From Deltaproteobacteria bacterium GWC2_42_11 (GTDB lineage: Bacteria > Desulfobacterota > GWC2-55-46 > UBA9637 > GWC2-42-11): a DNA stretch of 51,291 nt. A program made the translations under genes and the position numbers. Of the stretch, positions 1 to 51,291 are shown piece by piece. The notes beneath the pieces were generated by a model. That model searched no databases. It had not been told where the DNA came from and was given only the letters and a program-made list of their open reading frames with translations. Location: contig MGPS01000004.1 of the NCBI GenBank assembly GCA_001797495.1, forward strand, positions 1-51,291, given 5' to 3'. Positions within the stretch are counted from its first letter, which is position 1. Each line of letters starts with the position of its first letter.

Positions 1-126
1 GTTTCTAATGACAACGTCGCGATGGGCGTGGATGTTTGCATCAATAAGATCACAGACATGCCAGCCAGCCTTTTCAAGAAGGCTGTCAATGATTTCGCGC
101 GCTTTATCTTCAGGCGTTCGAGGCAC
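1..126 (-). CDS. hsdR: Type I restriction enzyme R subunit, N-terminal fragment (runs off the window edge)
   Basis: Manual translation from GTG at 126: MPRTPEDKAREIIDSLLEKAGWHVCDLIDANIHAHRDVVIRN, matching the TPExKARxxIDxxLxxAGW start of HsdR proteins. Not in the ORF track. Confidence 0.75.
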   Translation of the reverse strand, partial: MPRTPEDKAREIIDSLLEKAGWHVCDLIDANIHAHRDVVIRN

Positions 127-161
127 TCTCTTTTTTTACCTCAATAGTTAATGGATTCTAT

Positions 162-1895
162 TCACTTGAGCGCACCCTTTACCTTTTCCAAAAGTTCATC
201 TCTCTTGCACAAAAATGGTGTTGTTTCCTTTCTTAACTTTATCTCAACCATTCCATTTTCAAGATTCTTGCTGCCTATTGTGAGCCTTATCGGCACACCT
301 ATTAAATCAGCATCTTTGAATTTCATGCCAGCCCTTTCATCCCGGTCGTCCATTAAAACACTAATGCCTGCTGTCTCAAGTTCATTATAAATGCCCTCTG
401 CCGCATCCATTACGGTTCTGTCATTCACATTAACAGGCACAATATGGACATGAAAAGGCGCAAGGGGAAAGGGCCAGATTATGCCGTCTTTGTCATGGTT
501 TTGTTCAATTGAGGCGGCGGCAGTCCTTCCGATGCCGATGCCGTAACATCCCATTATAAAAGGTCTCTCCTTGCCGTTCTCATCAAGGAATGCTGCATTC
601 ATTGACTCGCTGTATTTTGCGCCGAGTTTAAATATATGCCCAACTTCAATCCCTCTCATAATCTCAAGTGTGCCATCGCATCTTGGACAATTGTCCCCTG
701 AAACCACATTTCTTAAATCTGCAAATGTCTCTACCTTGAAATCCCTGTCAATATTCACATTTATAAAATGCGCATCCTTCTCATTAGCGCCTGTTACTGC
801 ATTTTTAATACCATGAATGCTGTAGTCTGCAATGATTTTGCATTTCAGTCCTACAGGTCCTGCAAAGCCAGAAGGAGCATTTGTTATATCCCTTACAGTT
901 TTATCATCCGCCAGTTTAACCCAGTCTGCATCAACTGCTCCCTGATTAAAAATTTCAGGGACATGCTTTTTGAGTTTTGTCTCATTTAATTCATAATCAC
1001 CCCTTAATAGAACTGCAAAACTTCCGATACTACTATCATAAATCAAAGTCTTTACAAGGAGTTGCGGATTAACCTTAAGAAATTTACTCACCTCTTCAAC
1101 TGACTTCATATGCGGCGTAGAAACCTTTGTTAGAGGTTTTTCCCCTGACACCTGACACCTGACACCTGACACCTGTCTTCTTGCTTCTGCCTTTTCAATA
1201 TTCGCCGCATAATTGCATTTATTGCAGCTTGCAATAGCATCTTCGCCTGTTTCTGCAAGAACCATAAACTCGTGCGAGAAACTCCCGCCAATCTGCCCTG
1301 TGTCTGCCTCAACTGCTTTGAATTTAAGCCCGCACCTTTCAAATATCCTCGTATATGTCTCATACATATTCTTATATTCTCTTTCAGCGCATTCTTCTGT
1401 TGCGTGAAATGAATATGCATCCTTCATTATAAATTCCCTGCCGCGCATAAGTCCAAAACGCGGTCTAATCTCATCCCTGAATTTTGTCTGGATTTGATAA
1501 AAGTTTAAAGGGAGTTGTCTGTAAGAGCGGACATCTCGCCTCACCATATCTGTTATGACCTCTTCATGCGTTGGACCCAAACAAAAATCCCTGTCATGCC
1601 TGTCCTTTAGTCTTAAAAGTTCCCTGCCGTAAACATCCCACCGTTTACTCTCCTGCCATAGTTCGGATGGAATGACCATTGGCATTAGGACTTCCTGTGC
1701 CCCTGCCCTGTTCATCTCTTCACGCACAATATTTTCCACCTTTTTTATGACCCGCAGTCCAAGAGGCAGAAAATTATAAATCCCGGATGCAACCTTTCTT
1801 ATCATGCCAGCCCTGAGCATCAACTGGTGGCTTATGACCTCTGCATCCTTTGGCGCCTCTTTAATTGTTGGAACAAGCATCTTTGTAAAACGCAT
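162..1895 (-). CDS. proS: Proline--tRNA ligase (with INS editing domain)
   Basis: LGPTHEE, FRDEIRPRFGLMRGREF, GIEVGHIFKLG and MGCYGIG motifs. Start placed at ATG 1895 (MRFTKM) after GGAG. Confidence 0.98.
   Translation of the reverse strand: MRFTKMLVPTIKEAPKDAEVISHQLMLRAGMIRKVASGIYNFLPLGLRVIKKVENIVREEMNRAGAQEVLMPMVIPSELWQESKRWDVYGRELLRLKDRHDRDFCLGPTHEEVITDMVRRDVRSYRQLPLNFYQIQTKFRDEIRPRFGLMRGREFIMKDAYSFHATEECAEREYKNMYETYTRIFERCGLKFKAVEADTGQIGGSFSHEFMVLAETGEDAIASCNKCNYAANIEKAEARRQVSGVRCQVSGEKPLTKVSTPHMKSVEEVSKFLKVNPQLLVKTLIYDSSIGSFAVLLRGDYELNETKLKKHVPEIFNQGAVDADWVKLADDKTVRDITNAPSGFAGPVGLKCKIIADYSIHGIKNAVTGANEKDAHFINVNIDRDFKVETFADLRNVVSGDNCPRCDGTLEIMRGIEVGHIFKLGAKYSESMNAAFLDENGKERPFIMGCYGIGIGRTAAASIEQNHDKDGIIWPFPLAPFHVHIVPVNVNDRTVMDAAEGIYNELETAGISVLMDDRDERAGMKFKDADLIGVPIRLTIGSKNLENGMVEIKLRKETTPFLCKRDELLEKVKGALK
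939..966. repeat. 7-9-7 palindrome inserted in frame in proS
   Basis: TCCCTGA-TTAAAAATT-TCAGGGA-CATGC, encoding HVPEIFNQG. Related copy in leuS at 43709. Confidence 0.7.
1144..1192. repeat. Heptamer tandem array in proS
   Basis: (CCTGACA)x4 perfect at 1144-1171 plus three degenerate units; encodes ARRQVSGVRCQVS. Confidence 0.95.
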
Positions 1896-1905
1896 AGAAT
1901 CTCCT

Positions 1906-2961
1906 TTACCCTGCAATCCTTTCTACCTCTTTTATAACGGTTTCAATAATTTTATCTTCTTTAACCTTTTTTACAGCCTTGCCTTTGATATACAGCATGC
2001 CAGCCCCATCACCCCCTGCTATACCAATGTCTGATTCTATTGCCTCTCCCGGACCATTAACAACGCAGCCCATAACAGCCACATTTATCGGCTTTGTTAT
2101 ATGCGACAATCTCTTTTCTATTTCTGTGGCAAGTTTTATCGCATCGATTTTGATTCTGCCGCATGTCGGGCAGGAGATAATATTAACCCCTCTCTCCCTT
2201 AATTTCAGAGACTTTAAGATCTCCCAACCTACCCGCACCTCTTCCACAGGGTCGCCTGTTAAAGACACACGAAGCGTATCGCCAAGCCCTTCTGACAGGA
2301 GGATTCCAAGCCCGACAGCGGATTTTATAGAGCCTGAAAATATAGTCCCAGCCTCTGTTATGCCTATATGGAACGGATAATCCACCTTTTTTGCAAGGAG
2401 CCTGTATGCCTCTATCGTCTTCCATATATCAGATGCTTTCAGCGAAACCTTTATATCAAAAAAATCGAGTTCCTCAAGTATGCGGATATGCCGCAAGGCG
2501 CTCTCAACCATACCTCCTGAAGTTGGATGACCATGTTTTTCTAAAATATCCTTTTCAAGAGAACCTGCATTTATGCCTATTCGTATAGGTATTCGTCTTT
2601 CCTTTGCAGCCTTGACAACCTCTTTAATCCGTTTTTTATCTCCAATATTTCCGGGATTTAATCGCAAGCCGTCAACACCCTTTTCAATTGCCTTTAATGC
2701 AAGTCTATAATCAAAATGTATGTCAGCGATTAGAGGTATTTTTATCCTTTTTTTTATCTTATCCAGAACATTTGCTGCGTCCTGATTTAACACAGCAACC
2801 CTTACAATCTCGCACCCTGATTTTTCCAGCGCCTTGATTTGCCGGACAGTCTCATTCACATCAAGGGTGTCTGTATTTGTCATGGACTGGACAGAAACAG
2901 GCGCATCTCCTCCCACCTTTACATTGCCGATTGTTATCTGCCTTGTCTTGCGTCTTCTCAT
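1906..2961 (-). CDS. ispG: (E)-4-hydroxy-3-methylbut-2-enyl-diphosphate synthase
   Basis: VQSMTNT, ADIHFD, RLNPGN, SCPTCGR and [10 protein letters not shown] motifs. Confidence 0.98.
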
Positions 2962-2969
2962 TTCAATGC

Positions 2970-2998
2970 AATATAAAAAAGAATGCCATATAAGTCAA
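2970..2998 (-). promoter_or_regulatory. sigma70 promoter of ispG-proS
   Basis: TTGACT-17 bp-TATATT on the minus strand. Confidence 0.65.
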
Positions 2999-3008
2999 TT
3001 TTTAAAAT

Positions 3009-3046
3009 AAAAAAGGCAGTGTCCTTTTTAAGACACTGCCTTTTTT
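3009..3046. terminator. Intrinsic terminator, probably bidirectional
   Basis: AAAAAAGGCAGTGTC-loop-GACACTGCCTTTTTT, downstream of the 3068-3448 gene. Confidence 0.85.
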
Positions 3047-3067
3047 GAGAAAATCATCAAGGAAAGG

Positions 3068-3448
3068 TTATTTCTTCATTTCCTTCTTCATTTCCATAGC
3101 CTTTATTTCCAGAGACTTACACATATGCTTACCATCCATCATAGCATACTTACACGCAACCTTATCACCGACTTTTACATCTGCGAGTGTTTTGGCATCT
3201 TTGCCTGATGTAATCTTTGTATCAGCAGAAACACCACAAGTTATGTCGCCCTTATCAGTCTTCACGGTAAATGTATTTGCCTTTGCATCAACAGCGGATA
3301 TTTCGCCTGTTGCCTGGCTTACCTTTTCAGGCGCCTTTTTCTCTTCCTTCTTTGCAGGCTCTGCTGCCTTCTTCTCTGCTGCAACTGTTACACCAACAAA
3401 TACAACGCTGACCATAACAGCCAAAAGAATTGTAAATACCTTCTTCAT
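3068..3448 (-). CDS. Small exported protein, probable OB-fold-like beta-barrel
   Basis: Signal peptide MKKVFTILLAVMVSVVFVGVTVA, GEISAVD...DVKVGDKV pattern, strong RBS AGGAGGTG. Confidence 0.8.
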   Translation of the reverse strand: MKKVFTILLAVMVSVVFVGVTVAAEKKAAEPAKKEEKKAPEKVSQATGEISAVDAKANTFTVKTDKGDITCGVSADTKITSGKDAKTLADVKVGDKVACKYAMMDGKHMCKSLEIKAMEMKKEMKK

Positions 3449-3498
3449 CTAGTCTTCACCTCCTTTCCGGATAATTTTTTATTTACCATATTAAATAT

Positions 3499-3514
3499 AG
3501 CAGTAACTATGCCA
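3499..3514 (-). promoter_or_regulatory. sigma54 (-24/-12) promoter
   Basis: TGGCATAGTTACTGCT versus consensus TGGCAC-N5-TTGCW, with correct GG-N10-GC spacing. Confidence 0.8.
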
Positions 3515-3541
3515 ATTTCTTAAAATAAAAAACCACAAGCA

Positions 3542-3554
3542 TATCAATATGTTG
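3542..3554 (+). promoter_or_regulatory. IHF binding site (inside a terminator-like hairpin, 3527-3563)
   Basis: TATCAATATGTTG matches WATCAANNNNTTR exactly and lies between the sigma54 promoter and the candidate enhancer. Confidence 0.6.
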
Positions 3555-3596
3555 TGGTTTTTTTAAATATATCTGCAGATCAAAATACTATTCTGC

Positions 3597-3634
3597 TATA
3601 CCATTTGGTATATTCTAATATACCTTTTGGGTTA
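3597..3634. promoter_or_regulatory. Candidate tandem enhancer (UAS) for the NtrC-family activator
   Basis: TATACCA-TT-TGGTATA (3597-3612) and degenerate TATACCT-TT-TGGGTTA (3619-3634), 22 bp apart. Confidence 0.55.
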
Positions 3635-5011
3635 TCGCACCTCTTTCTTTATACCAAATTTTTCAAGCCTGTATTGGAGTGTTCTGTAGGATATTCCCAA
3701 AAGGCTGGCAGCCTTTGCAATAACCCAGTTTGATTTTATCATAGCCTTTAAAAGCACCACTTTCTCAAACTCCTCAAGCGACATGCCTTCATCCGGTATT
3801 TCAAAGTCTATCTTCCCTATCTGGTAGGGTCTGTTTTTTATCTCCATAGGCAGGGCATCTGCATCCAGTATCTTTCCATCTGTTAAGAGGACAGCCCTCT
3901 CAATAATAGATTCCAGTTGCCTGACATTCCCTGGCCAGTTGTAGTTCATAATGAGGTTCAGGGCATCATCAGATATATCCTTTATTTCCTTGCCGGATGC
4001 CATACTGTACCTCTCAATAAAATACCCTGCCAGTTCAGGTATGTCTTCCTTCCTCTCACGCAGGGGAGGCAGGCATATTGCAATAACATTCAATCTATAA
4101 AAAAGGTCTTCCCTGAATCTGTTCTTTTTAATCTCTTCCTCAAGGTTTTTATTTGTGGCAGCAACTATCCTGACATCTGACTTTATATTCTCTTTACCCC
4201 CAAGCCGTCTTATCTCCCGCTCCTGTATGGTTCTAAGGAGTTTTGCCTGCAATGCCGTGCCCATATCTCCAATCTCATCCAAAAATAGTGTGCCTCCGTC
4301 CGCATATTCAAACAGTCCTATCTTTCTTGCAAATGCGCCTGTAAATGCCCCCTTCTCATATCCGAAGAGTTCACTTTCAAGAAGGTTCTCCGGTATAGCG
4401 GCGCAGTTTATTGCCATAAAAGGCTTATCCCTTCGCTGTGAATTATGGTGTATCCCCTTTGCAATGAGTTCCTTGCCTGTCCCGCTCTCTCCGTATATAA
4501 GGACAGTGGAATTGCTTGCAGAGACCTTTTCCGCTATCCTGATACATTCTCTCATCTTATTGTTTGTGCCTATAATAATATTATCCAGTTTAAACCTTTC
4601 CCTTAACTCTGCCTTAAGCGAGATATTCTCTTTCAGGAGGTTTGCCTTATCAACAGCGTTTTTTATAACAATAATAATTTCATCCCTGTCCAAAGGCTTT
4701 GTAAGATAATCAAAGGCGCCGTGTTTCATAGCGCCAACAGCAGAACTTATTGTGCCGTGGGCAGTCATAATAACTATACTTACCCATTGAGACGCTTTAA
4801 GTATCTCTTTCATAAGTTGAATGCCGTCCATGCCCGGCATCTTTAAGTCTGTAAGGATGCAGTCAAAGGAACTCCTCTGAACTATCCTCAAAGCATCTCT
4901 GCCGCTGCCTGCTGCTGTTACATCATAACCCTCATCTTCAAGGATGGTTTTAAGTATCTCCCTCTGCCCCTTTTCATCATCAACAACAAGTATGCTGCCT
5001 TTTTCTGTCAT
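3632..5011 (-). CDS. sigma54-dependent response regulator (REC-AAA+-Fis HTH)
   Basis: REC domain (DD...DLKMP), GESGTGKE, GAFTGA, RFREDLFYRL, WPGNVRQL, C-terminal HTH. Confidence 0.97.
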   Translation of the reverse strand: MTEKGSILVVDDEKGQREILKTILEDEGYDVTAAGSGRDALRIVQRSSFDCILTDLKMPGMDGIQLMKEILKASQWVSIVIMTAHGTISSAVGAMKHGAFDYLTKPLDRDEIIIVIKNAVDKANLLKENISLKAELRERFKLDNIIIGTNNKMRECIRIAEKVSASNSTVLIYGESGTGKELIAKGIHHNSQRRDKPFMAINCAAIPENLLESELFGYEKGAFTGAFARKIGLFEYADGGTLFLDEIGDMGTALQAKLLRTIQEREIRRLGGKENIKSDVRIVAATNKNLEEEIKKNRFREDLFYRLNVIAICLPPLRERKEDIPELAGYFIERYSMASGKEIKDISDDALNLIMNYNWPGNVRQLESIIERAVLLTDGKILDADALPMEIKNRPYQIGKIDFEIPDEGMSLEEFEKVVLLKAMIKSNWVIAKAASLLGISYRTLQYRLEKFGIKKEVR

Positions 5012-5038
5012 AATACCTCAACTGACATATTATTGTGT

Positions 5039-6478
5039 TTATCCCTTATGCGCCGGCAATTTAATTATTGCTGTTGTGCCCATGCTGTATTCGCTTTTTA
5101 TATCAATGCCTCCGCCGTGTTCTTCTACTATCCGTTTTGTAATAGAAAGACCAAGTCCTATCCCTACTTCTTTTGTGGTAAAATACGGCTCATAAACCTT
5201 CATTAAATTTTCTTCAAGGATACCGCATCCATTGTCTAAAACCTTAATAATGATATGCTCATCATTCTTTGATGCCTCTACTATTATTCTGCCCTTATTT
5301 CCCTCCACTGCCTGAATGGAATTCAGTATAAGATTAAGTATGCAGATTTTTATCTGCTGGGCATCTACAGGCGCAGTAAGATCATCCTCTGAAAACCTTT
5401 TCTCTACTATAATATTGTCCTCCAGTATCTTATGTTCCACAACCCTTAATACATCTTCAATTATGGTATCTAAAGGTATATTCTGGATTTTCAATTTAAG
5501 CGGTTTTCCGTAATCCAGAAAGTTTACTATCATGTTATTCAGTCTCTGAACTTCTCCTTTTATTCCATTGATTGTATTGATAAATTCTTCTTTGCACCTC
5601 TCATCATCAGGGGAAAACTTATTCGCTATATGGGCAATACTCAGGTTTATAAAATTCAGGGGGTTTCGCACCTCATGGGCAATCCCTGATGCAAGATGTC
5701 CTATAGTTGAAAGGTGTTCAGCCTCTTTAAGTCTTGCCTCCAGTTCCTTTGTCTCTGAAAGTCCCTTTACCATCTTGTTAAAGTGCTCTGTAAGTTTTTT
5801 TATCTCACCTCCACCTTTTTCAGGAAGACTGATTGCGAGGTCGCCTGACGCGACCCTTTCTGCCGCTGCTGATAGATTATTTATGGGACGGGTATACCGC
5901 GTTGCAAGAAATACAGAGGTAATGATACCGATTACAAATACAATGCCTGTGGCAAAAAGTCTTTTAATATTATTTGAGTGCATGAGTTCTGCAAAATCAT
6001 CAAACTGCATTGCTATATGGACAAACCCGAACTGCTCATTGCCTACAACAACAGGAAGGAATATATCGTAGTTCCTCCGTCCCTTTGCGATGCTCATAAA
6101 CTCCTGCACCTCACTGGATGTCTTAACCCTGTCCCCCTTTATATCAATAACCTTGCCTGTAAGCGCAGGGTTGGAACTTGCAATAACCTCTCTCTCATTG
6201 GTTAAGATGGATACCTCTTTTATCCCCTTTCCCTTTACCCTCTCAACATATTGTTTGAGTTTTATATCACTTATTTCATCAGACGGGTTTGTTAATTGCT
6301 CTATGCTTATCTGAATCGCAGCAGAGAGTTCATCAGTATGCCTCTCCACCTGCCTTATCAATTCCCTTTCAGCCCTTGTGTAAATGGCAAGGAGCAAGAC
6401 CATTAGGATAGCTGACAGAAGTAACATTATAAAAATAAGTTTTGCCTTAAGCCCTGATATGTCTACGCGGCGGAACAA
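5039..6478 (-). CDS. HAMP-domain sensor histidine kinase
   Basis: Two TM segments, HAMP, AHEVRNPL H-box, DNGCGI, FTTK and GLGL boxes. Start moved to TTG 6478, which follows AGGAGG and lies downstream of a sigma70 promoter. Confidence 0.93.
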   Translation of the reverse strand: MFRRVDISGLKAKLIFIMLLLSAILMVLLLAIYTRAERELIRQVERHTDELSAAIQISIEQLTNPSDEISDIKLKQYVERVKGKGIKEVSILTNEREVIASSNPALTGKVIDIKGDRVKTSSEVQEFMSIAKGRRNYDIFLPVVVGNEQFGFVHIAMQFDDFAELMHSNNIKRLFATGIVFVIGIITSVFLATRYTRPINNLSAAAERVASGDLAISLPEKGGGEIKKLTEHFNKMVKGLSETKELEARLKEAEHLSTIGHLASGIAHEVRNPLNFINLSIAHIANKFSPDDERCKEEFINTINGIKGEVQRLNNMIVNFLDYGKPLKLKIQNIPLDTIIEDVLRVVEHKILEDNIIVEKRFSEDDLTAPVDAQQIKICILNLILNSIQAVEGNKGRIIVEASKNDEHIIIKVLDNGCGILEENLMKVYEPYFTTKEVGIGLGLSITKRIVEEHGGGIDIKSEYSMGTTAIIKLPAHKG

Positions 6479-6500
6479 CGAAAGCCTCCTTTTTTTAACA

Positions 6501-6529
6501 ATCTTAAAAAAGAAATCCATATAAGTCAA
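6501..6529 (-). promoter_or_regulatory. sigma70 promoter of the kinase/regulator operon, near-copy of the ispG promoter
   Basis: TTGACT-17 bp-TAAGAT; spacer 15/17 identical to the ispG promoter spacer. Confidence 0.65.
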
Positions 6530-6688
6530 TTTATAGTTTGGTCTGTTACCATTCCTTGACACTGTCTCACCTCTTATGTTAATCAAGATTTATAGAAGAG
6601 GGGCTAGGGACTGGAAAGAGTTTTGAGTTAGGAAAGAATAAACCCTCATCTCCAGTCTCCAGTTTCTTTATTGTTCAAGGAGGTATAA

Positions 6689-7972
6689 ATGAAATTTTCA
6701 AAATCATCAAAACTTTTAGAGAGGGCAAAAAACATTCTGCCGGGCGGGGTAAATAGTCCTGTGAGGGCGTTCAGGGCTGTAGGCAGCAATCCGCCCTTTA
6801 TAAAAAAGGCAAAGGGTTCAAAGATATATGATATAGACGGCAATATATTTATAGATTATGTGGGTTCGTGGGGGCCCATGATTTTGGGGCACTGTCATCC
6901 AAAGGTCGCAGAAGCAGTTAAAAAGGCAGTTGATAAAGGCACAAGTTACGGTGCGCCAACGCCGCTTGAGGTAGAACTTGCTGAACTTGTTCTTGAGGCA
7001 TTTCCGTCCATGGAAATGGTCAGGTTTGTAAATTCCGGGACAGAGGCTGCAATGGGGGTGATAAGACTTGCAAGGGCATATACAAAAAGGGACAGGATAA
7101 TAAAATTTGAAGGCTGCTATCACGGACATTCTGACAGTTTACTTGTAAAGGCAGGTTCAGGTGCAACCACTTTAGGCGTCCCAGACAGCCCTGGTGTGCC
7201 TGCAGATATTGCAAAGAACACATACACCGCTGTTTACAACGATATAAATTCTGTAAAAATGCTTTTTGAAAAAGACCCTGAAGGCATTGCCTGTGTAATA
7301 GTTGAACCTGTGCCCGGGAATATGGGTGTTGTCCTCCCGCAAAATGATTTCCTGAAAAAACTTAAATCCCTCTGTGAAAGATACGGGGCACTCTTGATAC
7401 TTGATGAGGTTATGAGCGGTTTCAGGAGTACATTCGGCGGCGTCCAAAAACTATATGAAATAGACCCTGATATGACATGCCTTGGAAAGGTCATCGGCGG
7501 CGGCTTACCGGTTGGTGCGTTCGGCGGAAAGAAAAAGATAATGCAAAATCTATCCCCTTCAGGACCAGTATATCAGGCAGGCACATTATCAGGAAACCCC
7601 CTTGCCATGACAGCAGGGATTGCCACACTGAAGGAACTTAAGAAAAAGGGTGTTTATGAAAAACTTTTATCCACAACAGATAAATTATGCAATGGGGTTG
7701 AAGAGATGGCAAAAAAGAAAGGTCTGCCTGCACGACTTGCAAAATCAGGCTCTATGTTTACACTGTTTTTTACAGACTCCCCTGTCCATAACTATTCGGA
7801 TGCCAAAAAATCAAACCTTGAAAAGTTTGGAAAGTATTTCAGAAAGATGCTTGAAAATTGTGTGTATCTGCCGCCGTCTCAGTTTGAGGCTATATTTGTA
7901 TCAACTGCCCATACAGATAAGGATATTGCAAAAACCCTTGATGCAGTAAAAAAGGCATTCAGGGCAATATAA
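6689..7972 (+). CDS. hemL: Glutamate-1-semialdehyde 2,1-aminomutase
   Basis: PGGVNSPVRAF, SGTEA, GCYHGH, DEVMSGFR, GKVIGGG and YQAGTLSGNP motifs. Confidence 0.98.
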   Translation: MKFSKSSKLLERAKNILPGGVNSPVRAFRAVGSNPPFIKKAKGSKIYDIDGNIFIDYVGSWGPMILGHCHPKVAEAVKKAVDKGTSYGAPTPLEVELAELVLEAFPSMEMVRFVNSGTEAAMGVIRLARAYTKRDRIIKFEGCYHGHSDSLLVKAGSGATTLGVPDSPGVPADIAKNTYTAVYNDINSVKMLFEKDPEGIACVIVEPVPGNMGVVLPQNDFLKKLKSLCERYGALLILDEVMSGFRSTFGGVQKLYEIDPDMTCLGKVIGGGLPVGAFGGKKKIMQNLSPSGPVYQAGTLSGNPLAMTAGIATLKELKKKGVYEKLLSTTDKLCNGVEEMAKKKGLPARLAKSGSMFTLFFTDSPVHNYSDAKKSNLEKFGKYFRKMLENCVYLPPSQFEAIFVSTAHTDKDIAKTLDAVKKAFRAI

Positions 7973-7978
7973 CTAACC

Positions 7979-8007
7979 TTGACAAAAAGCTTTTTCGTGC
8001 ATAAATT
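7979..8007 (+). promoter_or_regulatory. sigma70 promoter of dnaK
   Basis: TTGACA-17 bp-TAAATT. Confidence 0.6.
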
Positions 8008-8049
8008 TTACCTAACTACACCCTTATAGACATAGGAGGATAAATTATT

Positions 8050-9945
8050 ATGGGAAAGATTATAGGCATAGACCTCGGCACAACTAATTCTGTTGTCGCT
8101 GTTATGGAAGGCGGGGAGCCAAAGGTTATAGTGAATGAAGAAGGCAACAGGATTACCCCGTCTGTTGTGGCATTTACACGGGATGGTGAAGTCCTTGTAG
8201 GACAGGTGGCAAAGAGGCAGGCAATAACAAATCCTGAAAATACCATCTTTTCAATAAAGAGGTTTATGGGCAGAAGATATGATGAGGTTACCGAAGAGAT
8301 GAAGATGGTTCCATACAAGGTGATAAGCGGCAAGGAGAGCAGGGTTGAAGTGGAGGCAATGGGCAAAAGATATACCCCTCCTCAAATATCCGCATTCATA
8401 CTCCAAAAACTAAAAAGGGCAGCAGAGGCATATCTCGGAGAGCCTGTTAAAGAGGCTGTTATCACAGTCCCTGCGTATTTTAATGATGCGCAGAGGCAGG
8501 CGACAAAGGAGGCAGGCGAGATTGCAGGATTAGATGTTAAAAGGATTATAAATGAGCCGACTGCGTCATCCCTTGCATACGGGCTTGATAAGAAAAAGGA
8601 AGAGACCATCTCTGTGTATGATTTTGGAGGCGGCACATTTGATATATCAGTGCTTGATGTCGGTGAAGGCGTCTTTGAGGTAAAGGCAACAAACGGGGAC
8701 ACCCATCTCGGCGGAGACAACTATGACCAAAAGATTATTGACTGGATTATTTCTGAGTTTAAAAAAGACCAGGGTATAGACCTTTCAAAGGACAAGATGG
8801 CGCTCCAGAGGCTTAAAGAGGCAGCAGAAAAGGCAAAGATAGAACTATCATCCACAATGGAGTCAGAGATAAACCTGCCGTTTATAACAGCAGACGCAAC
8901 AGGACCAAAACATCTTGTCATGCGTTTTTCCAGGGCAAAACTTGAACAGTTGACAGAAGACCTTACCGAGAGGAGTCACAGACCATGTGAACAGGCGATC
9001 AGAGATGCCGGCTTGAGCCAGTCTGATATAGATGAGGTTGTTCTTGTCGGCGGCATGACAAGGATGCCAAAGATACAGGAGTTTGTAAAAAGTTTCTTCG
9101 GGAAGGAACCGCATAAGGGAGTTAACCCTGATGAGGTGGTTGCTGTAGGCGCTGCCATACAAGGTGCTGTTCTTGCAGGGGAGGTAAGGGATGTTGTGCT
9201 TCTGGATGTAACACCCCTTTCACTGGGTGTAGAGACCCTCGGCGGTGTGATGACAAAACTGATAAACCGCAACACCACCATTCCAACAAGAAAAAAAGAG
9301 GTATTTACAACCGCTGCTGATAACCAGACATCTGTTGAAATCCATGTTCTACAGGGTGAAAGGGAACTCGCAAGGGATAACAGGACACTGGGCAAGTTTC
9401 ACCTTATAGGACTACCATCTGCGCCAAGGGGCATCCCGCAGGTAGAGGTTGCCTTTGATATCGATGCCAATGGCATACTGAATGTATCTGCAAAGGACAT
9501 GGCAACAGGAAAGGAACAGAGGATTACAATCACCGCATCAAGCGGCCTTGCAAAGGATGAGGTCGAAAAGATGGTAAAGGACGCTGAACTCCATGCAGAA
9601 GAAGACAGGACTAGAAAAGAGGCGGTTGAGACAAGGAATCAACTGGATTCTCTTGTATATTCTACAGAAAAGATACTTAATGAAAACAGGGGTAAATTGT
9701 CAGAGTCTGATATAAAGGCAGTCGAAGATGCATTGTCCGAAGCAAAAAATGCATTATCTAAAGAGGATATGACAGAGATGAAAAAGGCGCTTGACAGGAT
9801 AAATCAGGCATCTCATAAAATGGCAGAAGTAATGTATCAACAGACTGCTTCAGGACAGGCAGGTGCTGCATCAGCAGATACCGGCAGTAAAAAAGAAGGC
9901 AATGTTGTTGACGCAGAGTTTGTGGAAGATGAGAAAAAGCCGTGA
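8050..9945 (+). CDS. dnaK: Chaperone DnaK (Hsp70)
   Basis: [40 protein letters not shown] and C-terminal DAEF motifs. Confidence 0.99.
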
Positions 9946-10039
9946 TGCGTGTGCGTGATGCGTTATACGTGTTTTAAGTTTTTCACGCTCACGTATAACG
10001 GCTTCTAATACGCACCACGTATAACGCACACGCATAACG
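9941..10039. repeat. Inverted array of CGTGATG-type 6-7-mers
   Basis: Left arm CGTGATG CGTGTG CGTGATG CGTTATA CGTG; right arm ...CACG TATAACG CACACG CATAACG. The dnaK stop codon lies in the first unit. Confidence 0.9.
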
Positions 10040-10050
10040 GTTTTACCCTT

Positions 10051-11169
10051 ATGGCTAAAAAGGACTACTACGATATTCTCGGTGTAAATAAAACCGCCGT
10101 AGAAGATGAGATTAAAAAAGCATACCGGAAACTTGCAAAAAAATATCACCCTGATGTAAATCCCGGCAATAAAAACGCAGAGACAAGATTTAAAGAGATA
10201 AGCGAGGCATATGAGGTCCTGAGTGATACACAGAAAAGGGCGCAGTATGACAGGATGGGGTCTTTCCCCTTTAAACCGGGCTTTGAAGGAGGCAGGACAT
10301 ATACAACTGGTCCAGGCGGGTTTAATATAGGAGATTTCGGTTTTGATATTGGTAATATTGGAGGCATAGAAGACATATTCGGAGATGTTTTCGGCAAAAA
10401 GGGCAGCCAGTGGCCGGATGTAAATAGCGGCAGGGATATAGAATACAGGGTTGAACTTAGTTTTGAGGAGGCTGTAAAGGGAACCGAGGTAAGGGTTACT
10501 GCAGATAAAGAAATAGTCTGCTCTGCATGCGGAGGCAGCGGGGCAAAGCCAGGCGCAGAAAAAAGGCAATGCACTGTATGTCATGGAAAAGGGCAAAAGG
10601 AAGTTACAAAAGGCGGGTTTACGATAAGGCAGACCTGCACTGCGTGCGCAGGCACTGGTTACACAACTATAGCAGAGCAGTGTTATGTGTGCCATGGACA
10701 GGGACGGGATATACTACGCGAGGGGATAACGGTAAGGATACCACCGGGTATTGATGATGGTTCAAAGGTTAGGATTGCAGGCAAGGGAAGTCCCGGCATA
10801 GGAGGCGGTAAGCCTGGGGACCTTTATATAATCACAAGTGTAAGATCGCATCCATACTTCTTAAGAAAAGGAAATGATATATATATTGACCTGCCAGTAA
10901 CCATTGTTGAGGCAAGCCTTGGTGCAAAGATAAAAATACCCACCGTAGACGGCACTACACTCCTGACCATACCACCTGGGACTTCAGCAGGACAAAAGTT
11001 GAGATTAAAAGGGAAAGGCATAGAAAATAAAAAATCAAAGACAAGGGGCGATCAATATGTTATAATTCAAATAATAACGCCCAGGGACTTAAGTCAGAAG
11101 GCTCAGGATTTATTAAAAGAATTCCAGAAGACACATCCATACGACCCTCGTTCAAATAAAGGATGGTAG
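10051..11169 (+). CDS. dnaJ: Class A J-domain chaperone DnaJ
   Basis: HPD motif, G/F-rich region with DIF, four CxxCxGxG repeats, GDLY. Confidence 0.95.
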
Positions 11170-11178
11170 GTTTATACC

Positions 11179-13458
11179 ATGTTAGAGATAGACAGCATAA
11201 GAGAGCGATTGACACTACGGGCAACCAGGGTGCTTGAGGGAGCCATTGAACAGTCCCAGAAGAGACAGCATTACTATCTTGGAGTTGAACATATATTCGT
11301 CTCTTTTGCTAAAGTTGAAGCAGTTTTCTTTAACGAGATGATGCTGGATTTAAACCTTGATACAAGGCAGATCATATCTTTTGTAAATGAACACCTGAAT
11401 ATCTGCCGTCAATACATAGGCATTGGATTGAAAGTTCCGCCTGCAACCAAAAATGTTTTCAGGCTGGCGTGGGAAGAGGCACAGAGATGGGACAGGGATA
11501 TGATAGACTCTACCGACCTTCTGGCAGCAATATTCATGGATACTAACTCAACCCCTGTAAAGATATTCAAGAGTTTTGGCATAGAACCGGAAAGCGTGAG
11601 ACGGACTATAAACATAAGGGTACGAACTCTGGAGGAGGTTGAAGAAGACCTTAAAAAGAAGTTTGAACTCCCTCCTAACCTTAAACACTTTGCTGTAAAC
11701 CTGAATAAACTCGCACATTACGATAAACTCCCGCCGATAATAGGCAGGGATAAAGAGATACGGCAGATAATGGAGACATTATGCCATGTGGAGCGGAGTA
11801 ATTCTGTCATGATTATAGGAGAACCGGGCGTCGGTAAAACTGCTGTTGTTGAAGGGCTTGCGAGAAAGATAGAGTTCAGCCAGCAAGAAGTCCCGAAGAG
11901 GCTCAGGAATAAACAGATTCTAAACCTCCAGATGAACTCAGTTGTTGCAGGCACAATATTCAGGGGAATGTTTGAGGACAGGGTTGAAAAGATAATAAAG
12001 GAACTCAGGGAGAGGAATAATATTATACTGTTTGTTGACGAGGCACATACCCTTATTGGCGCAGGTTCAGCAATGGGGGTGCCGTCGGATGCTGCTAATA
12101 TATTCAAGGCAACGCTTGCAAGGGGCGAGGTGCAGATTATAGGTGCGACGACCTCTGCTGAATACAAGGAGTATATAGCCGAAGATGAGGCACTGGCAAG
12201 GAGGTTCAGGGTCGTACATATAGACGAGCCATCTGCAGAAGACACGAAGAAGATACTTTACGGCATAAGGGGAAGGCTTGAAAAGAACTACTCGGTCAGT
12301 ATAGCCGATGATGCCATCGATACAGCAATTGATATGTCAGAGAGGTATATGAGGAGCCTGCGCATGCCCGATAAACCAATCAGTTGGCTCGACACAGCAT
12401 GTGTAAAGGTGGAGATAAACAAGAGGGACAGACCTGTAAACAGGGATGATATTGCAGAGGTAGTATCCCAGGAAACAAAGATACCAAAGGATATGATATT
12501 CAGGGACACTACAGCCAGGTTCAGGAATATAGAAGATGTTATATCGAAAAGGGTTATAGGTCAAAAAGAGGCAATAACAAAACTTGCTAAGAGACTTAAA
12601 CTAAACAAAGGGCCATTAAAGGAAAACTACTCAAAACCTGACGGTGTATTCCTCTTTCTCGGACCAACAGGTGTCGGCAAGACAGAACTCGCAAAATCTT
12701 TGGCAGAGTTCCTGTTCGGCGACGAAAAGAAGTTGATACGGCTTGACATGTCCGAGTACAAGGATTCTACAGTGGCAGTCGATAAACTGATAGGCATGCC
12801 CCGCGGCATAGTAGGATCTGAACGGGGCGGAATACTTACAAACCAGATTCGGGAAAACCCGTATTCGATCCTCCTCCTTGATGAGGTTGAGAAGGCAAAC
12901 CCTTATGTGCTTAACCTGTTCCTGCAGGTCTTTGATGAGGGGTGGCTTACAGACGGCAGGGGCAAGAGGGTTTATTTCAGCGATACTGTTATTATCATGA
13001 CAAGCAACCTTGGAACAGACGAGTTTAGGAAATTTACAAAACCACTCGGCTTTCTGCAGGACGGTTCAGACATAAATGACCTGAAAAAAAATATAATTAA
13101 AGAGGTAGAAAATACATTTTCACCTGAGTTCCTTAATAGGATAGACGAAATAGTAGTATTCTCCCCTCTTACGAGAGATGAGGTCAGAAAGATTACAATA
13201 ATCCATACTGAAGAAATCAGGAAGCATATGAAAGATTTCAGCAAAACATTGTATATTACAGACGAGGCAATTGATACTTTGGTAGAGACAGGATATAGTG
13301 TTAAATACGGTGCAAGGTTCCTGAAAAGGAATATAGATGAAAAGGTGAAGATACCGATAACACTCTGCTGGAAGGAAGGAGATGCCTTCAGGGCAGATGC
13401 CTTTGACAGCGAAATAGTTGTCAGCAGTATGAACGAACGAGAGTTAATCCCGGTTTAA
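11179..13458 (+). CDS. Divergent ClpA/ClpC-like Hsp100 ATPase
   Basis: Clp N domain, two Walker A motifs (GEPGVGKT, GPTGVGKT), two Walker B motifs (FVDEAH, LLDEVEK), no M domain, LGF loop. Confidence 0.92.
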   Translation: MLEIDSIRERLTLRATRVLEGAIEQSQKRQHYYLGVEHIFVSFAKVEAVFFNEMMLDLNLDTRQIISFVNEHLNICRQYIGIGLKVPPATKNVFRLAWEEAQRWDRDMIDSTDLLAAIFMDTNSTPVKIFKSFGIEPESVRRTINIRVRTLEEVEEDLKKKFELPPNLKHFAVNLNKLAHYDKLPPIIGRDKEIRQIMETLCHVERSNSVMIIGEPGVGKTAVVEGLARKIEFSQQEVPKRLRNKQILNLQMNSVVAGTIFRGMFEDRVEKIIKELRERNNIILFVDEAHTLIGAGSAMGVPSDAANIFKATLARGEVQIIGATTSAEYKEYIAEDEALARRFRVVHIDEPSAEDTKKILYGIRGRLEKNYSVSIADDAIDTAIDMSERYMRSLRMPDKPISWLDTACVKVEINKRDRPVNRDDIAEVVSQETKIPKDMIFRDTTARFRNIEDVISKRVIGQKEAITKLAKRLKLNKGPLKENYSKPDGVFLFLGPTGVGKTELAKSLAEFLFGDEKKLIRLDMSEYKDSTVAVDKLIGMPRGIVGSERGGILTNQIRENPYSILLLDEVEKANPYVLNLFLQVFDEGWLTDGRGKRVYFSDTVIIMTSNLGTDEFRKFTKPLGFLQDGSDINDLKKNIIKEVENTFSPEFLNRIDEIVVFSPLTRDEVRKITIIHTEEIRKHMKDFSKTLYITDEAIDTLVETGYSVKYGARFLKRNIDEKVKIPITLCWKEGDAFRADAFDSEIVVSSMNERELIPV

Positions 13459-13466
13459 AAAAGGAG

Positions 13467-14306
13467 ATGTGCATGATTAAGAATATCCTTGTACCCCAGG
13501 ACGGTTCAAAACACAGCAAGACTGCGCTTGAATACGGCATCTTTCTGGCAAAAAGGTTTCACGCCAATCTGATAGGACTTCATATTATAGACATAGTTGC
13601 CCTTGAAGGATCTTTCCTACACGACCTCTCGGGTTCACTGGGCTTTGAACCTTTTCTTAATTTTTCCTCGAAAATGCGTGAAGTACTTGAGGAAAAAGGA
13701 AAGACTATCCTCAAAGATTTTTCCGATGTATGCAGAAAGGAAAATGTGCGGCATGAAAGTTTTATGGAAAACGGCATTGTTGTTAATGAGATATGCGAAA
13801 GGGCAAAACTTACAGACCTTGTAATAATAGGGAGAAGGGGTATAAATGTTAAATTTGAATACGGTCTTTTCGGCTCAGCAGCAGAAGGGATAATGAGAAA
13901 ATCACCGCAGCCGGTTATGGTTGTATCTGAGGAATATAAGGAAATATCAAAACCCATGTTCGCCTTTGACGGCAGTGCATCTGCAAGTAAAACGCTTCAC
14001 TACGCAGCAGAGTTTTTAAAAGACCTGAAACAGTCTGTAACCGTTATAAACTTATCAAAAGACAGACATTCTGCGGATGTATTGAAAATGGCAGAAGACT
14101 ATCTGAAACCATATCATGTTGATGCAAGATTTGTCATTTTGGAGGGCGACTCACCTGAAGAGATAGTTAAATATTACAAGGGAAACAATCACGACCTCAT
14201 ATTTATGGGTCTTTCAGGACATTCAAAGATATATGAAATGGTATTGGGCAGTACAACAGAATATGTCATAAGAAAGGTGGACGGTCCTGTATTTGTGGCA
14301 AGATAG
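13467..14306 (+). CDS. Universal stress protein (tandem Usp domains)
   Basis: KNILVPQDGS, DLVIIGRRG, GSAAEGIMRKSPQPV, LGSTTEYVIRKVDGPV. Confidence 0.92.
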   Translation: MCMIKNILVPQDGSKHSKTALEYGIFLAKRFHANLIGLHIIDIVALEGSFLHDLSGSLGFEPFLNFSSKMREVLEEKGKTILKDFSDVCRKENVRHESFMENGIVVNEICERAKLTDLVIIGRRGINVKFEYGLFGSAAEGIMRKSPQPVMVVSEEYKEISKPMFAFDGSASASKTLHYAAEFLKDLKQSVTVINLSKDRHSADVLKMAEDYLKPYHVDARFVILEGDSPEEIVKYYKGNNHDLIFMGLSGHSKIYEMVLGSTTEYVIRKVDGPVFVAR

Positions 14307-14312
14307 TTTAAA

Positions 14313-14416
14313 AAAATGCAAAAACCAAATATCAAAAAAACAAAATTAAGGTATTTTATTTTGAATTCGGGACACCAACGAAGCGGATCGTTTCATTGTG
14401 CATTTTGACTTTTTAA
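14313..14416. repeat. Degenerate inverted AAAATGC/CATTTTG-type heptamer array
   Basis: AAAATGC AAAAACC AAATATC ... versus ...CATTGTG CATTTTG ACTTTTT. AT-rich and degenerate. Confidence 0.5.
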
Positions 14417-14481
14417 GAGCCCTGTTTTAACAGGGTTATTTTTTTGCATAACATAATTCCGCAGAAAATCTGAGAAATCCC

Positions 14482-17061
14482 ATGCGTTTTGACAGGTTCA
14501 CAATAAAACTTCAGGAAGCACTGCAGAACAGCCAATCAATCGCTGATAAATATCAGCATCAGGCAGTTGACACACCGCATCTCCTTCTGGCAATGATGCA
14601 GCAGGATGGCGGGATAGTCTCGCCAATACTTCAAAGGATTGGTGTAAACATCCCTCTTATAAAAAATCAGGTTGAAGAGATTATTAAGAAAGTCCCGAAG
14701 GTAGCAGGCGCAGGTGAAACATATATAACACCCAATCTTAAAAATACTATTGATCGGGCTTTTGAAGAGGCGCAGAGGCTCAGGGATGAATTTATTTCAA
14801 CAGAGCATGTACTTCTTGCACTTGCAGACGGAAAGGATGAGACAGGGAAGGTTCTGACAGCACAGGGTGCAGCAAAGAATACCATACTCAAGGCAATGAC
14901 ATCAATAAGGGGGGCACATCGCATCACAGACCAGAATCCTGAGGAAAAATATCAGGCTTTGACGAAATATACAAGGGACCTCGTAGAACTGGCAAGAAGG
15001 GACAAACTTGACCCTGTCATTGGCAGAGACGATGAGATAAGGCGGGTCGTTCAGGTTCTGTCAAGGAGGACAAAGAACAACCCTGTTTTGATAGGTGAGG
15101 CAGGTGTGGGGAAGACCGCAATCGTCGAAGGGCTTGCCCAGAGGATTGTATCAGGGGATGTGCCTGAAACATTAAAGAATAAAAAACTCCTCGCCCTTGA
15201 TTTAGGCGCCTTAATCGCAGGTTCAAAATACAGGGGTGAATTTGAGGACAGGCTTAAGGCAGTACTGCGGGAGATAGACGAGGCAAGCGGTTCAGTAATA
15301 CTTTTCATAGACGAACTCCATACACTTGTCGGTGCAGGCGCTGCTGAGGGTGCAATGGATGCATCAAACATGCTGAAACCTGCACTCGCAAGGGGTGAAC
15401 TCAGATGTGTTGGCGCAACAACCCTTGACGAATACAGAAAACATATTGAAAAGGATGCTGCGCTTGAACGGCGGTTCCAGCCTGTATATGTTGGTGAGCC
15501 GAATGTTGCGGACACTATAGCGATACTGCGCGGGCTGAAAGAGAGGTATGAGGTTCATCACGGTGTCCGCATTGCAGACTCTGCAATAGTTGCGGCAGCG
15601 ACTTTATCCCACCGCTATATCACAGACAGGTTTCTGCCTGATAAGGCGATAGACCTCATTGACGAGTCAGCATCAAGGCTCCGTATTGAGATAGACAGCA
15701 TGCCGACAGAGATAGATGAAATAGAAAGAAAAATAATCCAACTTGAAATAGAAAAACAGGCGCTTAAAAAAGAGACAGACAGAACATCTCTGGAGAGGCT
15801 TGAAAAGATAGAAAGAGAACTGGCAAATCTGAAGGAAGATAGTTCAAGACTAAAGGTGCACTGGCAGGAAGAAAAAGGGGTGATTTCAAACATCAGAAAA
15901 ATAAAAGGCGGCATAGAGGATGCAAAGCAGAAGGCTCAGTCAGCAGAAAGGGCCGGCGACCTTGGAAGGGCGGCAGAATTAAAATACGGCGTGCTTGTTC
16001 AACTTGAAAAAGAACTTATTGATGCCCAGAAAAAACTTGCCGAACTCCAGAAAGACCAGAGGATGTTAAAAGAAGAGGTAGATTCAGAGGACATTGCAGA
16101 GGTTGTATCCAAATGGACAGGGGTACCTGTTACAAGGATGATGGAGGCTGAAAAGGAAAAACTCCTGCACATGGAGGATAGGCTTAGAAAGAGGGTTATT
16201 GGACAGGATGAAGCAATAAAGGTGATTTCAAATGCAGTGAGAAGGGCAAGGGCAGGGCTTCAGGATGCAAACAGACCAATTGGTTCATTTATATTTTTAG
16301 GACAAACAGGCGTTGGAAAGACTGAGACTGCAAGGGCGCTTGCAGAATTTTTGTTTGATGATGAACATGCTATGGTCCGGATTGATATGTCTGAGTTCAT
16401 GGAAAAACATTCTGTTGCAAAACTTATAGGTGCGCCGCCGGGATATGTGGGTTATGAAGAAGGCGGGTATTTAACAGAGGCTGTGCGGCGGAGACCTTAT
16501 TCTGTGCTTTTGTTTGATGAGATTGAAAAGGCACATCAGGATGTCTTTAATATATTCTTACAGATACTTGATGACGGCAGACTTACGGATGGACAGGGAC
16601 GGACAGTTGACTTCAAAAACAGTGTCGTGATAATGACATCAAACACAGGGAGTCAGTTTCTAACTGAACTTGGAGAGAAGGATTATGATGAAATCAGAAC
16701 AAGGGTTATGGAAAACCTGAAACTTGAGTTTAAGCCTGAGTTTTTAAACAGGGTTGATGATATAATAATTTTTCATCCGCTTTCAAGGGAGCATATAAAG
16801 TCAATTGTTGATATACAAATAGAAAGACTGAAGAAACTTCTGCAGGAAAAAAAGATTGAGATTACGTTGACCAATGCTGCAAAAACACTCCTTGCAGAAC
16901 AAGGTTATGACCCTGCATACGGTGCAAGACCCCTGAAGAGACTCATCCAGCACAGGGTTCAGGACGAACTTGCCACAAGGCTGCTAAATGGTGAATTTAA
17001 TGCAGAGGACAAGGTTACAATAGATACAGAGGGTGAAAAACTCCTGTTTAAAAAGGCTTAA
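14482..17061 (+). CDS. clpB: Disaggregase ClpB
   Basis: [16 protein letters not shown], long coiled-coil M domain, [16 protein letters not shown]; no IGF loop. Confidence 0.98.
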
Positions 17062-17080
17062 CTCCTTGAACACTGGTGTT

Positions 17081-17275
17081 TATAGCCCAAAAATAGACAT
17101 TGATTTTTGGGGAAACCTGCAAGTTGGCTGCCAGACGAGGCAGCGGACAATTTTTGAGACGAGCCGTATGTTCACCGAGAGGGACAGGCTACTTTTTTTG
17201 TAAAAAAGTTGCCTGTCCCTTTAGGAGCCCGGTTTGTAAAATGGCGAGGTTTTTAATCGCTATTTTACGGTTATA
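17081..17275. mobile_element. Candidate MITE-like element with internal palindrome
   Basis: Imperfect terminal IRs TATAGCCCAAAAATAG / CTATTTTACGGTTATA (13/16); internal hairpin AGGGACAGGC...GCCTGTCCCT at 17180-17220; no ORF. Confidence 0.45.
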
Positions 17276-17284
17276 GTTCTCCTA

Positions 17285-17313
17285 TTGACAAAACTCTACA
17301 TGTGGAATAAATT
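17285..17313 (+). promoter_or_regulatory. sigma70 promoter of hsp20
   Basis: TTGACA-17 bp-TAAATT, the same hexamers as the dnaK promoter. Confidence 0.6.
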
Positions 17314-17374
17314 ATAATTACTGCAATAAAATAACTTTACAGCCGACAGGCTTAAAACACAGGAGGGTAAATCA

Positions 17375-17827
17375 ATGGCAATTATAAAATGGGACCCATT
17401 CAAAGACTTACTCTCTATTCAGGACAGGATGAACCGTTTATTTGACGAGACATTTGCAAGGACAGCAAAAGGGGAAGGAGAAGAACTCGCAAGGGGTATA
17501 TGGTCTCCTGCTGTTGATATTTATGAAACAGATGAAAATATTGTCCTGAAAGCGGAGGTGCCGGGTATGAACAAGGGGGATATATCCATAGAGGTAAAGG
17601 ATAATATGCTTGTCCTGAAAGGTGAACGGAAATTTGAAAAGGAAATAAAAGAAGAAAATTACCACAGGATGGAGAGGGCATACGGCGCATTCCAGCGGTC
17701 ATTTACACTACCGAATATTGTCAACAGAGACAAGGTGTCTGCAAAATATAAGGACGGCGTGCTTGAGATTACACTGCCAAAGGTACAAGAGGCAAAACTA
17801 AAACAGGTGAAGGTAGAGGTGGAGTAG
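17375..17827 (+). CDS. Hsp20/alpha-crystallin small heat shock protein
   Basis: WDPF N-terminus, PAVDIYET, ERAYGAFQRSFTLP, YKDGVLEITLPK. Confidence 0.96.
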   Translation: MAIIKWDPFKDLLSIQDRMNRLFDETFARTAKGEGEELARGIWSPAVDIYETDENIVLKAEVPGMNKGDISIEVKDNMLVLKGERKFEKEIKEENYHRMERAYGAFQRSFTLPNIVNRDKVSAKYKDGVLEITLPKVQEAKLKQVKVEVE

Positions 17828-17830
17828 GAA

Positions 17831-17895
17831 TAGACCAAAGACAACAGACAACAGACTATAGACTTAATGCTTTTTAATCTTTAGTCTAAAGTCTG
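17831..17895. repeat. Inverted heptamer array of NAGACNA type
   Basis: TAGACCA AAGACAA CAGACAA CAGACTA TAGACTT ... TAATCTT TAGTCTA AAGTCTG. Confidence 0.85.
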
Positions 17896-17959
17896 ATTTA
17901 TGGATGCGGTATGTCAGTAACTCATCAAAAAAATAAAAATAAGAAAAAGGAGAGAAGAG

Positions 17960-19459
17960 ATGTTTTCCGAGAAAAATAGGTTTGGCTTAATAACCCTTTT
18001 TACAGTGGGTCTTGCATCGCTTATACTTGGGATAGCGTTGACAGCAAGACTCGGCATAGCACCCACTACAGGGGCAGAAAGTTTCTGGAAGGAGAACGGG
18101 GATAAAAAGGTTGAAGGTATTTCCCTTGGTATCAATTCATTTATTGACCTGGCAAAGGACTTAAGCCCTGTGGTTGTAAACATAAGCACTACACAGATAG
18201 TAAAAGAGCGTTCTGTAGTCCCGTTCCCTGAATTCAAAAGTCCATTTGAAGACTTCTTTGGCGGTGAAGACCCGTTCAGATTTTTTGGAGAGATGCCAAA
18301 GCAGGAATTTAAAAGGCAGAGTCTTGGCTCAGGCTTTATAATCAATAAAGACGGGTATATTCTTACAAATAACCATGTGGTTGAAAATGCAGAGGAGATA
18401 CTTGTAACACTCACTACCAAAAAAGAATACAAGGCAAAGATTATCGGGACAGATGCAAGGCTTGATATAGCGCTTATAAAGATAGACGCCGGTGAAAACC
18501 TCCATGCAGCAGCGCTGGGTGATTCTGATAAACTCCAGATAGGCGAATGGGTCATGGCAATAGGCAACCCGTTTGGTCTAAGCCATACTGTTACATCAGG
18601 GATAGTCAGCGCAAAAGGCAGGTTAATCGGCGCCGGACCATACGACAACTTTATCCAGACCGATGCCTCAATAAACCCCGGCAACAGCGGCGGCCCTCTT
18701 TTTAATTTAAGAGGTGAGGTTATGGGTATAAATACAGCGATTATCGCAGGAGGACAGGGTATAGGCTTTGCCACACCAATAAACATGGCAAAGGATATAC
18801 TTGTGCAGCTCAAAGAAAAAGGCAGGGTTACCAGAGGATGGATAGGTGTATCTATACAGGATGTTACACCTGAACTTGCCCAGTCGTTTGGACTGAAAGA
18901 ACGTTACGGCGCCCTTGTATCATCTGTAAGCAAGGGAGACCCCGCAGAAAAGGGAGGGATAAAGTCTGGCGATATTATAGTTGAATTTGACAGTAAGGAG
19001 ATTAAAGAGGTTAACGACCTGCCGAAGACAGTTGCAGTCACCTCACCGGGCAAGACTGTAAAGGTAAAGGTAATCAGGGATGGTAAGGAAAAGATTGTTT
19101 CAGTCACTGTAAGTACTATGAAGGACGATGTTGAGGCTGCTGAAAGAGAAGAGAAAGAAGATGCAGCACCAGAAAAGAAGATTGGCATGGCAGTCCAGGG
19201 TATAACCCCTGACATTGCAAGGAGATATGGACTGAAAGATGCAGAAGGTGTGATCGTTGTCAATGTAAAACCTGAAAGCCCTGCAGCAAAGGCAGGCATA
19301 AGAAGAGGAGACATAGTAAAAGAGGTGAACGGTGCAGAGATAAAGGATTTGAATGACTACAGGGATGTAATGAAAAAGGCAGGAAAGGACAAGACAGTGC
19401 GTTTCCTTATACAGAGAGGCAGCAGCACATTCTTTGCAGCAATAAGGATGAAGGAGTAA
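17960..19459 (+). CDS. degP: Do/DegQ (HtrA) serine endoprotease with two PDZ domains
   Basis: LGSGFII, TNNHVV, IQTDASINPGNSGGPL, two PDZ domains, N-terminal export signal. Confidence 0.95.
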   Translation: MFSEKNRFGLITLFTVGLASLILGIALTARLGIAPTTGAESFWKENGDKKVEGISLGINSFIDLAKDLSPVVVNISTTQIVKERSVVPFPEFKSPFEDFFGGEDPFRFFGEMPKQEFKRQSLGSGFIINKDGYILTNNHVVENAEEILVTLTTKKEYKAKIIGTDARLDIALIKIDAGENLHAAALGDSDKLQIGEWVMAIGNPFGLSHTVTSGIVSAKGRLIGAGPYDNFIQTDASINPGNSGGPLFNLRGEVMGINTAIIAGGQGIGFATPINMAKDILVQLKEKGRVTRGWIGVSIQDVTPELAQSFGLKERYGALVSSVSKGDPAEKGGIKSGDIIVEFDSKEIKEVNDLPKTVAVTSPGKTVKVKVIRDGKEKIVSVTVSTMKDDVEAAEREEKEDAAPEKKIGMAVQGITPDIARRYGLKDAEGVIVVNVKPESPAAKAGIRRGDIVKEVNGAEIKDLNDYRDVMKKAGKDKTVRFLIQRGSSTFFAAIRMKE

Positions 19460-19466
19460 TATTTTT

Positions 19467-20093
19467 TTGGATAAAAAAGTTATTGTTGTTGCAATAACAG
19501 GCGCAAGCGGCAGCATATACGGCTTAAGACTGGCAGATGAACTGCTTAAAAAAGGGGGAGATGTAAACCTTATCATCTCCCCTAATGGCTTTTTGGTTAT
19601 TAAACACGAAACAGGTTTAAATTTAGGTAAAAACAGGAAAGATGCCATTACAACCTTAAACAGATATTTCAAACGGTCAGAGAGCCGCCTGAAATATCAT
19701 CCTTACGACAACCTCCTCTCACCCCTTGCCAGCGGCTCATCCTCTAAAAAAGATATGATTATATGCCCGTGCTCTATGGGGACACTGGCAAGGATTGCCT
19801 GCGGAGTTTCAGGGAATCTTATTGAAAGGACAGCAGATGTGGTATTGAAAGAAAAAGGAAACCTTATTCTTGTGCCGCGCGAAACACCTTTAAACCAGAT
19901 ACACCTTGAAAATATGCTTAAACTATGTAAAATGGGCGCACACATAATCCCTGCAATGCCAGGCTTCTACCATAAACCATGCAGCGTGGATGACATGATA
20001 AACTTTGTTGTAGGCAAAATACTGGATGCTATGGGGATAGAAAATAATCTCTACAAAAGATGGGGGAAAGTTTCTAGTAGGGGCAATTCATGA
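19467..20093 (+). CDS. ubiX: Flavin prenyltransferase UbiX
   Basis: ITGASG, ASGS, PCSMGTL, LVPRETP and PGFYHKP motifs. Confidence 0.95.
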   Translation: MDKKVIVVAITGASGSIYGLRLADELLKKGGDVNLIISPNGFLVIKHETGLNLGKNRKDAITTLNRYFKRSESRLKYHPYDNLLSPLASGSSSKKDMIICPCSMGTLARIACGVSGNLIERTADVVLKEKGNLILVPRETPLNQIHLENMLKLCKMGAHIIPAMPGFYHKPCSVDDMINFVVGKILDAMGIENNLYKRWGKVSSRGNS

Positions 20094-20104
20094 ATTGCCC
20101 CTAC
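20077..20104. repeat. GTAG-family REP-like perfect 28-bp palindrome
   Basis: GTAGGGGCAATTCA|TGAATTGCCCCTAC; contains the ubiX stop codon. Confidence 0.85.
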
Positions 20105-20131
20105 AGTTTGCTAATTGTCCCTGCTAACTAA

Positions 20132-21430
<1,299 letters not shown>

Positions 21431-21435
21431 AATAT

Positions 21436-21524
21436 GGAGAGGTGGCCGAGCGGTTGAAGGCGGCGGTCTTGAAAACCGTTGTGGTGATGAGCCACCGGGG
21501 GTTCGAATCCCTCCCTCTCCGCCA
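21436..21524 (+). tRNA. tRNA-Ser(TGA)
   Basis: GGAGAGG acceptor stem, CT-TGA-AA anticodon loop, long variable arm, GGTTCGAATCC, encoded CCA. Confidence 0.97.
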
Positions 21525-21605
21525 ATCAGAAAATTGGGGGGGGATTGGAATTTTTTATCTTTGTTCCGCTACTGCGGGGGGTGGCCAAAAGCGGGCTTCT
21601 CATTT

Positions 21606-22091
21606 TCAATAACCTCTGAGAACAGATATAGCCCCGCTCAACAGCAATACTGATAAGCCTAATGTAAAATTCACCTTAACCAAGTTAAGGGACAATTTTT
21701 GTAAACCTGCCTTTTCAGTCTCTGATACTGTTCTCGTAATCTTGGGAGATAAGACCAAGCCCCTGTAGAAATGAATCGCGGCCATGCTGAAAACCAAAAT
21801 CAACTTCAGGATTAAAGCCGTGGTCCAATTGTTTTCAAAACCCCTAATCCCTGAAAATTGTTTGTTTAGCCCCGCTAACACAATTCCGGTGATAACCAGA
21901 AACATAATGCTATAGTTTGCCAATGGAGTGAATCTTTTCGAAATATCTCCCATAAGTTTAGCTGATTCTGCCCCCAAAACTTGCTTGGATGATGGTATTG
22001 CGATAAAAAGAATGAAGGTAATCCCTCCAACCCATATAACTGTAGCAATCAGATGCAGCCAGTAGCAAGTTATCAATATCAACTCTTTCAT
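21606..22091 (-). CDS. Four-TM membrane protein (CopD/DUF4149-like)
   Basis: WLHLIATVIWVGG, ITG, LKLILV...H pattern. Start set to ATG 22091 after AGGAGG. Confidence 0.8.
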   Translation of the reverse strand: MKELILITCYWLHLIATVIWVGGITFILFIAIPSSKQVLGAESAKLMGDISKRFTPLANYSIMFLVITGIVLAGLNKQFSGIRGFENNWTTALILKLILVFSMAAIHFYRGLVLSPKITRTVSETEKAGLQKLSLNLVKVNFTLGLSVLLLSGAISVLRGY

Positions 22092-22155
22092 CTTATCCTC
22101 CTTATAATTTAAGTTGCGGTGGCGGATTGAATACAACCCGCCACCTTGATTTTAC

Positions 22156-22272
22156 CTATTTTGTCTTAATAGGCGGGATGCAACCGCAACCGCAGGAACT
22201 CTTTGTCTGGGTCTTGATTCCAGGCTTCTTTTCTTTGGGCTTTTCTTTTTGTTCTTTGGTGTCTTTCGCCAT
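22156..22272 (-). CDS. 38-aa Lys-rich mini-protein with CGCGC motif
   Basis: MAKDTKEQKEKPKEKKPGIKTQTKSSCGCGCIPPIKTK*, with strong RBS AGGAGGTG. Below the ORF-track length cutoff. Confidence 0.8.
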   Translation of the reverse strand: MAKDTKEQKEKPKEKKPGIKTQTKSSCGCGCIPPIKTK

Positions 22273-22335
22273 TATTGTCACCTCCTTTCTGTTTAAGTTA
22301 ATGCGTACTTACTTATACGCTTAAGCAAAAAAATA

Positions 22336-22656
22336 TCAACCCTTCTTTGCTCTTAAATTTTTCTCTGTGACTGTCTGTTGACCCAAACAACCACAGGTGC
22401 AGATGAGGTTAAGTCTTTGACGGCACTTCTCAAGTGTATCCCGGTTTAAAGAATAATATATCCAATATCCCTGCCGTTCGTCTTTGACAAGACCTGCACC
22501 TTTAAGAATCCGTAAATGTTGGGATACAGCAGACTGGGTTATCTTCAATGCTTCAGCTAAAGCATTAACGCTCACAGGCTCTTTTTTCAGGAGTTCAATA
22601 ATCTCTATCCGTTTATCAACAGAGAGTATTTTGAATAGTTCCGCTGATTCTTTCAT
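22336..22656 (-). CDS. ArsR/SmtB family transcriptional regulator
   Basis: FKILS..RIEII, ITQSAVSQHLRIL, ERQGYWIYYSL, C-terminal CTCGC. Confidence 0.93.
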   Translation of the reverse strand: MKESAELFKILSVDKRIEIIELLKKEPVSVNALAEALKITQSAVSQHLRILKGAGLVKDERQGYWIYYSLNRDTLEKCRQRLNLICTCGCLGQQTVTEKNLRAKKG

Positions 22657-22678
22657 GCTTTCCCTCGGTTTAACTTAT

Positions 22679-22719
22679 AAGTATATGCTAATATACTTTA
22701 ATGAGATTTGGGTTGTCAA
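22679..22719 (-). promoter_or_regulatory. arsR promoter with overlapping operator inverted repeat
   Basis: TTGACA (22719-22714)-18 bp-TATATT; perfect IR AAGTATAT-GCTA-ATATACTT (22679-22698) over the -10 box. Confidence 0.65.
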
Positions 22720-22839
22720 GTACTTTGTTTTGGGCAAAAAGCCTTTACCCAAGCGGTAGATTTTGCTACTATAAAAAAAATTTGCCGTCAAAGAAAAAAT
22801 TTGATAATATACGAACTCTTGAAATTGCCCAATAGACAG

Positions 22840-22931
<92 letters not shown>

Positions 22932-23276
22932 GTTAGGAAATGGCTCGCCCTCTGCAAGTACACACCAGTCGATTTCCCCTTCAAAATGGAATTTTTTATC
23001 TTTCAAAATGAAGTTGAAGAACCCTGCAGCGATCGCCTTGACCCCACTCCAAGGAGCGGGGATTGCGGCAAGCATCCCGTTCAAGACGATATTTTTTAAA
23101 AGAGATGACTGTAAGAAGGCTGAAACTCGACATCTCTCCCTGGGTGTTTCATGCAGTCATTGTAGAAAATTTTTATATTTATTCGGCAAGAAAAGACTTG
23201 TGATGTGAAATCATATGTGTATTTCAAAAATTACAAGATTCAAACCCCTGTTTTTAGCCGGGGAATATGTCAATTT

Positions 23277-24272
23277 TTAAGGCTTAAATCTAGAAAGGGT
23301 TTCGTATAAGACAGGGTCATATTTTTCTATATGCCCGGCAAATGCATCTTCAAGGAGGAGACGGTTTAAACTTATGCGGTTCTTTTCATCAGGTGGTTTA
23401 TTAAGCAATTCTTTTGTTCCTTCTGACAATACTATGCCCTCAAAACGTTTTTTATCATATATACTCCCGCGTTTAAGGGCAGCATTTATTTCATTTATCA
23501 AATCCGCTGCCAGTCCTTCCGCTATCAATGTTTTGGCATAATATGCATTGATTACCCTTTTTTTCAGTTCCTCTGAAAACTGCTGCAGGAGATATGCAGA
23601 AACAGGCTTCTTTGTATCCATTAATAGATTAACTACGGCATTGAGGTCTTTAAAATCCCCTTTACTGAAAAGTGGTGAACCGTTCAGCATTTTTGAGAAT
23701 TCAAAAAAGAATTGATTTATTGCAGTCCCTGTCAATGAGTTGATAGTGTTATATTTTTGTTCTGCTGCCTGTTTCGGGTCTGAGGTGTCCAGAAAATACG
23801 GTTCTACAACCTGAACTATCACCTTTCTGGACAAGGTCTTCTGGATATTATTTGACTTAATAAAAAATGTTCCTGATATTCTTACTACCCAGTACGGCGG
23901 GGAACTCCCGCTGATTTCATACGAGAAACCATCAACCTGCATAGAAGCGGTTAAATCAAACTTATCCTTTGATACAGAAGATTCTTCAGGAAATATCTCA
24001 ACATATTCAAAGTGCCTGTCAAGTATATCCCTGTAATAGACCGGCATTATCCTGCCTGATGGAAATATATATTTTGTATCAGTCTGCATCCCCTCTTTTA
24101 AATCGCTTAGGGATTTCTTATCAACTACCAAAGCCACCCGCAGCGGATACCTTTTTTCAACTTCAATATTATTTAAGATTGTCTTGCCTGATACAACTAT
24201 TGTGCTGTTCTCCACGCATCCTGAAATTGAGAGGATAATGATAGAAATTATAACTTGTATAAACTTACCCAT
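23277..24272 (-). CDS. Hypothetical lipoprotein
   Basis: Lipobox (IIILSISG-C), 331-aa ORF, 4 bp downstream of the CHAT gene. Confidence 0.8.
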   Translation of the reverse strand: MGKFIQVIISIIILSISGCVENSTIVVSGKTILNNIEVEKRYPLRVALVVDKKSLSDLKEGMQTDTKYIFPSGRIMPVYYRDILDRHFEYVEIFPEESSVSKDKFDLTASMQVDGFSYEISGSSPPYWVVRISGTFFIKSNNIQKTLSRKVIVQVVEPYFLDTSDPKQAAEQKYNTINSLTGTAINQFFFEFSKMLNGSPLFSKGDFKDLNAVVNLLMDTKKPVSAYLLQQFSEELKKRVINAYYAKTLIAEGLAADLINEINAALKRGSIYDKKRFEGIVLSEGTKELLNKPPDEKNRISLNRLLLEDAFAGHIEKYDPVLYETLSRFKP

Positions 24273-24276
24273 GTGC

Positions 24277-27180
24277 CTACTTCCTTGTCCCGAATAGGTT
24301 AAATGCTGACCAGAAGAAAGGATGCTGGAACTGTTTCATTGTCTCAATCTGAGATTTCTGGAGCGATTTGCTCTTAGACATGCCTGCCAGATTCTTATAA
24401 AAAACGTCCATCAATACACTTGTAGCCCTGTCATCAACCCCCCAGAGGGAAGATATCATTGAACGGGTTCCGGCAAAAAAGATGCCCCTCTGCAGCCCTA
24501 TCAGTTCATCGCCGCTCTTGTTCTTGCTCAAACCGCTTTCGCATGCAGAAAGTGTAACCAGAGAGGCATTCCATCTCGTTGAGAAGAGTTCTGCAGCTGT
24601 CAGTGCACCACCTATTGTTTTATCTCCGCCTGTAAAAAGTATCCTTGAGTTGAGAGGGGTCTGCTCATCATATATGCCGTGTGCAGCAACATGAATGTAA
24701 TCATAATTGCTGCCGTTCTCCTTGACAAATGATTTTGCTGCCTTATCTCTTGTCAGAAGTGTTGAACCTGGTAAAAGTTTTGATACATTTACAGCCTCCT
24801 CCTCTGCAAACTTGAGGTCAAGGGTGGGGTTGCCTACAACCAAAGCCTTTTTATTACCAATAGAGTCTCTGCCTTCTGTCAATTTGAGTACAGTTATGCT
24901 AGGAGAATATGATATGGCAAATCTTTCAATCAGATATTGTCTTCCATCAAATAATGCCTGAAATGGTATGTAGTGCAGTACACCGTGGGGGACTATAATA
25001 AGTTCATCCCCTTTTATCCTGTCTTCAACAGGCTGTATCAGGAGGCTGTAAAAATATTTTAATAATTCACTGCCTTCGCCCCTGTTTGTTATATTTTCTC
25101 TCAATTTATCAACAGTTGCCCTAACCTCTCTGATATTAACCGGCACTGATGCAACACTTATATTCTCGCTGTTGACAATAAAACAATAAACCCTGTCACT
25201 CGTAAGATAGTATTCTAAAAGGGTAGTACCAGGCGGAACAATCTTTTTTATCTCATCAGATGCAATGGGCAGGACACTTGAAATGGACAGGATTTCAATA
25301 TCCTCCTTGTCAAGCGCAGGCTTGCTCATTAAACCTTTAATGGTAACACCCCTTGAAGACCTCTTTGCAAATTCATTTATCTGTTCAGAGGTTATATTCC
25401 TGTTGTTTAAGAAATCATCCTCTTCTTCCTGTGCTGTAATGATATTGCTGTATCTATCTGTCTGCTCTCTGCTCTTGAGATTGAGGCGGGTATTCCCGAG
25501 TATATCCACAAAAGCCCTTGACTTTGAACGTTCCACATATTCAAGAGCAGTGTCAGGCTTATTAAGAGATACAAGGAGACTTATTATCCTTTCATGCAAT
25601 TCTGTCTTTGTCTCAAAGAATATTATTCTCTGCTGTTCTGTCAGTATGGATGAACGTTGCTGTTCTATTATGCTGGATGCCTCTGCATAATGCGTAAATG
25701 CCTTGTCTTTTAAACCTTCTGCTTCGTATGCCTTCCCGAGTTCAAAGAAATAATCTGCCATCTCAAATCTGTCCAGATAACGGTTTAGTTTAAGGTAGTA
25801 TGCGGTCAGTTGTATTGATAATTCATCTTTCAGGCGAATAAGGTTTTGTTCTGTTCGTATGGCAACTGATGACTGTCTGGCATAAGCAATCATTTCTATA
25901 TGCATTCTTGATATTTCAAAGGATTTCTGCATTATCTGTTTTATCATCTGGGCAGGAGAAGATTTTTTTGATGGCGCCCTTTTAGGACCATCTTCGTCAT
26001 CTTCAAACATCTCTGGTTCAGACTCCCGCACAGTCTGCTGTTTTTCTTCCAGATATTTAATCTCTTCCTGAGATTCCTTGTTGACCTTTGCCACGAGGTT
26101 TCTTCTCTCATTATCAGCATCCACACCCAATCTGTCCAGTTCATCTATACCTGCTAAAAATTCTTCCATGTGTTTTATGCCTTGTTTGCTGCTGCCGAGT
26201 TTGATGTATGAGATACCAAGCCAGTAGTGGAGAAGATTTACTGAATTCAGGCTGCTTATGGATTTTACAGGTATTCTTTCTAATGCCTTTTCTCCATATT
26301 TAATAATTTTTTTAAGGTAATTTATGTCGTTTGTGCTGCGAAAATCCCTGTAAGCCTCAGCAGCAAGGATGCGGTTTGCATTGAATTCATCATAAACGCC
26401 TGTCTGTTTTGCAAACGAATGCAGGTGGTCTAAAAGTTTTATGCTGCTGCTATCCTCTTTAACTGCCTGCATGTCTGGCCTGTTTTCTATGCCGAGTTTG
26501 AGTTTAAGGAAGTCTTTCCTCGCTTTAATCCTTGCTCCAACACCTTCAAAATCCAGTAACCGTATCTGGCTTATAAGAGACTGGGAGATTTTTATGTCCT
26601 TATTATTAAGATGGGCAAAATAGTAGAGGAGGCGCCTCTGGTTGTAATAATCAGAAACAGGAGACTGATTAATGCCTGTCTTCCGTATCTTTTCAAAAAT
26701 CCTTTCTGCCTTATCATTATATTCCTGTGCCCTTCTGAAATCAGAAACACCATATGTGTATATGTCAGCAATATCGTCAAGGATAAATAATTTGCCTTCT
26801 ATATCATAATCTTCATACTCAGGGGTGAGTTGACGCCTTTTAAGAAAGTCTTTTACAGGGTCTTTTGAACCTTTTTCGGCAAACTGCTGTGTTATTATTG
26901 TTTTCTCTGTTTCAGTAAGGTCTATCCCGGACTTTGCCCATATCTCCATTATCTGGATTGCGGCTAATTCCTTTTTTAATAAAGAGAGTAACTGCTCATA
27001 ATTCTTGCCTCTTTCAAGATGATAGGTGTAAGAAAATGATTCTGAAGGACCGAGACGCGGGAAGTTTAAATTATTAATATCTGCCTTATGATTCTGGGCA
27101 GATGAATAACCTGCTGTCAAAACCAGCGCTGAAATCAAAAGACATAAGACAAAAGATTTCTTCATATCCATATCTGTCAA
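24277..27180 (-). CDS. Exported TPR-like/CHAT (caspase-family) protease
   Basis: Signal peptide MKKSFVLCLLISALVLTAGYSSA; ERSKSRAFVD; IVPHGVLHYIPFQAL; catalytic HVAAHG and LSACESG; SLWGVDD; HPFFWSAF. True start may be ATG 27171 or 27165. Confidence 0.92.
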   Translation of the reverse strand: MTDMDMKKSFVLCLLISALVLTAGYSSAQNHKADINNLNFPRLGPSESFSYTYHLERGKNYEQLLSLLKKELAAIQIMEIWAKSGIDLTETEKTIITQQFAEKGSKDPVKDFLKRRQLTPEYEDYDIEGKLFILDDIADIYTYGVSDFRRAQEYNDKAERIFEKIRKTGINQSPVSDYYNQRRLLYYFAHLNNKDIKISQSLISQIRLLDFEGVGARIKARKDFLKLKLGIENRPDMQAVKEDSSSIKLLDHLHSFAKQTGVYDEFNANRILAAEAYRDFRSTNDINYLKKIIKYGEKALERIPVKSISSLNSVNLLHYWLGISYIKLGSSKQGIKHMEEFLAGIDELDRLGVDADNERRNLVAKVNKESQEEIKYLEEKQQTVRESEPEMFEDDEDGPKRAPSKKSSPAQMIKQIMQKSFEISRMHIEMIAYARQSSVAIRTEQNLIRLKDELSIQLTAYYLKLNRYLDRFEMADYFFELGKAYEAEGLKDKAFTHYAEASSIIEQQRSSILTEQQRIIFFETKTELHERIISLLVSLNKPDTALEYVERSKSRAFVDILGNTRLNLKSREQTDRYSNIITAQEEEDDFLNNRNITSEQINEFAKRSSRGVTIKGLMSKPALDKEDIEILSISSVLPIASDEIKKIVPPGTTLLEYYLTSDRVYCFIVNSENISVASVPVNIREVRATVDKLRENITNRGEGSELLKYFYSLLIQPVEDRIKGDELIIVPHGVLHYIPFQALFDGRQYLIERFAISYSPSITVLKLTEGRDSIGNKKALVVGNPTLDLKFAEEEAVNVSKLLPGSTLLTRDKAAKSFVKENGSNYDYIHVAAHGIYDEQTPLNSRILFTGGDKTIGGALTAAELFSTRWNASLVTLSACESGLSKNKSGDELIGLQRGIFFAGTRSMISSLWGVDDRATSVLMDVFYKNLAGMSKSKSLQKSQIETMKQFQHPFFWSAFNLFGTRK

Positions 27181-27986
27181 ATACGGTCAATAATCCCGAT
27201 AATATCAAGCATTGATGAATAAGATAATGCGGACAAAAGGCTTCTCTGCTGATGAAAGTCCCTGCCTGCACTGCCCACAACATGAATTGGCTGACTTACT
27301 GATAATTTTTCATTGAGGGTCGCAGATTTTTTTATTGGAAAGGTTTTAACTACCTCATAGGTTTTTCCGTCAATAATTTGTATGTTCAAATCTACAACTG
27401 CCTTATCATCTGAACAGTTAAAGCCTTTTACAGCACCGAATATAATATAATTAGTATTTTTTGGTATCTCACTGATGCTGCTGACAACCCTGATATCAAG
27501 TCCGTAGACCTTCTTAATAATCTTGATGCTGCTGGCTAATATTTCCTGATAATTAGCAGGCATAAAGACCCCTTCAAACTTAATATCTTTTGGCTTTGGA
27601 GAATAAAACTCCCCTGTAAAGACCCTTTCATGCGGCAGGAGTTTATCGGGAAGTTTGTCTGGCAGCGGCAGAAAATTAAGGACTGCTATCTTTGCCTTTT
27701 CAATCTTGGATGAAAATTTGATCTTTTCAACTGCCAGATTTGAAAGGTCATCATCGCTGTAAGATTTATCGAATGAAATAAAACAGGATATAAAAAAGAT
27801 TAGAGAAGATGCAAAAGAGGCAAATTTTCTTGCATTGCCCCGAAAATATCTTTTTGCTATTGCTGTCTGTCCCGCTGGCAAAGCGTTTGGATGGGAGGCT
27901 TTTAGAGGCCACGGGTTTACAGGCGGGACAGGCAGCAACAAGATTTTCATGCCTTTTTGTGCGCCAATGGCTCGTGAGGGTTTCAT
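27177..27986 (-). CDS. Hypothetical exported protein, CsgG/TolB-N-like fold suspected
   Basis: Hydrophobic N-terminal segment, then KIAVLNF...YIIFGAV...VDLNIQIIDGKTYEVV. Its stop overlaps the CHAT start. Start codon uncertain (27986 or 27950). Confidence 0.65.
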   Translation of the reverse strand: MKPSRAIGAQKGMKILLLPVPPVNPWPLKASHPNALPAGQTAIAKRYFRGNARKFASFASSLIFFISCFISFDKSYSDDDLSNLAVEKIKFSSKIEKAKIAVLNFLPLPDKLPDKLLPHERVFTGEFYSPKPKDIKFEGVFMPANYQEILASSIKIIKKVYGLDIRVVSSISEIPKNTNYIIFGAVKGFNCSDDKAVVDLNIQIIDGKTYEVVKTFPIKKSATLNEKLSVSQPIHVVGSAGRDFHQQRSLLSALSYSSMLDIIGIIDRI

Positions 27987-28165
27987 ATAAATACGGAGTT
28001 TTTTGTCAATTAGATGCCAGCCACCGCAATAATAAACTAACACTTATATGGTTTTCAACAAAAATCTTTATGGTTAACAAAGAATACTTCCTCCTGATTT
28101 TTTCCTCTTGCAAGGGTTGGCATAACAGATGTATAGTTGGTGTCAAGCATCTCTTAAATATAGCA

Positions 28166-30355
28166 ATGGGCAAGGCTTCCAAGAAAAAGAGATTAAAAAC
28201 CTCCACTCCACCACAAGAGATATCAGATAATAATATCAGCACCGGTATTTTATCAAAACCCTTCCTGCACATCTTTTTTATAATAACACTTGGTATTCTA
28301 ATATATTCAAACACCTTTAAAGCGCCTTTTGTCTTTGATGACATCAGTATGTATATTGTGGAGAATCCTGCCATCAAAGATTTCAAATATTTTCTGGATG
28401 CCTCAAGATTAGATGAGACTTCTGTTGACAAGGGTTTTAGGGAACAGTTTAAAAACCGAATAGTTGCACATCTCACTCTTGCCATAAACTATAAACTTCA
28501 TGGATTGAATGTTATAGGCTATCACATCTTTAATCTGGCAGTTCACATTATTAACGCGCTCCTTGTTTACTATCTTGTGAGCCTTACATTCAAAGCCCAT
28601 TTTTTTAAAGACCGTCGCCCTGCAGCCTTTTCTGATGCACAATATAGAGGTATGTTCGCACTTTTCTGCAGCCTCTTATTTGTATCCCACCCTCTGCAGA
28701 CTCAGGCTGTAACCTATATCAGCCAGAGGCTTGCATCCCTTGCTGCACTGTTTTACCTGTTTTCGCTTGTTCTGTACATCAAGTCAAGGCTTTCAGAATC
28801 CGGCGGCAGGCGATACGGATACTATCTTTTGTCCATCCTTGCAGCAGTATCGGCGGTAAAAACAAAGGAGATTTCTTTTACACTCCCTCTGGTCATTACT
28901 ATTTATGAGTTGATGTTTCTTGAAAGCAGTACAAAGAAAAAACTCTTTTATCTGATTCCATTTTATCTTGTAATTGTCCTGATACCCTTGAGCCTTATCA
29001 GGACTGACAGTTATTCATTTGAAAGTATCATCAGCAGTATGGGGCAAAAATCCAAAGACCCTGATGCAATACCCAGGCTGGCTTATCTCTTTACACAGTT
29101 CAGGGTTATTGTGACATATATAAGACTATTTTTTATCCCTGTAGACCAGAACCTTGACTATGATTTTCCTGTATACAGTTCATTTTTAACCCCTGAGGTA
29201 TTCCTGTCTTTCCTATTCCTTTTTTTGATATTTACTTCTGGTGCATGCCTCTTTTATTGTTCAAGATATACATATAATGCCAAGAGATATGGATACAGGC
29301 TGATATCATTCGGCATATTTTATTTTTTTATAACATTATCCACTGAATCGAGCATTATCCCCCTGAGAGATGTTATATTTGAGCATAGGGTCTATCTGCC
29401 TTCAGCAGGTCTTATTATTGCAGTTGCAGCAAGTGTATTTGTGATTACAGGCAGTGACAAAAACAAGACAACTGAAAAGGCAATGACAGCGGTACTGTTG
29501 CTTATAATATTGGCATTTTCAGTTGCGGCATATGCAAGGAATTCTGTCTGGAAGGAACAGATAGCATTATGGGGAGATACAGCCAAAAAGAGTCCGTTAA
29601 AGGCAAGGCCGCATTACAATTTAGGGGTAGCATATGCTGAAAAAAAACAATTTGAAGATGCTGTAAAGGAATATCTAATGGCAATACAGATAGACCCGAA
29701 TTATTATTTAGCGCATAATAATCTGGGTTTCATATACGATAAGCAGTCTAAATTAGAAGATGCTGTTAAACATTATGCAATTGCAATAAAGATAAAGCCT
29801 GATTTTGCTGAGGCGCATAACGGTTTTGGTTTGGCATACGAAAAGCAGTCCCGTTTTGAAGAGGCTGTTAAGGAATTTTCAGAGGCAATAGGGATAAAAC
29901 CCGATTATCACGAAGCACACTATAATCTGGGCAATGTATATGCAAAACAGGGGCGCACAGGAGAAGCCGTTAAGGAGTATTTGGAGGCAGTAAGGATAAA
30001 GCCTGATTATACAAAGGCATACAACAATCTGGGTGTTGTTTACAGCAAGGATGGAAGGTTTGATGAGGCTATTGAGGCATTCAGGAACGCCTCAAGGTTT
30101 CAGCCTGATGATTTTTCTCTGCATTACAACCTTGGCAAGTTGTATATTATGAGCAGCCGTTTTGATGAGGCAATAACCGAATATCTTGCAGGCATAAAAC
30201 TCAAGCCTGACTTCGCAGAATTATATAATGACCTGGGTGTAAGTTATCTTAAAAAGGGGCAGGCAGAAAAGGCTTCTGATGCATTCAAAACCGCCTTAAA
30301 ACTCAACCCTGATTTTGCAGAGGCTGTCAGAAACCTTGAAGGCATAAACAGATAG
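28166..30355 (+). CDS. TMTC-like multi-TM (GT-C) protein with C-terminal TPRs
   Basis: FVFDD..IVENP, HPLQTQAV.YISQR, KE, EHRVYLPS and RNSVW motifs, then about 7 TPRs. Start placed at ATG 28166. Confidence 0.88.
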   Translation: MGKASKKKRLKTSTPPQEISDNNISTGILSKPFLHIFFIITLGILIYSNTFKAPFVFDDISMYIVENPAIKDFKYFLDASRLDETSVDKGFREQFKNRIVAHLTLAINYKLHGLNVIGYHIFNLAVHIINALLVYYLVSLTFKAHFFKDRRPAAFSDAQYRGMFALFCSLLFVSHPLQTQAVTYISQRLASLAALFYLFSLVLYIKSRLSESGGRRYGYYLLSILAAVSAVKTKEISFTLPLVITIYELMFLESSTKKKLFYLIPFYLVIVLIPLSLIRTDSYSFESIISSMGQKSKDPDAIPRLAYLFTQFRVIVTYIRLFFIPVDQNLDYDFPVYSSFLTPEVFLSFLFLFLIFTSGACLFYCSRYTYNAKRYGYRLISFGIFYFFITLSTESSIIPLRDVIFEHRVYLPSAGLIIAVAASVFVITGSDKNKTTEKAMTAVLLLIILAFSVAAYARNSVWKEQIALWGDTAKKSPLKARPHYNLGVAYAEKKQFEDAVKEYLMAIQIDPNYYLAHNNLGFIYDKQSKLEDAVKHYAIAIKIKPDFAEAHNGFGLAYEKQSRFEEAVKEFSEAIGIKPDYHEAHYNLGNVYAKQGRTGEAVKEYLEAVRIKPDYTKAYNNLGVVYSKDGRFDEAIEAFRNASRFQPDDFSLHYNLGKLYIMSSRFDEAITEYLAGIKLKPDFAELYNDLGVSYLKKGQAEKASDAFKTALKLNPDFAEAVRNLEGINR

Positions 30356-30362
30356 ATTTCTC

Positions 30363-31943
30363 CTACCTTTCTTCATGGTGGCTCTCTTCTGTATTCACTG
30401 CCCATATGTTTTCTTTTGTTTTTACGCCATTCACAATATTATCCACAGCAATCATTGCTGTCAGCATGGAATGGTCCATATTATTGTATCTGTGCATTCC
30501 GTTTCTTCCTACCAAAAACAGATTTTCAAAACTGCTCACATAATCTTTTATTTCATCAAAACAGTCATATGTTCCAAGATATGCAGGGTATGCCTTTGGC
30601 ACCCTGACAAGGCAGCGGTCAATAACATCAACAGGGTCTATTATGCCTATCTTTACCAGTTCATTTACCGCAAAGTTGATAAATTCCTTATCATCCATAT
30701 TCCATAGTTCATCACCATCATTGCAGAAATATTCCAGACCTACCCACACAGTATTTTCCAAATCCCTGACCATGTAAGGGCTCCAGTTATTAAATACCTG
30801 AAACCTTCCTAGATTAACATCTCTTTCCTGTATATATATCCATATATCAGGGACTATATTGCCAATGGTTTTTATTCCTGTCTGGTTCTGTATCTTTAGT
30901 TTTTTTAACAACAATCCAACAGTAATAAAATCACGATATACCAGTCCCTCTGCAGTTTGTTTTATTTTACTGTCAACAGCATCCCCCATTGCCCTTATAA
31001 GTTCTTTTATTGGCATGGAAGAAAAGACATAGTCTGCTGCCGCTCTTTTTTTAAACGCAGTATTTCCATCCAATGTTTCTACTTCTGATATACAGTTATT
31101 ATCGCATTTAATACCGATAACTTTATGGTTCAGAAAAATTTCTCCGCCCATACTGATTATTCTGGCGGATGCTTCTTCCCATAGATGTCCTGGTCCGTAT
31201 TTGGGATATAAAAACTGCTCAATGAGGCTTGTTTCTGTCTTTTTCTGAGAAATAGATTTATCGGATTTATTAAAAATATTTTTTATTGCGTGCATCAGAA
31301 CCTTTGTAACAGATAATCCCTTTATCCTCTGGGTGCCCCAATCAGGCTTTATCTTTGAAGGATGAACCCCCCATACCTTTTGTGTATAGTCCTTAAAAAA
31401 GGTCATATACAATTCTTTCCCGAACCTGTTTATCATAAAATCTTCGAGAGATGATTCATTTTTTACAGGGAAAAAGCATATCCTGATGTAACTTAACCCT
31501 ATCCTGATAATCCTCATAATGCCTAAGTTCTTGACAGTATTTATATTCAGGGAAACAGGGTAATCAAAAAATTTCCTCAGGTAATAAATCCTTGAGAGGC
31601 GGTTTCTAATAAGCATCACTTCATCTGTTTTTTCAGGGTCAGGGGCATTAGGGTTTCGGGAATATACCTTTTCACGGTTTAGTAGCAGATCGTCTTTTGC
31701 AGGATAACCCTGCATAGGCAGGATATCCAGCCACCATTTCATAACCCTTTCGGACTTTGAAAAAAAGCGGTGTCCTCCCATATCCATGCGGTTGCCTTTG
31801 TAATTAAATGTCCTTGCTATGCCGCCTATTTCATTTGTAGATTCAAAGATAACAGGTTTGATGTCTGTCTTTTTAAGCAGTTCATAGGCAGCAGTCAGCC
31901 CTGCCGGACCTGCTCCGATTATGACAGCAGTTTTTTTAGACAT
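30363..31943 (-). CDS. FAD-dependent oxidoreductase (HemY/UDP-galactopyranose mutase-like superfamily)
   Basis: GAGPAG Rossmann motif, [31 protein letters not shown]. Confidence 0.9.
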
Positions 31944-32153
31944 TTTTATCTCGCTTTGCTAGTTTTAAATAATAAATGTGCCGTCCCCTGCTCAAATTCG
32001 GAATTTTCAAAGGCAGGACAATTATCGCAGAATGACAAGAAAAGTCAATGACGGTTGGGGGTTATTTAGAAAATGCAGTGGAAAGCAGGTAATTTGTTGA
32101 TTTTAAGATGATGTGCCGCACAGGGATATAACCTGTGACCCACTGATTAAGAG

Positions 32154-32469
32154 TTGTTTTCAAAGTTATGTCTTGCCTTTGCTACAACGAACATAATAGA
32201 GAGCATACATGCGGTAGTAGAGCAGATGATTGGGAAGATAGACTATTGGAAGAACTCTAATCAGAAGCAAAGGTGGGCAGCCGCATCATTACTTCAGATA
32301 GAACAAAGGCTGAATAGGGTGGTAAATGAATACCGACATCTTGCATAACTAAGAAAGGCATTACAAAGGGAGATAGAAATAAAGAACACAAAAGAAAGAA
32401 AGGAGGCAGTGGCTGCCTGATGCAGATATAGAGCTGCCTAAGAATTTCAACTAAAAATGGGATTGACTC
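32154..32469 (+). pseudogene. IS256-family transposase C-terminal remnant with right end
   Basis: TTNIIES...WKNSNQKQRWAAASLL..E.RL; premature TAA at 32346, frame continues to TGA 32420; IR-like TTCAACTAAAAATGGGATTGACTC. N-terminal part absent. Confidence 0.8.
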
Positions 32470-32497
32470 CTAACCTATTTAAAAATATGGATTTTAT

Positions 32498-32574
<77 letters not shown>

Positions 32575-32641
32575 ATAGTTTAGGAAAGTTTTTCACAATT
32601 CAAAATCAAAGTCAAGCAATTTGATTTTCTGCACGATATTA

Positions 32642-33385
32642 TCACTCCATATCTTGTGGTGGTATGTCAAAATTGGCATACACATTCTGAACATCCTCCA
32701 GGTCTTCCAACTCCTCCATCAGACGAATGACATTTACAGCATCCTTGCCTTCCAATCTTACGGTATTTTTCGGAATCATGCTTACTTCCGCAATGGTATA
32801 TTTCATCCCTTTTTTATCAAATGTACCCTTGACCGAGTGAAAATCAGGAGGCGCTGTATACACCTCAAAGACATTGTCCTCTGTATTTGTTATAACATCC
32901 TCTGCGCCTGCATCAATTGCTGCTTCCATAAGTTTTTCTTCTGTAATAGATGACATATCAAATGTAAACATCCCTTTTTTCTCAAACATCCATGAAACTG
33001 AACCGCTTTCAGCAAGCCTTCCGCCATATTTGGCAAATGTGTATCTCACCTCTGATGCCGTCCTGTTCCTGTTGTCTGTCATAATAAGCACAAGAACAGC
33101 AGTACCACCTGCCCCATATCCCTCGTAGAAAAATTCCTCGTAATTAACATCCTCTAATTCCCCTGTTCCCTTTTTAATCGCCCTGTTTATGTTGTCAGCG
33201 GGTACATTTTCAGCCCTTGCGTTTTCTATTGCCGTCCTTAAACGCGGATTGGCAGACATATCACCGCCACCCATCTTTGCAGCGACCATTACCTCTTTTA
33301 TAACTTTTGTAAATACCCTCCCTTTTTTGGCGTCTGACTTCGCCTTTTTGTGTTTTATATTAGCCCATCTTGAATGCCCAGACAT
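32642..33385 (-). CDS. yebC: YebC/PmpR family protein
   Basis: MSGHSRWANIKHKK, NPRLR, YEGYG, TDNRNRT, DVQNVYAN. Confidence 0.97.
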   Translation of the reverse strand: MSGHSRWANIKHKKAKSDAKKGRVFTKVIKEVMVAAKMGGGDMSANPRLRTAIENARAENVPADNINRAIKKGTGELEDVNYEEFFYEGYGAGGTAVLVLIMTDNRNRTASEVRYTFAKYGGRLAESGSVSWMFEKKGMFTFDMSSITEEKLMEAAIDAGAEDVITNTEDNVFEVYTAPPDFHSVKGTFDKKGMKYTIAEVSMIPKNTVRLEGKDAVNVIRLMEELEDLEDVQNVYANFDIPPQDME

Positions 33386-33418
33386 ATAATACTTTTCCCT
33401 CCTGAATAAAACTGAAAC

Positions 33419-33727
33419 TCAGTGTATTGTCCCCTTCAGGGTATCACCTTCAAAAAGGCCCTTTTCTATACAGAACGGGTCCCTGATAAATCTCATCCTG
33501 CAATCTTTACAGAGTATAAATATCATATCCTGATAGACATCGTCTCCAACCTCTTTTGGGTCAACATCAGAAAGTTCTTCAAGAAGGTCGAGCATGCCCT
33601 CCTCTAAATCCCCATGGCACTGTTCAAGATATCCGTCAAAATCAGCAAATGTCTTTATCTCTACAACATATTTTAAACTGCCAGCAGGCAACTCTTTGCC
33701 GCAGCACTGACATCTTATCTTGTTCAT
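33419..33727 (-). CDS. Small acidic protein with two CxxC pairs (putative Zn ribbon)
   Basis: CQCC near the N-terminus and CKDC later; RBS AAGGA; co-oriented with yebC. Confidence 0.75.
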   Translation of the reverse strand: MNKIRCQCCGKELPAGSLKYVVEIKTFADFDGYLEQCHGDLEEGMLDLLEELSDVDPKEVGDDVYQDMIFILCKDCRMRFIRDPFCIEKGLFEGDTLKGTIH

Positions 33728-33815
33728 ATCATGTTTCCTTTCGGTTTATTTGCCACAAATATAACTATAAACATTTGCCTTGTCAAATCAAATAGAGGTA
33801 TGTTATTTTTTTGCC

Positions 33816-34697
33816 ATGATAGATACTATTCTGGCAAGAGATTCTTTCCTTTTATCCACAGAATTAAGGCTGTTCTGGCTGGTAGCATTCTTATACGGTG
33901 TATCCCTGTTCCTGCACATTGCATATCTTTTGACAAAGAAAAACTCTGTCGGCAAGGCAGCCGCGGGTATCCTGTGGGGAGTTGTTGTTGTCCATGCAGG
34001 CATGATACTTTTCAGGACAGTAGAGGCACAGAGGGCGCCGTTTCAGACCCTTTATGAAAGTCTTTCATGGTTTGCATGGAGCGCATCCATTACATACCTC
34101 TATGTTGGCAGGAAATGGAAGGATATTTATCTCCCCGGCATACCTGTAACCATTCTGGCAATGGGGGCATCACTTTACGCACTTCTATCAAGAAGCCCTG
34201 CAGTTGAACCACTCTCCCCTCCCCTGCAGAGTTGGTGGTTTGAATATCATGTGATACTCGCATTCCTCTCGTACGCAGTATTTGTTGTCAGTTGCTCAAT
34301 AGAGATTGTATATCTCCTTATTAAACCCTGCCTTAAAAAAGGGAAATCTTCCGGATATGGTCTTGACCTAAACAATATTGAGGCATTCCACAGGACATCT
34401 CACAAACTTGTGCTTTTCGGATTCCCTCTGCTGACATTTGGTATATTCTCAGGCGCAGCATGGGCAAACGACGCCTGGGGGAGATACTGGAGTTGGGATC
34501 CAAAAGAAACATGGTCGCTAATAACATGGACTGTATTTGCCATGTATCTCCACTCCATGACAATACCAAAATGGCAGGGTAATACAGCATCTGTTTTCAA
34601 TATACTCGGCTTTATATGTATGATGATGACATTCCTTGGCGTTAACTGGCTTGCAAAACTGCTGGGCATTCCAAGTTTGCATGTGTATGCAGTGTAA
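33816..34697 (+). CDS. ccsA: Cytochrome c biogenesis protein CcsA/ResC (system II)
   Basis: LQSWWFEYHV, GAAWANDAWGRYWSWDPKETW (WWD domain), SLHVYA. Confidence 0.95.
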   Translation: MIDTILARDSFLLSTELRLFWLVAFLYGVSLFLHIAYLLTKKNSVGKAAAGILWGVVVVHAGMILFRTVEAQRAPFQTLYESLSWFAWSASITYLYVGRKWKDIYLPGIPVTILAMGASLYALLSRSPAVEPLSPPLQSWWFEYHVILAFLSYAVFVVSCSIEIVYLLIKPCLKKGKSSGYGLDLNNIEAFHRTSHKLVLFGFPLLTFGIFSGAAWANDAWGRYWSWDPKETWSLITWTVFAMYLHSMTIPKWQGNTASVFNILGFICMMMTFLGVNWLAKLLGIPSLHVYAV

Positions 34698-34702
34698 AAA
34701 AT

Positions 34703-34727
34703 CGTGATGCGTGCGCGTGATGCGTAA
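34703..34727. repeat. CGTGATG array, second copy of the dnaK-dnaJ left arm
   Basis: CGTGATGCGTGCGCGTGATGCGT, 22/23 identical to 9941-9963. Confidence 0.85.
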
Positions 34728-34749
34728 ATAATCTTAAACTACAAATACT

Positions 34750-36159
34750 ATGCAGATTAGAACTACCTGGCTTTATAAAAAATTTTCTTCTATAAAAACA
34801 TCTATACTCTTTCTCGGGATACTTTCGTTCTTTTACCTCCTCGGGACAATCTTCCCGCAGGGCGGAGATATAAACGAATATATAAATGCAGGGGGGCGAT
34901 TCATATTCCTTGTAAAAATATTCGGACTCCTTGATGCCTTTACAACCCCATGGTTTTTAATAACCAGCCTGCTGCTGCTTATAAGCCTCTCTATCTGTTC
35001 TTATGAAAGGCTCCTTACGCTCATGGGCAAACAGATTCTTGATACAGCACCTACCAAGTCATATATAATACCGTTAAATACAGGTGAGAATATTGACAAC
35101 ACCTTCATAAAAAAACTTAACTTCAAAAAATCGTATTCAAACCCTTCTGCCACAGTTGTTACAAGGGGTATATCATACAAATGGCTGACATTGATTTATC
35201 ATCTCGGCATACTCCTTTGTTTTACAGGGTTCTTCCTGACATATATGTCTGCATTTGAGGACGAGGTTATAATATATCCTGATGAAACAAAAGCAATTCA
35301 GCCTTCCTCGCAGAGTAGGCTACAGAGATTGCTGGGCAAAAAACATAAGGAACTGCCGTTTAAGATTAAACTAGAAGAGTTTATAACAGAATATAACCAG
35401 ATGCCATCCATTGATTATCCAAAGGATAAACTTTCAAGGCTTGCAGTAGGACTAGGCTGGACAAGCAATTCACTAAATTACAAAATAAAAGATGATTCGC
35501 TTTTTCCAAAAGACTGGAAAAGCAGATTGAGGGTGATTAAAGACGATGCACTTATCCTTGAAAAAACCATTGAGGTAAACGAGCCGCTGAAATACGGCGG
35601 CTTTACATTCTATCAGGCTGCATTTAAACAGGACATTAAAATAGAAATGGACGGCGGTCCACTGGCAATTGATGCAGAGGTTGGCAAAGAGACTATAATA
35701 CCCGGTCTGGAAGGCGAAATTGTTTTTAAAAATTTAAGAACCGGGACACTCTTTAAAAGAGACGGCACCACAGAGAAGATTATTCCATTTGTGGATGTGT
35801 ATATTTTTAAGAAAATATCGGACGGAAAGACAGACAAAGAGAAGATAGGCAGACTTGAGAAGGGGAGTTTACTAACAATTGGCAGCAAGACCTTTGGTAT
35901 AAAGGGATTTAGCGAGGCAACGATATTAAGTTACCGCTATGACCCGGGCGTCCCCATACTCTGGTTTGGAGGAATAATGACCCTTATTGCAATGGCACTG
36001 AGGATATATTCTCCATGGTACAGGGTAATCTACAGGGTTGATGTAAAGGACGGCAGGACATTATTAAAACTTTCAATAAACACAAAAGGGCTGCTGGCGG
36101 ATAAGGAACACCTGATAAAGCGGATACAACATTTTGTCCTACTCTCCAAGAACCCCTGA
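34750..36159 (+). CDS. ccsB: Cytochrome c biogenesis protein CcsB/ResB
   Basis: GTIFPQ, FTTPWF, conserved His (YHLG), VNEPLKYGGFTFYQ, DPGVP. Confidence 0.92.
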   Translation: MQIRTTWLYKKFSSIKTSILFLGILSFFYLLGTIFPQGGDINEYINAGGRFIFLVKIFGLLDAFTTPWFLITSLLLLISLSICSYERLLTLMGKQILDTAPTKSYIIPLNTGENIDNTFIKKLNFKKSYSNPSATVVTRGISYKWLTLIYHLGILLCFTGFFLTYMSAFEDEVIIYPDETKAIQPSSQSRLQRLLGKKHKELPFKIKLEEFITEYNQMPSIDYPKDKLSRLAVGLGWTSNSLNYKIKDDSLFPKDWKSRLRVIKDDALILEKTIEVNEPLKYGGFTFYQAAFKQDIKIEMDGGPLAIDAEVGKETIIPGLEGEIVFKNLRTGTLFKRDGTTEKIIPFVDVYIFKKISDGKTDKEKIGRLEKGSLLTIGSKTFGIKGFSEATILSYRYDPGVPILWFGGIMTLIAMALRIYSPWYRVIYRVDVKDGRTLLKLSINTKGLLADKEHLIKRIQHFVLLSKNP

Positions 36160-37224
36160 CTCCTTCCCCTCCCCAAGTCCTTTAAGTTTATCACCAAGTC
36201 TGTCGAGTTTTTTCTGTGCCTCGTCGTATTTATTCCTCGTATTGCCAAGGTGTTTACCTATAACTTCAAAATCCTCTGCAAATCTTTCAAAGTCATTTCT
36301 TAGTCTTGCAAGATGGGAAAGTATCTCCTGTGCCTCTCTGGATATCTCCATCCCCCGTAAACCTAAAAGTATTGTCTGAAGATAGGCATAAAAACTATTT
36401 GGTGAAACAGGCACAACCCTTTTGCTGAATGCGTATGCTGCTATCCCCTTTTCAGTATCAATGGACTCATCTTTTATTATTGTCTCGTAATACACATTTT
36501 CCGCAGGTATATACATGAGTGCAAAGTCAAATGTCCCTTCATCAGGCAGGATATACTGTGAGGCAATGGCATCAATATGCTTTTTGACATCAGAGACAAA
36601 CTTTTTTCTTGCTGTCTTACACTCTTCTTCTGAAGAAGACTCAACTATCCTTTTAAAGTTTTCAAGCGGGAATTTTGAATCCACAGGGACAATTCCGTGA
36701 TTGGTCTGGATTATTGCATCAACCCTCATACCGTTTTTAAAAGTATGCTGGATTTTATAATTTGCGGCAGGGAGTATCTGGCTTAAGAGGTCTCCGAGAA
36801 AGAGTTCCCCGATACCTCCCCTTAATTTTGGCGCCCTGAGTATCTCCTGAAGACCGGCAATGTCTTTACCGACATCAAATATCTGCTGCGTTGCCTTTGA
36901 AAGTTCTCCTAAATTCTGTTTTACCTCTCCGAATACCTTTACAGCATTATCGAGTCTTGCCCCTATATGTCCTGTGGTTGACTGCAACTGCTGGTTCATT
37001 GCTGACAATTGGCTGTTTACCTGAAACGTCGTCTGTGCGAGTTGCTGGTTTATAAGGTTTAAACTGCTTGCCATATTCTCGCTCAACTGCTGTCTCAGAT
37101 TATCAACCTGCTGCTGCATAAGAAGGATAGAATTATTGTCTTCTTTTGGCTTTCTCAGATTCAGGACAAGCCATAAGGCAATAATTATCAGTACGGACAG
37201 GAGTATTATTGTAATTATTTCCAT
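36139..37224 (-). CDS. rmuC: DNA recombination protein RmuC
   Basis: N-terminal TM, coiled coil, PKLRGGIGE, VDSKFP, TFDFALMYIPAENVY, PVSPNS. Confidence 0.95.
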   Translation of the reverse strand: MEIITIILLSVLIIIALWLVLNLRKPKEDNNSILLMQQQVDNLRQQLSENMASSLNLINQQLAQTTFQVNSQLSAMNQQLQSTTGHIGARLDNAVKVFGEVKQNLGELSKATQQIFDVGKDIAGLQEILRAPKLRGGIGELFLGDLLSQILPAANYKIQHTFKNGMRVDAIIQTNHGIVPVDSKFPLENFKRIVESSSEEECKTARKKFVSDVKKHIDAIASQYILPDEGTFDFALMYIPAENVYYETIIKDESIDTEKGIAAYAFSKRVVPVSPNSFYAYLQTILLGLRGMEISREAQEILSHLARLRNDFERFAEDFEVIGKHLGNTRNKYDEAQKKLDRLGDKLKGLGEGKESGVLGE

Positions 37225-37412
37225 TAGCAACTAAACCCCGATAACCTTTATCATCTCCATTCCATATCTAACCTTCATATTTCACCTCCAGTGTTTCTTT
37301 TTTAATATATACTAAACTCACCACCAAAGGAATTGATATTTTTTCACTCAGTGCTGGTTCAGGTTTGTAACCTAAACCCCGCCAAGTGTGGTGAACCGAA
37401 AATTGCAGTATC

Positions 37413-38285
37413 TCATCCTTCCTTCCTTCTGATAATATCCTTATATCCCTTCAGAATCTTTTGTGTTATCTCTCCATGCCTCCCGCCCCCTATATTTCCC
37501 CCATCTACTATTATTAAAGGTGTTACCTCAATAATTGAGTTTGTAACGAATGCCTCATCTGATTTTAATAAGTCAATTTTTCTTATTGGAGTTTCAGCGA
37601 CTTCTAACCCGATTTTATTCGCTATGTCTATGACTGTTTGCCTAGTTATACCTGGAAGGATTTTTGAACTCAGAGGCGGGGTTTTTACCCTGCCGTTTTT
37701 TATAATAAATATGTTTGATACTGTCCCTTCAAGGACTGTCCCTTCGGGGCTGATAAAGATTGCCTCTTGCGTGTCCATGTCTTTTGCCATCATGGCACCT
37801 ATGACATTATCCAGAAAATTTAGAGATTTGATATTTGATAATACTGACGATGATTTGAAAAAGGTCAATGTTACTGCCTTTATGCCTGACACCTGGTTCT
37901 TCTTTATCCTCTGTGGGATTGGCTTAACGACAACTATTTCAGTTGGTCTGAGATTATGACTTGATGGGGTGAGCCTGCTGTAATCAACACCCCTTGTAAT
38001 TGTAATCCGTATATAACTATCTTTATCATCAAGTTTATTATATATTAAGAGTTTATTTATTATTCTATGCCACCTCGCAGTATTGTTTGAAAAATGCATT
38101 CTAATAAATTCTGCACTGCGGGACATCCTCTGCAAGTGTTCGTCAAGTGCAAAAACCTTTCCTCTGTAGGAGCGCATGGTCTCAAACAGTCCATCACCGT
38201 ACAGTAAGCCCCTGTCAAATACACTTATATTTGCTTTTGATGACGGCACAAAAGAGCCGTTTAGAAAAACGATTATCTCTTTCAT
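37413..38285 (-). CDS. Class IV aminotransferase (PabC/IlvE-like)
   Basis: DRGLLYGDGLFET, KSLN, EGTVSNIF, ILPGITR, DEAFVTNS. Confidence 0.92.
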   Translation of the reverse strand: MKEIIVFLNGSFVPSSKANISVFDRGLLYGDGLFETMRSYRGKVFALDEHLQRMSRSAEFIRMHFSNNTARWHRIINKLLIYNKLDDKDSYIRITITRGVDYSRLTPSSHNLRPTEIVVVKPIPQRIKKNQVSGIKAVTLTFFKSSSVLSNIKSLNFLDNVIGAMMAKDMDTQEAIFISPEGTVLEGTVSNIFIIKNGRVKTPPLSSKILPGITRQTVIDIANKIGLEVAETPIRKIDLLKSDEAFVTNSIIEVTPLIIVDGGNIGGGRHGEITQKILKGYKDIIRRKEG

Positions 38286-38287
38286 TG

Positions 38288-40090
38288 TTAATTCAACATC
38301 TCCTTTATCTCTTCAGCGGTCTGCCTTGTAATACCTTTTATCTTCAAGATATCTTCAACACTCGCCTCTTTTACCTTTTCAATGCTGCCGAAATATGTAA
38401 GGACATCCTTTGCCCTCTTTTTACCAATTCCTATTATCTCCTCCAGCACAGAGCCTACACCTTTTTTTCTTAAACCCTTATGGTATCTTATCGCTAACCT
38501 ATGGACTTCGTCGCGGACTGCCCTCAAAAACAGGTCAATATCCGAGCCTGGTTTGAGTATAACAGGGTCCTTAACTTCCGGCAGATATATCTTTTCACCA
38601 CCAGAACCAGTCTTATCTTTTGCAATCGCCAGAACATCAATGCCCTTTATGCCAAGTTCTTTAAGGATACTGGCGCATACATTCAACTGCCCCTTTCCGC
38701 CGTCAATTATAATTAAGTCAGGCATGACCCCTGACCCGTCTTTTACCTTGCCGTACCTCCTTGACAGGACCTCTTTCATCATACCGTAGTCATCAGGTTC
38801 ATCCAATGTCTTTATCCTGTAGAGTCTGTAATTTTCCTTGAATGGCTTTCCATCTATGAACACTACCATAGCGCCCACTGCCAGTTTTCCGCTGATATTT
38901 GAAATGTCAAATGCCTCTATTCTGTCAGGTGTATTCTTAAGTCTGAATCTGGACTGAAGTTCATAAGATATATCCTTATCAGTCCCTGCTGCTAACGCAT
39001 ACTTTTTATTCAATAATTCATCTGCATTAACCTCTGCCATCTGGAGGAGTCTAAACCTGTTGCCCTTTTTGGGCATAACGACCCTTACATGCCTCCCCTT
39101 TTTTTCAGTAAGCAAATCTTCAATCGGCTGAAAGTCAGTATGCAGTTCAGGTAATATTATATCATCCGGGATAAACCTGTCCATGCTGTAATACTGAGTA
39201 ACAAGCGATGAGACTGCCTCGTCGGTTGGCAATAGCATATCTGTAAAAAAATATTCGGTGCTGTTTGATAATCTGCCGTTCCTTATATTGAGGATAGCAG
39301 CAGCAAAGTCTTTTCCTTTTCTGATAATTCCGAATATGTCCTGGTCAATATCAGTATGAGAAACAACTAACTGTTTTTCCAGTGTTGCCTCAATTGCATC
39401 TATCCTGTCCCGTATGACAGCAGCCTTTTCAAACTCAAGACCGTTTGATGCATCTTCCATCTTATATTTAAGGTCTTTTATGAGTTCAGTACTCCTCCCT
39501 TCAAGGAACATGGTTATACTGTTCACAACGTTCCTGTAATCCTCCTCTGTGACCAACTTGAGACAAGGGGCAAGGCATATCTTTATCTGATAGTCGATGC
39601 AGGGTCTTTTTCTGGAATGCATAACACTATCTGAGCATATCCGCATGGGGAATATCTTCCTCAAAAACTGCAAGGTCTCTCTTACCTTGCTGCTTGATGC
39701 ATATGGACCAAAATACCTGCTGCCGTCCTTTCTAACCTGCCTTGTAAGCAGTATCCTTGGGTATTTATCCTTAAGGGTCAGTTTGATGTTTATATATGTC
39801 TTGTCGTCCTTTAATCTTATATTATAACGAGGCTTGTATTTTTTAAGCAGGGTGTCTTCCAGTATTATAGCCTCTTTTTCATTTGTTGTGACTATGCAGT
39901 CAATGTTCGCCATCTTTGAAATAAGGAACTTAACAGTATATCTTGTATCAGCAGTTCTCAAAAAATACGAACTGACCCTCTTTCTGATATCCTTTGCCTT
40001 ACCGATATAAATAACCCTCCCTTCCTTATTCTTCATAAGGTAGATACCTGTTTTTGCAGGGAGGTTCTTTATCTTTTCTTTTATATCCAT
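38288..40090 (-). CDS. uvrC: Excinuclease ABC subunit C
   Basis: GIY..YIGKA, FGPY, RIEAFDISN, DGGKGQ, RDEVHR, C-terminal HhH. Confidence 0.98.
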   Translation of the reverse strand: MDIKEKIKNLPAKTGIYLMKNKEGRVIYIGKAKDIRKRVSSYFLRTADTRYTVKFLISKMANIDCIVTTNEKEAIILEDTLLKKYKPRYNIRLKDDKTYINIKLTLKDKYPRILLTRQVRKDGSRYFGPYASSSKVRETLQFLRKIFPMRICSDSVMHSRKRPCIDYQIKICLAPCLKLVTEEDYRNVVNSITMFLEGRSTELIKDLKYKMEDASNGLEFEKAAVIRDRIDAIEATLEKQLVVSHTDIDQDIFGIIRKGKDFAAAILNIRNGRLSNSTEYFFTDMLLPTDEAVSSLVTQYYSMDRFIPDDIILPELHTDFQPIEDLLTEKKGRHVRVVMPKKGNRFRLLQMAEVNADELLNKKYALAAGTDKDISYELQSRFRLKNTPDRIEAFDISNISGKLAVGAMVVFIDGKPFKENYRLYRIKTLDEPDDYGMMKEVLSRRYGKVKDGSGVMPDLIIIDGGKGQLNVCASILKELGIKGIDVLAIAKDKTGSGGEKIYLPEVKDPVILKPGSDIDLFLRAVRDEVHRLAIRYHKGLRKKGVGSVLEEIIGIGKKRAKDVLTYFGSIEKVKEASVEDILKIKGITRQTAEEIKEMLN

Positions 40091-40204
40091 ATAGTGTTAG
40101 CCTGCATCAAGGGTAATGCAAAGGGCAATACAAAGTCCTTGACAATAGGTTAGCATAAGTGTATAAAAATAAGCCTGTATATATAATAAAATGGAGGTTT
40201 GAAA

Positions 40205-40474
40205 TTGGCAACACATAGTTCAGCAATAAAAAGACACAAGCAGGGTTTAAAGAGGAAAGCCAGCAACACTGCAGTAAAGTCAGGCATAAAAACTGCTGTA
40301 AAGATGGTAAGAGAGGCAGTTAATGAGAAACAGGCAGAAAATGCAAAGACAATGCTCGCAAAGGCTGTAAAATTGCTCGATAGGGCTGTTGCAAAAGGTG
40401 TGCTCCATCGTAACAATGCGTCCAGAAGGATGTCCCGTCTGACAAAGGCAGTTAACTCTATCGGGATTGAGTAA
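40205..40474 (+). CDS. rpsT: 30S ribosomal protein S20
   Basis: ATHSSAIKR...KGVLHRNNASRRMSRL; TTG start 7 nt after GGAGG. Confidence 0.95.
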   Translation: MATHSSAIKRHKQGLKRKASNTAVKSGIKTAVKMVREAVNEKQAENAKTMLAKAVKLLDRAVAKGVLHRNNASRRMSRLTKAVNSIGIE

Positions 40475-41471
40475 CCTTTCCAAGACATAAATCCATAACA
40501 AGTTTTTCAAAGATCAGTCTATGCAGTCTTTCTGACTTTATGGCAATGTCTGTTCTGTGGAGTTTGTCAAATATATCTACCAGTTCATCTTCCGTAAACT
40601 GGCTGCTCTGTTTTATGTAATTATCAAGATGGTATGGGAAGATACCCGCAATCCCTGCAATCCTGTTTGCAGGGGTGCCTTTCTTCCTTAAGGTCTTTAT
40701 CTTTAATAGTATCCTGAACTGCCTTGCTATCATCCCAAGTATTCTGACAGGTTGTTCACCCCCCTCAATTATTTTATTCAATGCCTTCAGTGCGGATTTA
40801 AAATCCTTTCTACCTATAGAGTCTGTGAGGTCAAACATAGAGTTCACCTTTATATCAGATACAACCGCCTCAACATCAGCCATATCTATTACAGACTTAT
40901 TGCCTGTAAATAATATGAGTTTATCAATCTCTGCCTTAATATCCATGAGGTCTTCCCCGACCATGCCTGTGAGATAATCTACTGCTTCCTCAGATATTTC
41001 CTTCCCGGCATTTTTTACCCCTGTCTTTACCCACAGCGGCAGTTCTTTTTTTGATATTGCATTAAGCGGAAAGATGCAGCCTCTCCTTTCCAGTTCCAAA
41101 ATCAATGCATTACCCTTTTCTATCTTTCCGGTATGTGCGATAAGGACAAGGGATGTTGTGCTGCACGGGTTTTTTATGTATTCAGCGAGTTGCTGGGATT
41201 GTGCTGCATTTATATCCTCCATACCCTTGATAATAATAACCCTCCTCTCAGCCATAAAAGGCATTGTATAGCCTGTGGATATAATGGAGGATATGTCAGA
41301 TTCCCTGATATGGAATGTGTGGCAGTTAAGGTCCTTCATCGCGGAAGATAAGAGGGCTTCCTTTAAAATGCTTAATGCCTCTTCCAGTAGGAAGTTTTCT
41401 TTACTGTAAAGGTAGTAGACATGGAGTGGTTCCTTTTTCTTCAGTCTGTCAAAGACGGATTGTATTGCCAT
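40458..41471 (-). CDS. holA: DNA polymerase III subunit delta
   Basis: TMPFMAERRVIII, EIDKL; conserved leuS-lptE-holA gene order. Confidence 0.93.
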   Translation of the reverse strand: MAIQSVFDRLKKKEPLHVYYLYSKENFLLEEALSILKEALLSSAMKDLNCHTFHIRESDISSIISTGYTMPFMAERRVIIIKGMEDINAAQSQQLAEYIKNPCSTTSLVLIAHTGKIEKGNALILELERRGCIFPLNAISKKELPLWVKTGVKNAGKEISEEAVDYLTGMVGEDLMDIKAEIDKLILFTGNKSVIDMADVEAVVSDIKVNSMFDLTDSIGRKDFKSALKALNKIIEGGEQPVRILGMIARQFRILLKIKTLRKKGTPANRIAGIAGIFPYHLDNYIKQSSQFTEDELVDIFDKLHRTDIAIKSERLHRLIFEKLVMDLCLGKVTQSR

Positions 41472-41486
41472 AGCGGAGTTTTTCTT

Positions 41487-41990
41487 TTAGAAGTCTTCCA
41501 GCATCCTTTCTTTTATAAGTCTTGCGCTGTCTTTTGCCATCTTTTTCAGGGCATCCCACTCTGCTGTCTTTGTTGCAGTAACATCGCTTGTAACCCTGAA
41601 GTCCTCATAGTCTGTAAAGTTTTTATCCTCCCACAGAATCTTGCCGTCAGAATTTCTTACAAGGGTTACCTCCAGTTGTATGCTCAAGCGATACTCCTGA
41701 AGCACATCGTTCTTGCTAAATGAGACAGGTGTAAGTGTATATCGTTTAACAGCGCCTTTCAATGTTGCATCGCCATTACTTGCAACACTCACAATACCGC
41801 TGGTTACGAACTCATCTACTATCGCAGAGGTTATAACCGATTCCACATCAGGCCTCTGTGTTTCATTCTTGAAGAAAGGGATTGACACGGTCTTTATATT
41901 GCCGGGGAAGTTGCCGCCTTTACCTGCTATGTGATAACCGCAGGAAACAAGCAGCAGACTGCAAGCAGCAATCAACAAAGTTGAAAGCAT
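41487..41990 (-). CDS. lptE: LPS assembly lipoprotein LptE
   Basis: Lipobox LVS-CGY, F.N.T motif, position between leuS and holA. The upstream ATG at 42053 lies in a repeat array. Confidence 0.85.
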   Translation of the reverse strand: MLSTLLIAACSLLLVSCGYHIAGKGGNFPGNIKTVSIPFFKNETQRPDVESVITSAIVDEFVTSGIVSVASNGDATLKGAVKRYTLTPVSFSKNDVLQEYRLSIQLEVTLVRNSDGKILWEDKNFTDYEDFRVTSDVTATKTAEWDALKKMAKDSARLIKERMLEDF

Positions 41991-42024
41991 TATCCTGCCC
42001 CCCAGCCATTCTTTTAGCGATCTT

Positions 42025-42059
42025 TCACTCAAAACTCTTAACTCAAAACTCATAACTGT
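42025..42059. repeat. NAACTCA heptamer array between leuS and lptE
   Basis: TCACTCA AAACTCT TAACTCA AAACTCA TAACTGT. Confidence 0.85.
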
Positions 42060-42060
42060 T

Positions 42061-44562
42061 TTACTCCACCACTAGATTTAGTATCTTATCAGGAACATAT
42101 ACTACCTTTTTGATTTTCTTATCTTTCAGCCACTCCTTTATCTTTTCACCTTTAAAAGCAATATCTTCAGCCTGTTTCTGGCTTGAGCCGGCAGGGATAT
42201 TCAGACGGTTTCGTATCTTGCCATTTATCTGGATAACAAGGATTACCTCATTTTTTATAAGTGCGTCTTCATTGTAAGACGGCCACAGTGTATTTGCAAG
42301 CAGTTCTTTATTCCCCATTTTCTGCCAGAGTTCTTCTGATATATGTGGTGCAAAGGGTGAAAGGAGGATGACAAGGGTTCCAACTGCCTCCGTGAATAGT
42401 TCAGACTTTTTATCCTCGTACCTGTAAAGGAAGTTAAGATACTCCATAAGCGCTGCGATTGCTGTATTGAAATGAAACCTTTCAATATCCTCTGTAACCT
42501 TTTTAATAGTCCTGTTCATCTCCTGGTTGAGTTGAGGAGTTTGTGAGTTGAGGAGTGATGGAGTTATGTCTTTACTCTTCAACTCTTCAACTCCAGAACT
42601 CTTAGACTCTTCTGCCAGCCTCCACACCCTGTTCAGAAACCTGTACGAACCTTCAACACCTTCATCGCTCCATTCCAGATCTTTTTCAGGCGGTGCAGCA
42701 AAAAGGGAAAATAGCCTTGCCGTATCAGCGCCGTATTTATTTATCAAATCATCAGGGTCAACTACATTCCCCTTGGACTTGCTCATCTTTGCACCATCTT
42801 TTATAACCATGCCTTGAGTCAAAAGGTTTGTGAAAGGTTCATCAATACTGGTAAGTCCAGTGTCCCTTATAACCTTTGTAAAAAATCTTGAGTACAGGAG
42901 GTGAAGCACTGCATGTTCAATGCCCCCTATATACTGGTCAACAGGCATCCAGTAGCCTGCTTCATCTTTATCAAAAGGAAGTGTATCGCCGGCTGGAGAG
43001 GTATACTTCAGGAAATACCACGATGAGTCAACAAATGTATCCATTGTATCTGTTTCACGTTTTGCTGAATTACTCCCGCACCGCGGGCATCTTGTTTGTA
43101 TGAACTCGGGAGACTGTGCCAGCGGTGAACTCCCTGCACCTGTAAACTTCACATCTTCAGGGAGTATGACAGGAAGTTTTTCGTAAGGGACAGGCACTAT
43201 CCCGCATGAATCGCAGTATATAATCGGTATTGGGCATCCCCAGTATCTCTGCCTTGATATGCCCCAGTCCTTTAATTTATAAGATATAGATTTTTTGCCG
43301 ATGCCTTTTTCTTCAAGGTGTTTTACTATTGCATCCATTGCATCTCTGTTGTTTATGCCGCTGAACTGTCCTGAATTTACGAGAACCCCTTCATCCACAT
43401 AAGCCTCTGTTATTGTATCTTCATTTAACTTTATGTCAGGCGGTTGTATGACAATTTTAACCGGCAGGTTGTATTTTTTTGCAAACTCAAAATCACGCTG
43501 GTCATGTGCAGGCACAGCCATCACAACGCCTGTGCCGTATTCCATGAGCACGAAGTTGGCGATGTATATAGGTATCTTCGTATTTGTTAAGGGGTTGATG
43601 CAGTATGAACCAGTGAAGACACCTTCCTTTTCAAGGAGAGCCTCTGTTCTTGCACTCCTGTCCTGTTTTTTTATCTTTTCAAAAAACCTCCTGATTTCTG
43701 ACTCCTTACCCCTGATAGAAGCGTTCAGGGGCAGGCCCCTGACCTCTATTAGTTTTTCCACCATTGGATTTTCAGGCGCTATAGACATGAATGTCGTGCC
43801 GAAAAGGGTGTCAGGCCTTGTCGTAAATATCTTTAACCTTTCATTTGAGCCTTCAACAGGGAAATCTACTTCGGCGCCTATACTCCTGCCTATCCAGTTC
43901 CTCTGCATTGTAACAACCCGTTCAGGCCAGCCATTAAGTTTATCTAAATCTGTGAGGAGTTCCTCTGCATACGCGGTAATCTTCAAAAACCACTGGTTGA
44001 GGTTCCTTTTTTCTACAGTGCTGTCACACCTCCAGCAGAGCCCTTCGATGACCTGCTCATTTGCAAGGACAGTCTCGCACTTCGGACACCAGTTCACATA
44101 AGATTCTTTTTTATATGCCAGCCTCTTTTCGTACATCTTTAAGAAAAACCACTGGTTCCATTTATAATAATCAGGTGTGCAGGTAGCAATCTCCCGTGTC
44201 CAGTCGTATGAGAGCCCCATCTGTTTTAATTGGGTCTTCATATAAGATATATTTTCCCTTGTCCATTTTGCAGGGTGTGTGCCGTGCTGGATTGCCGCGT
44301 TTTCAGCAGGCATGCCAAATGCGTCCCAACCCATTGGGTGGAGGACATTTAAACCCTTCATTTTCAGAAAACGGGCTGTCACATCACCTATTGAGTAATT
44401 CCTGACATGCCCCATGTGTATCTTTCCGGACGGATATGGGAACATCTCAAGCAGATAATATTTCTTCTTGTTTATGTCCTTTTTTACCTCAAAGACCCTT
44501 TTTTCTTCCCAGATAGTCTGCCATTTCTTCTCAATAATATGCGGTTCGTATCTATCTGACAT
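42061..44562 (-). CDS. leuS: Leucine--tRNA ligase
   Basis: HMGH, TTRPDT (CP1 editing domain), [13 protein letters not shown]. Start ATG 44562 after AGGAGG. Confidence 0.99.
42529..42613. repeat. Inverted octamer array in frame in leuS
   Basis: 5x GAGT-N4, a 5-bp spacer, then 5x ACTC-N4. Confidence 0.92.
43688..43748. repeat. Heptamer array with nested 7-9-7 palindrome in leuS CP1
   Basis: CTGATTT CTGACTC ... CCCCTGA-TAGAAGCGT-TCAGGGG-CAGGC (43709-43736) ... CTGACCT. Confidence 0.75.
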
Positions 44563-44719
44563 TAAATTGCCTCCTTTAATTCCATGACTTTTACCATATG
44601 CCACAGCAGGTTATCAAGAAAATTTGAAAATTTGAAAGGATTGCAATGATTGACAAGAAAGGGAAAATGGTTAATAATAAGTAGTACTCTGCAAATCATA
44701 TTTTATGGAGGTAATTCTT

Positions 44720-48981
<4,262 letters not shown>

Positions 48982-48985
<4 letters not shown>

Positions 48986-50082
48986 GATACCATCCCCAAG
49001 GAGATTATAATCCACCTCATGGTTACATGAATACGCCGGTTGACAAACATCTGAAATGGTTAAAACAACTCTCGACCTTTACTGACATAGGAAAGGCTGT
49101 TACATCTTCTCTTGACATAAAAGAAGTCCTCAATATCGTCATGGGAAAAATAAAGGATCTGCTGTCCCCAAAAAACTGGTCACTCCTCCTTGTCGATGAA
49201 GAAAAAAATGAACTCTACTTTGAAACAGTCGTTGGCGAAGGTGCAGACAGGATAAAAAACTTACGTCTAAAGATTGGTGAAGGTATTGCGGGCTGGGTGG
49301 CAAGGGAAGGAGTTCCACTCCTTGTACCGGATGTCAATAATGACCCGCGGTTTACAAAAAAGGTTGACGACGCATCTAGATTCGCGACAAAATCGGTCAT
49401 CTGCGTTCCAATTATCAGCAAAGGGAGGGTTCTTGGTGTAATTGAACTCATAAATAGGGCGGAGGAAGGGAGTTTTAAAGAGGAAGACCTTGCCATACTC
49501 ACAACACTGGCAGACTTTACAGCCATTGCTATTGAAAATGCGAAATACTTCCAGAAGGTGCAGGAACTTACAATAACCGATGACCTTACCGGACTTTACA
49601 ATTCACGGTATCTTCACCATTTTATGGATTATGAGATAGAACGCACCAAAAGGTACGGTACGAACATATCAATGATATTCATTGACATGGATGGATTCAA
49701 AGAGGTAAATGATGTTTACGGACATTTATGCGGCAGCAAAGTCCTTGTTGAGGTAGCAGGAGTAATAATATCTAACATAAGGACGATCGATATGGCATGC
49801 AGGTATGGCGGCGATGAGTTTGTGATTGTACTACCCCAGATCCTAAAACCCCATGCGGCTGTTGCAGCAGAGAAGTTAAGGAATATTATAAAGGATTCCA
49901 TATTCCTCAAGGAGGAGGGGCATAACATCCATCTCACAGCAAGTTTTGGTGTGGCATCACTGCCAGAGGATACAGGGGATAAACTTGAACTAATCCACCT
50001 TGCAGACCAGGCAATGTATATGATAAAGAATTCCAATAAAAACGGTGTGGCGATAGCCAAAAAGGAGGAGAAAAGAAAATGA
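48982..50082 (+). CDS. GAF-domain diguanylate cyclase
   Basis: GAF domain (GEGIAGWVA), TDDLTGLYN, RxxD I-site (RTID), intact GGDEF; ATGA overlap with the upstream gene. Confidence 0.95.
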
Positions 50083-50435
50083 AAAAATTTTACCTTGTCA
50101 TCACCCTGTTTATTTCAATATACGGCTGCGCAACAATTGAAACCAAAACAGAAGGGAACAAGATAGACAAATCTATGGTTGAGAGTATCAAGCCTGGCAT
50201 AACTACCAAAAAGGCAATAATAGAAATATTCGGATACCCGTCAAAATCAAATAAAAAAGATGATGAAACAGAAGAATTTATATATAACCATACAGAAAAA
50301 AAGGTCTCCTCGTACTTTAAGGGATTTATAGTGAATGAAAAGGATGCTGAAAAAACAAACTCTACTTTAGAGATTGTAATAAAGAACGATATTGTAGTGG
50401 GCTACAGGTTTATAAAGACAGCGGAAGAAAAATAG
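50079..50435 (+). CDS. SmpA/OmlA (BamE-like) lipoprotein
   Basis: Lipobox IYG-C, IKPGITTK.AII..FG.P; ATGA overlap. Confidence 0.75.
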   Translation: MKKFYLVITLFISIYGCATIETKTEGNKIDKSMVESIKPGITTKKAIIEIFGYPSKSNKKDDETEEFIYNHTEKKVSSYFKGFIVNEKDAEKTNSTLEIVIKNDIVVGYRFIKTAEEK

Positions 50436-50442
50436 AAAGGTT

Positions 50443-51291
50443 TTAAATTTGTTTTCCAACAGGCAGCAGGATTGCAAAGGTAGTTCCTCTATCAACTGCA
50501 CTTGACACTGTTATTCTGCCGCTGTGTTCGGTTACTATCTTGTGGACAATGGAAAGACCAAGACCAGTGCCTGTTGGTTTTGTGGTGAAGAACGGATTAA
50601 ATATTTTATCTATATCTTTTTGAGAGATACCGCAGCCTGTATCTGATATAGAAAGTTTTACAGAATTTGTGTTTGTTTGCAAAGGAATCTCGTACCGTGT
50701 ATTATCATATCCAACTGTAATCCGTATATTTCCGCCATTTGGCATAGACTGGATTGCATTTAAAAGCAGGTTAATAAAAATCTGCTGCATCTGCTGAGGA
50801 CCAATCCCTACTTCAGGAATACCCTTTTCAATCATTTCATGTATTGTTATGCTGTGCTTTGCTGCTTCCTTTCTTATAAGAAAGAGACAGTCTTTTAATA
50901 CATCCTCTATCCTGCATGTCCCGTTGTACTCTTTAATAGACGGATGTGCAAATGCAGAAAATACCCTTATAAAGGATGTAAGCCTGTCCACCTCTTTTAG
51001 TATCCTTGTCAGGTATCTCCTCTGTCCTCCCCTCAGCGGGCAATCGTCTTCCATTGCCTGAATTACAGTTTTTATAGATGCCAGCGGATTACCTATCTCA
51101 TGGGCAATGCCAGTGGAGAGTTCCCCAATAGATGCCATCTTGTCTGCCTGATATAACTGTTTCTCCATCTGAATCTGCGCATCTATGAGTTTCTGCCTTT
51201 CTGTTATATCCCTCATAACCATCATTGACCCGAGCCTTTTGTCGTTAATATTTATAGATGCTACACTTATATCAAATATATTCGGACCAAT
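50443..51291 (-). CDS. PAS-type sensor histidine kinase, C-terminal part (5' end outside the window)
   Basis: Frame open to the window edge; RDITER, AHEIGNPL, DTGCGI, FFTTK, GTGLGL. Confidence 0.93.
   Translation of the reverse strand: MGPNIFDISVASININDKRLGSMMVMRDITERQKLIDAQIQMEKQLYQADKMASIGELSTGIAHEIGNPLASIKTVIQAMEDDCPLRGGQRRYLTRILKEVDRLTSFIRVFSAFAHPSIKEYNGTCRIEDVLKDCLFLIRKEAAKHSITIHEMIEKGIPEVGIGPQQMQQIFINLLLNAIQSMPNGGNIRITVGYDNTRYEIPLQTNTNSVKLSISDTGCGISQKDIDKIFNPFFTTKPTGTGLGLSIVHKIVTEHSGRITVSSAVDRGTTFAILLPVGKQI

Follow-up and report, generated by a model that had tools for sequence, protein, structure and literature searches.

The window analysed here, the whole stretch of 51,291 nucleotides, raises the question of why two different aminoacyl-tRNA synthetase genes, proS and leuS, carry the same small palindrome in the region that encodes an editing domain. 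According to the original prediction, matching 7-9-7 palindromes occupy positions 939-966 in proS (tail CATGC) and 43709-43736 in leuS (CAGGC), and the sequences at both places are indeed as described. They share one architecture, in which a 7-bp stem, a 9-nt loop, a 7-bp stem and a 4-nt CARG tail add up to 27 nt (Table 1), and both units are antisense to the host gene. The proposed size of 27-30 bp was correct in its lower figure; 30 nt appears only as the alignment gap at leuS, because this gap comprises the 27-nt unit and one separate codon. The proS product contains the Pfam domains PF00587, PF04073 and PF03129, and the insert corresponds to residues 311-319 of the 577-aa form, in the INS editing domain and inside tRNA_edit (PF04073). 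The leuS unit lies inside the LeuRS editing domain PF13603 (Pfam, residues 237-433), approximately 25 residues downstream of the TTRPDT motif. The predicted location in the ProRS INS and LeuRS CP1 editing domains therefore agrees with the Pfam assignments. Translation also confirmed that the copies are read in different frames, the proS unit being translated as (H)VPEIFNQG(A).

Table 1 Coordinates of the two hairpin units and their host genes in the window
Feature	Position	Strand	Description
Hairpin unit in proS	939..965	+	T + CCCTGA + 9-nt loop TTAAAAATT + TCAGGG + A + tail CATG
Hairpin unit in leuS	43709..43735	+	C + CCCTGA + loop TAGAAGCGT + TCAGGG + G + tail CAGG
Third arm copy 3' of the leuS unit	43736..43746	+	CCCCTGAC (GTCAGGG heptamer on the gene strand), then CTC = extra GAG codon
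proS, prolyl-tRNA synthetase	162..1916	-	intact; likely start ATG at 1895, giving 577 aa
leuS, leucyl-tRNA synthetase	42061..44604	-	intact; insert in CP1 editing domain

The third arm copy at leuS is able to pair with the first arm of the unit and to form an alternative fold. In the relatives G001 and G005 (G000 denotes the genome of this window, other G numbers the relatives compared), the leuS site consists of four tandem GTCARRA heptamers. Positions 43736..43746 are the edge of a heptamer-repeat cassette, which accounts for the 3' tail that the original prediction assigned to the palindrome. At proS the unit boundary is ambiguous by 3 nt: positions 936-962 fit the flank in G002 better, whereas 939-965 fit the family unit better, the limits of which were taken from clean sites. 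The proS hairpin folds with -12 kcal/mol (z -2.8), and the leuS hairpin is no more stable than shuffled sequence (z -1.2). At the Rfam gathering score no family was matched by the hairpin, and the window yielded three tRNAs only.

Within the window, CCCTGA-N9-TCAGGG with at most one mismatch was found twice compared to 0.10 expected, and none of 100 shuffles reached two, a pattern that was picked post hoc, so that the genome-wide test carries more weight. Six perfect 7-9-7 hairpins occur in the window, of which only those in proS and leuS are GC-rich. In the genome G000, perfect 6-N9-6 copies number 52 and their covarying arms fall into five types (CCCTGC 23, CCCTGA 15, CCCCGA 11, others 3), which makes the family larger than had been proposed. 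The same arm classes occur 3-13 times at loop lengths of 5-8 and 10-13 compared to 52 times at loop 9, and the perfect CCCTGA arm alone occurs 15 times at loop 9 versus 0-3 times at any other loop length between 3 and 20. The consensus can be written as Y-CCCTG[C/A]-TTAAAAyCT-like loop-[G/T]CAGGG-R-CARG. When M and K were left free in CCCTGM-N9-KCAGGG, the pair was complementary in 38 of 39 copies. An oriented consensus of loop and tail was matched with a score of at least 7/9 by 45 of the 52 copies; the seven perfect copies below this score (C9:7655, C53:13, C18:23485, C70:54954, C59:5598, C26:20248 and C33:5922) may, on sequence grounds, lie outside the family. Beyond the perfect copies there are approximately 11 with one stem mismatch, and a decay series comprises 26 copies that pair at 7/7 positions, 12 at 6/7 (controls 1-3) and 22 at 5/7 (controls 6-18). 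Six CCCCGA copies sit within a longer repeat of approximately 80 nt. Units are single, and the two doublets found are nested and not arranged head-to-head. A heptamer context as a general property was rejected, as only 1 of 52 copies adjoins a strict period-7 tract; a few intergenic copies are placed within heptamer arrays.

G000 also contains a second, unrelated 27-nt palindrome with the stem TGGGGACAG and a 9-nt loop, and 9 of 11 copies of this GGGACAG-core element are located in long open frames. This hints that the length itself is a selected feature.

Comparison with homologues indicated that the palindromes are insertions. The 9 extra residues of ProRS are missing in 19 of 19 relatives and the 9-10 extra residues of LeuRS in all 18 alignable relatives, in line with the predicted insertions of approximately 9-10 residues; the LeuRS of T. 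thermophilus (1h3n) likewise lacks 10 residues at the insert. Comparing host sites with the sister genera G001 and G002 resolved 10 of 12, each with a clean gap. At proS and leuS the gaps in G001 and G002 measure 27 and 30 nt, respectively. Gaps of 27 nt were also found in alaS, aspS, folK, purH, a nadD-like gene, an mtnA-like gene and a FAD_binding_2 gene. The 54-nt gap in hom represents two units, one of them inside the loop of the other, and another nested pair is located at C52:3192. The remaining two comparisons, at C48:11862 and in the murC-like gene (C6:19337), gave no resolved gap, as their flanks contain other cassettes or have diverged. Nine of the ten resolved sites are empty in both sister genera, or in the only one compared. 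For the mtnA-like gene and alaS, which have well-conserved flanks, the boundaries are exact and no target-site duplication is present. In proS and aspS the empty site of G002 already contains a tail-like sequence, so that the unit boundary at these two sites is uncertain by 3-4 nt. In G007, a different leuS site contains its own, independent copy, which is read in the same frame (GVRGLPPQALS) and is absent from G004 and G005. The proS insert was also recovered with zero differences in contigs of two other samples, X4 (651-1173) and X10 (793-1068). Contigs X4 and X9 match only from position 966 rightwards, and the divergence is too great to fix the boundary. In four metagenome runs no presence/absence polymorphism was seen, and no contig lacked the 27 nt, in assemblies whose contigs drop rare variants. 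The stretch was found in no RNA run.

We then consider where the copies reside. Pfam-supported genes hold 34 of the 52 copies, in 33 ORFs, and 18 copies lie outside; the hosts are unrelated genes that include alaS, aspS, purH, folK and hom, and the orientation is antisense for 24 and sense for 12. In three of the six frames of the unit a stop occurs in 0-1 of 52 units, compared to 19-42 of 52 in the other three, and of the 34 genic copies, 32 are read in one of the three stop-free frames, which shows that frame use is filtered. Usage among these three is uneven (19:5:8). One frame, read in 19 of the genic copies, gives xVPAxxKQG-like peptides; the remaining 15 of the 34, with leuS among them, use other frames and encode unrelated peptides. 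Of 38 copies, 28 are situated in stop-free frames that span 150 aa or more, versus 88.5% of random 21-nt windows. The placement with respect to coding sequence is close to random. A replication-strand bias by GC skew was set aside, since the skew tracks the coding strand, with 29 of 36 host genes on the G-rich strand.

At the protein level, ProRS aligns to PDB 5ucm with an E-value of 9e-184 and a gap at the insert. An AF2 model of ProRS has a pLDDT of 86 overall and of 64 for block 311-320. In the AF2 model of LeuRS residues 225-445, the insert corresponds to model residues 64-73, between helices 57-63 and 71-74, and the only internal segment with a pLDDT below 50 (model residues 65-71) lies inside it. 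Both inserts are hence predicted to be low-confidence surface loops of the editing domains.

The family was abundant in 13 of 13 searched genomes of the order, with 19-83 copies each: G000 had 39, two genomes of the same family 25 and 63, and ten other genomes of the order 19-83. Eighteen genomes from other families of the class had 0-9 copies, compared to 0-3 in a backwards control. A sample of 201 genomes from the phylum gave 17 occurrences of the oriented pattern in G000, 5 in G003 and at most one in each of the other 199. The distribution of the 27-nt family is confined to a single order of uncultured Thermodesulfobacteriota from groundwater ('Deltaproteobacteria' MAGs).

A RAYT/TnpA(Y1) gene flanked by copies, for which a search had been proposed, was not found. 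PF01797 (Y1/RAYT) had no match in G000, a draft genome that can lose such genes, and none of 26 Y1 loci of relatives (97 kb examined) was flanked by copies of the family. A RAYT/REPtron system was therefore rejected, and the link of the repeat to RAYTs is an analogy only. All 12 other genomes of the order have Y1 genes, but so do 12 of the 18 genomes from outside the order, where the family is missing. IS110 (PF01548) had no match in G000, and neither had Y2 (PF04986), for which the result is uninformative since this profile had no match in any control genome either. In G009, CCCTGCGC-CAAGA-GCGCAGGG hairpins are located on both sides of an IS200-like gene, and their outer stem corresponds to that of the 27-nt family. 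The CCCTGCGC hairpin has a different loop and inner stem, and is also present in genomes without the family. DUF559 was discarded as a candidate, as the single gene in G000 is bracketed by another hairpin (CCCCTCT..AGAGGGG + GGGGTGTGT). By analogy, it may tentatively be speculated that the hairpin with its asymmetric tail is a signal for a trans-acting ssDNA enzyme, for which an HUH/Y1 (IS200/RAYT-like) transposase would be the most plausible candidate. Such a mobilising enzyme would be absent from the draft assembly of G000, or would have been lost.

Taken together, the inserts in proS and leuS are in all likelihood copies of a non-coding, hairpin-forming dispersed repeat of 27 nt that has spread by precise insertion. 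The copy number and the gaps in homologues support the predicted REP/RPE-like mobile palindrome that creates new peptide loops. The unit would spread by precise cut- or copy-and-paste, without target-site duplication, through the genomes of one order. Inserted into a permissive loop of a gene, it would be translated as approximately nine extra residues, and its nine-codon length and three nearly stop-free frames would leave the gene unbroken.

We also considered that the hairpin might be a functional nucleic-acid signal, such as a DNA or RNA site for binding or processing by a host protein, kept by selection with the peptides as a by-product. The near-complete complementarity of the stems, the stability of the proS hairpin and the persistence of the family throughout the whole order would fit such a role. 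So would the one orthologous copy common to G000 and G002, which is identical at 27 of 27 bases versus 61 differences in 416 flanking positions (14.7% divergence; P ~0.014), an identity that may point away from neutral junk and towards constraint, homogenisation or repeated insertion. However, since nine of ten resolved sites are empty in sister genera, no site is required, and the near-random placement in unrelated hosts and either orientation, the copies with a stem mismatch, the missing Rfam match and the unremarkable stability of the leuS copy all render this role improbable. A selected protein cassette, with a recurrent xVPA(D/E)xKQG loop as tag or interaction motif, would agree with the single frame used by 19 of the genic copies, but the 15 read in other frames (leuS among them), the 18 copies outside Pfam-supported ORFs and the predicted disorder of the loops make it very hard to sustain.

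A local origin would involve template switching or slippage in heptamer cassettes at length-tolerant hot spots, followed by gene conversion, without transposition. It draws on the tandem GTCARRA cassette at the leuS site of relatives, on the equality of hairpin arm and heptamer GTCAGGG, on the different cassettes that relatives carry at or beside the site in purH and the murC-like gene, and on the few intergenic copies in heptamer arrays. The scarcity of copies that abut a strict period-7 tract argues against it, as do the heptamer-free empty sites in proS, alaS, folK, aspS and the mtnA-like and nadD-like genes. Moreover, the same 27-nt unit with its asymmetric tail occurs at more than 50 unrelated places and its nested units are exact, and we consider such an origin quite unlikely. 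Chance resemblance or an assembly artefact might have been suspected from a first view with two copies only and six perfect 7-9-7 hairpins in the window. This is refuted by the genome-wide enrichment limited to loop 9, by the presence of the family in 12 other independently assembled genomes and by the insertion in contigs from other samples.

Spread by precise insertion means that selfish DNA of only 27 bases is able to enter coding regions of essential, single-copy genes and leave these genes intact, as in AlaRS, AspRS and the editing domains of ProRS and LeuRS, and that it does so repeatedly, in independent events, within a bacterial order. Short loops specific to a lineage, which tend to be dismissed as alignment indels, thereby acquire a concrete mechanism of origin, and those who annotate genomes or build phylogenies should bear in mind that a loop of this kind can be mobile DNA. 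One hairpin and four bases also represent a very small substrate with which to find the mover of tag-less REP-like elements. A further, rather doubtful possibility is that this is a hairpin transposon family adapted to intragenic life, in which the nine-codon length and the three open frames are selected and which is moved by an ssDNA enzyme other than a classical REP-flanked RAYT. If true, near-random insertion in a gene-dense genome of 1.75 Mb would be a steady source of 9-residue surface loops that arise in essential enzymes, here four aminoacyl-tRNA synthetases.

In the main text of the full-text literature, we found no description of the 27-nt family or of any 27-nt in-frame element. IS200/IS605 elements and Y1 HUH transposases have hairpin-defined ends, strand asymmetry and no target duplication. 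The repeat resembles them as a strand-asymmetric hairpin inserted without target duplication, and the hairpins that flank the G009 gene share its outer stem; its own loop and inner stem are different, and no Y1 gene is present in G000. MITEs have terminal inverted repeats, a target-site duplication and 70-300 bp, in contrast to a 27-nt unit with no duplication at two clean sites. The small dispersed repeats SDR4-6 of Nostocaceae were reportedly described by Elhai and colleagues in 2008 as inverted-repeat units of 21-27 nt with precise insertions and nested units, and are said to be associated with tandem heptamer repeats and to have no known transposase. Size, precise insertion, nesting (hom, C52:3192) and the occasional heptamer context correspond to these features. 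By description, to which this comparison is confined, the present family differs in phylum, presumably in sequence, and in having most copies in protein-coding genes. SDR4-6 are briefly mentioned in passages of PMC3116915 and PMC2884548.

Intragenic REPs were catalogued by Di Nocera et al. 2013 (PMC3733652). Passages of that article describe a GTAG or CGTC tetranucleotide at the stem end as the REP tag and leave open which enzyme moves REPs without an associated transposase (PMC3733652). As far as these passages describe REPs and REPINs, the likeness comprises a GC-rich stem-loop of 20-40 bp with a short tail, tens of copies, lineage-specific abundance and some copies inside known genes that are read in frame. 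REPs are mostly extragenic and often inverted dimers, whereas 34 of 52 copies here are genic and the units are single. The 27-nt unit is of fixed length, has Y 5' of the stem and R-CARG 3' of it according to column counts instead of GTAG/CGTC, and has no copy-flanked RAYT gene in G000 or among the 26 Y1 loci of relatives. RPEs are palindromic selfish DNA found in frame in many unrelated housekeeping genes (Ogata et al. 2000, as cited in passages of PMC10969869 and PMC3733652), with a length of approximately 100-150 bp and a conserved peptide of some 30-50 residues (PMC10969869, PMC3733652). As portrayed there, they share with the 27-nt unit the in-frame position in unrelated functional genes, the translation and the compatibility with protein function. 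Measured against the same accounts, the unit differs in its 27 nt (9 residues), in the use of three frames and in its free-living groundwater lineage. Since it is present in dozens of housekeeping genes of the order, the 27-nt repeat belongs, as a miniature relative, with known selfish DNA of the intragenic REP, RPE or SDR-like kind.

The two palindromic stretches in proS and leuS were present in the window exactly as given in the original prediction, which took them for copies of a mobile REP- or RPE-like palindrome. Both point the same way with respect to their gene, but the frames in which they are read differ, and the Pfam matches place them in the tRNA_edit domain of ProRS and the editing domain of LeuRS, as had been proposed. 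The core pattern was observed twice in the window compared to 0.10 expected occurrences; the window contains six perfect 7-9-7 hairpins, of which none but these two is GC-rich. proS and leuS are both intact, and the draft genome of GWC2_42_11 (1.75 Mb, 73 contigs) has no second strong match for either. Contigs from two other samples contain the proS sequence, insertion included, with no mismatch. A search of the window against Rfam gave three tRNA genes and nothing else at the gathering score.

Coordinates of hairpins, host genes and further repeats. Positions refer to the window unless a contig (C) or extracted locus (L) is named; G000 is the GWC2_42_11 genome, G001 and G002 are sister genera and other G numbers are further relatives.
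Feature	Location	Description
proS hairpin	939-966	TCCCTGA-TTAAAAATT-TCAGGGA-CATGC
proS unit	939-965	by mtnA-like/alaS definition
ProRS gene	162..1916	minus-strand ORF, contains proS hairpin
tRNA_edit domain	residues 269-391	of 586-aa ProRS frame, contains proS hairpin
leuS hairpin	43709-43736	CCCCTGA-TAGAAGCGT-TCAGGGG-CAGGC
leuS unit	43709-43735	by mtnA-like/alaS definition
LeuRS gene	42061..44604	minus-strand ORF, contains leuS hairpin
LeuRS editing domain	residues 237-433	contains leuS hairpin
Place of CP1 heptamer loop	43709-43746	VKSQESEV.. in orthologues
tRNA genes	21436-21521, 22840-22928, 32501-32574	Rfam
Second nested pair	C52:3192	same arrangement as in hom
Second 27-nt palindrome family	C3:15863, C14:12321, C29:20250/21515/22378	G000, examples
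DUF559 (PF04480) gene	C3:45483-45800 (L245 1440-1980)	G000, composite repeat on both sides
~80-nt repeat with CCCCGA hairpin	C7:21051, C13:45330, C15:576, C33:12366, C65:2279, C70:54954	G000
Longer repeats, ~160-210 nt	L077 5432-5592, 8149-8332, 19049-19260	G000:C48
Hairpins flanking IS200-like Y1 gene	L210 1433 and 1949	G009:C99

Homologue alignments confirmed that both peptides are insertions. The 9 ProRS residues are missing in 19 of 19 relatives and the 9-10 LeuRS residues in all 18 alignable ones, one fragmentary relative that does not cover the LeuRS site being left out. The LeuRS of T. thermophilus has exactly 10 residues fewer at this position, and the P. aeruginosa-type ProRS 5ucm shows a gap. 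In AlphaFold2 models both inserts are predicted as low-confidence loops: ProRS residues 311-320 have a pLDDT of 64 compared to 88 and 77 in the neighbouring segments, and in the LeuRS CP1 model the only internal segment with a value below 50, residues 65-71, belongs to the insert (64-73) and is located between two helices.

The DNA of 12 host sites was compared to the corresponding DNA of the sister genera G001 and G002, and 10 of these sites could be resolved. The gap measures 27 nt at proS, alaS, aspS, folK, purH and the nadD-like, mtnA-like and FAD_binding_2 genes, 54 nt at hom and 30 nt at leuS. In hom, one unit lies within the loop of another directly after TTAA, and removal of the inner 27 nt restores an outer loop of 9 nt; a second nested pair was detected. 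The mtnA-like and alaS sites, whose flanks are well conserved, define the unit as a 7-bp stem, a 9-nt loop, the second stem arm and a 4-nt CARG tail, inserted precisely and with no target-site duplication at these two sites. The boundaries at proS and aspS are uncertain by 3-4 nt, as a leftward shift of this size fits the empty site of G002 better. At leuS, G001, G005 and others carry four tandem GTCARRA heptamers, while G000 has the first heptamer, the unit and one extra GAG codon, which explains both the 30 nt and the 'tail ... CCCCTGAC' of the original prediction. The heptamers encode the CP1 loop across the order (orthologues L022 of G001, L024 of G005 and L025 of G007); at this place, the remaining families of the class have a stretch of equal length but unrelated sequence.

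A genome-wide count of CCCTGA-type palindromes revealed the anticipated dispersed family, with 52 perfect copies. Perfect CCCTGA-N9-TCAGGG occurs 15 times, whereas loops of any other size between 3 and 20 nt give counts of 0-3, and sister arms likewise peak at loop 9 (CCCTGC 23, CCCCGA 11, CCCTGT 2, CCTTGA 1); the same arm classes give only 3-13 copies at loops 5-8 and 10-13. Of the 52 copies, 45 fit well to the oriented consensus Y CCCTG[C/A] TTAAAAyCT [G/T]CAGGG R CARG, followed by YTT, and the closing pair, left free in the pattern, is complementary in 38 of 39. When only loop and tail were searched, 26 copies had 7/7 stem pairs, 12 had 6/7 (controls 1-3) and 22 had 5/7 (controls 6-18). This excess of mispaired stems over controls indicates about a dozen decayed copies.

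Most copies are genic: stop-free frames of 100 aa or longer hold 39 of the 52, spread over 38 ORFs, and 33 of these ORFs, with 34 copies between them, have Pfam matches. Twelve copies are located within a domain envelope, namely in proS, leuS, alaS, aspS (in the OB fold), purH, folK and the mtnA-like gene as well as in genes for a Mur ligase, a nadD-like protein, a GT9 glycosyltransferase, a C26 peptidase and a FAD_binding_2 protein. The remaining genic copies are found in linkers or near termini, and a few N-terminal ones may really be upstream of the true start codon. Long open frames hold 74% of copies compared to 88.5% of random windows, so placement is close to random. A reading-frame filter is evident: stops close three frames of the unit in 0-1 of the 52 copies and the other three in 19-42. 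Of the 34 genic copies, 32 are read in the open frames, 19 of them encoding xVPA(D/E)xKQG-like peptides. Three other palindrome families of G000 are mostly outside long frames (2/19, 3/13 and 5/21). Genome-wide, AAATAGCGA-N9-TCGCTATTT has 19-20 copies in G000 and CCCAAAAAT-N8-ATTTTTGGG has 21-30, most of them not within long open frames.

In the sister genera, the unit is missing from nine of the ten resolved sites. At the mtnA-like site, G001 is empty and G002 carries an identical 27-mer, with no differences in 27 positions compared to 61 in 416 flanking ones (P ~0.014). In purH, G001 has a different palindrome cassette at the place of the unit, and the leuS of G007 contains an independent copy elsewhere in the gene, in the same frame as the window copy. 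At the same C-terminal spot, the LeuRS of G003 (L027) has ~28 extra residues (..ESESQRANPPLPVAMLRSNGSPASFAKG..) after FLNRVWRL, seemingly a further hot spot that tolerates changes in length. The relatives are groundwater 'Deltaproteobacteria'/Thermodesulfobacteriota MAGs, and the family is restricted in lineage: CCCTGM-N9-KCAGGG occurs 39 times in G000 and 25 and 63 times in the same family. The rest of the order is represented by ten genomes with 19-83 copies, and the class beyond this family by 18 genomes of other families with 0-9. When 201 genomes were sampled evenly across the phylum, the oriented pattern turned up 17 times in G000, 5 times in G003 and no more than once in any other genome.

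These data contradict four other explanations. If the hairpin were a functional signal, its empty sites in relatives would be unexpected. A local origin in heptamer cassettes could be imagined from leuS, but heptamers are lacking at most unit sites. A peptide cassette is at odds with the use of multiple frames, notwithstanding the shared peptides, and chance resemblance with the genome-wide statistics. The reading as a mobile hairpin of 27 nt that is translated within both proS and leuS is well supported, and we consider it highly probable that the asymmetric, nesting hairpin-plus-tail unit is an element.

How it moves can be suggested by analogy to IS200/IS605 and REP/RAYT: the folded single strand might be recognised by a HUH/Y1 enzyme acting in trans, a mechanism that we put forward only tentatively. 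The predicted RAYT or Y1 gene flanked by copies was not found, as a profile search detected no PF01797 in G000 and none of 26 Y1 loci in relatives is flanked by the family. All 12 other genomes of the order have Y1 genes, but so do 12 of the 18 genomes from outside the order. The hairpins next to an IS200-like gene of G009 (E 4e-31) share only the outer CCCTG/CAGGG stem with the family; they read CCCTGCGC-CAAGA-GCGCAGGG, lie on both sides in direct orientation and occur singly in G013, G018 and G027.

Further repeats were noted. Another palindrome family likewise measures exactly 27 nt, namely TGGGGACAG-ATTTCAAAT-CTGTCCCCA (9-bp stem, 9-nt loop; 9 copies at loop 9), and one copy occupies in the purH of G001 (L239) the exact site of the CCCTGC unit of G000. 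Its GGGACAG-core palindrome has 11 copies at loops 3-15, and 9 of these are found in open frames of 150 aa or longer. The sole DUF559 gene of G000 is bracketed by a CCCCTCT..AGAGGGG hairpin followed by GGGGTGTGT, an arrangement suggestive of a small mobile unit; a CCTCTC-N9-GAGAGG family (15 copies) has a similar hairpin. Six CCCCGA-N9-TCGGGG hairpins lie within a longer conserved repeat (..GCGCTCAACATACT..AAAGTATGCC..), apparently a larger element or an RNA in its own right. The three longer repeats of L077 are MITE-like families, with matches of 80-99% identity at dozens of positions in G002 and at several in G001.

REPs within genes and in-frame RPEs have already been described (PMC3733652, PMC10969869). 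The kind of element is known; no earlier description of this family was found in the literature searched. It has neither the GTAG/CGTC tag nor the flanking RAYT gene of REPs, and is mostly genic where REPs are predominantly extragenic; the 27-nt unit does not have the size of RPEs or MITEs. Nostocaceae reportedly harbour very small mobile palindromes of 21-27 nt (Elhai, 2008). These SDRs are reportedly similar to the present family in size, in their nesting and in an association with heptamers, which here is occasional; the present family belongs to another phylum and is mostly genic.
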